Shown here: piece by piece, positions 1-64,000 of the stretch
How positions within the stretch are numbered: the first letter of the stretch is position 1
How the letters are laid out: each line of letters starts with the position of its first letter
DNA from: a virus
Lineage: Duplodnaviria; Heunggongvirae; Uroviricota; Caudoviricetes
DNA: 64,000 nucleotides
Reading direction: 5' to 3' (one strand)
IMG/VR virus record: IMGVR_UViG_3300015360_000028
Coordinates: 1 to 64,000 of that record
Position numbers and translations under genes: made by a program
The notes under the pieces: model-generated
Databases searched by the model: none
The model's input: the letters and a program-made list of their open reading frames with translations, nothing else
What the model was told of the DNA's origin: nothing

Positions 1-6
1 GATAAA

Positions 7-100
7 GGAAGGGTGGCCGAGTCCGGCTTAAGGCACTAGTCTCGAAAACTAGCGAACCTGTCAAAGGGTTCCGTGGGTTCAAATCCCACCCCTTCCGCCA
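7..100 (+). tRNA. tRNA-Ser (anticodon CGA), type II with long variable arm
   Basis: Acceptor ggaaggg/cccttcc. Anticodon stem ctagt/actag with loop ctCGAaa. T-arm gtgggttcaaatcccac. Discriminator g then CCA. Confidence 0.8.
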
Positions 101-116
101 CACAAAGAAAGCACTG

Positions 117-434
117 ATGTTCTGGAAAAAGAAACCACCAGATCCATATCTGCAGAATAATGTAGATGCGTTGATCGACAAGCATAGAAAATTATCTGCC
201 GATCATAACGATCTATGGTCCGAGCACTGGGCTATGGAGAATGAACTTCAGACTATTAGAAGTCGTATAGTACGGATGGAAGTTATCAGAAATGATACCA
301 GTAAAACCGCGCAAGACCTCACCAAAGAAATAAATGATCAATATGTCAAGGCATGGTCAACTGTTGACGGGCGAGATAACGAAATTAAAAGACTGATACA
401 CAACGTATTAGGTAGAATGCTGGATGGTAATTGA
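117..434 (+). CDS. hypothetical protein
   Basis: 105-aa ORF directly after tRNA-Ser; no recognisable motif. Confidence 0.4.
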   Translation: MFWKKKPPDPYLQNNVDALIDKHRKLSADHNDLWSEHWAMENELQTIRSRIVRMEVIRNDTSKTAQDLTKEINDQYVKAWSTVDGRDNEIKRLIHNVLGRMLDGN

Positions 435-652
435 TGAGCAATTTCGAAGAACAATATCAAAAGAAACATAAACGTCTGAGCCTGATTAAATCATATATCA
501 GAATGGGGGCTTGCGCCATCTTTTTTGGTGGGCTTTTAGCCTTGGGGTATCTAGGTGATTTGCAGTTCTGGTTGAAAATGTCTATCGGGGCCGTCATGCC
601 GATCGGTTTCTTCATTGCTGAGATGATTGGTATCGCCGAAGAAAATATCTAA
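431..652 (+). CDS. small membrane protein
   Basis: 73 aa with hydrophobic segments; 4-nt overlap with upstream ORF. Confidence 0.35.
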   Translation: MMSNFEEQYQKKHKRLSLIKSYIRMGACAIFFGGLLALGYLGDLQFWLKMSIGAVMPIGFFIAEMIGIAEENI

Positions 653-827
653 TATGAAAAGTATGAAATTTTCTTTCTGGGCTAATTCTGTATGTTTCGT
701 CTTAAATTTAGCTCTTTTTGCCTGGCGCTTCTTTGAAGATGGGCACATCAGTTATGTCTCTTTGATAGCCGCTGCTATATCTCTTTTCTTTGTGCTCTTC
801 ACAAATCATGCTATCAAGAATTCATAG
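627..827 (+). CDS. small membrane protein
   Basis: 66 aa with two hydrophobic helices. Confidence 0.3.
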   Translation: MVSPKKISNMKSMKFSFWANSVCFVLNLALFAWRFFEDGHISYVSLIAAAISLFFVLFTNHAIKNS

Positions 828-832
828 TTTTT

Positions 833-864
833 GTTTACTTTTTCAAAGACTTCTGTTATAAATA
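833..864 (+). promoter_or_regulatory. T4-early-like promoter GTTTAC-N18-TATAAATA upstream of tRNA-Arg
   Basis: gtttac at 833-838, tataaata at 857-864, tRNA starts at 882. Confidence 0.5.
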
Positions 865-881
865 TGAAACTAAAACATATT

Positions 882-959
882 GCCCCCGTAGCTCAGTTGG
901 ACTAGAGCGGCGGGCTTCTACCCTGTAGGTCGGGAGTTCGAATCTCTCCGGGGGCACCA
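882..959 (+). tRNA. tRNA-Arg (anticodon TCT)
   Basis: Acceptor gcccccg/cgggggc. Anticodon loop ctTCTac. T-arm gggagttcgaatctctc. CCA end. Confidence 0.8.
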
Positions 960-1346
960 ATTTTTGAGATGAAGCCAGTGAAAAGATTTTTTAAAACCAT
1001 ATATTGGAACTGGAGACTAGACCGCGCTGTGACCTATGCACGCATTTCTGGCGGAGTCTACAATCAAGACGCACTTGATGAAATCGTTAAATGCCACGAC
1101 AAATTGGGAGAAGACCAAAAGATTTAAAGAAGCAAACGGCAACTCTAACACCCAAAATCTGTTCCGTAAGACGGAGAAGTAAGGTGGACAAGCAGAACCG
1201 CGCTAATACAAAAGGACAACGGAAACGGTCGCCATGGGGGATAAGCACCTTGTGGAAAGGTTCTCCCTGGGTTGCTAAGACGGGCACAATAATACGAAAA
1301 CGGTAAAAGTAGAGTTGTGCCCGTACCATATTATGTAAGGAAAGAA

Positions 1347-2135
1347 ATGCCTGTTGAAATAAACGACAAAGAAGTTTATGATATGAGAATGTCACTTCTG
1401 GATAAAGCCTTCTTCATGTCATATTGCGATACAGATTACTACGTTGATTTCGGATGTGGCCACGGGAGTCTGATGAGATTTTTATCGGTAATGTTTCCAG
1501 AAAAGAACTTCTTAGGGTTTGATAATATCACCCAAGCAAATCGTGATTGGGTGAGAGACCACGGAAACATTCAGGTGACGACTTGTTTTAATGAAGTCAG
1601 AGGTTATCTTGCAGACGTTGAGCCGCGCAGAACATCTACGTTCATTGCGAGTTCCGTTATCCATGAAGTTTATTCATATTCTACATTCGAAGAAATTGAA
1701 CAATTCTGGGGCCGTGTTTTTAAACCCCAGCACAACTATGTCGCCATCAGAGATTTCTCGGTAGCACGGTTGGAAGCAAATGTTCCAACCCCCGATTCAG
1801 TTCAAAAAAAAATCAGAGACAAGGCTAACCCCGATCATCTAGCTTCATTTGAGAAGCAATGGGGGAAGATTGATCATAACAAACAAGCCATTCATTTTCT
1901 TTTGAAATACGATTATGGAAACAATTGGGAACGTGAGCTTTATGAAAACTATCTTCCCCTCTCAACTGAAGGGTTGCTAGCAAAGATTCCTACCGATTAT
2001 GAGATCGTTTACAAAGACCATTATGTCTTACCTTATTTGAAAGACAAAGTTTTAAAGGATTTTGGCTTGACTTTGACAACGCCAACCCATATAAAGTTAG
2101 TATTAAAGAAGAAAGCAGGCGCTGAAGCAACATAA
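1347..2135 (+). CDS. SAM-dependent methyltransferase (class I)
   Basis: Motif I DFGCGHGSL. ATG at 1347 follows RBS aaggaa. The ORF track starts at GTG 1317, which lies inside a hairpin. Confidence 0.6.
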   Translation: MPVEINDKEVYDMRMSLLDKAFFMSYCDTDYYVDFGCGHGSLMRFLSVMFPEKNFLGFDNITQANRDWVRDHGNIQVTTCFNEVRGYLADVEPRRTSTFIASSVIHEVYSYSTFEEIEQFWGRVFKPQHNYVAIRDFSVARLEANVPTPDSVQKKIRDKANPDHLASFEKQWGKIDHNKQAIHFLLKYDYGNNWERELYENYLPLSTEGLLAKIPTDYEIVYKDHYVLPYLKDKVLKDFGLTLTTPTHIKLVLKKKAGAEAT

Positions 2136-2218
2136 GTAAGTATATGAATGCCTTGTGAAGGTGTTCTAAACGACGGCGAATAGACGTATTTTAGCAATAA
2201 TCATAAGGAATTCTATAC

Positions 2219-2557
2219 ATGAAAATACTTCATTGTTCTTTGGTAGCACTCTGTCTACTTCTTTCAAAAGATTCTGTAACCCATGCTGATACCGTAGTTA
2301 AGGCTTCTTGGTATGAGTGCTGCAAAGTTACAGCGAACGGCGAAAAATTTAAGCCTGATGGCATGACTGCAGCGCACAAAACTCTTCCATTCGGAACTAA
2401 GGTGAGAATTACAAACTTGAAAAATGGTCGTTCCATTGTGGTGAGAATTAACGATCGTGGTCCGTTTATTCAAGGACGAGCTCTCGACTTAGCTCGTGGT
2501 GCCGCAAGAGTTCTTGGTGTTACCGGAGTTAGTAAGGTGAGAATGCAGATTCTTTGA
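2219..2557 (+). CDS. RlpA-like double-psi beta-barrel lipoprotein (lytic-transglycosylase-like)
   Basis: Signal peptide. ASWYE..MTAAHKTLPFGTKVRITNLKNGRSIVVRINDRGPF matches the RlpA/DPBB signature. Confidence 0.7.
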   Translation: MKILHCSLVALCLLLSKDSVTHADTVVKASWYECCKVTANGEKFKPDGMTAAHKTLPFGTKVRITNLKNGRSIVVRINDRGPFIQGRALDLARGAARVLGVTGVSKVRMQIL

Positions 2558-2844
2558 CGCAATATTACGATAAAGAATATAGCTGGGAATCCGTGGCCAG
2601 GGTTCTCGATCGAATAACAACGTCAACAGAAAAAGACGTTATCACCGATAGAAAAGTCATTGAAGCACAGGGGTTCGTCAAGGCGTGGGTTCATTCTTCT
2701 CCTCGGAACAAACAACTATTTGAATATGCCGCCAGGCAGTTCGAGGCTTATTGGAAACCATACAAAGAAGAGTGGATGGGATCGCCAGTTATTTGGCACC
2801 ATTCTAGAATTAGCCTGAGCAAATATGAAAAATTCGACTATTAA
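2554..2844 (+). CDS. hypothetical protein
   Basis: 96-aa ORF, overlapping start/stop with neighbour. Confidence 0.4.
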   Translation: MTQYYDKEYSWESVARVLDRITTSTEKDVITDRKVIEAQGFVKAWVHSSPRNKQLFEYAARQFEAYWKPYKEEWMGSPVIWHHSRISLSKYEKFDY

Positions 2845-2852
2845 AGGAAAAT

Positions 2853-3317
2853 ATGAAACTAAAAAGAAGAAGCTTCCTAGGTATTTCAATAGGTGGAATA
2901 TTATCAGGCCCTAAAGTAGTAGCAGAAAAAGTAGCAGAGCAAGCCGGGCTTGGAACGATCGGTGCGTTTGGTGCTGGTGGCGATGTCTTCGGTGGTTTAA
3001 TCCCGGGAGCAGAATCTGATGAATGGGGGGCAAAATCTGCAGGCGATGTTAGTAGTTATGTCGCTGGTCAAAGAAAGAAGCTGCTTAATCTTCAGGCACT
3101 ACAATTCCTCAAGCCAGATTGGTTTGAAGAAAAACGCCGTAGCAGGGCGTCTGAAGTTTATGCCTTAGATATGGATCTTGCCGCAATGCACTCTATGTCA
3201 ATGGCGGCTAAGGTTGCTATTCAGAAAGAACGAAACTACCAAAGAGCGCTTCTAGACGACGAAAAATATATCAATCGTCGTATTCAGGAAAAACTGTTTG
3301 GCGGTGAATCAGATTAA
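2853..3317 (+). CDS. hypothetical secreted protein (Tat-like RRSFLG N-terminus)
   Basis: 154 aa; N-terminal KRRSFLGISIG then Gly/Ala-rich region. Confidence 0.4.
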   Translation: MKLKRRSFLGISIGGILSGPKVVAEKVAEQAGLGTIGAFGAGGDVFGGLIPGAESDEWGAKSAGDVSSYVAGQRKKLLNLQALQFLKPDWFEEKRRSRASEVYALDMDLAAMHSMSMAAKVAIQKERNYQRALLDDEKYINRRIQEKLFGGESD

Positions 3318-3325
3318 AGAATCTC

Positions 3326-3356
3326 TTGACTTACGTTCTTATTCTGTGTATAAATA
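3326..3356 (+). promoter_or_regulatory. promoter TTGACT-N17-TATAAATA upstream of tRNA-Asn/Gln
   Basis: ttgact at 3326-3331, tataaata at 3349-3356. Confidence 0.55.
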
Positions 3357-3373
3357 TAGAGTAATTTAATTAT

Positions 3374-3448
3374 TCCTTGTTAGCTCAGCGGTAGAGCATT
3401 CGACTGTTAATCGAATGGTCCTAGGTTCGATCCCTAGACAGGGAGCCA
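3374..3448 (+). tRNA. tRNA-Asn (anticodon GTT)
   Basis: Acceptor tccttgt/acaggga. Anticodon stem ttcga/tcgaa with loop ctGTTaa. T-arm ggttcgatccc. CCA. Confidence 0.85.
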
Positions 3449-3453
3449 ATTAT

Positions 3454-3530
3454 TGTAGGTTAGCTGGTAGGTCCGGCCGCCGGACTTTGACCCCGGAAAG
3501 ATAAAGGTTCGAATCCTTTGCCTACAGCCA
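3454..3530 (+). tRNA. tRNA-Gln (anticodon TTG), slightly irregular anticodon stem
   Basis: Acceptor tgtaggt/gcctaca. Loop cTTTGac with U33. T-arm aaaggttcgaatccttt. CCA. Confidence 0.6.
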
Positions 3531-3552
3531 ATTTTTGTGATGGGAGACGTGA

Positions 3553-4026
3553 ATGCGAACTTACGCAAAGATATCCAAAAAAGATTTTCTACAAAACAAA
3601 AGAGGGCGGGGCGGCTATGATGCTGTTCCCGCAACCGTCTTTAATGACTGGTCACTCCAAGCTGAATTTGATTTGGAAAATTGTGAGAGCGAAGTCGGTG
3701 GGCAGTCACCAGATTACGGCAAAGGCCAAACAGATCTTCTCTATGGTGTTCACACGATCGGCGATTTTACCTTCTGTGGTTTCTTAGCCGGCGGCGATTG
3801 GGAGTTGCCAGTTTTTGCCATTGCCTACTGGGACGGAGAACATTATCGTGGATTTGTTCCTATGGATGGCAACTGTTTTAAAATCAAACTAGAAGACGGC
3901 GGCAAGCCTGTTGCTTATGGCAACGAAGAAGAAGATGAAGATATTCCAAAGGGAACTGATTTCCGTGACCACGCAAAACTGCGTGCTGAAATTGTTCGTG
4001 AATTTGGTTTGAAGGAAACAGTTTGA
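3553..4026 (+). CDS. hypothetical acidic protein
   Basis: 157-aa ORF. Confidence 0.4.
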   Translation: MRTYAKISKKDFLQNKRGRGGYDAVPATVFNDWSLQAEFDLENCESEVGGQSPDYGKGQTDLLYGVHTIGDFTFCGFLAGGDWELPVFAIAYWDGEHYRGFVPMDGNCFKIKLEDGGKPVAYGNEEEDEDIPKGTDFRDHAKLRAEIVREFGLKETV

Positions 4027-4268
4027 TTCTTCAACGACACCTATCAGAAAAAGAAATCTTCAAAGTTGAATTGATACTAGCAGATTTTATAAAAGACGTT
4101 TATGTTAATCTTTGTGAACTAGACGTAGATGTGGTCAAAGAGTGGGACGCTATTTGTCTAGGATATTTTTTAGGAAAGGGAGCTACCCTATTAGAGGCCG
4201 ATGTCGGCCACAGAGTTTGCGATCTTTTTGTTGAAGGCAAATACACAATCAGAACTTTAAGGGATTAA
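4023..4268 (+). CDS. hypothetical protein
   Basis: 81 aa, translationally coupled to upstream ORF. Confidence 0.35.
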   Translation: MILQRHLSEKEIFKVELILADFIKDVYVNLCELDVDVVKEWDAICLGYFLGKGATLLEADVGHRVCDLFVEGKYTIRTLRD

Positions 4269-4269
4269 A

Positions 4270-5943
4270 ATGGCACAAGCAGGCGCAAGAAAAAAGACGG
4301 TCGAATCAATTGATGAAATCATTGCCGGCGCAGGCAAAACAAAAGCAAAGGTAGAAGGAGCGACAACAGATGCTCGCTTCGCTAAAATCACAGCGAATCC
4401 TTTCTACAAGATTATGATCGAAGGCAAACTTTCGCCAAAACAAAAATCAGAACAATACGCGAAATTGATGACCTTCTTGAGCACCAAGGAAGAAGCACGT
4501 GCTCGTATTGAAGAGCATGAATTGTTCAACGACTTCCTTCAGCTGCAACGTGAAGAAATGGCGAAGGAAATCATTAAGTTCACCGACACCGGCGCCTACT
4601 CTGAATTGAACGACACTTACAAGCAGATGAACACAGACTTCTTGGCGTATGAAGAGCTGATGCAGCCGTTCACAGACGCTATCAACGCCGTCTATAAATT
4701 GCGTAAGAGCGGAATGTCGCTCGAAGCTTTCAAAACAATTATCCAAGACCAGCGGCAGGAAACTGAGCGTAAGATTGAATTGGATAATTTGATCGATAAA
4801 TCAAATACTGCAAGACTTCAACGCAACGCATTCGAAGAAGATATCGCTCAACTCAAGACCATGAAATCATGGTTCGGCCTTGGTGGTGTAACCGGAGACG
4901 CACAAGAAGCAATTGCTCGACTTGGTGTTCAACGTGATGCTCTCGATCTTGAGTTGTCACAAATGACTTTGAAAGCCGCAGAGCTTGAAGCTATGGATAA
5001 CTCAGCTGAAAACCAAGACCCTGAGTTTATTGCTCAAAAGAATGAGCTCCGCAAGTTCCTGGATATTTCTTCGGCTGAACATAAAGGCAAACAGGAAGCA
5101 TTGGTAAAAGCGGCATTGGACTTCGTTGTGAACTCCAAGGAACGTATTGGTTCGATCAGAACTCATTTGACCGGCATGGACAAACAGCTCAAGGGATTGG
5201 GCGACGGCAACAATTTGATGTGCGAAGTTTATTCGATCATGTTGGACGGTTCCGAGATTGCCGAAAAAGAAAATCTCAAAATTCGCGAGAACTTAGACAA
5301 AGCAAAAGAAAATGAAAGTGCTGTTGAACGTATGGCGCGTGAGTCGACAAGACAAGTTGTTGACCAGCATATTACTGCTGTCAAGGGAACTGCAATGGGT
5401 ATTACCCAAACTGAAGCTGATTTGACTTCACAGCGTGTTCGCATTAAGGGTATGGAAGACAACAACTCAGAAAATATGCGCCAAGCAAAATCAATGCACG
5501 GTGCAGGTATCGCCGGCGTCGCAGAACGTTTGAGCACCGTTATCCAAGCGGTAGCACAAGCAGCACTTGGTGAATCATCGGCAATGGCCGGCGAAACACT
5601 TCAAAGAATGCGTGATTCTACAAACGCCGTAGTCGGGAAAGAAATTCTCAGACAAGCTGCGAGCATCAAGGATCAGAACTATGCTCTCGAGCGGGCAATC
5701 AAAGATCTTGGAGATTATGGCAAGCTCACGGAAACCGCAACAGAAATCACAAAAGAAGGCATGAGCGCAATCGGTGCAAACTTGCGTATCTTGAAGGATT
5801 TGTCACAAGGTGTTGGCGACAAGGTTCAAGAAGCATATGCAGTGAACTCAACTGCGTATAAAGAAGTTGCTGACGAAGCTGAGGCCGTAAAGGCAGAAGA
5901 AGACAGCGCTGGGCCATCACCATTTTTTAAGAGGGCTTCATAA
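4270..5943 (+). CDS. large coiled-coil protein (possibly TelA-like)
   Basis: 557 aa, heptad-rich, many E/K/Q; no catalytic motif seen. Confidence 0.45.
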   Translation: MAQAGARKKTVESIDEIIAGAGKTKAKVEGATTDARFAKITANPFYKIMIEGKLSPKQKSEQYAKLMTFLSTKEEARARIEEHELFNDFLQLQREEMAKEIIKFTDTGAYSELNDTYKQMNTDFLAYEELMQPFTDAINAVYKLRKSGMSLEAFKTIIQDQRQETERKIELDNLIDKSNTARLQRNAFEEDIAQLKTMKSWFGLGGVTGDAQEAIARLGVQRDALDLELSQMTLKAAELEAMDNSAENQDPEFIAQKNELRKFLDISSAEHKGKQEALVKAALDFVVNSKERIGSIRTHLTGMDKQLKGLGDGNNLMCEVYSIMLDGSEIAEKENLKIRENLDKAKENESAVERMARESTRQVVDQHITAVKGTAMGITQTEADLTSQRVRIKGMEDNNSENMRQAKSMHGAGIAGVAERLSTVIQAVAQAALGESSAMAGETLQRMRDSTNAVVGKEILRQAASIKDQNYALERAIKDLGDYGKLTETATEITKEGMSAIGANLRILKDLSQGVGDKVQEAYAVNSTAYKEVADEAEAVKAEEDSAGPSPFFKRAS

Positions 5944-6109
5944 AAATAGATCTTAGCGTTGATGGCATTGACAGAGTTATCGCTTATGTTTTGGTTAGAT
6001 TGTTAGGATGAAAGAAGTGGAAATCGGCTACAATCTCGGTCGCGTAATCATGGTTGTTGCATTCTTTGTATGCATTGCTTTAGTGGCCATATTCTCATAA
6101 GGAATTAAA

Positions 6110-8134
6110 ATGAACTATCTAATACCCGGCGAAAAGAAGTTAGAAGGTTCGCCTGTATTTAAATGCGTCGGCAGAGACGAAGAGCTCAGGGCAATTGCTT
6201 CTGTATTGACTCGCAAACATTCAAATTCAATCATTATTACAGGACCAGGCGGAGTTGGTTGCACAACCATTTGCCTTGGTCTACAAGCATGGAAAGAACA
6301 AAAGGGATGCCCATTCGATATCGCTGTGAAGCGTGTCTTCTGGATGGATTCTGATGGGTTGTTTTCTTCTGGAGATTCTGCCGTTGTTAGCGCAGAGTTT
6401 CTTAAAATAATCTCTGCGCTTGAGAACACAACCGAATCTATTTTGATTATTGAAGACTATACAGACTTTATCAATGCCGCGCGTTCAGGTGGCTACGACC
6501 ATTTTATCAATGCACTCATGAGTGTTGTAAAAAGCAAAAAATCCCAGATGATTTTTGAAGTTAAAGATGATTCATTTGATGTTGCCATTAAATCTCATTC
6601 AGACATGATTGAACTGTTCACTGTAATTGATGTGAAGGAGCCAGGTGAAACGGCTCTAACCTCAATCGTTTCTGACATTTGTATTGAGCTCGGCGGATAT
6701 CATTCAATAGCCGTTGACCCATCGGCTATCGAGGCAGCAATTTCACTCACAACAAAATATAGAGTTTCTTCTAACAGGGCGCAACCAACAAGAAGCATTA
6801 ACTTGATTGATAGTGCTTTGTCAAGTTTCCGCATGGAAAAGCATGCTCTCATTGTTCCAGAAGATGCAAAACTATTAGAAGAAATCTCCATTGAGATGCG
6901 TAACTTAGAAGATCATTCGATCAAACTAAATGATGAGTTGATCACCGAAGATCGCAAGATGGAAGAGAATGCAGGTGAACAAAGGAAATCTCTCCGAGAC
7001 TTCACAAAACTTATGACCGGTGGTGGAGTTGATACAGAAGAAAAACGAGCTATTAAGAGTAACCTACGTGTTGTCGAAGACCAGATTTCTGAGATACGAT
7101 CGAGATATGAAGAAACGGTCGTCAGAATCAACAGAGACATTAAACTCACAAAGGGTGAGGTCACTGCTGAATTCGCTAGGTTGTCCGGGATCCCTGCCGA
7201 AAAACTAAACCAAGACGAGCGCGAAAAACTTCGTAATCTAGAAGCCGCCTTGCTCAAGAGAATATTCGGTCAAGAACATGCCATGAAACATCTGGCGAAC
7301 ATGGTAAAGACTTCGAGAATTGGTCGACGCAATACAAACGCTCCAATGGGTTCTTGCATGTTCCTTGGACCATCGGGTGTTGGTAAAACAGAAACAGCAA
7401 AAGTTCTTTCAGAATATTTAGGCATCCCATTGTTCAGGTTTGATATGTCTGAATATATGGAAAAACATGCCACAGCAAAACTAATCGGTGCACCACCTGG
7501 TTATGAAGGATTCGAAGCTGGTGGTATTTTGACTAATGGCATTCGTCGCACACCAGTTTGCGTATTGCTCTTGGATGAAATTGAAAAAGCACACTCCGAT
7601 GTTTTCAATGTGTTCTTGCAGATTCTAAGCGATGGTCGGCTTACAGATAACGTCGGGCGGGTTATTTCCTTTCAAGACGTCTACGTTATCTGTACGACTA
7701 ACATCGGTCAGGAACATTATCTCAATCCCAAGATTAATTTTGACAAAGCATTGGCTTTGACAATGATGGACTTAGACAAAACTTACAGACCAGAATTTCT
7801 AAACCGTTTCGGTGGTCGCAAAGATATTATTCCGTTTTCTTCTTTGGGTGTTGCAGTAATCGAGAAAATTGTAAACAGAGAACTTGATAGCATCGCTTCG
7901 GCTTATACTAAGGAAAATATTTTCATCGGCCACGCAACTGATGAGATTCATAAGTTCTGTGAAAAGAACTATGACCCACGCACCGGCGCCAGAGGTCTTC
8001 CTGGCCATTTGCGTTCTACTCTAGAACCACTCATTGCTGATATGGCTCTAGATAAAGAAACTGAAGATAAGTTGGCTTTGAGTATTGTTTACGATAAAAA
8101 GACTTGTAACTTAATCGTTCATAAAGAAGGGTAA
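6110..8134 (+). CDS. ClpB/ClpA-family AAA+ ATPase with middle coiled-coil domain; NBD1 Walker A degenerate
   Basis: NBD2 has GPSGVGKTETAK, LLLDEIEKAH and ARGL. A ClpB-like M-domain is followed by the RIFGQEHAMKHL sensor region. NBD1 P-loop reads GPGGVGCTT, with the lysine replaced by cysteine. Confidence 0.7.
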   Translation: MNYLIPGEKKLEGSPVFKCVGRDEELRAIASVLTRKHSNSIIITGPGGVGCTTICLGLQAWKEQKGCPFDIAVKRVFWMDSDGLFSSGDSAVVSAEFLKIISALENTTESILIIEDYTDFINAARSGGYDHFINALMSVVKSKKSQMIFEVKDDSFDVAIKSHSDMIELFTVIDVKEPGETALTSIVSDICIELGGYHSIAVDPSAIEAAISLTTKYRVSSNRAQPTRSINLIDSALSSFRMEKHALIVPEDAKLLEEISIEMRNLEDHSIKLNDELITEDRKMEENAGEQRKSLRDFTKLMTGGGVDTEEKRAIKSNLRVVEDQISEIRSRYEETVVRINRDIKLTKGEVTAEFARLSGIPAEKLNQDEREKLRNLEAALLKRIFGQEHAMKHLANMVKTSRIGRRNTNAPMGSCMFLGPSGVGKTETAKVLSEYLGIPLFRFDMSEYMEKHATAKLIGAPPGYEGFEAGGILTNGIRRTPVCVLLLDEIEKAHSDVFNVFLQILSDGRLTDNVGRVISFQDVYVICTTNIGQEHYLNPKINFDKALALTMMDLDKTYRPEFLNRFGGRKDIIPFSSLGVAVIEKIVNRELDSIASAYTKENIFIGHATDEIHKFCEKNYDPRTGARGLPGHLRSTLEPLIADMALDKETEDKLALSIVYDKKTCNLIVHKEG

Positions 8135-8219
8135 TTTACTATGTTTTTCTGGATTGATATAGGTCTAGTACTGTTGCTGACCGTCTACGTTTTCGCTGCT
8201 CTCGAGATGGGCAGCGAGC

Positions 8220-8963
8220 GTGGAAATTATGGTTGGTATTTTTTCGTTATCGCCGCCGGCTACGTTGGCACGTGTTCAGGGATGCCTAATGTCACTCTCA
8301 GACGATCTTAAGAAATACCAAAAGAACCTAGCCGATCAAGCTGCGGCAGCTGAAAAGGTTGTGGAGAACTCTACCATTGGTAAAGTTGCTCGAAGATCTC
8401 TTCAAGTTACTCTCGGGCTTGATTGGCTGTCACAAAAGATGGGTCCTTTCTATAAGGTTCTATCGTGGCCAATTCGCAAGACTTTGAACCTCTATTGGTT
8501 TTTCTGGGATCGTTGGGCGACAAACAAGAAACGAGCCGGTGTCATGATAGCTGTCACCGGCTTTATTGCCTACTTTGTAGTTCTGCCAACATTCGAATTC
8601 ATATTTGATGCTGGCATGTACGCGACGACGGTGAAAAGAAATGAAGTTGTATATCTCTTCAACGCCCAGGAGCTCGATCACATTGAAAACATTCATTCAG
8701 TCCAAGGTTGCTACAAATTACCATGCTCCGATGACGATAGCATATATTTTAGAATTCGTGCTACTCCTTTCAATGAGGTTTGGACAATCGTAAATCGTCA
8801 TACTCTTTATTTCCCAGATTACATTGCTGCAGCAGTTCCGGTGACGATCAGTCGCTGTACCATTACTTCATATGGTATCAGGTTCAAGCTGTTCATGCGA
8901 AGCGCTGAGGTCTATCCAGATCTTCTTGAGTCTGTTTGCCAGCCCATAAAGATTGAAAATTAG
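8220..8963 (+). CDS. hypothetical membrane-associated protein
   Basis: 247 aa; start is more likely the ATG near 8288 (MSLSDDLKK). Confidence 0.4.
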   Translation: MEIMVGIFSLSPPATLARVQGCLMSLSDDLKKYQKNLADQAAAAEKVVENSTIGKVARRSLQVTLGLDWLSQKMGPFYKVLSWPIRKTLNLYWFFWDRWATNKKRAGVMIAVTGFIAYFVVLPTFEFIFDAGMYATTVKRNEVVYLFNAQELDHIENIHSVQGCYKLPCSDDDSIYFRIRATPFNEVWTIVNRHTLYFPDYIAAAVPVTISRCTITSYGIRFKLFMRSAEVYPDLLESVCQPIKIEN

Positions 8964-8966
8964 TTC

Positions 8967-8997
8967 TTGATTGTTCATGAAAAAGCCTGTATAAATA
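8967..8997 (+). promoter_or_regulatory. promoter TTGATT-N17-TATAAATA
   Basis: ttgatt at 8967-8972, tataaata at 8990-8997; followed by about 290 nt without any ORF of 60 aa or more. Confidence 0.5.
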
Positions 8998-9288
8998 TTG
9001 ATAGTTACTTATGACCGTCATCTAATTGGGAAGACCCAGGTTTAAACTTGGGAACGCAGGATCGGAGCCTGCCGGGAGGAAGTAATAGATCCACGACGCA
9101 GCTTGAGGCGGCAAGCAACCTCAGGTCTAGTCCTAGCGAATGCCGTAAACGGCTTTTGCATCCGGTTAGAGAATAGAATTGGCCTTTTCTAGAAAAGTTC
9201 CCCTCTATTTTGGCCGTATGCAAGTAAGATGGATAATCCCGAGCATGATGAAAAAAGGCTCATTTATATTTGTTATAAATAAAGAATT

Positions 9289-9372
9289 GGACACGTGACC
9301 AGAGTGGCGAACGGCTTCGGCTCTTAACCGAATATACAAACATCGTGGGTTCGAGTCCCACCGTGTCCTCCA
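9289..9372 (+). tRNA. aberrant tRNA-Lys-like (anticodon CTT) with unpaired D region and 12-nt variable loop
   Basis: Acceptor ggacacg/cgtgtcc. Anticodon stem ttcgg/ccgaa with loop ctCTTaa. T-arm gtgggttcgagtcccac. CCA. TATAAATA at 9274-9281 lies just upstream. Confidence 0.45.
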
Positions 9373-9729
9373 ATGACAAAGATTTGTATTTGGCACTTTC
9401 CACGTGATAGCGGCGGTGGCTCAGCTTCAGTTTATATTCGTGCAACAGAAGATGAAGCTAAAGATGCCGGCGCAAACTTCGAACGCGCCGGCCAAGGATG
9501 GTATTCAGGCGAAGCCTCATACGATGATATCCAAATTCGAAGTAATTCCATAATGGATCTATACGTTCAATGCCGGTTGCGTAACACCGTAACCAAAGGA
9601 ATTCATGAAGCATGGATTAAAGAAGAATTAGCTATCAAAGACAAAATCGTTTCATTTAAAGATGAAGACGGTTTCTTTGAAGTTTTTGAAGTATATCCTA
9701 GCAAAGCAAAATGGGCCGACCATAAATGA
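9373..9729 (+). CDS. hypothetical protein
   Basis: 118-aa ORF starting right after the tRNA-like element. Confidence 0.4.
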   Translation: MTKICIWHFPRDSGGGSASVYIRATEDEAKDAGANFERAGQGWYSGEASYDDIQIRSNSIMDLYVQCRLRNTVTKGIHEAWIKEELAIKDKIVSFKDEDGFFEVFEVYPSKAKWADHK

Positions 9730-9866
9730 AAGAAGCACACAAGAAAAGCAAGTGACATCTAACTGAAATCATTTAAGAATTCGTGTTTAATATTGATTTA
9801 ATTTGAAACATATGTTAAACATGCTTTTGTAGGTAAGTTAAACCTAAATCATGGAGAACGAATAAT

Positions 9867-10730
9867 ATGAAACGACTTAGCATTATGAGCGCGATGGCCT
9901 TTTTGGCTATGGGCTCGGTGGCCGCAATGGCCGAAACGCCTTCTGCTAATTTCTGCACTGGTGGTGCAAAAGGCAATTATTATTTCGCTGGCATGGCCGT
10001 TGGCCGTGCAACCGCCGGCACACTTAATATCAACGTCATTGAAACGCAAGGTTCCATTGACAACCTGAAACGTATGGAACGTGGTGAATGCGACGTTGCA
10101 ATCGTTCAAGAAGATGCCTTGAACATTTTCAAAGCAGACAACCCAGGCACGACACTTTCAATTGAACCCCTCACGGCAATCTACAAGGAATACGCACACC
10201 TCGTTTGCAGCAAGGAAATGGGCATTGACTCAATCACCGAGCTCGCGAAGGGCAACAAGGTTCTCGTTGGACCTCTCGGCGGCGGCTCCTATGTGACGTG
10301 GCGTGGCTTCATTGCTGCAGACAAGGACTACGGTCTGATCTCAACCGGGCCTGAAACAGGTGCACGTGCTTTGTTGAAGATCAAAGGCGGAACTGATGCC
10401 CAGTGCATGATGTTCGTCTCCGGTCTGAATTCGGCGCCAATCAAGGAACTCGATCGTAACAGCGATGACAAACTGACATTGGTTGAAATCGATGACGGCA
10501 CGTTGGACAACCTGAAGAACGAAAAAGGCGAAAAAGTTTATCAGTTCGCCAAGATCCCTGCCAAGATATATCCAAACATCGGCGGCGGCAGCGCCTGGGA
10601 TACGGTTACGGTTAACGCCGTGATCGTTGTGAATTCCGACTGGATTGCAAACAACGAATCGGCATTCAATACACTCGCCGAAGGTTTGATTGCTTCAACC
10701 AACGACATTCTGACCCATGTCGGCCAGTAA
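9867..10730 (+). CDS. periplasmic substrate-binding protein, TAXI-family-like (TRAP solute receptor)
   Basis: Signal peptide, then CTGGAKGNYYFAGMAVGRA, which resembles the TAXI TGGxxGxYYxxG motif. Confidence 0.45.
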   Translation: MKRLSIMSAMAFLAMGSVAAMAETPSANFCTGGAKGNYYFAGMAVGRATAGTLNINVIETQGSIDNLKRMERGECDVAIVQEDALNIFKADNPGTTLSIEPLTAIYKEYAHLVCSKEMGIDSITELAKGNKVLVGPLGGGSYVTWRGFIAADKDYGLISTGPETGARALLKIKGGTDAQCMMFVSGLNSAPIKELDRNSDDKLTLVEIDDGTLDNLKNEKGEKVYQFAKIPAKIYPNIGGGSAWDTVTVNAVIVVNSDWIANNESAFNTLAEGLIASTNDILTHVGQ

Positions 10731-10790
10731 TCAACGATTTTAGGAAGGGCAAATGATTGCCCTTCCCATTCTTTTTACAGGATAAACAAA

Positions 10791-11696
10791 ATGAATCCCT
10801 TTGTGAAATATGGTATTTACGCCGTGTCAGCACTGGCACTGCTTGCAGTGGTTTCTGGCTGCTTCTACACAATTGATGAAGGTGAGCGTGGTGTTGTTCT
10901 TCGCTTCTCGTCCTTCCAAAAAGTTGCTGAACCAGGTTTGGGAGTTAAGATTCCATTCATCGAGCGTGTTCAACGTGTTTCAATTCGCGAGCATGTTGTT
11001 CGCTATGGATCTGAACAAGATCCAAAAACAGATCTCCAATCTTATTCTTTTGACCAGCAACCAGCCGGCATCCGTGTATCGGTGAACTACACAGTTCCCG
11101 CCGGCAAAGTTGAAGAAGTCTACAGGAAATTCAGAACCGTCGAGAACATGGAAGCGACAATTTTGTCGACAAGAATTCTCAAGGCAACCAAAGAAGTGTT
11201 CGGCCGTTATACTGCAACGAAGGCAATTCAAGATCGTACCAAGTTAGGTGCCGACATTACTGAAAGGCTCCAAGAACTCGTCGGCGACGAGCCTATTGTA
11301 ATCATTGCCATCCAGGCTGAAAACGTTGACTTCTCTGGACCATACGAAGAATCAATCGAAGCCCGCATGCAAGCCGAAATTGAAGTGCAGAAGATTACCC
11401 AAAATGCACTTGGTGAAAAAGTGAAGGCTCAAATCACAGTTATACAAGCGCAAGCGGCGGCAGATGCCGTCGTGGCCGGCGCAAAAGCATCGGCAGAATC
11501 TACAAGGCTCAAAGGTGATGCAGAAGCATCAGCAATTCGCGCCAAGGGATTGGCACTGGCCGACAACCCAGCACTTGTAGCACTTGTGTCGGCCGAAAAA
11601 TGGAACGGTGTATTGCCAACGACAATGATACCGTCGTCGGTTGTTCCATTCGTAGACGTCTCGAAGAAAGAGTTGGCATTGCCAGCTAAGGAATAA
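10791..11696 (+). CDS. SPFH/band-7 (stomatin/prohibitin/HflKC) domain protein
   Basis: N-terminal TM helix, then YTIDEGERGVVLRFSSFQKVAEPGLGVKIPFIERV (SPFH core). C-terminal Ala-rich coiled coil. Confidence 0.7.
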   Translation: MNPFVKYGIYAVSALALLAVVSGCFYTIDEGERGVVLRFSSFQKVAEPGLGVKIPFIERVQRVSIREHVVRYGSEQDPKTDLQSYSFDQQPAGIRVSVNYTVPAGKVEEVYRKFRTVENMEATILSTRILKATKEVFGRYTATKAIQDRTKLGADITERLQELVGDEPIVIIAIQAENVDFSGPYEESIEARMQAEIEVQKITQNALGEKVKAQITVIQAQAAADAVVAGAKASAESTRLKGDAEASAIRAKGLALADNPALVALVSAEKWNGVLPTTMIPSSVVPFVDVSKKELALPAKE

Positions 11697-11903
11697 AATG
11701 ACAAACAGACCATGGCGGGACTGTTGTGGTGGTGTCTGTTGGTTTGAACCACAGTTTTGGAAGTATTTGGAAGAAGGACCAGAATAATGTTGAAGACATC
11801 TTTGATACTTGCCATCTCGGCTTTTGTTTTATTTGTTCTGCTCCCATTGTCTACAAAACTAGTCGTGAAACCTTACACAGTAACGAACGAAGAGGAATAG
11901 AAT

Positions 11904-12239
11904 ATGAAGAAGTATCTAGCTATTGCCGCGGCCATTGCGTTGATTTACATCGCAAAGACACCGATCTTCTATTACTCCACGATTGATAACAAAATTATCA
12001 CCGTAAAGCAGGCCGATAGGATTGTGACAACAGACATGACGTCCTCGAAATATCTGGTCTGGGATCAAGAAGGCAATACCTACGAGAATACAGACACTGT
12101 CTGGTTCTTGAAGTGGAACTCAAGCGACGTTCAGGGGCAGATGCTCCAGGGCAAAAAAGTGAATATTAAAACCTCTGGTATTCGGTTCACTTGGTTGTCG
12201 TGGTATCCAAACATCATCACTGCATTCCCTGCAGAGTAA
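11904..12239 (+). CDS. hypothetical secreted/membrane-anchored protein
   Basis: 111 aa with N-terminal hydrophobic signal. Confidence 0.4.
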   Translation: MKKYLAIAAAIALIYIAKTPIFYYSTIDNKIITVKQADRIVTTDMTSSKYLVWDQEGNTYENTDTVWFLKWNSSDVQGQMLQGKKVNIKTSGIRFTWLSWYPNIITAFPAE

Positions 12240-12242
12240 ATA

Positions 12243-12635
12243 ATGACGCACGATATTGGCTCCGGAACCTGGACTCGGCTCCGGAGCATGAAGCCCTATT
12301 TTATGCGAGCCCAGAAGTCGAAGTGCTTACATTGCCAGAAGATGATGAAGGAAATTCCCCCACAGGTTAGACGGGTCAAATCTTCTCATGCGACCTATGA
12401 TCATATCATTCCTTTCTCTTTCATTCCTTATGGAACTCGTTTAGCTGGAAAGAAAAGAGTTGCTATGAGCAACGTCTTTCTTGCATGTAGAAAGTGCAAC
12501 AACGATCGGGGGAATCTGCTATTGGAAGAACTCTACAAATGTCCCAAGAAATACGAATCTTTCTTGAAAGAATTACAAGCCATCCATAAGCAAGTCTTTG
12601 AGGAATACTATTCTTTATATTCTAAAAGGTTGTAA
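12243..12635 (+). CDS. HNH endonuclease
   Basis: CxxC ... HATYDHIIP ... CRKCNNDRGN, an HNH motif with zinc-binding cysteines. Confidence 0.7.
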   Translation: MTHDIGSGTWTRLRSMKPYFMRAQKSKCLHCQKMMKEIPPQVRRVKSSHATYDHIIPFSFIPYGTRLAGKKRVAMSNVFLACRKCNNDRGNLLLEELYKCPKKYESFLKELQAIHKQVFEEYYSLYSKRL

Positions 12636-12660
12636 TTCCTCATGATCTATGTTATAAATA
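12630..12660 (+). promoter_or_regulatory. promoter TTGTAA-N17-TATAAATA upstream of tRNA-Met/Gln
   Basis: ttgtaa at 12630-12635, tataaata at 12653-12660. Confidence 0.45.
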
Positions 12661-12672
12661 ATGAGTTATTAA

Positions 12673-12748
12673 GGCGCCATATTTCAATGGTCAGAATGAC
12701 GGTCTCATAAGCCGTAGACGGTAGGTTCAACTCCTCCTGGCGCTACCA
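12673..12748 (+). tRNA. tRNA-Met (anticodon CAT; could be Ile-lysidine type)
   Basis: Acceptor ggcgcca/tggcgct. Anticodon stem acggt/gccgt with loop ctCATaa. T-loop ttcaact. CCA. Confidence 0.75.
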
Positions 12749-12753
12749 ATTAT

Positions 12754-12827
12754 TCTGGGTTCTTCTAGCGGTAAGAACATGGACTCTGAATCCATTAACC
12801 TAGGTTCGAATCCTAGACCCAGATCCA
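12754..12827 (+). tRNA. tRNA-Gln (anticodon CTG)
   Basis: Acceptor tctgggt/acccaga. D-stem ttct/agaa. Anticodon stem atgga/tccat with loop ctCTGaa. T-arm ggttcgaatcc. CCA. Confidence 0.8.
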
Positions 12828-13013
12828 ATTTGAAAGACGTGCTGTGCATTACTCTGAGTTCTTATTTGAAATGAATCGCCTACAAGACTGGGAATGGAAA
12901 GGACTCAATAAGGTATGGGACGCGCCCAATCCGTGGGTATTCATGCTGAGAAGCACAAGAAATTATCCAAAAATTTGATAGACGATTTTGGCCATTAGCG
13001 ATGAAGGTAGAAT

Positions 13014-13490
13014 ATGTTACGTGCCGGTGAAAAAGTTTATACTCCCCTCCTCTGGACTGACGAAGCCCATTTTGAAAGATTAGCTGTCACAGAAGAAAAC
13101 AAAGATGGATCCATCTCAGGCGAGTTGAGAGAAAAGATTCTCAATGCCAAAACTCCCGACGCAAAATACAAAATCACCCCTCAAAAAATCAAATACATGA
13201 ACTTCCCCTATGAAGGTCTTGTCATAACTTCGACAATTATTGAAGCTCTTTACGACTTTCGTCAAGAGAGAATTACTAAATATGAACATGATATGGCCCC
13301 TGAAATTGTGGCACGGGCGCAATTGAAACTTGTAATGGAAAATGAAACCTCAAGGGCATCTCGTTATTACACCAAAGAAGAGGCACAAGCTAAGGCTGAT
13401 ATGCTTTTCAAAAATGCTAAATCGTCATGGAATTATCGACATCGTGAACTTGAAAAAGATGGTTGGAAACAGGTCGAGGTGAAGGTATGA
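13014..13490 (+). CDS. hypothetical protein
   Basis: 158-aa ORF. Confidence 0.4.
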   Translation: MLRAGEKVYTPLLWTDEAHFERLAVTEENKDGSISGELREKILNAKTPDAKYKITPQKIKYMNFPYEGLVITSTIIEALYDFRQERITKYEHDMAPEIVARAQLKLVMENETSRASRYYTKEEAQAKADMLFKNAKSSWNYRHRELEKDGWKQVEVKV

Positions 13491-13515
13491 TAGAATTCGT
13501 TTGGGTTCTTAATGT

Positions 13516-13749
13516 TTGTTTTGGGTTCCCAAAGGCTCGTTATGCCCTATCACCTTGTTTGAGTATGGCAGAGAGTTGACACTGTCTATGGATAATCATA
13601 GCATGAAAGATGTTTTTGTTGGTTGTGACCCGGAATATCCTAGGGTATTCGATGTGAAATTTCAAACAAAACTAATCGCAAGAAATGGGGTAAAAGTTCA
13701 CGACTCTTTAGATGATTTAATTGATGAGGTCTTGGATGAATACCGATAA
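13516..13749 (+). CDS. hypothetical protein
   Basis: 77-aa ORF. Confidence 0.3.
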   Translation: MFWVPKGSLCPITLFEYGRELTLSMDNHSMKDVFVGCDPEYPRVFDVKFQTKLIARNGVKVHDSLDDLIDEVLDEYR

Positions 13750-13766
13750 TAGAAGAGAACTACTAA

Positions 13767-14003
13767 ATGCCCAGAAAGAAGGCTCCTATAAAAATGAAGG
13801 CAACGAAAATAGATAATCCTCAAGTTTACGAAGGTTATATGCCACATGTCATTGGTGAAAAGGTTAGAATGAACAGAGGTGGTCCAGTTTGTATAGTGTT
13901 AGATTTCGATGGACACAGTAAAGATTTGGTTATTGGTGATGGTAATGATGAATTTCTAGTTCATGGAATTATGATTCACCGTGTCGCAGATGAGGATGCA
14001 TGA
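13767..14003 (+). CDS. hypothetical protein
   Basis: 78-aa ORF; stop overlaps the start of thyX. Confidence 0.35.
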   Translation: MPRKKAPIKMKATKIDNPQVYEGYMPHVIGEKVRMNRGGPVCIVLDFDGHSKDLVIGDGNDEFLVHGIMIHRVADEDA

Positions 14004-14695
14004 AAGTAGATTTTGTAGATAAGATGGGCAGCGATCTCACAGTTGTGAACGCAGCCAGAGTGAGTTTCAATAAAGAATCCCATTTCCAACACGACGGAGC
14101 ATTATCCGAAAAAGATATTAAGTTGATCAATTTTCTCGGCAGAGAAAAACATTGGACGCCTTTCGCAAGCGTCATTATCCAGTTGCGAATTAAGGCGCCG
14201 ATTTTTGTTGCTAGACAACTAGACAAGCATCAGACAGGAGCAGTAAAAAATGAGGTTTCACGAAGATACGTTGACTACACTCCAGAATTTTACTTTCCTG
14301 AAAAATGGCGTGGAAGACCCGTTGACAAGAAACAAGGTTCATCAGATGTGTTTATCGATTACCTTGAAACACCCAACATGCAATCTTTTAACGGAACAAG
14401 AAAATCTCCAATAGATGCGGTTGTAAGAACTGCCGTAACAGGGATGCTTATACTTTACGAAAACATGATCAAGAGTGGAGTTGCCCCTGAGCAGGCAAGA
14501 ATGATATTGCCACAGAACATGATGACTGAATGGTATTGGACAGGGTCGTTAGCGTTCTTCGCTAGAGCTGCGTCTCTTCGTGCAAAAGGCGGAACTGCTC
14601 AAGAAGAAACGGCAGAAGTCGCCGAAAAGATTTCGAAGGTTTGCGCCGAGCATTTTCCAGTCTCTTGGCCAGCAGCATTAGGACTCTATAAATGA
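14000..14695 (+). CDS. thyX: flavin-dependent thymidylate synthase ThyX-like, with altered RHR motif
   Basis: KAPIFVARQ ... EVSRRY ... EFYFP lines up with the ThyX core. The canonical RHR-X7-S reads KHQ-X8-S here. Confidence 0.6.
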   Translation: MKVDFVDKMGSDLTVVNAARVSFNKESHFQHDGALSEKDIKLINFLGREKHWTPFASVIIQLRIKAPIFVARQLDKHQTGAVKNEVSRRYVDYTPEFYFPEKWRGRPVDKKQGSSDVFIDYLETPNMQSFNGTRKSPIDAVVRTAVTGMLILYENMIKSGVAPEQARMILPQNMMTEWYWTGSLAFFARAASLRAKGGTAQEETAEVAEKISKVCAEHFPVSWPAALGLYK

Positions 14696-15006
14696 TAGAA
14701 GAAGTTTATATCTGCGAATGCGGATTACCTGAACACCAATTACAGTTTCGTTATGATCCAGACGAGAAGACATGCTACGTCATCTATCATATGACGAAGA
14801 TGACATTTTGGAGACGTTTGAAATATCTCTTTGGTTATCAATCATACTACGGCGCCTTTGAAGAAATCTTGTTGACACAAGAAGATATGCAGCATATGCT
14901 CAATTGCTTTGGCAGAGTCATAAACAATTTGCCACCTAAGCGGGGTGTTGTTCTTACAGAATACGAGGATGACTTCCCAGCATTAAAATCGACGGAGAAG
15001 CATTGA
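14692..15006 (+). CDS. hypothetical protein
   Basis: 104 aa, coupled to thyX. Confidence 0.4.
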   Translation: MIEEVYICECGLPEHQLQFRYDPDEKTCYVIYHMTKMTFWRRLKYLFGYQSYYGAFEEILLTQEDMQHMLNCFGRVINNLPPKRGVVLTEYEDDFPALKSTEKH

Positions 15007-15039
15007 GTTATTGAGTTTAATCTTATTTCAAGTTATAAC

Positions 15040-15657
15040 TTGGGTATGAATATACACCTAACATCAGACCAGCACTTCTTCCACGGCAAAATCATTTCAA
15101 TGTGTGATCGCCCAGTCGAAGGTTATGATGAAAACAAAGAAATATTTAAGATCAAAGGTCCATTGCCACCTGATCTGAAAGCAAAGCGTTACGAGATCGC
15201 ACTCAATATGAATGAGATGCTGATTGAGAATCACAACAAACAGGTTTCAAAGAAAGACACTGTTTACTTCGTTGGTGATTTCGCTTGGCAGTTCAAACAC
15301 AAGAGAGAGGTCAAAGAAGTCTTTGATAGACTGAATGGCATCAAGCATCTCATCGTTGGCAACCACGACGACAGAGAAGTTCGTGATCTCAAATGGAAAT
15401 CAATCTCAGAATACAAGGTAATCAACGTGAATAAACGTCAGATTGTTCTTTTCCATTATCCAATGGTAGAACATGAAGGTTATTTCCATGGAGCAGGGCA
15501 TGCTTTTGGTCATGTTCATTCGTCGCAGAAGCGCGCATTCAATACATCGAACAAGCTGTCTTATGATGTTGGTGTCGATAACAATGATATGCGTCCTATC
15601 TCGGTTGAAGAGTTTCTAACAAAAATACCTTTACTTCCTGAACGGAAAGTGTTATAA
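15040..15657 (+). CDS. calcineurin-like metallophosphoesterase
   Basis: Motifs HLTSDQHF, VGDF and GNHDD. Confidence 0.6.
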   Translation: MGMNIHLTSDQHFFHGKIISMCDRPVEGYDENKEIFKIKGPLPPDLKAKRYEIALNMNEMLIENHNKQVSKKDTVYFVGDFAWQFKHKREVKEVFDRLNGIKHLIVGNHDDREVRDLKWKSISEYKVINVNKRQIVLFHYPMVEHEGYFHGAGHAFGHVHSSQKRAFNTSNKLSYDVGVDNNDMRPISVEEFLTKIPLLPERKVL

Positions 15658-15660
15658 ATA
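15630..15660 (+). promoter_or_regulatory. promoter TTTACT-N17-TATAAATA upstream of tRNA-Gly
   Basis: tttact at 15630-15635, tataaata at 15653-15660. Confidence 0.45.
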
Positions 15661-15667
15661 AGATTAT

Positions 15668-15742
15668 GCGGGCGTAGCTCAGTGGCAGAGTGTCAGCCTT
15701 CCAAGCTGTTCGTCGCGGGTTCGACTCCCGCCGCCCGCTCCA
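15668..15742 (+). tRNA. tRNA-Gly (anticodon TCC)
   Basis: Acceptor gcgggcg/cgcccgc. Loop ctTCCaa. T-arm gcgggttcgactcccgc. CCA. Confidence 0.85.
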
Positions 15743-15759
15743 AATCTTTTTACAGAAAG

Positions 15760-16014
15760 ATGGCCATGAAAATAAATCGTATCGAAGTAATTGACTGCCG
15801 TCCAGGCGAGTGGCCTGAAAGAGGTAGAGTATTTGTGTTGCATGGCAAAGATCTCAAAATGGTCCTCTCTGTTCAAGATGAAGGAGAAACTCTCAAAATT
15901 TTTGTTAATCCAGTCGAAGAAGGCCTTAAAACATGGATATTGAAGATCAAGTCAAAGTCATTGTGGCAGCGCTTAAAACTTCGAATATTGCCCCTCTCTG
16001 GGAACAACGAGTAA
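15760..16014 (+). CDS. hypothetical protein
   Basis: The track ORF 15682 begins inside tRNA-Gly, so the first ATG downstream of the tRNA is used. Confidence 0.3.
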   Translation: MAMKINRIEVIDCRPGEWPERGRVFVLHGKDLKMVLSVQDEGETLKIFVNPVEEGLKTWILKIKSKSLWQRLKLRILPLSGNNE

Positions 16015-16691
16015 AAGCATTTCATGGAGCGAATAAGCTCCGAGACTCTGTTGTTAAATCTTATTTCAACATCTTACTTGAAAACATAACGCTAATCCAT
16101 GAAGTCGCGCGGATTCCGTTTGTAACATTTCCCGTTGCCAATATGTCAGTGTTCTCTCAAGAGGTGAACGGTAAGTATCTAATGGGAACGCAGCGACCAG
16201 AAATCACAGAGTTTCTAATTAAGAACAAAGAAGGATATCTTCAAGACGCAGAAGTCTTGGATGTTGGCGTAGGATCACGTTTCTCGGCTATTGCCGCTTC
16301 TCGCATGATCGACAATTTCTTCACAACAGTTTGGCATCCCTATCAGAAGAAGGATAGGAAATATGCTGTTGAAATGGTCCTGAGTTTTATTTGGAACAAC
16401 TCAGTTGCATTGGTCGAGACAGACTATTTTGAGAATATCGATTTCAAGAAATATAAAATGATGATGATTACCCGCCACGAAAAAGACTATGAAGATGATT
16501 TTGTAGATCTGATCATTAACGCAAAGAAGCAGAATCTAAAGGTAATTTATTTCCCGCAAGACTTCTCCGATAACGCCCAACTCATTATAACCGAGGCAGG
16601 ATTAAAAGCAAGAAGAACGGGAAATTCTAATAAACTTCTTGACATCATGCAGACAATTCGTTATAAACCATATGAAATATGTGAGTTGTAA
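15933..16691 (+). CDS. hypothetical protein
   Basis: 252-aa ORF. Confidence 0.45.
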   Translation: MDIEDQVKVIVAALKTSNIAPLWEQRVKAFHGANKLRDSVVKSYFNILLENITLIHEVARIPFVTFPVANMSVFSQEVNGKYLMGTQRPEITEFLIKNKEGYLQDAEVLDVGVGSRFSAIAASRMIDNFFTTVWHPYQKKDRKYAVEMVLSFIWNNSVALVETDYFENIDFKKYKMMMITRHEKDYEDDFVDLIINAKKQNLKVIYFPQDFSDNAQLIITEAGLKARRTGNSNKLLDIMQTIRYKPYEICEL

Positions 16692-17051
16692 ATGAACGAG
16701 CCTGTTAAAAAACTGAAACCATGGGAAAAGAGGCCACTAGATGAGCCTGCTCCCAAGTTTCGGATTTTCCGCCATATTGTTGCGCGGTGGCAAGATATCG
16801 AAAAGACAATCCCAACCAATCCCCTCTATGTTTATAAGCTTCATCAAGCGGTTTATGACCAACGGAAGAAGTCAAAGTTGATTGGCTGGTTTGTAACCCC
16901 GGCAAATGTCGTTGTACCTTCTGAGGTCAATGAGCTCAAAGCTCTTGCTGGATTTAACGAACAAATCAACGACATGATGATGGCACTGACAATGCCAGTT
17001 CTAGACTCTATCAACGGTGAAATTATAATCATGGAGAAGATCGATGACTAA
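16692..17051 (+). CDS. hypothetical protein
   Basis: 119-aa ORF. Confidence 0.4.
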   Translation: MNEPVKKLKPWEKRPLDEPAPKFRIFRHIVARWQDIEKTIPTNPLYVYKLHQAVYDQRKKSKLIGWFVTPANVVVPSEVNELKALAGFNEQINDMMMALTMPVLDSINGEIIIMEKIDD

Positions 17052-17352
17052 GAAAAAAGCAGTTACCAAGAAGTCTGTGAAGAAGGCAGTCAAGAAGGCG
17101 GGGCGGGCACGTGGAATTGTTCTCATTCGCAAATCGAAGGCCGCTACAGTTCCGGCGCCTAAGTTCAAAACTGGTGAAGCGGTAATTTATACCGTCAAAG
17201 AATCTCGTGGCGAAGTCGCCAGCCGTGTTCGTGGATGGCCGAAGTGGGAAGCAGAAGCAAATCAATGGCGGTATGATCTCCTCTGGCAACACGACGGAGA
17301 TGCCATCCGTTACAACGTTCCTGAACTCGCACTGGCTAAGACCGCCGCCTAA
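17044..17352 (+). CDS. lysine-rich histone-H1-like DNA-binding protein
   Basis: N-terminus MTKKKAVTKKSVKKAVKKAGRARG, then a small globular domain. Confidence 0.45.
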   Translation: MTKKKAVTKKSVKKAVKKAGRARGIVLIRKSKAATVPAPKFKTGEAVIYTVKESRGEVASRVRGWPKWEAEANQWRYDLLWQHDGDAIRYNVPELALAKTAA

Positions 17353-17364
17353 CCGGAGAAGACA

Positions 17365-17865
17365 ATGGCCGATAATGTTGGAATACCAGACCCAGTCCTT
17401 TACGTTTGCGTAAGGCCGCTGAAGTCTATGAACAATGGTAAAGCACAGGCGCACTCCGGCCATGCATCCTGTGCTTTTCTCTTTAAGGCAATGACAGAAC
17501 ACAAGTCACACAATTCTCCTGGCAAATGGATTTCTTCCACCTCACAAGGTTTTGGGACGCAGGTAAATCTCAAGGCGCCATCAGATGAAGCATGGCTGGA
17601 ATTTGTTAAGGAACAAGAAGAGAAAGAATCAGCCAGATATATGTTCGATGTTATCATCGATCCAACCTATCCTTATATCGTTTCTGATGAAATGAAGGAT
17701 CTCATCGATCCTGATAAACATTCACTGCCGCCTAGGTTCAATCCAAAGAAGAACGAATGGATGTGTTTCAGGCCTGCTCCTACGGCATTCTACATTTTTG
17801 ACAACTGCATGGATACGACAGTGAAGGATCTCTTGAAAAAGAATAATTTTATCCTCCATCCATGA
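17365..17865 (+). CDS. peptidyl-tRNA hydrolase PTH2-like protein
   Basis: LYVCVRPLKSMNNGKAQAHSGHASCAF resembles the PTH2 core VVRxDLxMGKGKIAAQCSHA. Confidence 0.45.
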   Translation: MADNVGIPDPVLYVCVRPLKSMNNGKAQAHSGHASCAFLFKAMTEHKSHNSPGKWISSTSQGFGTQVNLKAPSDEAWLEFVKEQEEKESARYMFDVIIDPTYPYIVSDEMKDLIDPDKHSLPPRFNPKKNEWMCFRPAPTAFYIFDNCMDTTVKDLLKKNNFILHP

Positions 17866-17882
17866 AAAAATAAAATGAGTTG

Positions 17883-17913
17883 TTGAATAAATTCCGTGGT
17901 TTTGTTATAAATA
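17883..17913 (+). promoter_or_regulatory. promoter TTGAAT-N17-TATAAATA bracketed by an 8-bp inverted repeat
   Basis: tataaata at 17906-17913. attccgtg (17891-17898) and cacggaat (17918-17925) form a perfect inverted repeat around the -10 element. Confidence 0.45.
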
Positions 17914-17932
17914 ATGACACGGAATTTTAATT

Positions 17933-18034
17933 GCTTCTATAGTTTAACGGTAAAACCCCGGGCTTATACTCCGGACCGAAAGGGTTTCTCTAGATTGGAG
18001 AGCGTTCTGAGTTCGAATCTCAGTGGAAGCACCA
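17933..18034 (+). tRNA. aberrant type-II-like tRNA (anticodon loop cTTATAc, TAT/Ile2-like) with about 32-nt extra arm
   Basis: Acceptor gcttcta/tggaagc. D-stem gttt/aaac. Anticodon stem ccggg/tccgg. T-arm ctgagttcgaatctcag. CCA. The variable region is 32 nt. Confidence 0.45.
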
Positions 18035-18041
18035 AGAATAT

Positions 18042-18116
18042 CCTGGGTTAGTTTAGCGGCCAGAACGATGGACTTTCACTCCATTAGCAGGGGTTCGATT
18101 CCCCTACTCAGGACCA
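18042..18116 (+). tRNA. tRNA-Glu (anticodon TTC)
   Basis: Acceptor cctgggt/actcagg. Anticodon stem atgga/tccat with loop ctTTCac. T-arm caggggttcgattcccct. CCA. Confidence 0.8.
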
Positions 18117-18225
18117 AAGATGCATAGGTTTAGATCCGATGATTTTCATTCCTATTTGATAGGTGTTTAAATGAGATCGGAAGAGATGTTAGGCGGGAGC
18201 GGGGCCGTAACTTCAGAAAGTTTAA

Positions 18226-18310
18226 GCGGGTGTGGCGAAATTGGCAGACGCACTAGATTTAGGTTCTAACGAGCTTGCTCGTGGGGGTTCAAGTCCCTCC
18301 GCCCGTACCA
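18226..18310 (+). tRNA. tRNA-Leu (anticodon TAG)
   Basis: Acceptor gcgggtg/cgcccgt. Loop ttTAGgt. Variable hairpin cgagcttgctcg. T-arm gggggttcaagtccctc. CCA. Confidence 0.8.
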
Positions 18311-18319
18311 ATAATAAAT

Positions 18320-18407
18320 GCGATCGTGTATTGTAACGGTAGCCAAAATACGCTCAAAACGTATTGTCCGAAAGGGCGTGGGGGTTCAAGTCCCTCCGGT
18401 CGCACCA
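18320..18407 (+). tRNA. tRNA-Leu (anticodon CAA)
   Basis: Acceptor gcgatcg/cggtcgc. Anticodon stem aatacg/cgtatt with loop ctCAAaa. Variable hairpin. T-arm identical to the preceding tRNA-Leu. CCA. Confidence 0.8.
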
Positions 18408-18424
18408 TTTATTCATGAGCTCTT

Positions 18425-18658
18425 ATGAAATCTTTCACCATTTTAAAAGCCGGACGTATTTTTATGCTTTCCGGCGTTTCTTCTGATACTGCTACAATAA
18501 AGAATGAAATAGAGGCTGGAAGACATATGAAAGATATTAACAGCAGACCACGCAAAGTTCCCATCCACACCAGTCTGACTGAAATAATGGACAGCAGAGA
18601 GGCCGCGATGTATAGATTATATAATTGGGAAATTGTGCACGAAGACCTTCCAACATAA
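18425..18658 (+). CDS. hypothetical protein
   Basis: 77-aa ORF after the tRNA cluster. Confidence 0.35.
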   Translation: MKSFTILKAGRIFMLSGVSSDTATIKNEIEAGRHMKDINSRPRKVPIHTSLTEIMDSREAAMYRLYNWEIVHEDLPT

Positions 18659-19095
18659 AGGTGGATCTGTCATCATGAATATGAATGAAAAAGGTTTCAG
18701 TATGACAAAGGCGCATATCGAATTAGTCGGCAAGAGCGAACTCATGTATGGAAGAGGCACGTTCAATTGGATCTAGAAATAAAATTTAAAGACGTTCAAG
18801 TATTACTTCCTGTCTTTCTTTCACTTTCTACCTTGATGTCTTCAAACGAATGTGATAAAACACCATTGACTTATACTTCGTGGATTAGGGTTCCTGTTAA
18901 TGGTAGAAAACGAACTGACCAGGATAATGTAAGGAAGTGAGCTTGCTTTCCAGATCAGATTCAGAGCTAGATATAATCAGGCAGCATTTGAAAAAATGTA
19001 TGAGGAAGTAGATGCAAAGATTGATCGTGACGTGAGATATAGCTTTATAGCTTTAGTATTTGCAATTGTCGTTGGGATAGCTTGGATAGTGTCTA

Positions 19096-19413
19096 ATGGA
19101 TGAAGAAGGCGAAGAATTTTCAAATGCATTATCTCAAATAATGTTTATGAGCGAAACTCATTACCCGCGTACGTTCTTCGGTCTGCAGGCTGACGAAGAG
19201 AAGAATAAGGCAGATTATTTAAAGCTCAGAGAAACCATCATTAGGCTAGAAAAAAAGCTAGAGGAATATCGTCGAAGGAATGCTTTGAAAATGAAGATTG
19301 AGAAAATCTTCTTTAACACGATGAAAGTCTCTACAATTGTTTTTGCTTCGATTTTTGTCAGTATATTATCTATGATGATAATGAAAGCCTTAATTACACG
19401 GGTGTTGACCTGA
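19096..19413 (+). CDS. hypothetical membrane protein
   Basis: 105 aa with C-terminal TM helix. Confidence 0.4.
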   Translation: MDEEGEEFSNALSQIMFMSETHYPRTFFGLQADEEKNKADYLKLRETIIRLEKKLEEYRRRNALKMKIEKIFFNTMKVSTIVFASIFVSILSMMIMKALITRVLT

Positions 19414-19567
19414 ACAAAAGTTCCAAATTGATGGATTTCCCCGAAGAAACCTGGACCGAAAGGTTTACGTCCAATCTACAAAAAAGTGACGGCGTTGACA
19501 TTCTCATGCGCGATCTTTTCAAAATAGCAACACTAGCAGCAATGTTTATGGCTTTCATCTGCAGCAG

Positions 19568-19789
19568 GTGGCCAGGATGAGACCCCTATTTGAAACCGAT
19601 CTATATTATATTATGGCCATGACCGAAGAAGCATACGAAGATATCATGGGGTATTATCACAGTTACAATAAAGTCTTGGCTCAACAAGAAGAGCGAAGCA
19701 AAAAGCATAGACGTGATATATGGCGCACCGGCATAATTTTCATCAGTTTAATAGCTGGCACAATTCTTTTTGAGTTTTTATCTCTTTAA
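19568..19789 (+). CDS. hypothetical membrane protein
   Basis: 73 aa with C-terminal TM helix. Confidence 0.35.
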   Translation: MARMRPLFETDLYYIMAMTEEAYEDIMGYYHSYNKVLAQQEERSKKHRRDIWRTGIIFISLIAGTILFEFLSL

Positions 19790-19802
19790 CTATAGAATTA
19801 CC

Positions 19803-19831
19803 TTGACAACAGATTTCAAGATCAGTATAAT
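19803..19831 (+). promoter_or_regulatory. consensus sigma70 promoter TTGACA-N17-TATAAT driving the paralog array
   Basis: ttgaca at 19803-19808, tataat at 19826-19831. Confidence 0.65.
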
Positions 19832-19955
19832 TAGATCTTGGAAGGGCGCGAGTCGATAAGATGAGCGACGAAGAGCGAAGCGATTCGTGAGTATGTAAGT
19901 CGATTAACAGACGATTAAGTTAAAGAACTTGAAATGATACAAGATATAAAAACGT

Positions 19956-20049
19956 ACAGGCCGAACGAAGAGAGGACTGTACTCGAACGAAGAGAGAGAC
20001 TGTAGTGGGGAATTAATACACAGGCCGAACGAAGAGAGGACTGTAGTGG
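19956..20049 (+). repeat. three direct repeats of a 5'-UTR/RBS/start-codon segment
   Basis: 19956-19981 is identical to 20020-20045. A degenerate copy sits at 19982-20008. The last copy supplies GAGG plus the GTG start of the first paralog. Confidence 0.7.
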
Positions 20050-20393
20050 ATAAATTTTTTTATGATTTTATAATGGGCTCACCCGAAGCCGCCCGTTTCT
20101 TCCCTAATCATTGCTATCTCTCTAACACAGGCAAACGCTATTACGCTAGACAAACCGCGATGCAATATTATATCGGGGAAAATATACTTATCTGCCAGGA
20201 AATACTAGGGGATGCACCTATGCTGCCATGCACCGATGTGGTTGTTTCAATGGCAAAAAGATTGTTCAGCACAATCAATGGTTACGAATTCGTCCAAATA
20301 AGTGCTGGACGATTCACCACTGCCGTCCCAAATGAATATCTGGGAAGATGCATACATCGTGAAGTCATCTTCTCTGAAGAATTGCTAAGATGA
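20046..20393 (+). CDS. paralog family member 1 (IM-xPE-FFPG-YY family), GTG start
   Basis: N-terminal motif FIMGSPEAARFFPNHCYLSNTGKRYY is shared with the next six ORFs. Confidence 0.55.
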   Translation: MDKFFYDFIMGSPEAARFFPNHCYLSNTGKRYYARQTAMQYYIGENILICQEILGDAPMLPCTDVVVSMAKRLFSTINGYEFVQISAGRFTTAVPNEYLGRCIHREVIFSEELLR

Positions 20394-20692
20394 CAATCAG
20401 CACATATGAATTAATGTCGCTGGGTGAGTATGACGTATTGTTTCCCGGCTGCTGGTATAAGTCAGATCTGTTTGAATTCTATATTCATCCTTTGTGGGAA
20501 CAGCAATTTATACATTCAAATCATATCCTCATTGCTTCCTTGAAGAATTTTCATATGTATGATTTCTACTTTGATAAAATTTCTGGACATCAACATCAGC
20601 AAGAAAAATTAAGGCGCTTTCCCTTATTCTATCCTGTTCCACATGGCGAGAATCCAATTGTCATCAAACACAAGCATATGGTGGGAATGTGA
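20390..20692 (+). CDS. paralog family member 2
   Basis: ELMSLGEYDVLFPGCWYKSD; ATGA overlap with neighbour. Confidence 0.5.
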   Translation: MTISTYELMSLGEYDVLFPGCWYKSDLFEFYIHPLWEQQFIHSNHILIASLKNFHMYDFYFDKISGHQHQQEKLRRFPLFYPVPHGENPIVIKHKHMVGM

Positions 20693-21075
20693 AATACTTA
20701 GATGAAGTCATGCAGATGCCAGAGAGCATGGCGTTCTTCCCGGGAAGCTATTATATATCTTTTCAAAAAGGTATAGTCTACACCAGACCTCTCAGTTGTC
20801 AAGAATATATCAAAAAAGGTATATTGATTTGTGCCAAGAAACCTTATGGTGGAGACTGGTTCGCGAGTGAAGACTGCCATTATTGCCTCTATTCAGGAGA
20901 CCATTTGCGGGTTAAATATAATGCCTTCGATAGAATAGTGTCTTCGTGGGTCGATCTATACGCAAACAATGACAGATTAATTGGTGCTTCAATTTCAGGA
21001 TTGATGTTAAGCGATGCGGTTCACGTCATCGCACAACACACGAAGCTTCCAGAAGATTGGAGGATGCAATTATAG
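20689..21075 (+). CDS. paralog family member 3
   Basis: EVMQMPESMAFFPGSYYISFQKG. Confidence 0.55.
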   Translation: MKYLDEVMQMPESMAFFPGSYYISFQKGIVYTRPLSCQEYIKKGILICAKKPYGGDWFASEDCHYCLYSGDHLRVKYNAFDRIVSSWVDLYANNDRLIGASISGLMLSDAVHVIAQHTKLPEDWRMQL

Positions 21076-21112
21076 TAGATAAACCAGCAGCTCTTTTTTA
21101 TAAGGATTTGAA

Positions 21113-21439
21113 ATGACGTTTCTTTCGGATATTATGGGAGGGCCTGAGGGGAGTGGGTTCTTCCCTGGAACTTATTATTATGACCAAGCGGGATGCGTCC
21201 ACAAAGTATTGGGAATCCATAAGCAGAGATTTCTGAAGAGGCATAAAGTTTTAATTTCTCATCCCATAGCATTCAGAAAAATGGAAATGCATGTCATCTC
21301 GGTTGATACGTTTTGGAGTTGCTTTAATGGAGTCGCCGTCGATCCAGTCGCAATCACAGAAACAACGACAGAATTTTCTTTAGGTCATTCAAGAATTCAC
21401 TTGAATAGGATCTACGTTCCTGTTAAATATCCATGTTGA
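21113..21439 (+). CDS. paralog family member 4
   Basis: DIMGGPEGSGFFPGTYYYDQAG. Confidence 0.55.
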   Translation: MTFLSDIMGGPEGSGFFPGTYYYDQAGCVHKVLGIHKQRFLKRHKVLISHPIAFRKMEMHVISVDTFWSCFNGVAVDPVAITETTTEFSLGHSRIHLNRIYVPVKYPC

Positions 21440-21630
21440 CACCTTATGAAATCATGCCGATGCCTAACGGCAGAAATTTTTCCAAGGAAAGATGTATGTC
21501 TATCATAGAAGGCGTCTGGGAAGTCAGATGGATCCTGAGAAATACCTTCTTGTCACAGTAAGAACATATTGAAAGAAAGAAGAAACTGTAATATAATAGA
21601 GTTTCAAATCAATCAACAATAAGAAGATTA

Positions 21631-22014
21631 ATGTCAGCGACGTTGGAGCAGATCATGAGCCTGCCAGAAGAAACTAGATTTTTTCCAGGGCAATATTACA
21701 AATCAAACAAAGGTAAAGCCTACAGACTTAATTCTTTTTATCCTCCTCATCCCCCTGAAAGCATAGCTGCTAATGTAGCACATGGCCAAAGCATGACAAT
21801 CAGTGGCGCTGGCCGTAAATGCTATTGGAATATGGTAAATGGAAAAGAAATGAAACGAAAATTCAACTCAACAGGTGCGCGAACTTTCTTCTATAGTTAT
21901 ATTGAAAGAGGTTATGTTGGCAATGGTGTTGAAATTTTAGGAGAGGCAGCTCATCCCAATGACGTCTGGAGAGAAGATCAGAAAAAAATCGTTAGACTTG
22001 AGTACCCTCACTAG
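21631..22014 (+). CDS. paralog family member 5
   Basis: QIMSLPEETRFFPGQYYKSNKG. Confidence 0.55.
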   Translation: MSATLEQIMSLPEETRFFPGQYYKSNKGKAYRLNSFYPPHPPESIAANVAHGQSMTISGAGRKCYWNMVNGKEMKRKFNSTGARTFFYSYIERGYVGNGVEILGEAAHPNDVWREDQKKIVRLEYPH

Positions 22015-22300
22015 CGCTAATCTTGCAGATATAATGGCATGTCGCTCGAGCACGTTCATTTTTCCAGGGATGACATATTTTTCTTCAAGAGGCAACGAAT
22101 ATTACACCCTATTAATGAAAGAACAAATCTACTATAAGAGTAGAAATATATTTATTGCCGAGGGGGCCCATCTTTATGGTCAGTGCTTTTTCGATTCTAT
22201 TACAGGGAACCGTATGCAGCAGACTCTGATTCCAAATATTTGTTTTAAAGTCATGGTTTTTGGAGAGGCCGGAAGAGAGCACATAGGAGAGGGGTATTAA
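21959..22300 (+). CDS. paralog family member 6 (start uncertain: ATG 21959, TTG 21998 or ATG 22034)
   Basis: DIMACRSSTFIFPGMTYFSSRG. It shares the C-terminal FDSITGNR motif with member 7. Confidence 0.5.
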   Translation: MTSGEKIRKKSLDLSTLTSANLADIMACRSSTFIFPGMTYFSSRGNEYYTLLMKEQIYYKSRNIFIAEGAHLYGQCFFDSITGNRMQQTLIPNICFKVMVFGEAGREHIGEGY

Positions 22301-22303
22301 ACA

Positions 22304-22612
22304 TTGAGTAATCTATATTCGTTGATGGGTTGCCCCGAGTATCTTAGATTCATCCCTGGCCTCTGTTATGTCTCAGAAAGAGGATATGAGTATTATGTAT
22401 ATCAAATCGAGAAGCAATACCATTTGCCTCTCTTCGTACTAAAAACTAGAGTAGCAACCGGTATTGATAACGTCTTTTGGGATTCTATTACAGGGAAAAG
22501 GCTAGTCACAAACAAAGCAGCGACCTACTTTTCAGGCATGAAAATAGTCGACAAAGATTTTGATTGCTTAAAAGAGATTAGTAAAAATCAAGTTGATATT
22601 TTCGCCGATTAG
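22304..22612 (+). CDS. paralog family member 7, TTG start
   Basis: SLMGCPEYLRFIPGLCYVSERG and WDSITGKR. Confidence 0.5.
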   Translation: MSNLYSLMGCPEYLRFIPGLCYVSERGYEYYVYQIEKQYHLPLFVLKTRVATGIDNVFWDSITGKRLVTNKAATYFSGMKIVDKDFDCLKEISKNQVDIFAD

Positions 22613-22643
22613 TGTATATTTTAACTTTCAGGAGTATTGTTAA

Positions 22644-23345
22644 ATGTTCAGTCGCTATTTTTATGGTGGATCAGAGGCCTTTCAAGAAATGATCCTGGTC
22701 CTTTTTTTCTGTTTTATCGGCTTCTTTGTTTATGGTTATGGCCAGCATGTGTTCTTTGAATATACGCCATCGTGGCAGGAATACATTGCAGTCGTAACTG
22801 GATTTGCTTGCGTATGGTTGACTAGAACTGAAAACGTCTGGTGTTGGCCGCTTGGAATTATTTCAACCATTTTGCTAGGCTTTTACTTCCTCAAGATCAG
22901 TTTGTTCGGACAAGCAGGGCTTCAGTTGATCTATTTCACGCCAATTCAATTTTGGGGCTGGCATGTTTGGGTCAATGGCGGGGAAGCAAGAACGAACATT
23001 AAAATTTCAACATTGGGTGCCAAAGAATGGGTTGGGCTGTTCATTGCATATGTTATAGGCTTCTTAATTCTAAGAGGCGTTATTGAAAGCCAGTTTGCCT
23101 CGCCGCAAATGGTAGCGTGGGATGTGTCAGTCGTTGTGGCTTCAGTTATAGCGCAGATTCTACTGTCTTACAAAAAGATCGAGTCGTGGTACTGGTGGTT
23201 TTTGCCGGTGAACGTCTCAGCAATAGGTCTTTATTATGTCGTAGATTCTCCCATGACAGTGATATTGTATGTCGCATATCTGCTCAATTGTGGTTATGCA
23301 ATATACGAATGGAGAAAAGAATTTGCTAAACAGCAACAAAACTAG
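22644..23345 (+). CDS. pnuC: nicotinamide riboside transporter PnuC
   Basis: 233 aa, Trp-rich multi-TM protein. QFWGWHVW, WYWWFLPVNVSAIG and NCGYAIYEW resemble PnuC signature regions. Confidence 0.7.
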   Translation: MFSRYFYGGSEAFQEMILVLFFCFIGFFVYGYGQHVFFEYTPSWQEYIAVVTGFACVWLTRTENVWCWPLGIISTILLGFYFLKISLFGQAGLQLIYFTPIQFWGWHVWVNGGEARTNIKISTLGAKEWVGLFIAYVIGFLILRGVIESQFASPQMVAWDVSVVVASVIAQILLSYKKIESWYWWFLPVNVSAIGLYYVVDSPMTVILYVAYLLNCGYAIYEWRKEFAKQQQN

Positions 23346-24354
23346 CGGTCTACTAATCGGTAAATTCATGCCTCTTCACAAAGGGCATGAAAATCTGATT
23401 TCTTTTGCGGCTTCGATGTGTTCAGAATTGAGATTGATAGTCTGCACACAGCCAGGCGAACCTTGGGCAGATTTAAGGCAAGATTGGGTTTCATATTATT
23501 GTAAATCGCTCAACACCAGATGCAATATCTATGTAGCCCGCATCCATAAGAAGATGCCGCAGTTGCCAGAAGAATCGAAACAATTTTGGGAGTCGTGGCT
23601 TCATGAACTTAGATACTGGTCTGATGTTGACTATGTTTTCGCTGGTGAAGGATATGGCAAAGAATTAGCAGCTCAATTGAATGCTAAATTTTTGCCGATG
23701 AATGGCAACCGTGATGTTATCTATAACGTCTCAGCAACAGTGATTAGAGAAGATAGAGCAATCTATAGCTATCATCATGTTTCAAAATATGCTTTGAAGG
23801 ATTTGTGTTACAGGATTGCAATCGTTGGACCAGAAAGTTCAGGGAAGACAACCTTAGCACAAGAGCTTTGTCAAGCATTTGAAAAACGATATAAATTGCC
23901 GGTAATTCAATATGGAGAATATGCTCGGACATACCTTGAATATCATGGACCTGAAGTGAAATCTGATATGATGATTGATATACTCAATGGCAATAGAGCA
24001 GGATATGAGAACTCAAGAAACAATCCCGGCGTGATAAACATCTTCGACACAGATAGTTTAACGACTAAGATATGGTTTGAATTCTTTGATGGCAAGAGCA
24101 CATCACTTGCGGATGACTTTATAAATAAAGAAAAGTATGACTTGACACTTATGGTCAGAGACAACATACCATTTCAGCCAGATCCTATGCGATACGGCGG
24201 TGATAAGAGGCAGTTGTCTTTTGAACACTTTGCTTCGATCTATCAAAAATATAATAGAAAATTTACCGTGGTCGATCAGGAGGGTTCTTTGCATAATCGC
24301 ACAACGTTTGCAACTGATCTTATTACCAAGAAATATCTAGATAAGGCCTTCTGA
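23269..24354 (+). CDS. nadR: NadR-like bifunctional NMN adenylyltransferase / ribosylnicotinamide kinase (no HTH domain)
   Basis: The NMNAT motif is GKFMPLHKGH. A C-terminal kinase P-loop reads VGPESSGKTT. The likely real start is TTG 23323, which follows a GGAG RBS. Confidence 0.7.
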   Translation: MSHICSIVVMQYTNGEKNLLNSNKTSGLLIGKFMPLHKGHENLISFAASMCSELRLIVCTQPGEPWADLRQDWVSYYCKSLNTRCNIYVARIHKKMPQLPEESKQFWESWLHELRYWSDVDYVFAGEGYGKELAAQLNAKFLPMNGNRDVIYNVSATVIREDRAIYSYHHVSKYALKDLCYRIAIVGPESSGKTTLAQELCQAFEKRYKLPVIQYGEYARTYLEYHGPEVKSDMMIDILNGNRAGYENSRNNPGVINIFDTDSLTTKIWFEFFDGKSTSLADDFINKEKYDLTLMVRDNIPFQPDPMRYGGDKRQLSFEHFASIYQKYNRKFTVVDQEGSLHNRTTFATDLITKKYLDKAF

Positions 24355-24420
24355 GTAAGCTGGTTAATACGATGCCCCGACACGGCATAAGATTGGGTTC
24401 GATTCCCGAAGAAGACACCA
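24346..24420 (+). tRNA. tRNA-like element (Val GAC-like), weak D-arm, C at position 33; possible pseudo-tRNA
   Basis: Acceptor gccttct/agaagac has one mismatch. Anticodon stem atgcc/ggcat with loop ccGACac. T-arm ttgggttcgattcccga. CCA. It overlaps the nadR stop codon. Confidence 0.4.
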
Positions 24421-24581
24421 ATAAATGAGAGATAAAGAATGTACGTTTTAGCAATTATTATTCCAATCCTAAGTTCCACCTTTACAGCGTCTTATGATGA
24501 CTTGAAGACATGTGAAACTGTAAAGGTGAAGCTAGAAAACTTCGCTAAAACACAAGGCAAAGTCGTTATCAAAATCGGCGA

Positions 24582-25445
24582 TTGCACAAAAATATGACAG
24601 CAGACATAAGAGTCCAAGTCGGCAATCCAAACGTTCCAAGTGATTTGGAAAATTTTAAGATATCAAGAAGTGACACGTTGACACTCATCGCCGGCCCATG
24701 CCAAATGGAATCAAGAGATCATTGCTTTATGATCATCGACAAACTCTTGGAAGTGACACAGCATTATAAGGTTCCATTCGTGTTCAAAGCGTCGTTTGAT
24801 AAAGCAAACAGAACAAACATCTCAGGCGTTCGTGGTATGGGCTTAGAAAAGTCTATGGAAGTATTTCATGAAATAAAACAGAACTATAAGATCCCGACCA
24901 CAACCGACATCCATGAAGTTTATCATGTTGATGTGGTTAAGCCGGTAATTGACATCATCCAGATTCCTGCGTTTCTTTCTAGACAGACAGATCTTTTGAT
25001 TGAAGCTGCTAAGTCAGGAAGAGTTGTGAACGTGAAGAAAGGTCAGTTCCTTGCTCCTTGGGATATGAAGAACGTTGTTGAAAAGATAGTTGAGTCTGGA
25101 AACAATCGAGTTCTTCTAACTGAAAGAGGAGTGACATTCGGTTATAATTCTTTGGTGGTTGATATGAGATCACTTCAAATTATGGCAGAGATGCAAGTTC
25201 CTGTTATATTTGATGCAACACATTCAGTTCAATCTCCAGGCGGGAATGGAACCTCTTCTGGAGGTGAAAGGAAGTTTGTTCAAACATTAGCAAGGGCAGC
25301 AGTAGCAACTGGTCATGTTTCGGCGGTGTTTCTTGAGTGTCATCAAGATCCAGACAACGCACCATCAGATGGACCTAATATGCTTCATTTAGATAGCGTA
25401 GAAGATCTTCTAGAACAGCTCTTGGCAATTAAAGAAGCAACTTGA
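24582..25445 (+). CDS. kdsA: 3-deoxy-8-phosphooctulonate (KDO-8-P) synthase KdsA
   Basis: LIAGPCQMES, FKASFDKANRTN, IPAFLSRQTDL and VIFDATHSVQ match KdsA signatures. Confidence 0.8.
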   Translation: MHKNMTADIRVQVGNPNVPSDLENFKISRSDTLTLIAGPCQMESRDHCFMIIDKLLEVTQHYKVPFVFKASFDKANRTNISGVRGMGLEKSMEVFHEIKQNYKIPTTTDIHEVYHVDVVKPVIDIIQIPAFLSRQTDLLIEAAKSGRVVNVKKGQFLAPWDMKNVVEKIVESGNNRVLLTERGVTFGYNSLVVDMRSLQIMAEMQVPVIFDATHSVQSPGGNGTSSGGERKFVQTLARAAVATGHVSAVFLECHQDPDNAPSDGPNMLHLDSVEDLLEQLLAIKEAT

Positions 25446-25472
25446 CATTCATTCATTTTCAAGTTATAAATA
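25442..25472 (+). promoter_or_regulatory. promoter TTGACA-N17-TATAAATA
   Basis: ttgaca at 25442-25447 overlaps the kdsA stop. tataaata at 25465-25472. Confidence 0.6.
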
Positions 25473-25498
25473 ATGGTAGACAAAAAGGGTCCTACCAG

Positions 25499-26653
25499 AT
25501 GCAAAAGTTTACAGAATTTCTTAAAGAAGAGACAGAAGCCGACAAGATGATCGGCTTGGCCGCTTACATGAGAACGGTTCGTAGCTCAGCAGATACAGGA
25601 AGTTATGCAGCCGGAAGGTTGAGCGCCCATGCTCCCGTCCTTGATGAAAGAATTAAAGAACTCGACGACTACTTTTCGAAGAAGGAAATCTTCGCCGTTC
25701 AGTTGGGTGCAATCGCAGACACACTCAAAAGTTTCTACGAAGGTATTATGGACGGCATCATCAGCTCGGCGACATTCATCGATTGGATGCACACAGTTGA
25801 AGATCGCACAGCGCCAATTGACTTCGTCAATGAACTCTATTATGGAAACAGAACTTTAACCGGCGCAGCAGGTCAGCTGAAGCGAGTTGAAAAATGCCTT
25901 CAAAAGTTTCCACGTGAAGAGATACTTTTGAAGATCAAAGAATGCGCCGCGGTTGGTGTAATCATTAAAGAAAAGATCGACCGGATGAAGCCATTCGTAA
26001 AGAAGGGCAGAGTTCCAAATCAAAACGCCATACCTAAGTTCTTACCAACGTTCTCCCGCGATGCACATAAGCAGTGCGTTGTTATGTTCACGGCACAGAT
26101 TGAAAAGATCAGAGCCGAACATACCAAAGCAATTTATGATTTGTATGTAAGGCAAGCAGAGCCATTGATGAAGACTTGGATCGGGGTTGACCCCGAAGAA
26201 ATGAGAAAGCATTGGAAGCAGATCCAACCATTTCAAGATGTTTGGAATAACATTCGTAACAACGAAGGCTCTAGATCGTATTACGAACCGATTGAATTCC
26301 ATACTGATTGGCGCTCGAGATTGATGGCCAAAGTAAAGCGTGATGTTCAGATCGTTTACGATCGTTACATTCTTAAGAACGCAGGCAAACTTGCCGCGAT
26401 CATCGACAACAAAAAAGAGTCGCCAACAGTAGACGATAGAGTTTGGCGTAACGGCATCGTAATTGAAAGTTCAATGAAGATTTCATTTTCGGATGGATCT
26501 CATTTTACAATGAATAATAGCATTGAGTGGGCAGTTTCAACTAGAGGTACAGAGTTTGTTCGCTTGCCAACCAGGTTCTCAGAAGTTATTATGGCGGACG
26601 GCAATAGAATGTCGCAACCGTCAGAAGAAAAAATGAATAAAGAATTTAAATAA
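25499..26653 (+). CDS. hypothetical protein
   Basis: The track start at 25442 lies upstream of the promoter -10 element. ATG 25499 (MQKF) is the first start downstream of it. Confidence 0.45.
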   Translation: MQKFTEFLKEETEADKMIGLAAYMRTVRSSADTGSYAAGRLSAHAPVLDERIKELDDYFSKKEIFAVQLGAIADTLKSFYEGIMDGIISSATFIDWMHTVEDRTAPIDFVNELYYGNRTLTGAAGQLKRVEKCLQKFPREEILLKIKECAAVGVIIKEKIDRMKPFVKKGRVPNQNAIPKFLPTFSRDAHKQCVVMFTAQIEKIRAEHTKAIYDLYVRQAEPLMKTWIGVDPEEMRKHWKQIQPFQDVWNNIRNNEGSRSYYEPIEFHTDWRSRLMAKVKRDVQIVYDRYILKNAGKLAAIIDNKKESPTVDDRVWRNGIVIESSMKISFSDGSHFTMNNSIEWAVSTRGTEFVRLPTRFSEVIMADGNRMSQPSEEKMNKEFK

Positions 26654-26664
26654 GAAAGTGATTT

Positions 26665-26946
26665 ATGCAAAAAGTGAGAAGTCAGGTCTGTTATTTTGTC
26701 AGTCCTGCAAAAGAAGCCATCTACATAAATGGCATCCTAAAGGTTGAATCCTTTAGCATCCGTCAATGGCGGAACGTTTTCAAATATTTTGACATCGAAG
26801 CGATTGAGGTAGATACTTATGAGCGTGTCAGAAATTATCCACTGGCACTCTCCGATATTTACGATTCAAAAACTCGGGTTGTAAGAGTTAAAGACGAACA
26901 GAAATCAGTTACCTCTGGTGGGTATGTTGGAGCGCCGTGGCTTTAA
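26665..26946 (+). CDS. hypothetical protein
   Basis: 93-aa ORF. Confidence 0.35.
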   Translation: MQKVRSQVCYFVSPAKEAIYINGILKVESFSIRQWRNVFKYFDIEAIEVDTYERVRNYPLALSDIYDSKTRVVRVKDEQKSVTSGGYVGAPWL

Positions 26947-27428
26947 ATGATCAATACAGAATTTTAGGCGTTTCAGACAGATGCACTCTTGCTGAATTAA
27001 AAAGAGCTTTCCGTGCTAGAGCCAAAACACTTCATCCTGACGTGAACAAATCACCAGACGCTGAAGCAAGATTTATTGAAATCCAAAAAGCATATGATGC
27101 TGTCTTCCCAATTGTAGAAAAAAGAGTTCCTCCTAAACCCGCTGTTGAAAATCCTGGGCTTACCGAATATAGCCGATATCTTATGAAGCAAGACATGTTC
27201 TTCGCAGATGGATTTAAAGTTTTTCAACCCACTTTGACCAAGAAAGATTTTGAAGAGGGGGCCTTTGTTAAATGCTTTATCTCAGCTGGATTGATTGCAG
27301 ACAAGGAAGTAACAGCAAAGCTCGTTGTAAAACCTGGATCTACCGCACCTGTTAAATTCCAGTTCGGCAAGGTTATAATTGTGTTTGATTCTGTTGAGCG
27401 GAAGAGCGGTGGATACAATGAGTTTTGA
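26937..27428 (+). CDS. DnaJ (J-domain) protein
   Basis: YRILGVS...LKRAFRARAKTLHPDVNKSPDAEARFIEIQKAYDAV carries the HPD motif. Confidence 0.7.
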   Translation: MALNDQYRILGVSDRCTLAELKRAFRARAKTLHPDVNKSPDAEARFIEIQKAYDAVFPIVEKRVPPKPAVENPGLTEYSRYLMKQDMFFADGFKVFQPTLTKKDFEEGAFVKCFISAGLIADKEVTAKLVVKPGSTAPVKFQFGKVIIVFDSVERKSGGYNEF

Positions 27429-27509
27429 AAAATTGATGACGCTTCGAAAAGTTCAAATACAGATTACTTTAATGGTTTTGATGAGGGGATCCAGAATAAC
27501 TATTGAATT

Positions 27510-27929
27510 TTGGTTTGGAAGATACAAGGACACGACATGGATTACATGACCAAGAAAGATGTCGAAGATTATGAAAACCGCTTGCGTGGTGTTATGAATG
27601 TATCTATAGGTATTATGCCTGACGATCATCTCTCCCAGCGGCTCTTAATGTCTTGTAATATTTGGTTTGAAAGACAATTGTTTGGGAATAAAATCAAGTC
27701 GATTTGGGTAAAATATTACGACAAAGATAAATCTGTCACTCTTGGCACGACATTCAAGATGGCAGATAATTTCGCATTGATAAAATGGCTAGATGTCAGA
27801 TCGCCAAGATTTGTAATTATCCCAATGGCACCAGAAGAATTTCCTCATGTTATGATGCAATTTCCAGAAGCCCATGCACAAGGGTATTTGGCTTGGTATG
27901 GAGGAGCCTGCAACGCATGGATATATTAA
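27510..27929 (+). CDS. hypothetical protein
   Basis: 139-aa ORF. Confidence 0.4.
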   Translation: MVWKIQGHDMDYMTKKDVEDYENRLRGVMNVSIGIMPDDHLSQRLLMSCNIWFERQLFGNKIKSIWVKYYDKDKSVTLGTTFKMADNFALIKWLDVRSPRFVIIPMAPEEFPHVMMQFPEAHAQGYLAWYGGACNAWIY

Positions 27930-28096
27930 CAGAAAAAGTTTGCCGCCTTCTTTGTGAAAAGGCTTTCGATTCAATTCCACAGACAGGAGCTTGCCCAACC
28001 TGTAAGCTGGGCCCTTATGCTCAACCCTGCACGATGTGGGTTGATTTCGAGAGCGAAGCGGTGGCTGTCATCCAGCTCATAAAGAAAGAACTTTAA
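27917..28096 (+). CDS. small Cys-rich protein (possible zinc ribbon)
   Basis: MDILTEKVCRLLC...CPTCK...C. The track ORF 27785 overlaps the previous gene. Confidence 0.3.
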   Translation: MDILTEKVCRLLCEKAFDSIPQTGACPTCKLGPYAQPCTMWVDFESEAVAVIQLIKKEL

Positions 28097-28275
28097 TGGG
28101 GTGGGTAATCCTCTATACCGTGATCGTAGCTAATTGGTTTTTTCTATGGCCAGTTGTAGAGGTTAAGATCAAACATGATGCAGTAAGGCTTGTCGTCGAT
28201 TTAGGCGGATGTATACTATTCGGCTTCTGGATCCTTATTTTGGCTGCAATATTTTTTGGGTAACTGAAAGAATTC

Positions 28276-28306
28276 TTGACTTCTTAATGGGATTCTTGTA
28301 TAAATA
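28276..28306 (+). promoter_or_regulatory. promoter TTGACT-N17-TATAAATA upstream of tRNA-Ala/Trp/Ser
   Basis: ttgact at 28276-28281, tataaata at 28299-28306. Confidence 0.6.
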
Positions 28307-28379
28307 AACAATAGCAAACAGCTTTAAAATTTAAAGCACTCCACACTTGGAAGTGGAATAAAAGTTTTCTTGATTTAAT

Positions 28380-28455
28380 GGGCTCGCATGTGCCAAGGGG
28401 GCGAGTTGCACTTGCACTGCGACTGAGAGGGGTTCGATTCCGCTCGGGTCCACCA
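28380..28455 (+). tRNA. tRNA-Ala (anticodon TGC)
   Basis: Acceptor gggctcg/cgggtcc with a G3:U70 pair. Anticodon stem ttgca/tgcga with loop ctTGCac. T-loop ttcgatt. CCA. Confidence 0.8.
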
Positions 28456-28473
28456 AATCACTACACCTTCTAC

Positions 28474-28547
28474 AGGGGTATCTTCTAACGGTAAGATTAC
28501 TGCCTCCAAAACAGTCAATGTGGGTTCAATTCCTACTGCCCCTGCCA
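28474..28547 (+). tRNA. tRNA-Trp (anticodon CCA)
   Basis: Acceptor aggggta/tgcccct. Loop ctCCAaa. T-arm gtgggttcaattcctac. CCA. Confidence 0.75.
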
Positions 28548-28565
28548 AATACTTAACTACACCGC

Positions 28566-28658
28566 GGAAGATTGGCAGAGAGGCCGAATGCGGAAGTTTG
28601 CTAAACTTCAGACCGTCGTAAAGGCGGTTCACAGGTTCGAATCCTGTATCTTCCGCCA
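28566..28658 (+). tRNA. tRNA-Ser (anticodon GCT), type II
   Basis: Acceptor ggaagat/atcttcc. Anticodon stem gaagt/acttc with loop ttGCTaa. Long variable arm. T-arm acaggttcgaatcctgt. CCA. Confidence 0.8.
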
Positions 28659-28690
28659 TTAAATTCTTAAAAAATCTGACTATTTTCATT

Positions 28691-29527
28691 ATGAGGATCC
28701 CCATGACTGCGAGAAACTTCGGCGTCGAAATCGAAGCATACAATCAATTCGGATTCGGCCCTGATAGGGTATCAAAGATTCTAAAGAAGAATAAATTCGA
28801 TCGTTGGAACGTAGAAGATGATGCCTCTCTCGAAGATGCTGAAGGTGGTTTTGAAATACAAACTCCCATCTTGAAATACAATAAGAATTCTATTGAGGCG
28901 CTCAGAAAAGTTTGTAGAGTGTTGAAGCAATATTCAGCATATGTAAATAGTTCATGCGGCCTCCATGTTCACATCGCGTCTGATAAACTTTCCGATAAAG
29001 ACAAATACAACATCGTGAAAAGATACGCAAGATTTGAGAAAACCTTGGATCTGTTCATGACCGAGAATCGTCGCACTGATGATAATAGCTGCGCCGGATC
29101 TGTGATGGATATCATCGGCGATGCGAAAGAAAGTTTCTATTATGGTGATGAAGAAGAGTATTGGGATTCTGCAACGTCCTCTTTTAAAAGACAAAAAATT
29201 AAAGACAAAGAAGAACTTTTACATAAATCAGTTGTTGCTGGTATTGAAAACGATAAATACTTGAAAGTGCATGGTTCTAGCCATGGAACTTTGGAATTTA
29301 GACATCATCATGGAACAGTTGATGAAGATGAAATCGCGATGTGGGTGACCTTCTTACATGCTTTCATTAATGCTTCTATCGTGAAATATAAAGGAAGAGA
29401 TTCGCTTTGGCGTGGCATTCCTAAAGACGTGAAGAAATATTATCTTAAGAAGAAGAAGTTTTATGACGAAATCTACCCACAACCTACAGCCAGAAGAACT
29501 AAGAGACATCCAAACAGAGATCGATGA
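28691..29527 (+). CDS. amidoligase-family protein (phage-type Amidoligase_2), paralog of 43272..44588
   Basis: FGVEIEAY, CGLHVHI and GTLEFRHHHG are shared with the second amidoligase. Confidence 0.6.
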   Translation: MRIPMTARNFGVEIEAYNQFGFGPDRVSKILKKNKFDRWNVEDDASLEDAEGGFEIQTPILKYNKNSIEALRKVCRVLKQYSAYVNSSCGLHVHIASDKLSDKDKYNIVKRYARFEKTLDLFMTENRRTDDNSCAGSVMDIIGDAKESFYYGDEEEYWDSATSSFKRQKIKDKEELLHKSVVAGIENDKYLKVHGSSHGTLEFRHHHGTVDEDEIAMWVTFLHAFINASIVKYKGRDSLWRGIPKDVKKYYLKKKKFYDEIYPQPTARRTKRHPNRDR

Positions 29528-29729
29528 TGGTGACTGCCAGCGGGTTATCTTTGGGCTGATGCCCAAGGAATACTTCCACTCGGATCAGATAGACGATGAA
29601 ACCAAGCAGAAATGTCTTGATTATTCGTTAGCAATGGGATATGTTAATATTGACTTTTCCGGGGAATATGAAGTTACCACAAAAGGCAAAACATTCCTAT
29701 TGAATTCCATCAAGGACGTAAAATGGTAA
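29463..29729 (+). CDS. hypothetical protein
   Basis: 88-aa ORF overlapping the amidoligase 3' end. Confidence 0.3.
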   Translation: MTKSTHNLQPEELRDIQTEIDDGDCQRVIFGLMPKEYFHSDQIDDETKQKCLDYSLAMGYVNIDFSGEYEVTTKGKTFLLNSIKDVKW

Positions 29730-29889
29730 AAGTAAGACCAGATAGCATTCATCTTCTTGCAACTGAAGAACACGTGCGGAAGATATTGAAAAATTTCAAT
29801 CAAGGCAAACTAGACGAAAAAATTGTTCGTTCAGTTGCATTGAAATTCATGAAGGCTATCCCTCCATTTAAGAAAGTCACAGTTAGCAT

Positions 29890-29918
29890 TTGACTTCTTC
29901 CAGAAATACTTTATATTC
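29890..29918 (+). promoter_or_regulatory. promoter TTGACT-N17-TATATT upstream of DNA ligase
   Basis: ttgact at 29890-29895, tatatt at 29913-29918. The tatattcagaatat block recurs at 49038. Confidence 0.5.
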
Positions 29919-29939
29919 AGAATATAGAGGAGAACATTT

Positions 29940-31193
29940 ATGTTCACAGTGATAGCAGCCTTAGAAGCGACCACCAAACGGAACGAGAAGAAAGCAATTC
30001 TTCTTAACAACCAATCAGATCTCTTGAAGAAGATCATAAATTATGCGTTGGATCCATACAGGGTTTTCTATTTGAGGAAGTTCGACACATATACGAAACC
30101 AGAAGGTTTTATCCCCTCTCTCAAATTTGATTCACCAGAATTGTGGAAGCTGCTCGATGATTTGAGCGCTCGCAAGGTAACTGGTCATGCTGGCCTCGAA
30201 GCTCACAAAAATGTGGCTTCCAAACTTTCCAACGAAGAAGAAGAATTACTCCGCCGTGTGATCTTGAAGGATTTGCGGTGTGGAGTTTCAACATCGACAG
30301 CAAACGATGTCTTCCCAGATTGTGTGCCTGAATTCAACGTTATGCTCGCTGAAAAGTATGACAAAGACACCGCAATGTTCCCTGCGTACGCAGAGCCCAA
30401 AATTGATGGCATTCGCACCCGGGCAACACTTCATGGATCAACAGTAGACAGCATTGTCTACCAATCACGCAGCGGTAAAGAGTTTGAAACTCTCGACCAC
30501 CTCTCAGCAGAATTGCTTGAATGCTTTCCGCCAGGGGCAATTATCGAAGGTGAAACAAAGACATTGACCGGAAGTTTTCAGACTTCAATCGGCGCCGTGT
30601 CTGCCAAGAAAAACAAAAAGACCGACGTGACAATTGGTTTTGTAATGTTCGACATCTTCACAGTCGATGAAGAAAAACGCCAAGATGTCTTAATGACATA
30701 TGACGCCCGCCAAATTCAATTGGCTTCTTATTTGTCGGCATATAAAGCAAAGAATCCAGGCACTCTTTTAACAATCTTAGAACGTAAGGTTGTAAAAAAT
30801 CACGAAGATGTAATGAATGCCTATGGTGAGTTTCTTGAAGCCGGCCATGAAGGTGCAATGGTTAAAATTATTGATGGCCGCTACGAATTTAAACGCTCAA
30901 CAAACTGGTTGAAAGTGAAACCAGTCGAAACAGTGGATTTGGAAATTATCGGATTTGAAGAAGGTAATGGCCGGAATGAAGGTCGGCTTGGATATGTTCA
31001 CGTGAACTTTGAAGGCCGCGCGTGTCGTGTTGGTACCGGATTTAAAGACGAAATGCGTGAAGAGATTTGGAACAACAAATCCAAGTATATGGGGGCCATC
31101 GCGGAAATCAAATATACAGAGAAGACGGACGATGGCAGTATGCGTCATAACCGCTTCATAAAGATGCGCACATTCAAGGGAGAAAAATTTTAA
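29940..31193 (+). CDS. ATP-dependent DNA ligase
   Basis: Adenylation motif EPKIDGIRT (KxDG). 417 aa. Confidence 0.8.
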   Translation: MFTVIAALEATTKRNEKKAILLNNQSDLLKKIINYALDPYRVFYLRKFDTYTKPEGFIPSLKFDSPELWKLLDDLSARKVTGHAGLEAHKNVASKLSNEEEELLRRVILKDLRCGVSTSTANDVFPDCVPEFNVMLAEKYDKDTAMFPAYAEPKIDGIRTRATLHGSTVDSIVYQSRSGKEFETLDHLSAELLECFPPGAIIEGETKTLTGSFQTSIGAVSAKKNKKTDVTIGFVMFDIFTVDEEKRQDVLMTYDARQIQLASYLSAYKAKNPGTLLTILERKVVKNHEDVMNAYGEFLEAGHEGAMVKIIDGRYEFKRSTNWLKVKPVETVDLEIIGFEEGNGRNEGRLGYVHVNFEGRACRVGTGFKDEMREEIWNNKSKYMGAIAEIKYTEKTDDGSMRHNRFIKMRTFKGEKF

Positions 31194-31304
31194 GTGAGCT
31201 ATGTTATAGGAATTGCAGTAGTTCTGTTCGCTGCTTATGTCATCCATTGTATAATTAAGAATGTAAAAGATTACGGCAAAGGATCGAAAGGAATGAAGCA
31301 TTAA

Positions 31305-31556
31305 ATGGAACTGCGTACGAAAGACCAGAGAGTTATCAGGCTGAATCAAGAACAAGATTTCAGAGTCAAGAACATAGCTGTATCAATATTGATGCTGAAT
31401 CTAATCGCTGGTATTTCGTTGATAAAATGGTTTGTCTTCTCCGACGGACTTCTTAATATGCAGCTCGTTTACTTCCTCGGTTTCTACATGGCATATCATA
31501 ATCTAGGTACACTTTTGACACATGAAGTCGATAAAATCATTGATAATATGAAATGA
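31305..31556 (+). CDS. small membrane protein
   Basis: 83 aa with two TM helices. Confidence 0.35.
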   Translation: MELRTKDQRVIRLNQEQDFRVKNIAVSILMLNLIAGISLIKWFVFSDGLLNMQLVYFLGFYMAYHNLGTLLTHEVDKIIDNMK

Positions 31557-31575
31557 ATCTGTTATAGTTTAGTCA

Positions 31576-32331
31576 ATGGAATTTAAAAAACAGCATATCA
31601 TTGGCGGCAATTGTTCGCTAGAAGAAGCTAAGGCAATGAAACGACGAGAGCTCGGCACTGTCGGTGGAACGTCTTGGCGTAAGGTCAAAAAAGTTCTCGT
31701 AGAATTGACCGATAAAATTTCATACAGTTTTCCAGCAGACGGCAAATTCAATGTTTTAGATCTAGGCTGCGGCCGTGGACTTTCTGCATTTGCCCTCAAG
31801 CAAAAATTTAATTGTGAATTTACAGGCGTCGACATCTACGCCGACGGAATCGCAGAGGGGACGAAGAAACTTTACAAGGATATCTATATTGATAACCTTC
31901 TAGCCTTCGTGGACTCTGCTCACCTACAAAACTATGATGTTATTCTTTTGATCGACGTACTCGAGCATATTCCACAAGATATAGCGCTCGAGTTTCTTCA
32001 AAAGATTTTCAACAAAAGCAAGGGATGGTTCATTATCTCAACTCCAAATTGGAGGATGCCACAACATGGCAAGAAGAACAATCCTTTAGAAAAGCACGTG
32101 TCCTGGTGGGATATGAATCAGCTTTACGAAATCGCCCCCGACATTTCTTATGTCGGCGATCGGGGTGAAGGCATTTATGCTTTCAATTGTTACAGAGATC
32201 TTAAAGATTGGAAACCCCAATTCTGTAGCCACAAACAAAAAGATGTCATCGAGTTTTTGGTGAAGCATGGCATCAAGCCCAACACATTTCGTTATGATCT
32301 AACCGCTGGTAGCTCGCAGCCTAAAATTTAG
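31576..32331 (+). CDS. SAM-dependent methyltransferase
   Basis: Motif I VLDLGCGRGLSAF; motif II LLIDVLEHI. Confidence 0.6.
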   Translation: MEFKKQHIIGGNCSLEEAKAMKRRELGTVGGTSWRKVKKVLVELTDKISYSFPADGKFNVLDLGCGRGLSAFALKQKFNCEFTGVDIYADGIAEGTKKLYKDIYIDNLLAFVDSAHLQNYDVILLIDVLEHIPQDIALEFLQKIFNKSKGWFIISTPNWRMPQHGKKNNPLEKHVSWWDMNQLYEIAPDISYVGDRGEGIYAFNCYRDLKDWKPQFCSHKQKDVIEFLVKHGIKPNTFRYDLTAGSSQPKI

Positions 32332-32475
32332 GAGAGCCAGAAATGGATCTAACCACAATTATAATCCTGGTTGTTGCTATCGGCGCTTGCGTCGTGGGAG
32401 CAGTCGTTATCCTAAGATATCTAGGATTCGCGCAATCTTTTTAAAGCTCTCATATAAACATAAAACGGAGACACT

Positions 32476-33375
32476 ATGTTCGGACAAAATGAAATAGTCG
32501 GTAAAGGCTATTTTAAAGACGCAAAAGACGAAAATCTTCTTGTCACTTCAATGTTTATGACTCTACAGGGCGAAGGCCCTTACAGAGGTCAACCAGCATT
32601 CTTTATTAGATTAGCGAAATGCAACTTAGCTTGCAGCTTCTGCGACACCTATTTTGATTCTGGCGATTGGATGACATTCAACGAGATCGAAGCCAAAATT
32701 GAAGACACAATCGATAAGTTCTATCACTCACGGAATAAAGACCGCCCTGAGTGGACTAATCACTTTGATTGGATGGAAACCCACAAAGAAGAGAAAAGAT
32801 ACGACAAGAAGAAAATGGTACTGGTCATTACAGGAGGCGAACCTTCGCTTCAAAAGAACCTAGCGCCATTCTTAGACAAGATGAAAAACGTTTTCCAAAA
32901 CACTCAAATTGAGTCAAACGGAATTCTAACTCTTGACCTTCCAAAAGAAACCACAGTTGTGGTATCGCCAAAATGTTCTGAGAAGAACGGTCAAGCGGTA
33001 AAATACTTGACCCCTTCATTTAATATGTTGGAGCAGGCAGCTTGCTTGAAGTTTGTTATGGAAGCAACTCCAGGAAGCCCTTATTCAGATATACCTGATT
33101 GGGCACATTCATGGGCAAAAAGAACTGGAAAACAAGTTTACATTTCGCCAATGAACATATATAATAAGGCACCTGAAAAGGCAAAAACAGACAGACTTTC
33201 TAATAAGACAACGATGGACGATAGATCAACTATCGAAGAAGTAATTTCCTTCTGGACTCCTGGGTTGTTGAACATGAAGGCAAATCAAGACAATCACGAA
33301 TATGTCGGCAACTTCTGTGTTCAGCACGGATACATTATGAACTTGCAGATTCACTTATTCGCAAGTCTAGCGTAA
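32476..33375 (+). CDS. queE: 7-carboxy-7-deazaguanine synthase QueE (radical SAM)
   Basis: LQGEGPYRGQPAFFIRLAKCNLACSFCDT matches the QueE radical-SAM cluster. Confidence 0.7.
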   Translation: MFGQNEIVGKGYFKDAKDENLLVTSMFMTLQGEGPYRGQPAFFIRLAKCNLACSFCDTYFDSGDWMTFNEIEAKIEDTIDKFYHSRNKDRPEWTNHFDWMETHKEEKRYDKKKMVLVITGGEPSLQKNLAPFLDKMKNVFQNTQIESNGILTLDLPKETTVVVSPKCSEKNGQAVKYLTPSFNMLEQAACLKFVMEATPGSPYSDIPDWAHSWAKRTGKQVYISPMNIYNKAPEKAKTDRLSNKTTMDDRSTIEEVISFWTPGLLNMKANQDNHEYVGNFCVQHGYIMNLQIHLFASLA

Positions 33376-33383
33376 GGAAACAA

Positions 33384-33881
33384 ATGTCAGCATCTAACTT
33401 TCAAAGCACAAAGATATTTAGTGGGTATCCTTGCTCTCACAGACAATGGCGCCATCCAGGACACTGTGCTTGGGTTCATGGTTATAGCAGATCATTTCAT
33501 TACGTTTTTGAATGCCAAGAACTTGATGAATGTGGTTTCGTTGTGGATTATGGCGGGCTTAAAGATTTAAAAGCATATCTCGATGATACATTCGATCATA
33601 CACTCTTGCTAAATAAAGATGATCCGTTATTGGAGAATTTTAAACAGCTTGAAGTTCTTGGAGCTTGTAAGATTCGGGTCTTACCCCATGGCGTAGGCAT
33701 GGAAGGAACAGCAAGACACTTGTGTGAATACACCGACAAATTGCTGAGAGAAAAAACAGATGGACGATGCTGGGTACTTTCAGTTGAGTCTAGAGAGAAT
33801 GATAAGAACTCTTCCATATATTTGAATCCAGTGAAAGGGTATAGAACCCCTGATTGGTATAAAATGTATGGAAATCAATGA
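33384..33881 (+). CDS. queD: 6-carboxy-5,6,7,8-tetrahydropterin synthase QueD
   Basis: CSHRQWRHPGHCAWVHGYS carries the CxxxHGH zinc motif of the PTPS/QueD family. Confidence 0.7.
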   Translation: MSASNFQSTKIFSGYPCSHRQWRHPGHCAWVHGYSRSFHYVFECQELDECGFVVDYGGLKDLKAYLDDTFDHTLLLNKDDPLLENFKQLEVLGACKIRVLPHGVGMEGTARHLCEYTDKLLREKTDGRCWVLSVESRENDKNSSIYLNPVKGYRTPDWYKMYGNQ

Positions 33882-34239
33882 AGTCGAAGATAAACTAAAA
33901 GAGATCGTCAACGAGATAAGATCAGTTTGGGAATTCGTAGTAACGATGGACCATTGGTTTTATCGGGGGATGTCGGTAACAAAAAGAGCAGAAATGTTCA
34001 AAAGCTTACTTGATCATCTCCTAACTGACATGAAAAAAAGTGGTGGTTATTTCAGCTATTACACTTTCAGTTATATCACAACCGGCACAGGTGGCTTGGT
34101 TTTGAAATTGACTTTAAGATGGAATACTGAGCCTAGCCAAACCACAACAGATCTAGAATTGAGAACAACCGAGGTTGATCCAGTAGCAACGCTAATGGGA
34201 ATGTCGGAACAACTAACAAACGAATATTTAAAGGTATAA
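33868..34239 (+). CDS. hypothetical protein
   Basis: 123 aa between queD and folE. Confidence 0.4.
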   Translation: MEINEVEDKLKEIVNEIRSVWEFVVTMDHWFYRGMSVTKRAEMFKSLLDHLLTDMKKSGGYFSYYTFSYITTGTGGLVLKLTLRWNTEPSQTTTDLELRTTEVDPVATLMGMSEQLTNEYLKV

Positions 34240-34914
34240 ATGGACTATAACGAAAAAAGCGACAATGAACTTGGCCTCAAAGTGCAAAAGCATTTGATCG
34301 ATTTGAAACTAGAATCTCCCATCAAGGAATACTATTCTTTCAACACAAAACAAGAAAAACTAGAAAAGTTGACAGAGGTCTACACAGAAGCAGTAAAAAT
34401 TCTGGGCATTGATCTCGACAACGATTCAACAAACGAAACACCAAGAAGAATCGCGAAGATGTATTTGAAGGAGGTTATGTATGGACTCGACTATAACAAC
34501 TTCCCAAGAGTCATGACGTTTGAAAATAAGTTCGATTCTTCAGGTGTGGTGGTCGAGAAGGACATCAAGGTTAATTCCTTGTGTTCTCATCACTTCGTTC
34601 CTACGATCGGGAAAGCAACAGTTGCTTATATTCCGGGAAAGAAAGTTGCAGGGCTTTCTAAACTGAATAGAGTGGTAGACTTCTTCTCAAGAAGGCCACA
34701 GGAACAGGAACGACTTGTTCTACAAATTCAGGCTGCTTTGGCTTTTGTTCTAGAGACAGAAGACGTTGCAGTGTTTATTGAAGCGGATCATTATTGCGTA
34801 AAATGGCGTGGCGTTCACGATCATTCCAGTATGATTACTTCTAAACTAGGTGGATCATTTTTCAATAACGAATCTCTAAGAAAAGAATTTTACGACATCA
34901 TCAATAACAAATGA
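34240..34914 (+). CDS. folE: GTP cyclohydrolase I FolE
   Basis: ETPRRIAKMY, CSHHFVP and GLSKLNRVVDFFSRRPQ(E)QERL are FolE signatures. Confidence 0.8.
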   Translation: MDYNEKSDNELGLKVQKHLIDLKLESPIKEYYSFNTKQEKLEKLTEVYTEAVKILGIDLDNDSTNETPRRIAKMYLKEVMYGLDYNNFPRVMTFENKFDSSGVVVEKDIKVNSLCSHHFVPTIGKATVAYIPGKKVAGLSKLNRVVDFFSRRPQEQERLVLQIQAALAFVLETEDVAVFIEADHYCVKWRGVHDHSSMITSKLGGSFFNNESLRKEFYDIINNK

Positions 34915-36179
34915 AAAATGTAACCTTAGAATACGTCTTGTCTGGTTCGAGCTATATGCGCATGAACCATGGCCAATTTATTAGCAGCCCAACGTGTATC
35001 CAGAAGTTTAAGGATATGCTGGCAATAGTTCAGAAAGCATCCAGCCACGACATTTCGGTGTTGTTCAATGCGTTTGTTGAATCGGACTATGGCGAAAAAT
35101 ATAGACGGACGGGAATTGACAAGAACTTCAAAAGAGTCTACACAGACTCTGGAGGTTTACAGTTGATTACTCGTGGTCTTTCAATTGACCAGAAGACAAA
35201 GGATAGTATCTACTCTGTTCAGCAGAAGTATTCTCAGGTGGCAATGTGTTTCGACGAAATTCCAGTTGGTGTTATCGGCAAAACTTCTAAGAGAAACGAT
35301 TACGAGTTCAGATACTTTGACAGAGATTTACTAAAAGAAAAGTCTAGGCTGACTGGTATCAATATCAACGAACAAATCAATTACTTCAAAAGCAAATCAA
35401 CTGATGGTACTATCCCCAGCCCGGTGGTCATTGTTCATGGCCAGGATTACGATTCATATCTGACTTGGTCGGATGGAATTCTAAAGGCTATGGATAAAGA
35501 AAATTATCAGTACCTAAACTGCGTGGCCATCTCCTCGGCAGCAGGCGGCTCGGGGCCTATCGAAGAAATAAGAAAATACTTTCTACTCAAGCATCTTCCG
35601 TTTGAGAAGATTGACCATTTCCATATTTTGGGGGTAGGCTCCGTTCGCAGATTATCACCTCTACTGTTGATGATCAGAAAAGGATTGTTTGACAACATGA
35701 ATGTCTCTTACGATTCAACCACTCATTCGTCCAGTTCGGTTATGGGCCAGTTCTATAACCGTGCAGGTAAGAAGGCCCAATTGGGCAGATATATGAATGA
35801 GAACTACCGTGAGATTTATGAAGAAATTAAAGAGGTATTCGATCTTGATTATTCTCTAGAAGAGTTCTTCAAATCTCTTACAACTTCAATCACTGGCTAT
35901 TCAGCAGATCACGGAACCGGGGAGCATGTCGTGACCTCTTCACAGTTGATTGGATTAACCTCAATATATAATTTTGTGAAAGAAATAGATTACTTCTTGA
36001 ATAATCATGATGATTTGTTGAATTTGTTCAATAAAGATGTTACTCTATATAATTACTTATATGAAAGCGTAAATAATCTCGACGATTATTTTGCATGGGA
36101 ACGGGAAGCCTCAAAGCACCTCAAGTCCCTGACGATTTCAGATGGTAAAAAAGAGACCGTTGACGATCTCTTTGTATAA
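34911..36179 (+). CDS. dpdA: DpdA-like 7-deazaguanine DNA transglycosylase (TGT superfamily)
   Basis: YTDSGGLQL resembles the DSGGFQ core of DpdA/TGT. It sits inside the preQ0 gene cluster. Confidence 0.55.
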   Translation: MKNVTLEYVLSGSSYMRMNHGQFISSPTCIQKFKDMLAIVQKASSHDISVLFNAFVESDYGEKYRRTGIDKNFKRVYTDSGGLQLITRGLSIDQKTKDSIYSVQQKYSQVAMCFDEIPVGVIGKTSKRNDYEFRYFDRDLLKEKSRLTGININEQINYFKSKSTDGTIPSPVVIVHGQDYDSYLTWSDGILKAMDKENYQYLNCVAISSAAGGSGPIEEIRKYFLLKHLPFEKIDHFHILGVGSVRRLSPLLLMIRKGLFDNMNVSYDSTTHSSSSVMGQFYNRAGKKAQLGRYMNENYREIYEEIKEVFDLDYSLEEFFKSLTTSITGYSADHGTGEHVVTSSQLIGLTSIYNFVKEIDYFLNNHDDLLNLFNKDVTLYNYLYESVNNLDDYFAWEREASKHLKSLTISDGKKETVDDLFV

Positions 36180-36260
36180 AAGTTAAAGAAATAGCCTTCC
36201 AAGGTTTTACCGTTTTAGCTTTTTTCTTAAAACAAGAAACTAAGAAAAAAGGAAACACAA

Positions 36261-37400
36261 ATGTCCAAGAAAATAAATGTAGCTATTGTCGGAGTCGGCA
36301 ATTGCGCGAGCTCACTCGTTCAGGGTGTAGAATATTATTCGAAACGTGATCCAATGAATGTCCCAGGCGTTATGATGCCTGTGATCGGTGGTTATACCAC
36401 CCACGATATCAATTTCGTTGTTGCTTTCGATGTTGATAAAAGAAAGGTCAATAGACCTCTTAAAGAAGCAATATATGCGAAACCAAATTGCACACTGATT
36501 TTTGAACCGAACGTTCAATCAATGGCACCTGTTCTTATGGCCCCTGTGCTTGATGGTGTAGCACCTCATTTCGCCGACGAACCAGAAGACAGAGCGTTTC
36601 GTGTTTCAGACGAAGCGCCGGTAAATGTTGTTCAAGCATTGATCGATCACAAAGTCGACATTCTGATCAACTATTGCCCAGTCGGTTCTCAACAAGCCAC
36701 TGAATTTTATGCAAACGCCTGTCTTGAAGCTGGCATTGCATTCTTAAACTGCATACCGGTATTTATCGCCTCAGATCCAGTTTGGGAACAAAAGTTTATC
36801 GACAAAGGATTAGTTCTAATTGGCGACGACATGAGAAGCCAGTTCGGTGCAAGTATTTTGTCAGCGGTTCTACAGCAATTGGCTATTGAAAGAGGCCATG
36901 TGATTAACTGCCACATTCAAACGAATGCAGGTGGCAACACTGACTTCTTGAATATGGTTGATAAGAGCAGATTGAAATACAAGAAAATTTCGAAGACGAA
37001 TGTTATTAGAGCACAAAGCAAGATTCAGAATTATGTAGATAAGCCTGATTCAATTCATGCCGCTCCAAGTGAATACATTGCTTACTTGAACGATAACAAA
37101 GTCGCAAACTTCAGACTAGAATTAGAAGGGTTTGGCGGATCTCCAGTTACTTTGGATGCCAGACTTTCAGTTATCGATTCCCCGAACTCTGCCGGCGTTG
37201 TAATTGACGCACTGAGATTTCTCAAGGCAGCGCAGGAACTAGGAGTCGTTGGCGCCCTCAGAGGTCCAAGTGCGTGGACCCAAAAGACGCCACCTATTGA
37301 CATGAAGCCAGCAGACGCTAGATTAGAATGCGTTGCGCTTGCAGAAGGTCGCCTAACAGAGCTCACTAAGAAGCAATTGGGAAAAGTAAGTGGCAAATAA
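36261..37400 (+). CDS. ino1: myo-inositol-1-phosphate synthase (Ino1 family)
   Basis: AIVGVGNCASSLVQGVEYY, FVVAFDVD, PVFIASDPVW, GGNTDFLNM, KISKT and DSPNSAGVVIDA resemble, from memory, the mycobacterial/bacterial MIPS sequence along its whole length. Confidence 0.85.
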   Translation: MSKKINVAIVGVGNCASSLVQGVEYYSKRDPMNVPGVMMPVIGGYTTHDINFVVAFDVDKRKVNRPLKEAIYAKPNCTLIFEPNVQSMAPVLMAPVLDGVAPHFADEPEDRAFRVSDEAPVNVVQALIDHKVDILINYCPVGSQQATEFYANACLEAGIAFLNCIPVFIASDPVWEQKFIDKGLVLIGDDMRSQFGASILSAVLQQLAIERGHVINCHIQTNAGGNTDFLNMVDKSRLKYKKISKTNVIRAQSKIQNYVDKPDSIHAAPSEYIAYLNDNKVANFRLELEGFGGSPVTLDARLSVIDSPNSAGVVIDALRFLKAAQELGVVGALRGPSAWTQKTPPIDMKPADARLECVALAEGRLTELTKKQLGKVSGK

Positions 37401-37764
37401 TCACGTGCTAAAAGGATATGATTTCGATGGAGTAATTTCCATCGGGATCATCCCCGATCGCCATGGTGTAATTATTACCGGGCGTTCGTATGAGGAAGCT
37501 CCAGAAATAAACAATTTCTTGAGAAGCAAAGGGATCTTTAATCCCGTATATTTCAACCCTGCAAAGTTTGATTTCCGTTCCGCTGAAGTTAGTGGAAGAT
37601 GGAAATCAAACATGATCGATCTTCTAGGTGTTCATGAATTTTTCGAGGACGAGAAAGTTCAAGCAGACATTATAATGGAAGAACGTTATGATATGGTCAA
37701 GGGTCGTTACACTCTAAAGATCAATATGGTGAAGCCAGACGGTTCCATTAAAGAATATTGCTAA
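37390..37764 (+). CDS. small HAD-like phosphatase (DxDGV motif)
   Basis: N-terminus GYDFDGVISIGIIPD; 124 aa. Confidence 0.4.
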   Translation: MANNHVLKGYDFDGVISIGIIPDRHGVIITGRSYEEAPEINNFLRSKGIFNPVYFNPAKFDFRSAEVSGRWKSNMIDLLGVHEFFEDEKVQADIIMEERYDMVKGRYTLKINMVKPDGSIKEYC

Positions 37765-38240
37765 TGGATAGAGAGTTATTCCCTTACATCTATTTCAGTA
37801 ATTCTAATCCAAGTGCTAAGGAGCTTTCGCTTCTGGTGTTGGAATGTAGATTTGAGGATATGTGGAAATGGCAGAATAAATGGAACGTCTGCGTAACCAC
37901 ATCAAAAAACCTCAATGAGGAAGCAACTTTTAATTGTGCTCCCGACGGGATTCCGTTTATAATAAAGACAGATGTAGTTTTTGCTTTTGATGTCTTACGA
38001 CATTTCGAGAGAGATAAGAGAATCAGCTTCATCACAAATATTCTAAACTCAGCTGCTAAATACTTGGTTATCGGAGCAGGCACTCATGATTACACACCGA
38101 AGAGTTGGCATAGTTTCATAAAAGAATCATTTGAAGATGCCATGGTTTTTGGGGCAGACTACGATATTGAAACAAAAATGTTTAATATAATTTCCGAAGA
38201 TTACAATGGTTCTCATTACGCAGTTATCAAGAAAGAATAA
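37758..38240 (+). CDS. hypothetical protein
   Basis: 160-aa ORF. Confidence 0.4.
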   Translation: MLMDRELFPYIYFSNSNPSAKELSLLVLECRFEDMWKWQNKWNVCVTTSKNLNEEATFNCAPDGIPFIIKTDVVFAFDVLRHFERDKRISFITNILNSAAKYLVIGAGTHDYTPKSWHSFIKESFEDAMVFGADYDIETKMFNIISEDYNGSHYAVIKKE

Positions 38241-39159
38241 GATGTTAGATTTTGCAAAGCAAATAGAAGATGCGGTTAAGAACAACACCGTAATAGAAGA
38301 CTCCACTGGCCATTACTTCTTGAAGAAGCAGTTGCTAGATGTTATGCTGGATTTCCCCGAGAAGCCAAAAGATTTCAAGGTTGATATCGTAAGACCAAAA
38401 ACTTATGACCAGACATTCCTAGTAAGCGGCGGCGCTGATTCAACAATCATGTGGGAGCTTAACAATAAAGAAGCCGGCACTAAGATTGGCATTTATGTTG
38501 ATCTCGGGCACGGGTACACCAAGAAAGAAATTGGAGCATTGGAAATGATGGAAATGCCACATATCATTGTTCCTTATAAACTCAAGTTTGACGCTTTCTG
38601 GAAACATATCATCCCCACTCGGAACTATGTTCTTCTCTCAATAGCTGAACAATACACTTCGCATGAAGGCGAGATTTGGCTTGGAGCAGTAGAAGGTGAA
38701 TCGGCGAACGACGCCGGAGATAAGAGTGAATTGTTCTTTAAATTGTTTGAAGAACTCGTTTGGAGAACCAAGCGCAAGAAGGTTACAATCAGAACTCTTA
38801 AAGACAAGACCAAGAATGCTTGGTTGAAATGGTATATGGACAACACTCCCGCAGAAAAAGGTGTTGATATCTTAGACACCATAACATGCTTTGATGGAGC
38901 ATCGGCCAAACCTTGTGGAAAATGTCAAGCGTGTGTTCGTAAATGGATTAGCATGAAGTATTGTGGCGTATCTGACGCAAAGATCCCTTTGATGTTTGAA
39001 GTTCATCCATATGATGGGGGTCAAGAATATATCGTGAAATACAAAACACAGATGCAATTGGCTATAGACAAAAATGATTTCACTCATTATAGTAATAACA
39101 GATGTATTGAAGATTTGAGTGTCATCACAGACGAAGAAGTAAGACGGATGGTCGGTTGA
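38206..39159 (+). CDS. queC: 7-cyano-7-deazaguanine synthase QueC
   Basis: PP-loop FLVSGGADST. C-terminal CGKCQACVRKW zinc motif. Confidence 0.75.
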   Translation: MVLITQLSRKNKMLDFAKQIEDAVKNNTVIEDSTGHYFLKKQLLDVMLDFPEKPKDFKVDIVRPKTYDQTFLVSGGADSTIMWELNNKEAGTKIGIYVDLGHGYTKKEIGALEMMEMPHIIVPYKLKFDAFWKHIIPTRNYVLLSIAEQYTSHEGEIWLGAVEGESANDAGDKSELFFKLFEELVWRTKRKKVTIRTLKDKTKNAWLKWYMDNTPAEKGVDILDTITCFDGASAKPCGKCQACVRKWISMKYCGVSDAKIPLMFEVHPYDGGQEYIVKYKTQMQLAIDKNDFTHYSNNRCIEDLSVITDEEVRRMVG

Positions 39160-40547
39160 TTAGAACTTACAAAAAGAGGGTAGCTTTTTTAATTAGAAGC
39201 ACCCATTTTACCGTCTACAGCGGCATCGGTCAGTTTGCTAAGACATTCTGTGAAATGTGTGACGACATGGATATTTTTGTTGATATCATTGTCGACCAAA
39301 CCCCCAAATCAGCAAGCACACCATTGATTGAGGTTCTTCCAGAGAATCACAAAATCATATCTATTGACGGGCATACATATTCGAAGCACAATGCTTCCTT
39401 TATGTTTACAGAATCTATGAACTTAGAACTGGTTATGAACTTCAGAGATGCAATGCTGAAAGCGTTGGAGTCTCATGTTTACGATCATGTTGTCTGCAAC
39501 ATTATGGAAGCCGTTTATGGTGTCTATGATTTGTGTTTGACTAACAGCATGGAAACCATGTTCTACACTCATAATGAAAACAGCATTGCTCTTGAGAAAA
39601 TAGGCCATGTGTTTTCAGATACTTATATCAATCTTCTCGTATCAATGATGAAATTGCCAGGATTGAATATTGTAACTCAAGACAAGAAGAACGCATCATG
39701 GCTCGTCCAAAAGAATATATCGGCGTATGTTCTTCCTTTGTTGGTTACAGAACGGGAGCTTCTTAAAGGGCCACCAGATGGAACAGTTAAAGAGGGATGT
39801 CTATTCATCGGTAGATACGAAGATCGTAAGAATCCCGAGTCATTCATCAAGAACGTAAAACAGGCAGGCGTGAAGCCTTTGGTCTTGACCAATGAGAAAG
39901 GCAAAGAGTCTTTCATAAAGAGATTCGCAGAAGAAGGAATAACAAACTATTCAATCTTGGCCAATGTGGCAGGTCAAGAAAAAGTTGATTTCATTAACAG
40001 CGCGCAGGTTTCTTATCATCCATCGAAATTGGAATCGTTTGGCTATTGCGCCTATGAGACAGCGTTCAGTTGCCCAACTCTACTTCTTGACAAACATATC
40101 TGGACTGACATTCATAGCGAATGGGCTTTTCAATGTATCGAAGAATCGCTTGTGTGGCAGCTTATGAGATTTGCATGCGCAGAGCAAGATACTAAAAAAG
40201 TAGAACGTCTGAAGAGATTGAACGAACATCATCAAGAATCTCTAAAACTATGGAAGCAATTCTTCTGGGAGAGAGTAGTGAATATTCCCTCCACACCCAA
40301 TCCATCAAAGCTAGATGCAGTGATGGACGCTAACGATTCGTTTGTCAAACTCAATGACTTCTACTTCAAGCATTTAAAGCGCGGTAACATTTGCATAGAA
40401 GATGTGAGATCAGTGCTAAATAAGAAATATCGGTACGCAATGGTTCATACCAAAGAAGATACATATGTTTCAGCAGTCCAAGAAACCTTCGTCCAGGACT
40501 ATTTAAAGAATTACATGAATACAGAAGTTTCAGATTTATTTGTTTGA
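39156..40547 (+). CDS. glycosyltransferase (GT-B, GT4-like)
   Basis: C-terminal domain LFIGRYEDRKN ... PSKLESFGYCAYETAFSCPTLL is GT4-like. Confidence 0.5.
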   Translation: MIRTYKKRVAFLIRSTHFTVYSGIGQFAKTFCEMCDDMDIFVDIIVDQTPKSASTPLIEVLPENHKIISIDGHTYSKHNASFMFTESMNLELVMNFRDAMLKALESHVYDHVVCNIMEAVYGVYDLCLTNSMETMFYTHNENSIALEKIGHVFSDTYINLLVSMMKLPGLNIVTQDKKNASWLVQKNISAYVLPLLVTERELLKGPPDGTVKEGCLFIGRYEDRKNPESFIKNVKQAGVKPLVLTNEKGKESFIKRFAEEGITNYSILANVAGQEKVDFINSAQVSYHPSKLESFGYCAYETAFSCPTLLLDKHIWTDIHSEWAFQCIEESLVWQLMRFACAEQDTKKVERLKRLNEHHQESLKLWKQFFWERVVNIPSTPNPSKLDAVMDANDSFVKLNDFYFKHLKRGNICIEDVRSVLNKKYRYAMVHTKEDTYVSAVQETFVQDYLKNYMNTEVSDLFV

Positions 40548-40596
40548 AACTAATCAGAATTTGTGTTAAAAATAAACATACTCGAAAGGATGAACT

Positions 40597-40953
40597 ATGA
40601 GAATGTGGATGGTCGATCCAACCCTACTTTGTAATCAACATCTTTTGGGAGAGCATGTGGAAACCCATATGTTCTTAGGAACAATCAAAAAGAACGTTTC
40701 GTTGAATGGGTATGTAACTAAAGGTCTTGTCCAGACGAAAGATTTGAAGACAAGACACGATGCACTAGCGGCAGAGATGACCTCAAGAAATATGAATCAT
40801 AGGTCTCCGCTGGAATACGTCGATAAACTAAATCTCGGCAAAGTTGATATTTTGAATTCTTTAAATGATCTAAGTGGAAGATGTGAAAAATGCCGTTCTA
40901 GAATAAAGGCATTTAATGAGAATCTGGTACGGGAATCCGTTGGAAGCAGTTAA
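40597..40953 (+). CDS. denV: pyrimidine-dimer DNA glycosylase (T4 endonuclease V / DenV family)
   Basis: MRMWMVDPTLLCNQHLLGEHVETHMFLG resembles the DenV N-terminal catalytic region. Confidence 0.7.
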   Translation: MRMWMVDPTLLCNQHLLGEHVETHMFLGTIKKNVSLNGYVTKGLVQTKDLKTRHDALAAEMTSRNMNHRSPLEYVDKLNLGKVDILNSLNDLSGRCEKCRSRIKAFNENLVRESVGSS

Positions 40954-41407
40954 TTCGACGGCAACGACCCCTTCTACTTCTACTTTCACTATCACCAACA
41001 CAGTTCAAATCGTGAACACAGCGTTTGTCTGGGGTGACCAGCAAAAAAACAAAGACAAGTTTAGGAAATACGAAGGCATGAGTTTAGCTCACGTCATGAG
41101 TATGTCTGAAACCGAATGGAAACAATTTAATATTTCGGATTGGAATTGGACGTTATGGCGATACACAGTTGGAACCGAGCTTGAAGATTATAGAAATCAA
41201 TTTCATTTCACTGGATTAATTCAACCAGTACCAATCGCAACCGGTTATATCCAAACGACTGGAGTATCTGGAATAAGTGTTTCTGGTGGTGGCGGTGGGG
41301 GTATATCATGTCCAAATACTTATACCGTAGGTGGTGGTAGTTACTCTTCAGGATCAGTAAGCGCTTCGGCAACAAACATGGGTGGATTATATGTCGGAAA
41401 TTATTAA
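40916..41407 (+). CDS. glycine-rich hypothetical protein
   Basis: GISVSGGGGGGISCPNTYTVGGGSYSSGS tract; 163 aa. Confidence 0.4.
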   Translation: MRIWYGNPLEAVNSTATTPSTSTFTITNTVQIVNTAFVWGDQQKNKDKFRKYEGMSLAHVMSMSETEWKQFNISDWNWTLWRYTVGTELEDYRNQFHFTGLIQPVPIATGYIQTTGVSGISVSGGGGGGISCPNTYTVGGGSYSSGSVSASATNMGGLYVGNY

Positions 41408-41603
41408 CAAAAAAGCACAAGTGATTATCACAAACGCAGCAGAAAGCGAAAACTCAATTTTCGTTTTGATATGTGATTCGAAGACTGGCCAGACACTCAC
41501 GTCTGGCGAAGTGAAAGCAGGAGAAACGGTGAAGGCCAACCTTGAGTCAGGCTCAAAGTTAGCGCTCGTAGTTCCTGAAGAAATTATAAGGGAACAAAAG
41601 TGA
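41382..41603 (+). CDS. hypothetical protein
   Basis: 73-aa ORF. Confidence 0.35.
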   Translation: MDYMSEIINKKAQVIITNAAESENSIFVLICDSKTGQTLTSGEVKAGETVKANLESGSKLALVVPEEIIREQK

Positions 41604-41765
41604 CGATATCGGTACTAATTAAGCACAACCAAACTTCAGGAAATAGAATCAGCATTGTGGAGCACGAACCAAACGGTTTGCCAAGAGCCCAGCATCATCT
41701 AGTTCCTGGGCAAGAAATTATCTTGCATATCTACAAAGAAAATCAACTATCAGTTTTCGAACTGT

Positions 41766-42152
41766 TTGAATAAGAAAGAATCAATGTCAGAATTTACACT
41801 AAGAGAAGGCGAGAAGATCGCCCTACAAGCTATCCAAGATAAGATCTTCCAACAGAACAAGTTTATGGGTTGGCACGATAAGCCAAGAGAAGAAGGAACA
41901 ATGATCGCTCTATGTCATAGCGAACTCTCAGAAGCTCTTGAAGGTGTTCGTAAAGATAAGATGGACGACCATCTAACCCATCGTAAACAGTTTGAAGTTG
42001 AACTTGCCGATTGCATGATCAGAATTTTAGACATGGGTGGAAAATATGGTCTTGATTTAGCCAGTGCTATGGCTGAAAAGATTGAATACAACAGAGCCCG
42101 TGCCGATCACCAAAAAGAAAATCGTGTTCTTTCAGATGGGAAGAAATTTTAA
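41766..42152 (+). CDS. mazG: MazG-like nucleoside triphosphate pyrophosphohydrolase
   Basis: EALEGVRKDK ... ELADCMIRILDMGGKYGLDL is a MazG-like all-alpha NTP-PPase core. Confidence 0.7.
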   Translation: MNKKESMSEFTLREGEKIALQAIQDKIFQQNKFMGWHDKPREEGTMIALCHSELSEALEGVRKDKMDDHLTHRKQFEVELADCMIRILDMGGKYGLDLASAMAEKIEYNRARADHQKENRVLSDGKKF

Positions 42153-42379
42153 TGGCTAAATTATACGACGCTCATATAATCGTGTTCACGACAAACGAGA
42201 ATCCAAGCGAGGTCTTAAAGATCTTCTTGAGTCCCCAAGTTGCTAAAGGAAAAGACGAGTCTTGGGTTCCAACTATGGATGATGTTAAAAGAAACATCGA
42301 AACAGTTCGTCCAGGGCAGGCGGTTAAGACAGTTGAGCTTTATCGTTCCAAATGGGTTCAAATTGGGATTAAGAAATAA
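42152..42379 (+). CDS. hypothetical protein
   Basis: 75-aa ORF. Confidence 0.35.
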   Translation: MAKLYDAHIIVFTTNENPSEVLKIFLSPQVAKGKDESWVPTMDDVKRNIETVRPGQAVKTVELYRSKWVQIGIKK

Positions 42380-42702
42380 TGAGTTGGTCAATTGGTGTTG
42401 TGAAGAACGATCTAAAAGTGTCGAAGGAATGCTTTGAGAAACTTAACGCTTGGGCGGAAGATAATGATCAATGCCTTTACCATAACAGCGGTGATGGAAC
42501 CATTGGGTTCGATCATGATGCAATGGAACATATGAGCGCCCCGCTTTATGATGATGACTTTCTTGGTATTTTGAAAGAATATAAGGTCAACGGCTCAGTA
42601 TGCTTCAGTTCAGTAGAAGGCGACGACGCAGGTGAAAATTGGGGCTTTCAATTTACAGACGGCGAACTCAAGCAGTTAAAAGGAAGATTGGTTTGGGAAT
42701 AA
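42379..42702 (+). CDS. hypothetical protein
   Basis: 107-aa ORF. Confidence 0.4.
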   Translation: MSWSIGVVKNDLKVSKECFEKLNAWAEDNDQCLYHNSGDGTIGFDHDAMEHMSAPLYDDDFLGILKEYKVNGSVCFSSVEGDDAGENWGFQFTDGELKQLKGRLVWE

Positions 42703-42807
42703 GAAACGAAAAAACGTTGACATAACCTACTTGTCGTGTTATACAAAACAATACTGGGCATTGATATGAGCAGTTAAAACCCCAAAAGATGAGAAGAAAT
42801 TTTTGAT

Positions 42808-43251
42808 ATGAATAGAGTATTCGTTTATGGATCTTTGAAGAAAGGATTGTTTCTCCATTGGGCACTGCAACATTGTAAATTTTTAGGAACGTTTGATACA
42901 GGTAAATTCCTTGATCTCTTGGCTGTTTCTGAACATGCACCGTTCCCCATCGTAACTCGTGGTGATTTCAGAGTTCGTGGTGAAGTTTACGAAGTTGATA
43001 ATGAGCTGCTCCATCAGCTAGATATAATTGAAGGCGGTTACGATCGTTGTCATATTATGCTTGATGGTATCGTCGGTAAGGTGAATATTTACATGCTTCC
43101 TTACCGTATGAAACCTGAATGTAATTTCCACAAAAATGTAGATCTAGAAGAAAATGACGTCAAAGTTTGGAATCCTCCACACCAGACTCAGGAAGATTTG
43201 TTTGCATCGGGGCTCGTTAAGCCTGCAACACAACTCGTCCCAATAGAATAA
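42808..43251 (+). CDS. gamma-glutamyl cyclotransferase (GGCT/AIG2-like)
   Basis: N-terminal VFVYGSLKKG (YGSL motif) and a downstream catalytic Glu region. Confidence 0.65.
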   Translation: MNRVFVYGSLKKGLFLHWALQHCKFLGTFDTGKFLDLLAVSEHAPFPIVTRGDFRVRGEVYEVDNELLHQLDIIEGGYDRCHIMLDGIVGKVNIYMLPYRMKPECNFHKNVDLEENDVKVWNPPHQTQEDLFASGLVKPATQLVPIE

Positions 43252-43271
43252 ATCTTAAAAACAGGTAGATA

Positions 43272-44588
43272 ATGAAGTTCGGTCTAGAGTTGGAATTACT
43301 TATTCCTTACCACAACTATGCTTTCAAACTCATCGTGAATAAGTTAGAGGCACTTGGTGTTAAAATCAAATGGGAAGGATTTTCCCATAGCACCGCAGCA
43401 CATTGGAAGTTGGTAACTGATGCTAGCGTAGGAAAAGAAGGATTTGTCGGATATGAATTGGTTAGCCCAATTCTCGAAGATACAAAAGAGACATTCGAAG
43501 AGATCGCAAAGATCTGTAATGGCTTGATTGAAATTGGATGTATTGTTGATAAATGTTGTGGCCTTCACGTTCACATTAATGCTTCCACTATAACACTCAC
43601 AGAAGCCAAAATTATCTACAAAAGATATCAGATGCACGAAGCAAAAATTGACTCGTGGATGCACGCCTCAAGACGTGCTAACGAGGCACAGCATTGTCGT
43701 ACAATCGTTTCACAAAACATTAACGAATCGGCTAAGACGATTGATTCATTAACTTCGAACAGATATTATAAATTGAACTTGAAATCTTTCGTGGCATATG
43801 GTACAGTAGAGTTTAGACATCATGCTGGTACGCTTGATTCTCAAAAAATCATTTATTGGATTATGTTCATTCGGGGCTTTATGAAGTCCTGTCGTGAAAC
43901 CTATGTTCAGCAGAAGAAATCGTTCGAAGAGAAAGAAAAACTTCTGAAAGTAACAAAGAAGGCTTCATTGGCAAAAGTCGATAGAACATTTACTGACAAG
44001 CTATCTCATGAAATTCTAGATGAGTTGGTTCCAACTTTTGAGTCAAAAGTCAAATTCAAACACATGCTGAAATTGATTGAGTATTGGCAGACTCAGAGAG
44101 AGAAGATTGTCAACAACGATGCGACCGCAAATATGTCAGTGAGTTTGACTTCAAGACAACTAAGGAAATTGAATTTCAGATCAATAAACGCCAGAAAAGC
44201 GTTAGGGATGGCTCACACCACGAACGCCATAAGTACCTTCCAAAACGTTCTTGATAACTTGTCTTGGATCGCATCAAACTCAAGAGAGATTTCGAATCAT
44301 CCACAGTTGGGTATGGATTATCCATATTACGTGTCATATGATTATGTTATGGAAAAGACAGTTTTGATCGTGCTGCCGCATATTTACGCAGCACTAAAAC
44401 AGATTTGTGAAAGCCGTCATTCGGTTTTAACACAAAAGAAGCTCGGCCTATGGGGCCCAGCTTTGCTTGGTAATTTTGATAAGGCTCCTATTACCATTGA
44501 AAGAAACGACGATCTATTCAGATCGATCGAACCCTACGTCAGGAACTTCTACGTAGAACGAATGGAAGATCTTAGAAATGCAGCTTAA
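43272..44588 (+). CDS. amidoligase-family protein (Amidoligase_2)
   Basis: FGLELELL, CCGLHVHINAS and GTVEFRHHAGTLD resemble the amidoligase signature. Confidence 0.65.
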   Translation: MKFGLELELLIPYHNYAFKLIVNKLEALGVKIKWEGFSHSTAAHWKLVTDASVGKEGFVGYELVSPILEDTKETFEEIAKICNGLIEIGCIVDKCCGLHVHINASTITLTEAKIIYKRYQMHEAKIDSWMHASRRANEAQHCRTIVSQNINESAKTIDSLTSNRYYKLNLKSFVAYGTVEFRHHAGTLDSQKIIYWIMFIRGFMKSCRETYVQQKKSFEEKEKLLKVTKKASLAKVDRTFTDKLSHEILDELVPTFESKVKFKHMLKLIEYWQTQREKIVNNDATANMSVSLTSRQLRKLNFRSINARKALGMAHTTNAISTFQNVLDNLSWIASNSREISNHPQLGMDYPYYVSYDYVMEKTVLIVLPHIYAALKQICESRHSVLTQKKLGLWGPALLGNFDKAPITIERNDDLFRSIEPYVRNFYVERMEDLRNAA

Positions 44589-44829
44589 AACCAAATATCG
44601 GGTTTTCAGCAGAGAATTAGTTAATGCAAAAGACGATGACGAGCTCATCGCGCAGATTATGAAACTTGCTGGGGAAACAGACCGTGACCAATATATGAGG
44701 CGCTTTGAAAAAAGAGCTCAAATGTTGGATGAGAATATTGATGGCTCTTCATTGAGAAACTTCATTAAATCATTGATGGTTTATGGCTACATCGTAAAAT
44801 TAGAAAGTGAACAGAAGAAATGTGCTTAA
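44578..44829 (+). CDS. hypothetical protein in amidoligase cassette
   Basis: 83-aa ORF coupled on both sides. Confidence 0.4.
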   Translation: MQLKTKYRVFSRELVNAKDDDELIAQIMKLAGETDRDQYMRRFEKRAQMLDENIDGSSLRNFIKSLMVYGYIVKLESEQKKCA

Positions 44830-45515
44830 TTGCTTATATCCCAGCCGGTGCTAGATTTCCAATGAAATATTTGGATAATATCTACGGTAATAACCGTCAT
44901 GGCTTCGGAATGATGTGGACTGAAAATGGCCAAGTCATTGCGAAGAAGGGTCTCATGAAGAAAGACGAGATTCAAGAAATGATTGCTGCTGGTCCAAAAG
45001 ATCGAATAGCATATCATTTCAGATTCGCCACACAGGGCGATATCAGTGACAATAATGCGCATCCCTTCATGGTTAATTCCGACCTATGGTTAATGCACAA
45101 CGGAACTCTGAATATCGATTCCGTTGGAAAAGAAAGTGATTCACTCGCTTTCGCAAATATCTTTGGAGACCTCGACAAAGATGACACAACGGAATATTTC
45201 TTGAGCCAAAACTACAAGGAATCAATTGAGAGCCTTATTGGATCCTCGAACAGAATGTTGTTCATGGGATTCAATAAGGAAAATAAAAGAGTAGTCAATC
45301 TTATCGGAAGCTGGTATAAATTGCCAGACAACGAAGCATATGTCAGCAATACATATTCCTTGAGAAACCCATGGAGAGGAACGTCTGACTATGGTCAGTT
45401 TGATTATTACGATTATTATTCGAAGGTGGATAATAAGTCCGAGCGCGAAGATGAAAATGATGACTACGTGAGGCGCTGGGAAGAATGGGACAAAGCATAC
45501 AAGCTAGCTATGTAA
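44820..45515 (+). CDS. class-II (Ntn-type) glutamine amidotransferase-like protein
   Basis: N-terminal MCLIAY has Cys2 as the presumed Ntn nucleophile. It is embedded in the amidoligase cassette. Confidence 0.55.
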   Translation: MCLIAYIPAGARFPMKYLDNIYGNNRHGFGMMWTENGQVIAKKGLMKKDEIQEMIAAGPKDRIAYHFRFATQGDISDNNAHPFMVNSDLWLMHNGTLNIDSVGKESDSLAFANIFGDLDKDDTTEYFLSQNYKESIESLIGSSNRMLFMGFNKENKRVVNLIGSWYKLPDNEAYVSNTYSLRNPWRGTSDYGQFDYYDYYSKVDNKSEREDENDDYVRRWEEWDKAYKLAM

Positions 45516-45622
45516 GGAAACTCCAAGATGGCTTATCCAAAGAAAAGAAGAGGCCGACGTAAGATCGGCAGCGCAAAAAGAAGAGCGCGTAGTAAATCAA
45601 AGCACGCAAAGTAAGGAAATAA

Positions 45623-45877
45623 ATGTCAGATACAGACAACGGTTCAGTGTCAGCAGCACCAGCAAGACTCAAGAGTTTTGTTTCAAGGCTCAACTACATT
45701 GAAGAAGAAATCGAAAAGAGCGCGGCAGACGTTAAGGAAATCTATAACGAAGCCAAGTCCGAAGGGTTTGATACAAAGGCTCTAAGGAAAGTCGTGAGAC
45801 TTCTTAAACAGGATCGTCAGAAGCGTGACGCTGAACAAATGGTTCTCGACACGTATATGGCGGTATTTGAAAGCTAA
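45623..45877 (+). CDS. gapR: GapR-like (DUF2312) nucleoid-associated DNA-binding protein
   Basis: RLKSFVSRLNYIEEEIEKSAADVKEIYNEAKSEGFDTKALRKVVRL resembles alphaproteobacterial GapR. Confidence 0.6.
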   Translation: MSDTDNGSVSAAPARLKSFVSRLNYIEEEIEKSAADVKEIYNEAKSEGFDTKALRKVVRLLKQDRQKRDAEQMVLDTYMAVFES

Positions 45878-46064
45878 ACGCCGTGGAAGAAGAACTGAAG
45901 CTCCTAGGCAAATATTATGTGGAACTACTCGAGGGCGGCGACCTCTATTTGGAAGAAGCCCTCGAGTTCCTTCGAGATCATAAGATTATTGACGTTAATG
46001 ATGAACTCATTGAAGATCAAGACCCTGATGAAATCGAAAATGATGAAGAATATGAATAAGAGTT

Positions 46065-46092
46065 CTTGACAAGTTCGAGAAATCGTTTATAT
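46065..46092 (+). promoter_or_regulatory. promoter TTGACA-N16-TATATT
   Basis: ttgaca at 46065-46070, tatatt at 46087-46092. It precedes a 41-aa membrane mini-ORF (46101-46226) and the HAD gene. Confidence 0.45.
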
Positions 46093-46205
46093 TGATACTA
46101 TGAAAAAGATTTGTGGAATATTCCTTTGTGGTACGGCAATCGTTGGTTTCCCTTTTGGGATGGTAATGATCGTCACCGTTTTGGTCAACAGTTACTGGAT
46201 CCAGC

Positions 46206-46667
46206 ATGACACAATCAGGTTCTAAAAAAATCGTTTTGTTCGACGTCGATGGAACCCTGATCGATCATGATAATCGTTTGATCTTTCTGCTAACTGAACC
46301 AAAAAATGAAAAAGCATTCAGGGCGGGGTCTGTAAAGGATCCCGCCATTCCTCAAATACTTTCCATCGCCGAAATGATGTGTGCTAGCGAAGATTACATT
46401 GTGCTTATCGTTACAGCACGATCAGAGTCAGCTAGGTTTCATACCGATGCTTGGATGAAATTCAAGCGAGTCTATTACGACGAATTGATTATGAAGAAGA
46501 ATGGAGACAAGCGCAGCGACGACAAAGTCAAGCGCGATCATCTCCGTTATATTCGTGAAAAATACGGCAATCCCTTTATGGTATTTGACGATCGAGACAA
46601 GGTCAATCAAATGTGGGTTGAAGAAGGTGTTTACCTTCTTGATGTTTCGCAGAAGAGGATTTTGTGA
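46206..46667 (+). CDS. HAD-superfamily phosphatase
   Basis: Motif I VLFDVDGTL, motif II VTARS, motif IV FDDRD. Confidence 0.55.
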   Translation: MTQSGSKKIVLFDVDGTLIDHDNRLIFLLTEPKNEKAFRAGSVKDPAIPQILSIAEMMCASEDYIVLIVTARSESARFHTDAWMKFKRVYYDELIMKKNGDKRSDDKVKRDHLRYIREKYGNPFMVFDDRDKVNQMWVEEGVYLLDVSQKRIL

Positions 46668-47008
46668 TGGCCAAGAAAAAAGAAAGACACCCCGGGATTC
46701 GTATGATTCCTAAAGGGGATCATGAACATACAGGATTCAGGCTTGTTGAATATTGCCCCGGAGACGATCCACATGACAGGACAACCGCTGCCTGTATGGA
46801 TGCAGAAGTTTGGGTTTCTCATATCCCAGCATATTTCGCATTCGTGAACAAGTGCTGGAAAGAACGATATAGCCCAATGTTCAACTGGCATGATGAAAAA
46901 CTTTATCTCTATGCTGTTCACACGTACAAGGGAACGAAGGAATTCAAGAAAGATAAATGGCGCGATTTTATACCGTCAGAAATTCTTCTCGATTTACATC
47001 AAGAATAA
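46664..47008 (+). CDS. hypothetical protein
   Basis: 114-aa ORF. Confidence 0.4.
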   Translation: MMAKKKERHPGIRMIPKGDHEHTGFRLVEYCPGDDPHDRTTAACMDAEVWVSHIPAYFAFVNKCWKERYSPMFNWHDEKLYLYAVHTYKGTKEFKKDKWRDFIPSEILLDLHQE

Positions 47009-47198
47009 TGTTACTATAAAGATTGGTAGGGGCAGGGTCCAGCAGTGGAAGGGCTAGTTCGTTACTGACCAAAAAAACTGAACGGAGAGGTCACGCCTCT
47101 AGCTCACTTTTGGTTAAGAACTAAATGGAGTCTTGGGAAAGAGTTCGTGACTTGAGTAGTCTAGAGACACCAGCCATTTTTAATAAATAAGGAATAGA

Positions 47199-47402
47199 GT
47201 GAATTTAATCTCTCCCGAAGACCTCATTAAAGAAGACTTCAAGAAATGGTTTGAAGCGCAAGTTGAATGGTGGCATTCTGCCGCTGCTTTCAACGGTCTC
47301 TATAAAACCTACAGAGCTTTGAGAAAAAGCCTGGATCACGACAAATCAATTGACGCATTGCAGTCTACGATCTCAGCGATCAGAAACGAATATGGCGACT
47401 AA
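47199..47402 (+). CDS. hypothetical protein (GTG start)
   Basis: 67 aa; RBS aaggaa upstream. Confidence 0.35.
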   Translation: MNLISPEDLIKEDFKKWFEAQVEWWHSAAAFNGLYKTYRALRKSLDHDKSIDALQSTISAIRNEYGD

Positions 47403-47748
47403 CAAGGAATAAGATATTACTAGCAATGGATTTTCTGTAAAGAATTTTCCATATGATGTAGGTAATAATAAACAGTTTATATCCATCGGGCAGAGAACAA
47501 TTCATGTTCCGCAATCTCCCGACAAGAGTGAATATCGTTACGATGAGGGATTCCCGTTACTTCGGGACACTTTTATTTTTACATTTGACGGCGGACGAAT
47601 AGACCTTCCCAAAGGTACGCCATTATTTTTTACATACCCCGCAGAAGTCTTTTTAGGCAAATCCGTAGGTTTCTCAAGAGATACACACGTCGCCAAGGTT
47701 TCATTAACGAGCATAAACCAACCCGAAGGTTTTGTTCCAATAAGTTAT

Positions 47749-48459
47749 GTGCAAAAGCCATCATCAACAGCGCAGAGCAGGATTGGCAACGGGTCATACT
47801 CGCAATATTGCGTATTCAAAGAATTGGAAAAGTTCTGTGTTCAACGAAAGCTCAGCTTTGAGTTAGACGGTATTGCGCCTCCAGGTAGCAATAAACCTGA
47901 CATCGAAGTACAAATTAAGAAACGCAAGTTTCAAGTCGAAGTGAAGAATGCACACAATAGGAAATCTTATATTACTATCTTCGACAAGAGCATTTCTAGA
48001 AATTCTGTAATTCCACCTGATCTGAACTATCTGGCTAGAATGTTTATCGTGTTTGACAGAAAGACACATCACAAAATAAACGATTCTACAAAATATTCAT
48101 TTGACTTCTTGGGGATTTTAGATTATATTAAGGACAATTTAGAGCCTGCTACTGGGTTATCAGAAGACGCTCACACGTCGAAGTCGGGTAGAATGCCCGA
48201 GTTCTTTAAGACAGAAGACCATCTGATCTTAGAATTTGTGAGACGGTTTATTCAAGATAATTTAGTTGAGTCTAATAATCATTATCTCGCAGTATTCAAT
48301 AAGAAGGACGAGACAACTAAATTCTTTCACACAGGACTAGGTAGAAACGTGCTGCGGATGCCTGAGCTTCCGAAGTTGAAGAAATTTCTTCTATCAACTT
48401 ACGGTGGGCCGAATGCATCTTCGACACGAGTTGGAATAAAGGTACAGTTCGATGTTTAA
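47749..48459 (+). CDS. PD-(D/E)xK nuclease-fold protein; reading frame stays open upstream to 47413 without a canonical start
   Basis: KPDIEVQIKKRKFQVEVKNA is a PD...EVK motif. The in-frame upstream 112 codons encode non-repetitive protein-like sequence. Confidence 0.45.
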   Translation: MQKPSSTAQSRIGNGSYSQYCVFKELEKFCVQRKLSFELDGIAPPGSNKPDIEVQIKKRKFQVEVKNAHNRKSYITIFDKSISRNSVIPPDLNYLARMFIVFDRKTHHKINDSTKYSFDFLGILDYIKDNLEPATGLSEDAHTSKSGRMPEFFKTEDHLILEFVRRFIQDNLVESNNHYLAVFNKKDETTKFFHTGLGRNVLRMPELPKLKKFLLSTYGGPNASSTRVGIKVQFDV

Positions 48460-49012
48460 TTTGATTGACCATTTGGTAGGAAGACATATACAATTTGAGC
48501 GTTATGGTTCGATAACCATTGACGACAACGATGTAGATCCAAGCGCGACCTTTATTCTATATAATCTGTCTGGTCAGATAGTAGGCTATCAGACATATCG
48601 ACCTCTGCAAGATAAAGAAAGACGCAACCACGAAACTCTTGGCCGTTATTATTCCTATGTTAAAATAGAAGGGGATGATCAGACTAAAGGTAAAAGAGCA
48701 ATCGGCGTCTGGGGGTTAGAAACTTTTGACTATAAACCTGATGTGCTATTTGTCACTGAGGGGATCTTTGATGCAATACGGGTCCACAACCTGGGGTATC
48801 CAGCAGTGGCTCTTCTGTCGAACAATCCAAAAAGACTCTATAGCTGGCTGAATAGTTTGAATCGTAGGATTATAGCAATTTGCGACAGCGGTGATGCTGG
48901 AAAGAAGCTAGCCAAGATGGGCCACTCAGCTGCTTTCTGTACAGAAGGCAATGATCTTGGGAGTTTGAGCGACGAAGAAGTACTCAAAATAATTGCGAAT
49001 TCTGTAAAATAA
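48452..49012 (+). CDS. Toprim-domain protein (primase-like catalytic core, no zinc ribbon)
   Basis: VLFVTEGIFDAIRV supplies the Glu. IIAICDSGDAGKK supplies DxD. Confidence 0.5.
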   Translation: MFNLIDHLVGRHIQFERYGSITIDDNDVDPSATFILYNLSGQIVGYQTYRPLQDKERRNHETLGRYYSYVKIEGDDQTKGKRAIGVWGLETFDYKPDVLFVTEGIFDAIRVHNLGYPAVALLSNNPKRLYSWLNSLNRRIIAICDSGDAGKKLAKMGHSAAFCTEGNDLGSLSDEEVLKIIANSVK

Positions 49013-49015
49013 TTC

Positions 49016-49043
49016 TTGATTAATTTGTGGAAATGTTTATATT
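49016..49043 (+). promoter_or_regulatory. promoter TTGATT-N16-TATATT at the left edge of the GC-rich island
   Basis: ttgatt at 49016-49021, tatatt at 49038-49043. It shares tatattcagaatat with the ligase promoter. Confidence 0.45.
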
Positions 49044-49077
49044 CAGAATATGATGACCAGTTAAGGTGTCATAGAAG

Positions 49078-49497
49078 ATGGAGAACAACATGACCGACAC
49101 ACAACCAAAGACTGGCGTTCGCAAGGCCAAGGTCTTCGATCGCGCAACCATTCTGGCCGTGGCCAAGGCGATTGCTGCCGGCCAGGAAGTAACCCAGATG
49201 TCCCGCTACCATGTGGAACACGCCTTCTTGGGCAAGGTGGCCAACGAAATCCCGAAGTTGGGAATCCGTGGTCGCCCCAAGCGCAAATTTGTATTCACCG
49301 CCACCGGCCGCAAGTGGTACGAGCAGATGTTGGAAACCGAGCAGCCGGCGCCGTCGATCGCCAAGGTGAAGGTCGCCAAGACCCCCAAGGAACCGGCCAA
49401 ATCGAAGCCGTTGACCGCCGAGCAGAAGGCCCGGAAGAATCACATGGCCATGTTGCGCCGTGAAGCTGTTAAGGCTTTGAAGCCTGTAGCAGCCTAA
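49078..49497 (+). CDS. GC-rich basic DNA-binding-like protein, paralog A (AT-hook-like GRPK motif)
   Basis: About 60% GC. KVFDRATILAV...MSRYHV...GIRGRPKRKFVF is paralogous to 50432..50776. Lys/Pro-rich tail. Confidence 0.5.
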   Translation: MENNMTDTQPKTGVRKAKVFDRATILAVAKAIAAGQEVTQMSRYHVEHAFLGKVANEIPKLGIRGRPKRKFVFTATGRKWYEQMLETEQPAPSIAKVKVAKTPKEPAKSKPLTAEQKARKNHMAMLRREAVKALKPVAA

Positions 49498-49515
49498 GAA
49501 GTTGTACTGCGTACT

Positions 49516-49539
49516 GAGGGGGCTTCGGCCCCCTCTTTA
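49516..49539 (+). terminator. rho-independent terminator (8-bp GC stem, UUCG loop, T tract)
   Basis: gagggggc ttcg gccccctc ttta. Confidence 0.8.
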
Positions 49540-49557
49540 ACAATTCAAAAATACTTC

Positions 49558-50007
49558 TTGTTAAGAAAACGTTTCAACTTTATATTTGATTTGAGCGTAG
49601 ACTTTTCAAAGGAGACAAAATTGCTCACCAAAACCAGAAAACCTAAGAAGGCATCAAAGGAGCGGCTCTGCCAAGTGTCGTTCCTTATAAGTGAGTTTGA
49701 GGTCGGCACTCTTGCTGCAGATTTAAGCAGCAGGGTATCCGATTTCCAAATGAGATGGGTCGAAGATATTCCATACCATTTGAACAAGCCACGTATTGAT
49801 GGCAAGCGCAAGTCAGGCACCGACAAGCTGATCAAATGGATTGGCAAGGCCGGTAAAGATGGTCTCGCCACTGAAGTTGGCCGCAAGCTCTACGAGAAGG
49901 CAGGCTTCAAACCAGGAGCATATTATGCCGCGATTGCCCGGCTGTCGAAACTCGGCCGTGTCAAGAGAAGCAAAGGCAAGGCTTTTCTTATTGAAGGGAA
50001 GAAGTAA
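49558..50007 (+). CDS. hypothetical basic protein in GC-rich island
   Basis: 149 aa, elevated GC in the 3' half. Confidence 0.4.
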   Translation: MLRKRFNFIFDLSVDFSKETKLLTKTRKPKKASKERLCQVSFLISEFEVGTLAADLSSRVSDFQMRWVEDIPYHLNKPRIDGKRKSGTDKLIKWIGKAGKDGLATEVGRKLYEKAGFKPGAYYAAIARLSKLGRVKRSKGKAFLIEGKK

Positions 50008-50009
50008 TC

Positions 50010-50303
50010 ATGGCAAAAGCAAAGCGCAAAGCTAAGAAAGGCCGGCATTCGACAGGGGTCCAAAAAATCAGCCAATATCTTTCCTATCGATTTGTCGACA
50101 AAGATCCAGTGATTGATGAGTTGAGAACGTTGATTGCTGATGATGGATCGTCTTGGCAGGATATCAATGCCCGGAGCGGCGTGAGCGTCACCACTCTTCG
50201 TGGTTGGTTTACGAAAAACACGCGCCGCCCACAATCGGCGTCTATTGAAGCCGTTGGACGTGCCATCGGAAGAAAAAGAATTTGGGTCAAGAACAAGGCC
50301 TGA
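50010..50303 (+). CDS. HTH (XRE-like) DNA-binding protein
   Basis: INARSGVSVTTLRGWFTKNTRRPQSASIEAV is an HTH_3-like helix-turn-helix. Basic N-terminus. Confidence 0.45.
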   Translation: MAKAKRKAKKGRHSTGVQKISQYLSYRFVDKDPVIDELRTLIADDGSSWQDINARSGVSVTTLRGWFTKNTRRPQSASIEAVGRAIGRKRIWVKNKA

Positions 50304-50431
50304 ATTGATTAACTCTTTTCAAGAAAGATTAGATCATTTTAAAATATCTAGTTGACATCTACTGATTTAGTCACTATGTTCGTGATAGGCGAGAAGCTAT
50401 TTAATGCCTTCAAAGCATTATAGTAATTTCG

Positions 50432-50776
50432 TTGAAAGTTAGTAGTGTCAAACAGGAGAAATACATTATGTCGCGTCAAACAAGAGTTTTTGATCGTCCA
50501 ACAGTCGTCAACGTATTGGGTATTTTGTCGAAGGAACTTCCAGTTCCTGCGAAAACTATGACCCGCTACCACATCAGCCGCAATCTCGGTGAAATCTTGG
50601 GCTTCATCGCCTACGAAAAGCCGGAGATGGGCGATATTGGGCGGCCGAAGGGCAAGTTCGTTTTGACCACGAAGGGGCGTAGTTTCCTGGGCCGAGAGCT
50701 GCGAGCGAGCGAAGCACGACGTGCTTTCGACAAGAAGGCTGGTCGCAAGTCTACGCAACGTCTCACGGCCGCCTAG
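50432..50776 (+). CDS. GC-rich basic DNA-binding-like protein, paralog B
   Basis: RVFDRPTVVNV...MTRYHI...GDIGRPKGKFVL parallels 49078..49497. Confidence 0.5.
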   Translation: MKVSSVKQEKYIMSRQTRVFDRPTVVNVLGILSKELPVPAKTMTRYHISRNLGEILGFIAYEKPEMGDIGRPKGKFVLTTKGRSFLGRELRASEARRAFDKKAGRKSTQRLTAA

Positions 50777-50790
50777 TCTTTAAGTCGTAA

Positions 50791-50835
50791 GGGAGAAGAC
50801 CGGGTCGCAGGACCCGGTCTTCTCCCTGTCTTTGT
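50791..50835 (+). terminator. rho-independent terminator (16-bp stem)
   Basis: gggagaagaccgggtc gcag gacccggtcttctccc tgtctttg. Confidence 0.8.
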
Positions 50836-51120
50836 TAGTAGTGACTGATTCAAGCAGGTGTCAAAGTCTGCATAAACAGTTGCAAAAGATATTGGATAAC
50901 CGCTTTTTACTGCCTTCTCGTCGTTTCTTTTTATCTTTATCCCTTACAGAACAGTAATAACATATCAGCCATGTTCCTTCAATAACAGAAGTTGATTATT
51001 TAAAATTATTCACTTCCTGAACAATCTGCTTGATAAAATCTACTGTTATGTTTAACATAGTTCTAAGGCAACTGATTTAACACAGATTAGTATGACAAGA
51101 TAAAATAGCGGGAGTGGTAA

Positions 51121-51498
51121 ATGACTTTAATTGCAGGGTATGAAGTCGCAACTAACAATAATCGAATTTGGATCGCGCACCGAGAAAAACTTACCAAAAC
51201 AGGCAATGACTGGAACTGGGAATTTCTTATCATATCACCTAACATAGACCTCGGCGTTCAGATCAGAGAATACCAAGAATTTTACGATTTGCAATATGGC
51301 AAAGGCAATCTCGAATGGCATTGCGACGATAAGCCACCGCTGAAGCATGTCGATAAAATGATTGAAGCCGCCGACATGATTCTCGCCGCAGCACAAGACG
51401 AATATGACTCGTTATTGTATGCTCGTGATAATTATGTTGAAATTCCCAATGATGGCGAAGACAGTGAATGCGAACGATGCCTTCACTGTCTACATTAG
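51121..51498 (+). CDS. hypothetical protein with Cys-rich C-terminus
   Basis: 125 aa ending ECERCLHCLH. Confidence 0.4.
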   Translation: MTLIAGYEVATNNNRIWIAHREKLTKTGNDWNWEFLIISPNIDLGVQIREYQEFYDLQYGKGNLEWHCDDKPPLKHVDKMIEAADMILAAAQDEYDSLLYARDNYVEIPNDGEDSECERCLHCLH

Positions 51499-51561
51499 AA
51501 TCTTGACTTTATTCAGTTATCCCTTTATAATGTAAGCATAAATTATGCCAAGGATGAATGA

Positions 51562-51915
51562 ATGCAAGGGAAGCGAATACCACGTAGCTTAGTGATAGCG
51601 CAAAGAACGCACGCAGAGTTTCTAAACAAGCATGGAATAGGTGAGATTAAGTTCGATCGCCGTAACATGCCGAATTTCTTCCCTGAAGTATTTGTACCAG
51701 ATCCAAGAGTGGCGAAGACTTCGGACTGCGTCCCAAGAGGCGTTGGAACCAAGAAGGATTTGCTATATCGACACAAATGGCAAAGGGGCGCTGAAGAAAG
51801 CGATGCGACCGTTGCGGCAATGTATGAAAAGGCGAATAGTGTTGGAGTACCTTATAACAAAGGGCCTGCAATGTTTATAATGAAATCAGATGTTTCAAGC
51901 CTAGGTAAGAAATGA
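51562..51915 (+). CDS. hypothetical protein
   Basis: 117-aa ORF. Confidence 0.4.
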   Translation: MQGKRIPRSLVIAQRTHAEFLNKHGIGEIKFDRRNMPNFFPEVFVPDPRVAKTSDCVPRGVGTKKDLLYRHKWQRGAEESDATVAAMYEKANSVGVPYNKGPAMFIMKSDVSSLGKK

Positions 51916-52019
51916 TGAAACGCTCCCTTATTATAAATAATGGATGCACAAACTGCGGGAAGAAAGCCAAAGCTGGAATGTTTAAAAGATGGCATGACGC
52001 TAATTGTAGAGGAACCTAA

Positions 52020-52265
52020 ATGGCCGCAACCGTAGAAATTTATAGCAAAGACAATTGCTCGTACTGCACATCATCGAAACTGTTTTTCGATAGAAATAAG
52101 ATCCCGTATACAGAGTTCAAATTGAATCGGGATTATACAGTTGAAGAATTTAAAGAAAAATTCCCTTCAGCTAGAACTGTTCCGCAAATCATAATCAATG
52201 GCGAGAGCATAGGTGGATACGACGAACTGATTAAGAAGGGTCAAGAACTGAAACTTGCAGTATAA
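52020..52265 (+). CDS. glutaredoxin (NrdC-like)
   Basis: VEIYSKDNCSYCTSSKLFF (CxxC) ... TVPQIIINGESIGGYDEL. Confidence 0.75.
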   Translation: MAATVEIYSKDNCSYCTSSKLFFDRNKIPYTEFKLNRDYTVEEFKEKFPSARTVPQIIINGESIGGYDELIKKGQELKLAV

Positions 52266-53253
52266 ACTAGTCGACACCGAAGAAGCGCCTCCACAAAGAT
52301 TTAAGTTTAAAGACGTAGCACCAGACAAAAACGGAATTCATGCCAAATCAAATGGTGGCACTGAACAACTCTACCGTTATCTGACCAGCCACTTAGATCC
52401 AAAACTCTTAGATAATTTTCAGATCATTTGCTCTCGAGTTAGAGATGCTGATTTAGATCCAAGCAAGAAAAAGATTCTCTGGTTACATGACACTTATGAT
52501 GACCCAGAATCTCAGCATCTAAAGGTTAAGGAAAGCAGAGATAGATTCGATCAATTGGTGTTCGTGTCTAACTATCAATTCCAGACATATCACACAAATC
52601 TAGGAGTTCCTTACGATAAATCTATCGTACTGAAGAACGCAATCGTACCATTTGGACCGGTTAAGAAACCTCCTGTGAAAGACGGTTTACGTCTAATATA
52701 CCACACAACCCCACACAGGGGCTTAGAAATTCTAATCCCAGTGTTTATGGAGTTAGTAAAAAAACATCCCGCCATACACTTAGATGTGTACTCATCATTC
52801 AAAATTTATGGTTGGCCAGAAAGAGATGAAGCTTATAGAAGATTGTTTGATGCTTGTGATGTCCATCCAAACATCACTAATCATGGCAGCGTATCTAATA
52901 GTGAAGTACGAAAGGCATTGGAACGCGCGCATATGTTTGCTTTCCCATCCATCTGGCCAGAGACTTCTTGTTTGGCAGCTCTCGAATCGATGTCGGCGGG
53001 TTGCGCGGTTGTTGCGAATGACTACGCGGCCTTACCAGAGACCCTCAACTCTTACGGTTTCACCTATAGATGGACAGAAAACAAAGTAGAAAATATGCAA
53101 CGGTTTGCATCGCTCTTGAACGCAGTCATTACCAATTATTCAGGCGAGACGGTACGGAACAATATCGAAAAGCAAAAAGAATACATTAGAGTCCAATACA
53201 ATTGGGAGTATAGATTAAAAGAATGGGAACATATGTTACGGCAGCTTCTCTAA
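52255..53253 (+). CDS. glycosyltransferase (GT-B, GT1/GT4-like)
   Basis: C-terminal FAFPSIWPETSCLAALESMSAGCAVVAND. Confidence 0.6.
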   Translation: MQYKLVDTEEAPPQRFKFKDVAPDKNGIHAKSNGGTEQLYRYLTSHLDPKLLDNFQIICSRVRDADLDPSKKKILWLHDTYDDPESQHLKVKESRDRFDQLVFVSNYQFQTYHTNLGVPYDKSIVLKNAIVPFGPVKKPPVKDGLRLIYHTTPHRGLEILIPVFMELVKKHPAIHLDVYSSFKIYGWPERDEAYRRLFDACDVHPNITNHGSVSNSEVRKALERAHMFAFPSIWPETSCLAALESMSAGCAVVANDYAALPETLNSYGFTYRWTENKVENMQRFASLLNAVITNYSGETVRNNIEKQKEYIRVQYNWEYRLKEWEHMLRQLL

Positions 53254-53453
53254 ACTTCTTCGGCAAGGAGTTGATAAACAGAGCAAACGATCAAGACAAT
53301 TTTCCACGAATGGACACAGAGCGGCTTGATATATCAATATCATCAGGCAAAGCCAGGTTCATGGGCGAAGAAATAGCCAAGCTGGAAGCCGAGCGCGACC
53401 AGTTAAAGGCCGATTTGAAACGGCTTCAAGATTTAAACAGCATAGGAATATAG
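53223..53453 (+). CDS. hypothetical coiled-coil protein
   Basis: 76-aa ORF. Confidence 0.3.
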   Translation: MGTYVTAASLNFFGKELINRANDQDNFPRMDTERLDISISSGKARFMGEEIAKLEAERDQLKADLKRLQDLNSIGI

Positions 53454-53496
53454 GAGGGATTTAGTTATAAATAAACGGTTAATCCAAGGAAATAAA

Positions 53497-53856
53497 ATGG
53501 AAATTAAGAATAAAAAAGAAGACAACATCTATATATTTCCACTAATGAAAAGACATAAAGATCAGAAAATAGATTTAAATGTCATACCAAAAGAAGATCT
53601 AAACAAGTTCGTGCATCATTATATGAAGCAACTGCTCGCTCAAATGAGCAATCACGGTATCCCGATGACGACCAGATTCTTCAAGGACTATAACCTAGTT
53701 CATGAATCGTTAAGATCGGCACTCATGCGTCAAAGCGGATACTTTCACCCAATCCAAGATATTGTAGATACCTTAGACGGCGGGATGGAAATCCCCCAGG
53801 AACTTGAAGATGACTTAGAGGTCATTGTTGATCCTGAGGAAGACGAAAAAGAATAA
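53497..53856 (+). CDS. hypothetical acidic protein
   Basis: 119 aa; TATAAATA at 53466-53473 upstream. Confidence 0.4.
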   Translation: MEIKNKKEDNIYIFPLMKRHKDQKIDLNVIPKEDLNKFVHHYMKQLLAQMSNHGIPMTTRFFKDYNLVHESLRSALMRQSGYFHPIQDIVDTLDGGMEIPQELEDDLEVIVDPEEDEKE

Positions 53857-53864
53857 GGAAATCT

Positions 53865-54701
53865 ATGATACTAATTGATTATAATGGTGTTGCTATTTCA
53901 AGCATTATGCTACAAATGAAAGGCGCCGATGATTTTGATGAATCATTTATTCGGCACATTATCTTGAACAATATACGCCATGCCAGAGCAAAGTTTCTCG
54001 ACAAATACGGTGAAATCACTATTTGTTGCGACGGACCAAACGTCTGGAGAAAAACAGTTTTCCCATATTATAAAGCAAATCGGAAAGCTTCAAGAGAAGC
54101 AGCGACATTTGATTGGCCTGGTCTTTTTAAGATTATGAATAAAATTCGTACTGAACTAAAAGAAAACTTCCCATATAAGACATTGTTGATTGATGGTTTA
54201 GAAGCAGATGACATCATCGCTGTTTTAGCGCATCAAACATCTGGGCCTCATGTCATTGTCTCAAATGATAAAGACTTTTTTCAATTACAGAAACTTACCG
54301 ACTTGGCTATCTATTCACCTAGAGAAAGCAAGATGGTAAAATGTGACAGCCCTGATAGATTCCTTGTGGAACAAATTATTAGAGGCGACAAGTCTGATGG
54401 AGTTCCTAATATTTTGAGTGCTGATGATACGTTCATTATGAACAAGCGTCAAGGAACAATTACAAGTAAGAAACTAGAACATTGGATATCTTCTGTTCCT
54501 GAGAACGTCTTTGACGAAGACACACTTGCTCGATATAAAAGAAACGAGCAGCTTATCTCATTGATGAATTTGCCTGAAAAGGTAAAGATCGCAACTATGG
54601 ATGAATATGCTAAGCCAGGAGTCACAGACAGATCGAAGCTTCTTCCTTATTTTATCAAAAGCAGTTTGCGTAATATGATTGATAAGATCACCGAATTTTA
54701 A
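53865..54701 (+). CDS. rnh: RNase H / 5'-3' flap exonuclease (T4 rnh-like FEN)
   Basis: ILIDYNGVAISS ... CCDGPNVWRKTVFPYYKANRK ... EADDII. Confidence 0.7.
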   Translation: MILIDYNGVAISSIMLQMKGADDFDESFIRHIILNNIRHARAKFLDKYGEITICCDGPNVWRKTVFPYYKANRKASREAATFDWPGLFKIMNKIRTELKENFPYKTLLIDGLEADDIIAVLAHQTSGPHVIVSNDKDFFQLQKLTDLAIYSPRESKMVKCDSPDRFLVEQIIRGDKSDGVPNILSADDTFIMNKRQGTITSKKLEHWISSVPENVFDEDTLARYKRNEQLISLMNLPEKVKIATMDEYAKPGVTDRSKLLPYFIKSSLRNMIDKITEF

Positions 54702-54713
54702 GGAGAAGAAAAC

Positions 54714-55154
54714 ATGTCTAATCTAAAGACATTCACAGAAATTTTTAACGAAGTAGACGCAGCAAAAGGCAATGCAGAAAAGATTGCCGTTCTTCATAAG
54801 AACTCAAGCAAACAATTTAAGGAAATACTTGGGCTGATCTATAATCCAAAAGTCAAATGGAAAGTGCCAGAGGGAACTCCGCCATACACTCTTCCTCAAG
54901 AAGATGAGAACTTATTGCGTGGAAGAATATATCAAGAGATGAAGCGCCTGTCATATTTTACCAACCTCTCACCATATCCAGATATGAAGAAGAGAAAATT
55001 GGAATCTATGTTCATTGACATGCTTCAAACAATTCATCCTGCAGATGCAAAACTTCTTTGTCATGCTAAGGATGCTCGTACAGTTCCACAGAAATCTGTA
55101 ACAAAGAAACTTATTGAAGAAGCATTCCCTCTATTGGCGGAAAAATGGAAATAA
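54714..55154 (+). CDS. hypothetical protein
   Basis: 146-aa ORF. Confidence 0.4.
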   Translation: MSNLKTFTEIFNEVDAAKGNAEKIAVLHKNSSKQFKEILGLIYNPKVKWKVPEGTPPYTLPQEDENLLRGRIYQEMKRLSYFTNLSPYPDMKKRKLESMFIDMLQTIHPADAKLLCHAKDARTVPQKSVTKKLIEEAFPLLAEKWK

Positions 55155-55726
55155 AAAGAGTTCGAATAATTGGCAATGGTCTAACCAGAACCCAATTAGA
55201 TGTAGGTGGTATCTATTCAGGATCGCCGATATATGGTTGCAATGCTTTGTATCGTGAACAAGATCCGGGAATGATCGATATGCTTTTTGCTCTAGATGAG
55301 AAGATGATCCAAGAAATTAGAGATTCAGATTTTCCTCAAGAGAAACTCTATGCCCCCCCAGAAGATCAATGTTATGAACCAGAAGAATATAATCCAAATC
55401 GTCCTAGAGCAAATGCAGGAATGATTGCCATGCAATACGCCATCGATCAAGGGTTCAACGAACTTGTTTGTTTTGGAATGGATTTTGTAATTGAGAACGC
55501 CGCATTAAATCTCGGCAACATTTTTGATGGCTCTAATGCTTATGGCCCAGAAACAAAGACCTCTTTGGCAGATACAGCGGCGAGAACGAAATACTTTACA
55601 TGGTTTGCTAACAAGAATCCTAAAGTGAACTTTGTCTTCATCTTTCCAGAATCTCAGAGTTTGATCTTCAGGAAAATAGATGCAGAAAATGTTTATGGAG
55701 AGTTGCGAGATGTTTTTAACGGATAA
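55145..55726 (+). CDS. hypothetical protein
   Basis: 193-aa ORF. Confidence 0.4.
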   Translation: MEIKRVRIIGNGLTRTQLDVGGIYSGSPIYGCNALYREQDPGMIDMLFALDEKMIQEIRDSDFPQEKLYAPPEDQCYEPEEYNPNRPRANAGMIAMQYAIDQGFNELVCFGMDFVIENAALNLGNIFDGSNAYGPETKTSLADTAARTKYFTWFANKNPKVNFVFIFPESQSLIFRKIDAENVYGELRDVFNG

Positions 55727-56336
55727 ACAAAAATCGTCAATAAAGAATGTGACGACGAATACAGGCACGAAATTAGAGATCAAAGATGATCTCAACATAA
55801 TGCTCACACCAAAGCTAATAGAAAATTTGATGTTTGTCGCTGTGAAGAACAGCAGCAAAGAGATGACGGAATACTCTGCAAACATCCTATCCAATAAATT
55901 CCTAGAAGATCTAGCTAGAATCAAAGATCATTTCATAGGCAATGCTCCAAGAAGTAAGCTGCCAAGAAGAATCCTAGTTCACCTACAGTTTGACGCTGGA
56001 CAGTATTTCAGAGGGAAGAGCTCAACTGATCTCTTTCATCTAAACGGTCCGACTGTGCAACTCAAGAAAGATCATTGCTATCTGATGGAAATTGATGACC
56101 AAAGATATATCCACAATATCATCTACGATACAACTGATTCAGTGATGATAGGTGTTCCATCTTGGTACTCGTCAGACGATCGAGAAGAGAAAAAAAAAGA
56201 AGATCGGACACCCGAGTTGGCGGCTGAAATTTCCCATAGGACCATAACCGCATTTCCTTGGAACATTCCAATCCACGTCAACAGCCCATTCATAAATAAG
56301 AAAGATTATCAAGACTTCCTCAACAGCTGGAAATAA
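55680..56336 (+). CDS. hypothetical protein
   Basis: 218-aa ORF. Confidence 0.4.
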   Translation: MQKMFMESCEMFLTDKQKSSIKNVTTNTGTKLEIKDDLNIMLTPKLIENLMFVAVKNSSKEMTEYSANILSNKFLEDLARIKDHFIGNAPRSKLPRRILVHLQFDAGQYFRGKSSTDLFHLNGPTVQLKKDHCYLMEIDDQRYIHNIIYDTTDSVMIGVPSWYSSDDREEKKKEDRTPELAAEISHRTITAFPWNIPIHVNSPFINKKDYQDFLNSWK

Positions 56337-56431
56337 GCAGCAAGAGTCAGAAGTATAAATAAAAGGAACGGAGAAAGAATATTCCTACGTACTCATTTAG
56401 AAACAAAGTAACCGAAGAAGAATGGACTGAA

Positions 56432-56620
56432 ATGATGTCCATGGCAGAATGCGACACACTTCTTCAGAATCCAGATATAGAGCAATTGCTCTCTGCGCCC
56501 AGCATTTCATATTCAGGAGCCGGCATCAAAACAGATGCAGGATGGAATGACATGCTTAAAAGAATCAAGAAGTCTAACAGAGGATCAACCATAAACACAG
56601 GCAACATCGGGCAAATCTAA
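56432..56620 (+). CDS. hypothetical protein
   Basis: 62 aa; TATAAATA at 56354-56361 upstream. Confidence 0.3.
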   Translation: MMSMAECDTLLQNPDIEQLLSAPSISYSGAGIKTDAGWNDMLKRIKKSNRGSTINTGNIGQI

Positions 56621-56658
56621 TCAAGCGTATAAAAACAATAAACCAGGAGAACGCTATA

Positions 56659-57435
56659 ATGGATGAACTAATAATCGACGACATCTATCTAGACACGAAA
56701 GCTGCTAGAAGAATAAGACGTAAAGAAAGAAAAAACAAAACTGGATCTAGAGAAGAAGCTTCTTTGGATATTAAGTTAAAAGACATCCAGCCGATGACTA
56801 CCAATCAAAAGAAGATGTTCGAGGCAAACTCCAAAGGCTTCGATATGTTCCTTCATGGAACAGCAGGTACAGGTAAAACATTCCTTAGTTTCTATCTAGG
56901 CCTCAAAGATATTGAACAAAGAAAATTTGACAAGATGCTAATCATTAGAAGCCTTGTGCCTTCTCGTGAAATAGGTTTCTTGCCAGGAAATGCCAAAGAT
57001 AAGGCTCGTATTTACGAAGCTCCGTATTATGGCATCTGCTCAGAACTCTACGGTCGTGGAGACGCTTATGAAACTCTAAAAAGAAAGAGTCAGGTTGAAT
57101 TCATTTCAACATCATATGTGCGTGGAACGACCATAACGAACAGTGTCATCATTATTGATGAAGCCCAGAACATGACTGATATGGAACTACATTCGGTCTT
57201 GACTAGAACTGGAGAAAACTGTAAAATATACATCTGTGGAGATATTCTGCAGAATGACTTACTCTCGAAACATAGAGAGAAGTCCGGGCTTGTAAATTTT
57301 TCCAAAATCGCTAAGAAGATGAAAAATTTCAGAGCTATTGAATTCAACACAGATGACATTGTCAGATCAGAATTTGTTAAGACTTATATCATCGCAAGAC
57401 AGGCATTGGCCGAGTCAGGGGAAATAGATTTTTAA
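56659..57435 (+). CDS. phoH: PhoH-like ATPase
   Basis: Walker A FLHGTAGTGKTFLS. Walker B VIIIDEAQN. Confidence 0.8.
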   Translation: MDELIIDDIYLDTKAARRIRRKERKNKTGSREEASLDIKLKDIQPMTTNQKKMFEANSKGFDMFLHGTAGTGKTFLSFYLGLKDIEQRKFDKMLIIRSLVPSREIGFLPGNAKDKARIYEAPYYGICSELYGRGDAYETLKRKSQVEFISTSYVRGTTITNSVIIIDEAQNMTDMELHSVLTRTGENCKIYICGDILQNDLLSKHREKSGLVNFSKIAKKMKNFRAIEFNTDDIVRSEFVKTYIIARQALAESGEIDF

Positions 57436-57457
57436 ATATCAGAACCAGCTCCCAGAG

Positions 57458-58075
57458 TTGGAAGTAAGCTACGATAAGGGAGCCCGATTTTATAAGACAC
57501 CAGACGGAAAGAAATATCCATCAGTGACTTCTATGTTGGGCTACTTTAAGAAAGATGCGATTAACGAGTGGCGTAAAAGAGTTGGCGAAAAAGAAGCCAA
57601 CAGGATTATGAAACAGGCATCAGGAAGAGGAACGGCAGTTCACAACCTTCTTGAAAAACACATTAAAGGGGATGTCGTGACCATGGCGGACACGAATCCC
57701 TTTTACTGGTCGATGTATGCCCCTATGAAGAAGGTGCTTGCAGAAAACTTGTCAGAGACTTGGGCGTTAGAAGCTCCATTATATTCACATGCATTGAAGC
57801 TAGCAGGAAGAACCGATTTAATCGGCGTCTATAAAGACGAACCGGCTATCATCGATTTCAAAACTACAACCAAAGAAAAGAAAGAAGAATGGATAAAAGA
57901 TTATTTTATCCAGGCTTCCATCTATGCGATAATGTTCAAAGAAAGAACGGGCATCACTATAAGTAAGTATGCAATATTGATTGTCGATGAAGCAGGCAAC
58001 GTGAACGAACATACTGGCAAGTGCTCAGATTATTTTGAGGCAATTAAGAAAATAAGATACGACTATCCACATTAA
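57458..58075 (+). CDS. PD-(D/E)xK nuclease-like protein (RecB/lambda-exo fold)
   Basis: GRTDLIGVY...AIIDFKTT carries a D ... (D/E)xK pattern. Confidence 0.45.
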   Translation: MEVSYDKGARFYKTPDGKKYPSVTSMLGYFKKDAINEWRKRVGEKEANRIMKQASGRGTAVHNLLEKHIKGDVVTMADTNPFYWSMYAPMKKVLAENLSETWALEAPLYSHALKLAGRTDLIGVYKDEPAIIDFKTTTKEKKEEWIKDYFIQASIYAIMFKERTGITISKYAILIVDEAGNVNEHTGKCSDYFEAIKKIRYDYPH

Positions 58076-58085
58076 GGAAGTTTAA

Positions 58086-58517
58086 ATGATTACAAATAGA
58101 AAATATCGATGGCTCCTCTGGGTTTCATTAACCCTATCGGGATTGATGGGGGCGGTGTTTATGGGCGTAGTTCCTTTCATCGTTGCGGCTGATCATTTCT
58201 TTCTAACCACATTGACCATTGCAATCTATCTAAGTTGCACAGGAATTATAGGTTGGAATCTTTGGAAAGATCAGAAACCAAGTTATGAAGATTTTTGGTT
58301 CATATCAGATTTACTTCAGATTATCGGTATTCTTGGAACAGTAGCAGGCATGATTCTGCTATTCAATGTATTCCTTGAAAATGTCGATGCTACGCAGACG
58401 ATCAAAGAAGTTATTCCCAAGATTGCTGCTGCTAGCTCTGTAGCTTTCTATACTACATTCTCCGGGTTATTGTTCTCGGTATTCCTCAAGATACAATTGA
58501 AGATCCTTGATAGATGA
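58086..58517 (+). CDS. membrane protein (3-4 TM)
   Basis: 143 aa, hydrophobic throughout. Confidence 0.4.
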   Translation: MITNRKYRWLLWVSLTLSGLMGAVFMGVVPFIVAADHFFLTTLTIAIYLSCTGIIGWNLWKDQKPSYEDFWFISDLLQIIGILGTVAGMILLFNVFLENVDATQTIKEVIPKIAAASSVAFYTTFSGLLFSVFLKIQLKILDR

Positions 58518-59152
58518 GCAGATTCTTAATCCCCATTGCGTTGGTAGACGTACTCTTTAACCTCTTATTCGTTTGCACGGCTTTTTGGTTAGTCAGTTTC
58601 TTAAACGTAAACCCAAAATCAATAGAAAAGGTTCTAGCTAACTCTCAACGAAACGCTGAGTTTATCATTCAAGTTCAGTGGCCAGATGATAATCGAGACG
58701 ATGTTGACTCTTGGTTGCGAACACCTAGTGGAAGATATGTCAGTTATATCACTCCGCTAGTAGAACTTTTCCACTTAGAATTAGACGACAGAGGAGCTGC
58801 TACAGACTCTATCGTCATAAATAAAACGGTTAAAACTGTTCAATCCAACCAAGAAACTATTTCACTCAGAGGCTTTTACGAAGGCACCTATACGTTCAAT
58901 CTTTTCATGTATTTGAAAAATGACGAAGGGAAGACACCCGTAAGCGTAAAATTCATTAAATTGAATCCGACCTATACTGTGTTATATGAGGGGGATGTAA
59001 TCATGGATAGAACAAATCAAGAAGCTTCGATGTTTACATTCTTCATGAACGAAAAGGGGGATGTTTCAAATATCAGCAATATCAAGAGTTATTTTATCCA
59101 AGATGAAGTACAGACCAGACGCCTTGGCGTCGGCAACTCTATTATTCCATAA
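58514..59152 (+). CDS. hypothetical membrane-anchored protein
   Basis: 212 aa with N-terminal TM helix. Confidence 0.4.
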   Translation: MSRFLIPIALVDVLFNLLFVCTAFWLVSFLNVNPKSIEKVLANSQRNAEFIIQVQWPDDNRDDVDSWLRTPSGRYVSYITPLVELFHLELDDRGAATDSIVINKTVKTVQSNQETISLRGFYEGTYTFNLFMYLKNDEGKTPVSVKFIKLNPTYTVLYEGDVIMDRTNQEASMFTFFMNEKGDVSNISNIKSYFIQDEVQTRRLGVGNSIIP

Positions 59153-59161
59153 GGAGAAGAA

Positions 59162-59644
59162 ATGATCAGTTTCATATTATTCACGATCGTGTTCACCATT
59201 TTAGCTGCTGGTTGCATCTTCATCGCCATTGAAAAAATCAAATTGAATAAGAAGCTATTCGGAGTTCTCATTCCTGGCTATGTCTTGTTCTGCTTGTACG
59301 TTTATTCTTCACTCATTGCCCAAATGGGATATCCATCAAAAGATATTAAGGCGTTGGCTAATGTGTCATTTCAGATAATCAACGTCACAGAAATTGAGAA
59401 AGATGTTCTAGTCTTGACTATCTTCGAAGAGGGTCAGAAAAGACCGCGTATGTTTGAAATAAAAGATCCCAAAGGTGAAGTTCGTAAAAAGATCAGCGAG
59501 ACTCAACGTCAGATTAAAGGCGCCGATAGTGATGAGGGCGAATTCGAACCTATGGACGGTGACATAGATCTTGATAATACTACACCAGGCGGCGTCAATT
59601 ACACATTCAAACCTCGCATTAAAAGAGACCTTCCAACTAAATAA
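59162..59644 (+). CDS. membrane protein (2 TM)
   Basis: 160 aa. Confidence 0.4.
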   Translation: MISFILFTIVFTILAAGCIFIAIEKIKLNKKLFGVLIPGYVLFCLYVYSSLIAQMGYPSKDIKALANVSFQIINVTEIEKDVLVLTIFEEGQKRPRMFEIKDPKGEVRKKISETQRQIKGADSDEGEFEPMDGDIDLDNTTPGGVNYTFKPRIKRDLPTK

Positions 59645-59710
59645 ACCTTTGATTCTAAAAAGTAATCTGTGTTATATTTATGAATAAGAAGAAATAGGGA
59701 AGCGGCACGC

Positions 59711-60085
59711 ATGTCGACCAAGTTAGTTATTGACGAATATTTTAGACCATTTTTAAACAAGAGATTGATACCTATCGTGTATTCGTCAGCAATCAATGCG
59801 CCGATGAACGACAAAATCAAAGAAGGACTAATGAATACCATACAATTCATGAACCTTAATTCGTTCAAAGGAAAGGAAGTGCTTACTTATGTTCGGGAGG
59901 ACGGAGAGTTTACCACCATCCATCTGGTGCAATTCAACTCTGTGGATTTTCCGTTCAAGAAGACCTTAGACGACGTCGAGATCGTTAATCTGATCACGTG
60001 TCAATCCCTAGCATTTATGTCGGCTATCTCGCCGGTCGTAAAAGCAAAAGGGAACGTGAATAAGGAGTCTAAGAAAAATGAATAG
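59711..60085 (+). CDS. hypothetical protein
   Basis: 124-aa ORF, last plus-strand gene before the strand switch. Confidence 0.4.
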   Translation: MSTKLVIDEYFRPFLNKRLIPIVYSSAINAPMNDKIKEGLMNTIQFMNLNSFKGKEVLTYVREDGEFTTIHLVQFNSVDFPFKKTLDDVEIVNLITCQSLAFMSAISPVVKAKGNVNKESKKNE

Positions 60086-60367
60086 AAGAAAGTTTGACGA
60101 AAAGAATATTAAATTCCTCGACAGAATGCTGCAGACTCTGACTGACAGACAAATTGCTTTCAATGCTCATACGCTTGATGACAGATCTATTTTGATCTCG
60201 TGGTATGGGGATGCCTTCTCTGGAGGCGTCAAAACCAATGACGTTACTTGATTCCGTAAGCCTTCAAAGCGTCCTTCGCTAATTTAGCGTAGTCAGCTTT
60301 AGGATATTTCTTGCTAAAGGTGTCATAAAGATGATCCCAATGTGAATTTGCTTGGCATTTTTGCTCC

Positions 60368-61972
60368 TTAAAAATTGTCTGAGAATATCTCGACTTCGTA
60401 GTTGTCGTCTTGATTGCTAAATCCGTGAGGCAATAGCTCTTGCTCCGCCTGTTCAATACGCTTAGCAAACATTACTTCTCTGATGTTCGTTTCGGTTAAG
60501 CTCGAGAAATAATCCTGAGTCGTTGCCCAAGCAAATAAGACCAGAGTCATAATAAGATCGTCGTGGTTTCCTTTTTCAGCCTTGTAGCTGTTTCCAGTTC
60601 GTACGAAGTTTGACATCTCTCTGATGATTTCCCAGTCATTGACTTTAATCTGAGAGCTTTCACAGAGGGCCTTCAAAGCCTGGCATCCAACTGATTTGGT
60701 TCTAGCACTGGTGCAGATACCCAACTGGGTAGCATTGCCTGATAGCACTTGCCCTGTCTTCCCCTTAGTTTCGACACCCAAGATATTACCATATTCGATG
60801 GTATAGAATAATGTGTTCACGATAGATTGACCGAGATCATTCGTTTCAATTAGACAGAGCGCTTCATTGTAAATCTTAGCCGCGTGATGAATAATTTCAG
60901 GATAATACATGACATCACAATCATCTTTTCTGAACGTAGCAACAACCTCGAAAGGTGGAGCAGTGATATCAATAACTGTAAACGCCGAATAATCTATGCC
61001 TTTACCTCTGGCCGTATCCACGCAGATCATATAGCTGTTTCCAGGAACTGGATCATACCATACTTTAATTTCGTCTGGAGGAAGAACTTTAATCGGGTCG
61101 CTTGTTCTCTGCATCATAATAGCCGCTGAAGGAATCAAAGAATTTGAACCACCAGCAAATTGGCATTCATATTCTTGTTCCCATTGAGCTTGGCCATTAT
61201 GACCAAGGTTGGCAATGGTTAGTGTTTTGTATTCTTCGTCTCTTCCTGGAACGTCGTCCCATTTGATGCTGATTGGCTTGTAATCCGATTCGCCTTTCTC
61301 TGCCTTGTCCCACATGCTATGATAAAGATTCATTCCATTTGGTGTAGAAAGGACAACAACTTTAGAAGTAGGCGACGAGGCGATTGTAGGGTATGATGAT
61401 GTATAAAATGCCTCTGCAATATTTGGACGCACGAATGCGAACTCATCCAACATAATCATATCATAAGAACCTGAACGTCCTGTATCGGCCGTTGTCGTCA
61501 CCGCCGTACATCTCGAACCATTCTCAAGTTCTACACCCAACTCGTTCCATTTGACGATACCCAACTGTAAGAAGGATGGGACGTTTTCAATAGCAATCTT
61601 CACCTTACGCATAATTTCAACTGCTGCTGCACTTTTGTGAGCAGCAACTAGAATATTGATTCTATCAATTTCTGAGAAGAGCATCATCCAACAAATAACA
61701 GCGGCAGCAATTGTTGACTTGCCCGACTGTCTTGAGAGTTTGCCTATAACGAATCTATTGCCAAGAATTAGCTTGGCCATTTCCTCTTGATAAGGCCACG
61801 GAATAAAAGGCACCATACCATATCCAGGACGAACGACCTTGATGTAATTCTTAATGAAGTAGAGCGGATCGTTCTGGCATTTAATTCTTTCCATAACCTC
61901 TTTAGCTGTGAGGTGCATGACAACACCAGCTGGCTTCAGCCTATCATTGCCGTCGAAACTATATTCTGGCAT
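60368..61972 (-). CDS. terL: terminase large subunit (T4 gp17 family)
   Basis: Walker A GKLSRQSGKST. SFLQLGIVKWNELGVELENGS, MIMLDEFAF and HDDLIMTLVLFAWATTQ resemble, from memory, T4 gp17 along its length. Confidence 0.9.
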   Translation of the reverse strand: MPEYSFDGNDRLKPAGVVMHLTAKEVMERIKCQNDPLYFIKNYIKVVRPGYGMVPFIPWPYQEEMAKLILGNRFVIGKLSRQSGKSTIAAAVICWMMLFSEIDRINILVAAHKSAAAVEIMRKVKIAIENVPSFLQLGIVKWNELGVELENGSRCTAVTTTADTGRSGSYDMIMLDEFAFVRPNIAEAFYTSSYPTIASSPTSKVVVLSTPNGMNLYHSMWDKAEKGESDYKPISIKWDDVPGRDEEYKTLTIANLGHNGQAQWEQEYECQFAGGSNSLIPSAAIMMQRTSDPIKVLPPDEIKVWYDPVPGNSYMICVDTARGKGIDYSAFTVIDITAPPFEVVATFRKDDCDVMYYPEIIHHAAKIYNEALCLIETNDLGQSIVNTLFYTIEYGNILGVETKGKTGQVLSGNATQLGICTSARTKSVGCQALKALCESSQIKVNDWEIIREMSNFVRTGNSYKAEKGNHDDLIMTLVLFAWATTQDYFSSLTETNIREVMFAKRIEQAEQELLPHGFSNQDDNYEVEIFSDNF

Positions 61973-62568
61973 TATCCTTTTCTCGTATCAGCCCATACTT
62001 GGAAGGCTGTCTTTTTCTGGAAGCTATGAACTGGCAGGAACGCTGCTACTGGCCACTCTTCATGGTTGATCTTAATCAATTTGGAACGCACATGCTTAAA
62101 CAAGTATTTCTTTATCGCGTATTTGTAATAAGGCGATTTGATAGTTGACTTCAGAATGTTATAGCTGATGTTCAATCTAATATTCTTTTGGAGCTTTGCA
62201 TTGTTTTCAAGATCTAATAAAGCGTCCATGAGTTTAGCGCGAAGAAGATATGGAAGATAGTGAAGATTCAATCCTAACATGGAACCATCGTTATAGATAT
62301 TCAAAATCCATATGCAAGGGAACGTATCATAATATGGAAGAGTTTTTTTGTGTTTTGGATCATAGAAGAAATAATACATTCTACCCACCATAAGCTGGGT
62401 TGATGTTCTGTATTGGTCGGCATCAAACTCTCTGATCATTTTGGAAGAGTTAGTCTGAACAACTCTTGCCTGATTCATGTACCAACGCAGAGCAGTCAAG
62501 GTCTTTGCTGGACCTATGTTCTTCTGCTGGGCATCAAGTAAGATGGCCTGGATTGTTTGTGAGGACAT
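61972..62568 (-). CDS. hypothetical protein (terminase small subunit by position only)
   Basis: 198 aa immediately upstream of terL and translationally coupled. I see no sequence resemblance to T4 gp16. Confidence 0.3.
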   Translation of the reverse strand: MSSQTIQAILLDAQQKNIGPAKTLTALRWYMNQARVVQTNSSKMIREFDADQYRTSTQLMVGRMYYFFYDPKHKKTLPYYDTFPCIWILNIYNDGSMLGLNLHYLPYLLRAKLMDALLDLENNAKLQKNIRLNISYNILKSTIKSPYYKYAIKKYLFKHVRSKLIKINHEEWPVAAFLPVHSFQKKTAFQVWADTRKG

Positions 62569-63995
62569 TAGTAGCCACCTCCGCCGTTCATTGTTCTGGT
62601 GAATAGACCCTGTCTTGAATATGGGGACGAGACGATTGAATTCGTAACATTGGTATTCAAATTCTGTCTATTGTCTTGTGTCACAATCGTTTGAGGTGCG
62701 ATGTTCATTTGAAGTAATGCGTCATGAGCTCTTTTTTGTGCTTCTATACGAGAAAATGATTGTGAGACCGCAGATGCGGTTGAGCCTCTACCTATGTTAG
62801 GGGAGGTCCCTGGCCTTGGAGTCAACGCGTCTATCACCGAAGCCGTGCCTCTTATTGCATAAGTCGCCGCCGCTCCGACTAGATCTTCTCCCATTGGTTT
62901 TGATAAAGTACCACTTACACGATCATCTCGCATACCGTTTTCTAAAGTAACGCTTGCAGGAGCATCTCCAAACATTCCTGAATAAATAGCTTCAGTGATT
63001 GAATTGCCTCTCATCTTTTCCCAAGCAACGCCTTTAATTGCGTTCCAGATACGATCGCCGATACCAGAGAATGCTCTAGTTATTTTATCCCATAGATTCC
63101 AGAAACCTTCTACTATGTAGTCTTTGCCGTCTTTAAATTTCTTTGCCCATTTAGCATCGAATTCTGCTACCCATTTCTTATTAGCAGCTTCTTTTTCTTC
63201 TGCTTCTTTAATTTGTTCTTCTGTAACAAAGAACCAACTCTTGAAGTATTCTTTCATGCTATTGCTATGTCCATCTTGAACAGTCTTTAAATCATTCTTA
63301 TAAACTTCGAGATCAATACGAGCCTGTTTGTCATCGGCCTGGATATCCTTGTTCATGTCTTCTAGGGATTTGATTTGTGCAGAGAGTTTCTCAGCAAGAA
63401 TGTAATCGCCTTTAGCGATTGCTTCTTGGTGTTGGGGTATTAGAATTCCGATTTGTTTTAGATTTTCCTCTATCTGAGTTTTGTGAGCGCTAATACTGTC
63501 TTCTATTTGTTGAAGTCGAGATTTGATAGTATCAGCATCATAAAAATTGGTTCCGAAGAAAGCGTCGGACATTTTCTTTAATCCATCACCGGTCTTCTGG
63601 ATAAATGCTGCGATTCTTTCTGGACCGATGTAAGACATAACCAAACCAAATACAGCACCTATTAAACCACCTGCTAGCATACCAAGAGGACCGCCGACTG
63701 CGCCTGCTCCCATGCCCATCAGACCCCATTTAGCAACATTCTTCCAAGTACCGAATGAGGTGAGCAACGAAGCTCTTACAATTCTATCCGATCCTGCAAT
63801 GAAGCCACCTAATGCGGCTGCTGCTTTGCTTACGCCCCAGTCTTGTGCTTTAACCACAGCATTGAAGGCATCATAAAGTCCAATAGACAGACCCCCAAGA
63901 ACACCGGCCGAGCCAGCGCTTGTTAGCAACCCTAAGCCCAAGGTTAATGCAGAAGCAAGAGCGCCAACGAGTTTACCCATAAATCCTGTCAACAT
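62568..63995 (-). CDS. glycine-zipper membrane/virion-associated protein with central coiled coil
   Basis: N-terminal 120 aa of GxxxG-rich hydrophobic segments, then a coiled coil, then a Ser/Thr-rich tail ending GGGGY. Confidence 0.4.
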   Translation of the reverse strand: MLTGFMGKLVGALASALTLGLGLLTSAGSAGVLGGLSIGLYDAFNAVVKAQDWGVSKAAAALGGFIAGSDRIVRASLLTSFGTWKNVAKWGLMGMGAGAVGGPLGMLAGGLIGAVFGLVMSYIGPERIAAFIQKTGDGLKKMSDAFFGTNFYDADTIKSRLQQIEDSISAHKTQIEENLKQIGILIPQHQEAIAKGDYILAEKLSAQIKSLEDMNKDIQADDKQARIDLEVYKNDLKTVQDGHSNSMKEYFKSWFFVTEEQIKEAEEKEAANKKWVAEFDAKWAKKFKDGKDYIVEGFWNLWDKITRAFSGIGDRIWNAIKGVAWEKMRGNSITEAIYSGMFGDAPASVTLENGMRDDRVSGTLSKPMGEDLVGAAATYAIRGTASVIDALTPRPGTSPNIGRGSTASAVSQSFSRIEAQKRAHDALLQMNIAPQTIVTQDNRQNLNTNVTNSIVSSPYSRQGLFTRTMNGGGGY

Positions 63996-64000
63996 ATTAC

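Follow-up and report, generated by a model that had tools for sequence, protein, structure and literature searches.

A probable NARP3-type nicotinamide riboside salvage gene pair, divergent from its prototype, in an uncultured T4-like phage

NARP1 (Adps and Namat) and NARP2 (NadV/NAMPT and the NMNAT-Nudix protein NatV) were described by Osterman et al. in 2024 as pathways through which phages rebuild NAD+, starting from ADPR and nicotinamide or from nicotinamide and PRPP; neither includes a transporter. The same authors predicted that an operon of PnuC and NadR gives phages a third way to reconstitute NAD+ (10.1101/2024.02.11.579819, Discussion, Fig. S3); Yan et al. (Sci Adv, August 2026, PMC13464706) demonstrated this route experimentally and named it NARP3. 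The prototype comprises the NadR-like enzyme Bas30_86 and the PnuC-like transporter Bas30_87 of Escherichia phage TrudiRoth, a T5-like Epseptimavirus, and its crystal structures are PDB 9X6H and 9X6F (PMC13464706). This pair converts nicotinamide riboside (NR) to NAD+ and offsets NAD-depleting defence, an anti-defence role whose demonstration relied on heterologous expression and did not extend to the native phage (PMC13464706, Discussion). A BLAST search with the Bas30 operon located NARP3 mostly in Enterobacteriaceae phages (PMC13464706). Bacterial PnuC and NadR follow the same logic of NR import and metabolic trapping of NR by NadR (PMC7221760).

We analyzed a 64,000-nt stretch of DNA (positions 1 to 64,000 of IMG/VR record IMGVR_UViG_3300015360_000028), hereafter called the window, in which a pnuC gene is followed by a nadR-like gene. 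The window derives from an uncultured T4-like phage, and the pair lies in its tRNA-rich accessory region. The first-pass annotation had described the two genes as phage-encoded, and this was borne out by a T4-type large terminase (PF03237/PF17289), a gp2-like DNA end protector (phrog_429), T4 RNase H, PhoH, and 15 tRNAs, with nearly every gene of the window on one strand. The closest terminase was that of Ochrobactrum phage vB_OspM_OC (45.6%). A megablast search of positions 22000-25500 against 50,697 phage records returned no match, so it is not among the phage isolates that have been sequenced. No match was obtained when IMG/VR was queried with the enzyme, when the enzyme as delimited by the gene caller (P0001) was looked up by identity of sequence, or when metagenomes were scanned by protein patterns and by an exact 44-mer. 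The features of the locus are as follows.

22593..22620, + strand: sigma-70-like promoter candidate TTGATA-16-TATATT just upstream of pnuC (consensus scan, 10/12 matches; consensus resemblance only)
22644..23345, + strand: pnuC, PnuC-family nicotinamide riboside transporter, 233 aa (Pfam, NCBIfam, PHROGs, PDB, AlphaFold2)
23187..23213, + strand: Pnu-family ligand-binding motif in TM6, WYWWFLPVN (W182, W185, and N190 conserved in alignments)
23323..24354, + strand: HTH-less NadR-like enzyme (NMN adenylyltransferase plus ribosylnicotinamide kinase), 343 aa from TTG 23323 (profiles, structures)
23359..23388, + strand: NMNAT nucleotidyltransferase signature GKFMPLHKGH, an (H/T)xGH motif (P17, G21, and H22 invariant)
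23731..23748, + strand: second NMNAT motif SATVIR, ISxTxxR-type (T139 and R142 invariant, S137 nearly so)
23827..23853, + strand: Walker A / P-loop of the ribosylnicotinamide kinase (RNK) domain, GPESSGKTT (G169, E171, S172, G174, and K175 invariant)
24043..24054, + strand: Walker B region of the RNK domain, FDTD (D242 and T243 invariant)
24178..24210, + strand: LID region of the RNK domain, PDPMRYGGDKR (D287 and R290 invariant, R296 nearly so)
24346..24420, + strand: tRNA-Val(GAC) (ARAGORN; Rfam RF00005, 40.2 bits)

The pnuC gene is preceded by AGGAG at 22630-22634, 9 nt ahead of its ATG, and its upstream region contained no NAD+ or pnuC-type riboswitch and no other Rfam family (gathering score or E<=1). 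The product had been described as a Trp-rich importer with 7-8 transmembrane helices, and the analysis agreed: it carries 13 Trp residues (5.6%), and its AlphaFold2 model (pLDDT 90.4) has 8 long helices, predicted to be transmembrane. It scored 132.7 bits against Pfam PF04973 (cutoff 27.3) and 69.1 bits against the PnuC equivalog model TIGR01528, above the cutoff of 42.45, whereas the enterobacterial subfamily model NF011926 was not reached (50 against 335 required). The protein also matched phrog_1880 (E=2.4e-30) and the sequence of PDB 4qtn (E=1.4e-12). When the model was compared with the PDB by Foldseek, the only significant matches were 4qtn chains (E=1.2e-08, TM 0.67), the fold agreeing with the 4QTN-type seven-TM core plus an optional N-terminal TM. 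The ligand-binding motif of the Pnu family is defined as WxxW(x)3D/N (PMC5749112), whereas the spacing here is WxxW(x)4N, with both Trp residues and the Asn present. This one-residue insertion (LPVN) is common only to the closest relatives (P0033, P0035-37), and the subclade also has an extra N-terminal helix.

The nadR-like reading frame is open from 23269 to 24354 and offers several start codons. ATG 23269, which gives the longest ORF, was excluded because the corresponding position in L005, a relative with 73% identity, is a stop codon, and ATG 23368 was excluded by five synonymous differences from L005 in the conserved SGLLIGK codons upstream of it. Two candidates are left: TTG 23323, preceded by GGAG 8 nt upstream, and ATG 23296, which would yield 352 aa. 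The former overlaps the pnuC 3' end by 23 nt and the latter by 50 nt, so the comparison with L005 upholds the overlapping start reported earlier. ATG 23368 is the start picked by the gene caller (P0001) and by the annotation of L005 itself.

Profile searches placed the enzyme among NadR-like proteins at a distance. It scored 150.3 bits against TIGR01526 (E=7e-44; curated cutoff 341.15) and 104.7 bits against NF005988 (E=6e-30; cutoff 201), and since it falls under both NCBIfam curated cutoffs we call it NadR-like rather than an equivalog. As a calibration, the experimentally validated Bas30_86 scored 270.7 on TIGR01526, which it fails, and 253.2 on NF005988, which it passes; CcrBL9 gp344 scored 241 and 136, respectively. 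The window enzyme was the most divergent among those compared. It matched phrog_3462 (E=8.6e-51) and, among PDB sequences, 9x6f (Bas30_86; E=2.3e-17), the top solved structure, and 1lw7 (E=6.8e-17). The match E-values exclude chance for both genes, and no PADLOC defence model matched either protein. Its AlphaFold2 model (pLDDT 88.9) revealed two domains, with 8x7f, 1lw7, and 6gyf as the top folds (TM 0.64-0.75). The N-terminal HTH repressor domain is absent, as had been noted from the sequence: no more than about 21 residues lie ahead of the GKF motif, and the alignment to NF005988 covers only model positions 61-404 of 411. This domain is likewise missing from the NadR-like enzymes of phages, of L. 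lactis, and of the H. influenzae type.

Judged from the alignments, the core NMNAT and RNK motifs of the enzyme are all intact (Walker A, Walker B, and LID as defined in PMC7221760). The listed Walker A residues did not vary in a set of 10 homologues or in one of 29. The presence of GKFMPLHKGH and GPESSGKTT in a model that matches NadR structures bears out the proposed NMNAT and P-loop kinase domains; loss of the catalytic His or P-loop residues, which would have spoken against them, was not observed, since H19 and H22 of HxGH and K175 are conserved. Residues examined in the NARP3 study gave a mixed picture. K14 and F15 correspond to K10 and F11 of Bas30_86, both mutated in that study (PMC13464706), and D273, just upstream of the LID region, corresponds to the essential D275 (PMC13464706). 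Equivalents of P84, F110, and W90, the last named as NMN-stabilising (PMC13464706), are also kept. In the transporter, Q102 and N190 occupy the positions of Q94 and N180, through which Bas30_87 contacts NR. Six Bas30_86 residues are replaced in the window enzyme (E80 to H, G89 to F, S112 to G, D115 to G, E230 to Y, and S37 to C), several of which had been implicated by docking or mutagenesis (PMC13464706), and N45 of Bas30_87 is a Gly in the window PnuC. At most of these positions, H. influenzae NadR or N. mucosa PnuC also departs from the prototype.

The locus shares with the NARP3 prototype an adjacent PnuC-family transporter and HTH-less NMNAT-RNK enzyme, the same catalytic motifs, and a location in a tRNA-rich accessory region. 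However, identity is only 26% for the enzyme and 20% for the transporter, several docking-derived contact residues are replaced, and the window pair belongs to a T4-like rather than a T5-like lineage. The prototype places nadR before pnuC, whereas pnuC precedes nadR in the window with overlapping frames. Both loci have an SPFH gene upstream, at a distance of 263 bp in the T5-like phage and of approximately 11 kb in the window.

The best phage tblastn matches of both proteins (~30-34% identity) were the annotated pnuC-nadR pairs of Caulobacter, Sinorhizobium, and Lysinibacillus phages. Such pairs are known by annotation from the Caulobacter phages CcrBL9 (gp343/gp344), CcrSC, C1, C2, and others, from the Sinorhizobium phages phiM7/M12/M19/N3, from Lysinibacillus phages LysYB1/2, and from Ochrobactrum phage vB_OspM_OC (p119/p120), mostly jumbo phages (>180 kb), with the Lysinibacillus phages at ~144 kb. 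In the Caulobacter, Sinorhizobium, and Lysinibacillus phages, as in the window, pnuC lies upstream on the same strand; the CcrBL9 genes overlap by 4 nt, whereas the other same-order phage pairs are separated by ~100-450 bp. The opposite order occurs in T5-like phages and one metagenomic phage contig. The order pnuC-nadR-tRNAVal-orf52-kdsA recurs in two independent assemblies. Phage vB_OspM_OC additionally has NadV and NatV (PMC7139368), whereas the window shows no other NAD gene: among its ORFs of at least 60 aa, Pfam (E<=1e-3) detected no NAMPT/NAPRT, Nudix, PRPS-like, NadD/E, Sir2, or ADP-ribosyltransferase domain, and hence none of the NARP1- or NARP2-type genes (PRPS-like, NAMPT, Nudix), so the pair stands outside any larger NAD cluster there. 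Bacterial NadR (H. influenzae 1LW7, E. coli 8X7F, L. lactis 6GYE) has the same two-domain fold and motifs (TM 0.64-0.75), and N. mucosa PnuC (4QTN) the same 8-helix fold as the window PnuC (TM 0.67). Unlike these proteins, the window pair is phage-encoded; its enzyme has no N-terminal HTH repressor domain, and identity is 22-29%. In E. coli, nadR and pnuC occupy separate loci, whereas they are adjacent in the window.

On the basis of these findings, we propose, with a probability of roughly 0.8, that the pair is a NARP3-type two-gene nicotinamide riboside salvage module. PnuC in the host inner membrane would admit external NR by facilitated diffusion, the C-terminal P-loop kinase domain of the enzyme would phosphorylate NR to NMN and trap it in the cell, and the N-terminal (H/T)xGH nucleotidyltransferase domain would adenylylate NMN with ATP to form NAD+. 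The overlap of the reading frames suggests that the two genes are co-transcribed and translationally coupled. The specificity for NR and the two enzyme activities are inferred from the homologues, as is the physiological role, which would be to keep NAD+ available during infection, also when Sir2-HerA, Thoeris, or DSR hydrolyse it. The earlier proposal of a route from external NR to NAD+ that differs from NARP1 and NARP2 and could offset such defences is thus supported by homology; activity of the window pair and any anti-defence role are predictions from homology only. The implied novelty of the route did not hold, because the pathway has been published as NARP3 and its genes are routinely annotated in phage genomes.

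The window pair is therefore a divergent new example of a known pathway and not a new one. What sets it apart is modest, namely the low identity to the prototype, the reversed gene order, the insertion in the PnuC motif, and a tRNA-Val gene lying over the nadR stop. It adds a distant, uncultured T4-like member to NARP3 and, together with the Caulobacter, Sinorhizobium, Lysinibacillus, and Ochrobactrum pairs, indicates that NR-based NAD+ reconstitution spans many phage lineages in both gene orders. The example opens no new question and is of use to surveys of counter-defence and auxiliary metabolic genes.

The same biochemistry might benefit the phage through general metabolic support, topping up NAD+ for a large host-reprogramming phage, a role already suggested for the NadV/NatV pathway of KVP40 and for NAD-jumbo phages, rather than through counter-defence. 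Auxiliary metabolic genes are densely represented in the window (KdsA, myo-inositol-1-phosphate synthase, FolE, QueD, a QueC-like protein, a radical-SAM enzyme, glycosyltransferases, ThyX, glutaredoxin, and PhoH), PHROGs places phrog_1880 and phrog_3462 in the class 'moron, auxiliary metabolic gene and host takeover', and phage NAD genes have been read as metabolic augmentation (PMC11662467; PMC7139368). However, the window contains no visible NAD-consuming phage enzyme, as its DNA ligase is ATP-dependent (PF01068) and no ADP-ribosyltransferase or Sir2 domain was found, and NARP3 homologues rescued phages from Sir2-HerA (PMC13464706). We consider metabolic support as the benefit possible but tentative; the two roles are not mutually exclusive. 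That the genes are a decaying or inactive host-derived passenger, or that the window is bacterial, is hardly credible. The low profile scores of the enzyme and the location of some best homologues on bacterial-looking contigs could be read in this way, but relative to L005 the dN/dS ratio was 0.06 for pnuC and 0.08 for nadR with saturated synonymous sites, which shows strong purifying selection on both genes and led us to reject decay; moreover, the catalytic motifs are intact, both structure models are confident, and the terminase, end protector, RNase H, 15 tRNAs, and near-single-strand gene layout are those of a phage.

A further question concerns what is transported. The Pnu family includes several specificities, such as thiamine (PnuT) and riboflavin (PnuX) (PMC5749112), and the motif insertion, the extra helix, and an identity of only 20-29% to characterised PnuCs would suit a transporter of one of these substrates or possibly of other nucleosides, with the NadR-like enzyme using only intracellular NR or NMN. 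We find this highly improbable: the protein exceeds the cutoff of TIGR01528, its gene appears to be coupled in translation to that of an NR kinase, the classic metabolic-trapping partner, and Q102 and N190 match NR-contact residues of Bas30_87. The last residue of its motif is Asn, which N. mucosa PnuC and Bas30_87 also have at this position, whereas PnuT has an Asp there that is needed for thiamine binding (PMC5749112). Given the extra helix and motif insertion of PnuC, the unusually divergent enzyme, and the reversed gene order, it is conceivable, though in our judgement improbable, that this form of NARP3 was assembled independently and has shifted in function. In that case the substrate range could have changed, for example to nicotinic acid riboside or NMN, and nadR expression might also be tied to the processing of tRNA-Val. 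The last codons and the stop codon of nadR (24352-24354) lie within the 5' acceptor strand of this tRNA, so 5' processing of the tRNA by RNase P would strip the stop codon from the message. In the relative L005, the same tRNA-Val lies 1 nt past the nadR stop, and L009 also has this tRNA.

The first-pass annotation read two genes of the window as a pair that converts external nicotinamide riboside (NR) into NAD+. This interpretation proved correct in substance, with support from homology, predicted structures, and evolutionary conservation; both open reading frames (ORFs) were present on the plus strand as described. We estimate a probability of about 0.8 that the pair functions biochemically as predicted, namely as an NR importer and an enzyme converting NR through NMN to NAD+. 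The pair and its close neighbours are as follows:

22593-22620, plus, upstream of pnuC: sigma-70-like site (consensus match only)
22644-23345, plus: pnuC, 233 aa
23269-24354, plus: open frame of the nadR-like gene, second ORF of the pair
24346-24420, plus: tRNA-Val(GAC), sharing 9 nt with the 3' end of the nadR coding sequence
24582-25445, plus: KdsA, 3-deoxy-8-phosphooctulonate (KDO8P) synthase (NF003543, 402 bits; cutoff 242)

The NR-to-NAD+ interpretation has already been published, and the window pair is a further example of a known pathway. According to Osterman et al. (bioRxiv 10.1101/2024.02.11.579819), NadR genes of phages usually lie in one operon with PnuC, which may constitute one more route of NAD+ reconstitution; Yan et al. 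gave it the name NARP3 (Sci Adv 2026, PMC13464706). The latter study demonstrated NR import by the PnuC-like transporter Bas30_87, conversion of NR to NMN and NAD+ by the HTH-less enzyme Bas30_86, and rescue from Sir2-HerA, and solved the structures 9X6H and 9X6F. Counter-defence and general NAD+ support are not separable computationally, and the two roles are not exclusive.

The pnuC ATG is preceded at 9 nt by an AGGAG, and no riboswitch was found upstream of the gene. The product, which contains 13 Trp residues, matched Pfam NMN_transporter PF04973 (132.7 bits; cutoff 27.3), the NCBIfam PnuC equivalog TIGR01528 (69.1 bits; cutoff 42.45), phrog_1880 ('PnuC-like nicotinamide mononucleotide transport', E=2.4e-30), and N. 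mucosa PnuC 4QTN (E=1.4e-12). AlphaFold2 models of the enzyme (29 aligned sequences) and the transporter (30 aligned sequences) were both confident; that of the transporter (pLDDT 90.4) contained eight long helices, and its only significant match in the PDB was 4QTN (TM 0.67). Residues Q102 and N190 align with Q94 and N180 of Bas30_87, and the position of Bas30_87 N45 is occupied by Gly, as it is in 4QTN. The Pnu-family ligand motif, WxxW(x)3D/N (PMC5749112), appears as WYWWFLPVN, with one extra residue. This LPVN insertion and an additional N-terminal transmembrane helix of ~30 aa are common only to the closest relatives (P0033 and P0035-P0037), with which the window PnuC forms a small subclade.

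The second gene product matched TIGR01526 (NadR NMNAT, E=7e-44), phrog_3462 (E=8.6e-51), and NF005988 (trifunctional NadR, E=6e-30). The last of these matches covers positions 61-404 of the 411-position model; its late start bears out the claimed absence of the HTH domain. Among solved NadR-type structures, the best match was 9x6f (E=2.3e-17), followed by H. influenzae NadR 1lw7 (6.8e-17). The TIGR01526/NF005988 scores were 150/105 bits for the window enzyme, 271/253 for Bas30_86, and 241/136 for CcrBL9. The window enzyme is thus the most divergent of those scored and lies under both curated cutoffs, and it is therefore named NadR-like rather than an equivalog. We aligned it with Bas30_86, H. 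influenzae NadR, gp344 of Caulobacter phage CcrBL9, and metagenomic homologues, with the following results:

NMNAT (H/T)xGH motif: GKFMPLHKGH, with P17, G21, and H22 invariant
NMNAT second motif: SATVIR, with T139 and R142 invariant
Ribosylnicotinamide kinase (RNK) Walker A: GPESSGKTT, with G169, E171, S172, G174, and K175 invariant
RNK Walker B: FDTD, with D242 and T243 invariant
RNK LID: PDPMRYGGDKR, with D287 and R290 invariant

All core motifs were intact, including the catalytic His (H22) and the P-loop Lys (K175), residues whose loss would have counted against the annotation. Conservation extended to W89 and W92, the aromatic positions that stack on NMN. Among the residues highlighted in the NARP3 paper, the counterparts of Bas30_86 K10, F11, P84, W90, F110, and D275 were kept, and those of E80, G89, S112, D115, and E230 were changed, most of which vary in bacterial NadR too. 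The enzyme model (pLDDT 88.9, pTM 0.85) comprised two alpha/beta domains. Its top PDB match was E. coli NadR 8x7f (E=1.4e-20, TM 0.75), followed by 1lw7 and L. lactis NadR 6gyf, with single-domain thymidylate kinases and archaeal NMNATs ranked below the NadRs.

Comparison with L005, a relative of 73% identity found in another assembly, narrowed the start of nadR. ATG 23269 was ruled out by a stop codon at that position in L005, and ATG 23368, the start behind the gene-caller version and in the L005 annotation, by five synonymous differences in the conserved SGLLIGK codons upstream of it. Because of these two observations, the true start must be ATG 23296 or TTG 23323, both of which are kept in L005; the GGAG lying 8 nt before TTG 23323 is identical in the two sequences. 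The overlap with the 3' end of pnuC is accordingly 50 or 23 nt, respectively, confirming the overlapping start originally described.

Against L005, nadR (325 codons) had a dN/dS of 0.08 and the available part of pnuC one of 0.06, with synonymous sites saturated. The order pnuC, nadR, tRNA-Val, 52-aa ORF, and kdsA was found again in L005 and in L009, a contig that comes from a different run and carries an identical PnuC. In the more distant contig L006, three small ORFs separate pnuC from nadR, and in another contig, L002, nadR precedes pnuC. The Ala-Phe-stop codons of nadR form most of the 5' acceptor strand of the tRNA-Val, placing the stop codon inside the acceptor stem; 5' processing of this tRNA would cut the nadR message ahead of its stop codon. 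In L005, the same tRNA begins 1 nt past the nadR stop.

By tblastn, 733 phage records contain a NadR-like gene and 82 a PnuC-like gene. Annotated Caulobacter, Sinorhizobium, and Lysinibacillus phages share the pnuC-then-nadR order of the window, with a 4-nt overlap in CcrBL9, and the two genes are adjacent in vB_OspM_OC, the closest terminase relative. In contrast, the NARP3 prototype Bas30 has the reversed order and only 26% (enzyme) and 20% (transporter) identity; in T5-like NARP3 phages, nadR-pnuC is likewise found among tRNA genes, 263 bp downstream of SPFH genes. Further differences are the PnuC motif insertion and the nadR stop codon within the tRNA-Val acceptor stem. None of these differences in identity, enzyme divergence, gene order, motif insertion, or tRNA-Val overlap alters the expected mechanism.

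The window is phage DNA. It encodes a T4-type large terminase, a gp2-like end protector, T4 RNase H, PhoH, and an ATP-dependent DNA ligase, with nearly all genes on one strand and 15 tRNA genes interspersed with small ORFs over the first 29 kb (1-28700, plus). Terminase identity to sequenced phages reached at most 45.6%, with Ochrobactrum phage vB_OspM_OC first and cyanomyoviruses next, and no DNA-level match was found among 50,697 phage records. No NAD-metabolism domains were found within the window beyond the pair. KdsA is rare in phages, with matches in 14 of the 50,697 records and only ~4 at >39% identity, including Acinetobacter phage MD-2021a, an uncultured huge phage, and Synechococcus phage S-SCSM2R. 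Its presence implies a Gram-negative host and possibly tampering with LPS synthesis. Other genes of the window are as follows:

10791-11696, plus: SPFH/band-7 gene
32476-33375 and 38206-39159, plus, with further ORFs elsewhere in the window: 7-deazaguanine-type genes
6110-8134, 28691-29527, 36261-37400, and 43272-44588, plus: unusual accessory genes

The 7-deazaguanine (queuosine-precursor)-type genes encode GTP cyclohydrolase I, PTPS/QueD, a QueC-like protein, and a radical-SAM enzyme, and point to base modification of the phage DNA or of its tRNAs. The accessory genes include two encoding Amidoligase_2 proteins, one for myo-inositol-1-phosphate synthase, and one for a ClpB-like AAA+ protein. 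The last of these additionally had matches to PDC-M37B and DolB, two PADLOC candidates. A MotA/ExbB-like ORF and a GapR-like DNA-binding ORF lie elsewhere, the latter hinting at an alphaproteobacterial host. Directly upstream of pnuC (20046-22612, plus), approximately seven small paralogous ORFs of 100-128 aa form a tandem array; none matched Pfam or PHROG. They share the N-terminal motif (I/L)MxxPExxxFFPGxxYxSxxG, and the array is also found in the Logan contig L009.
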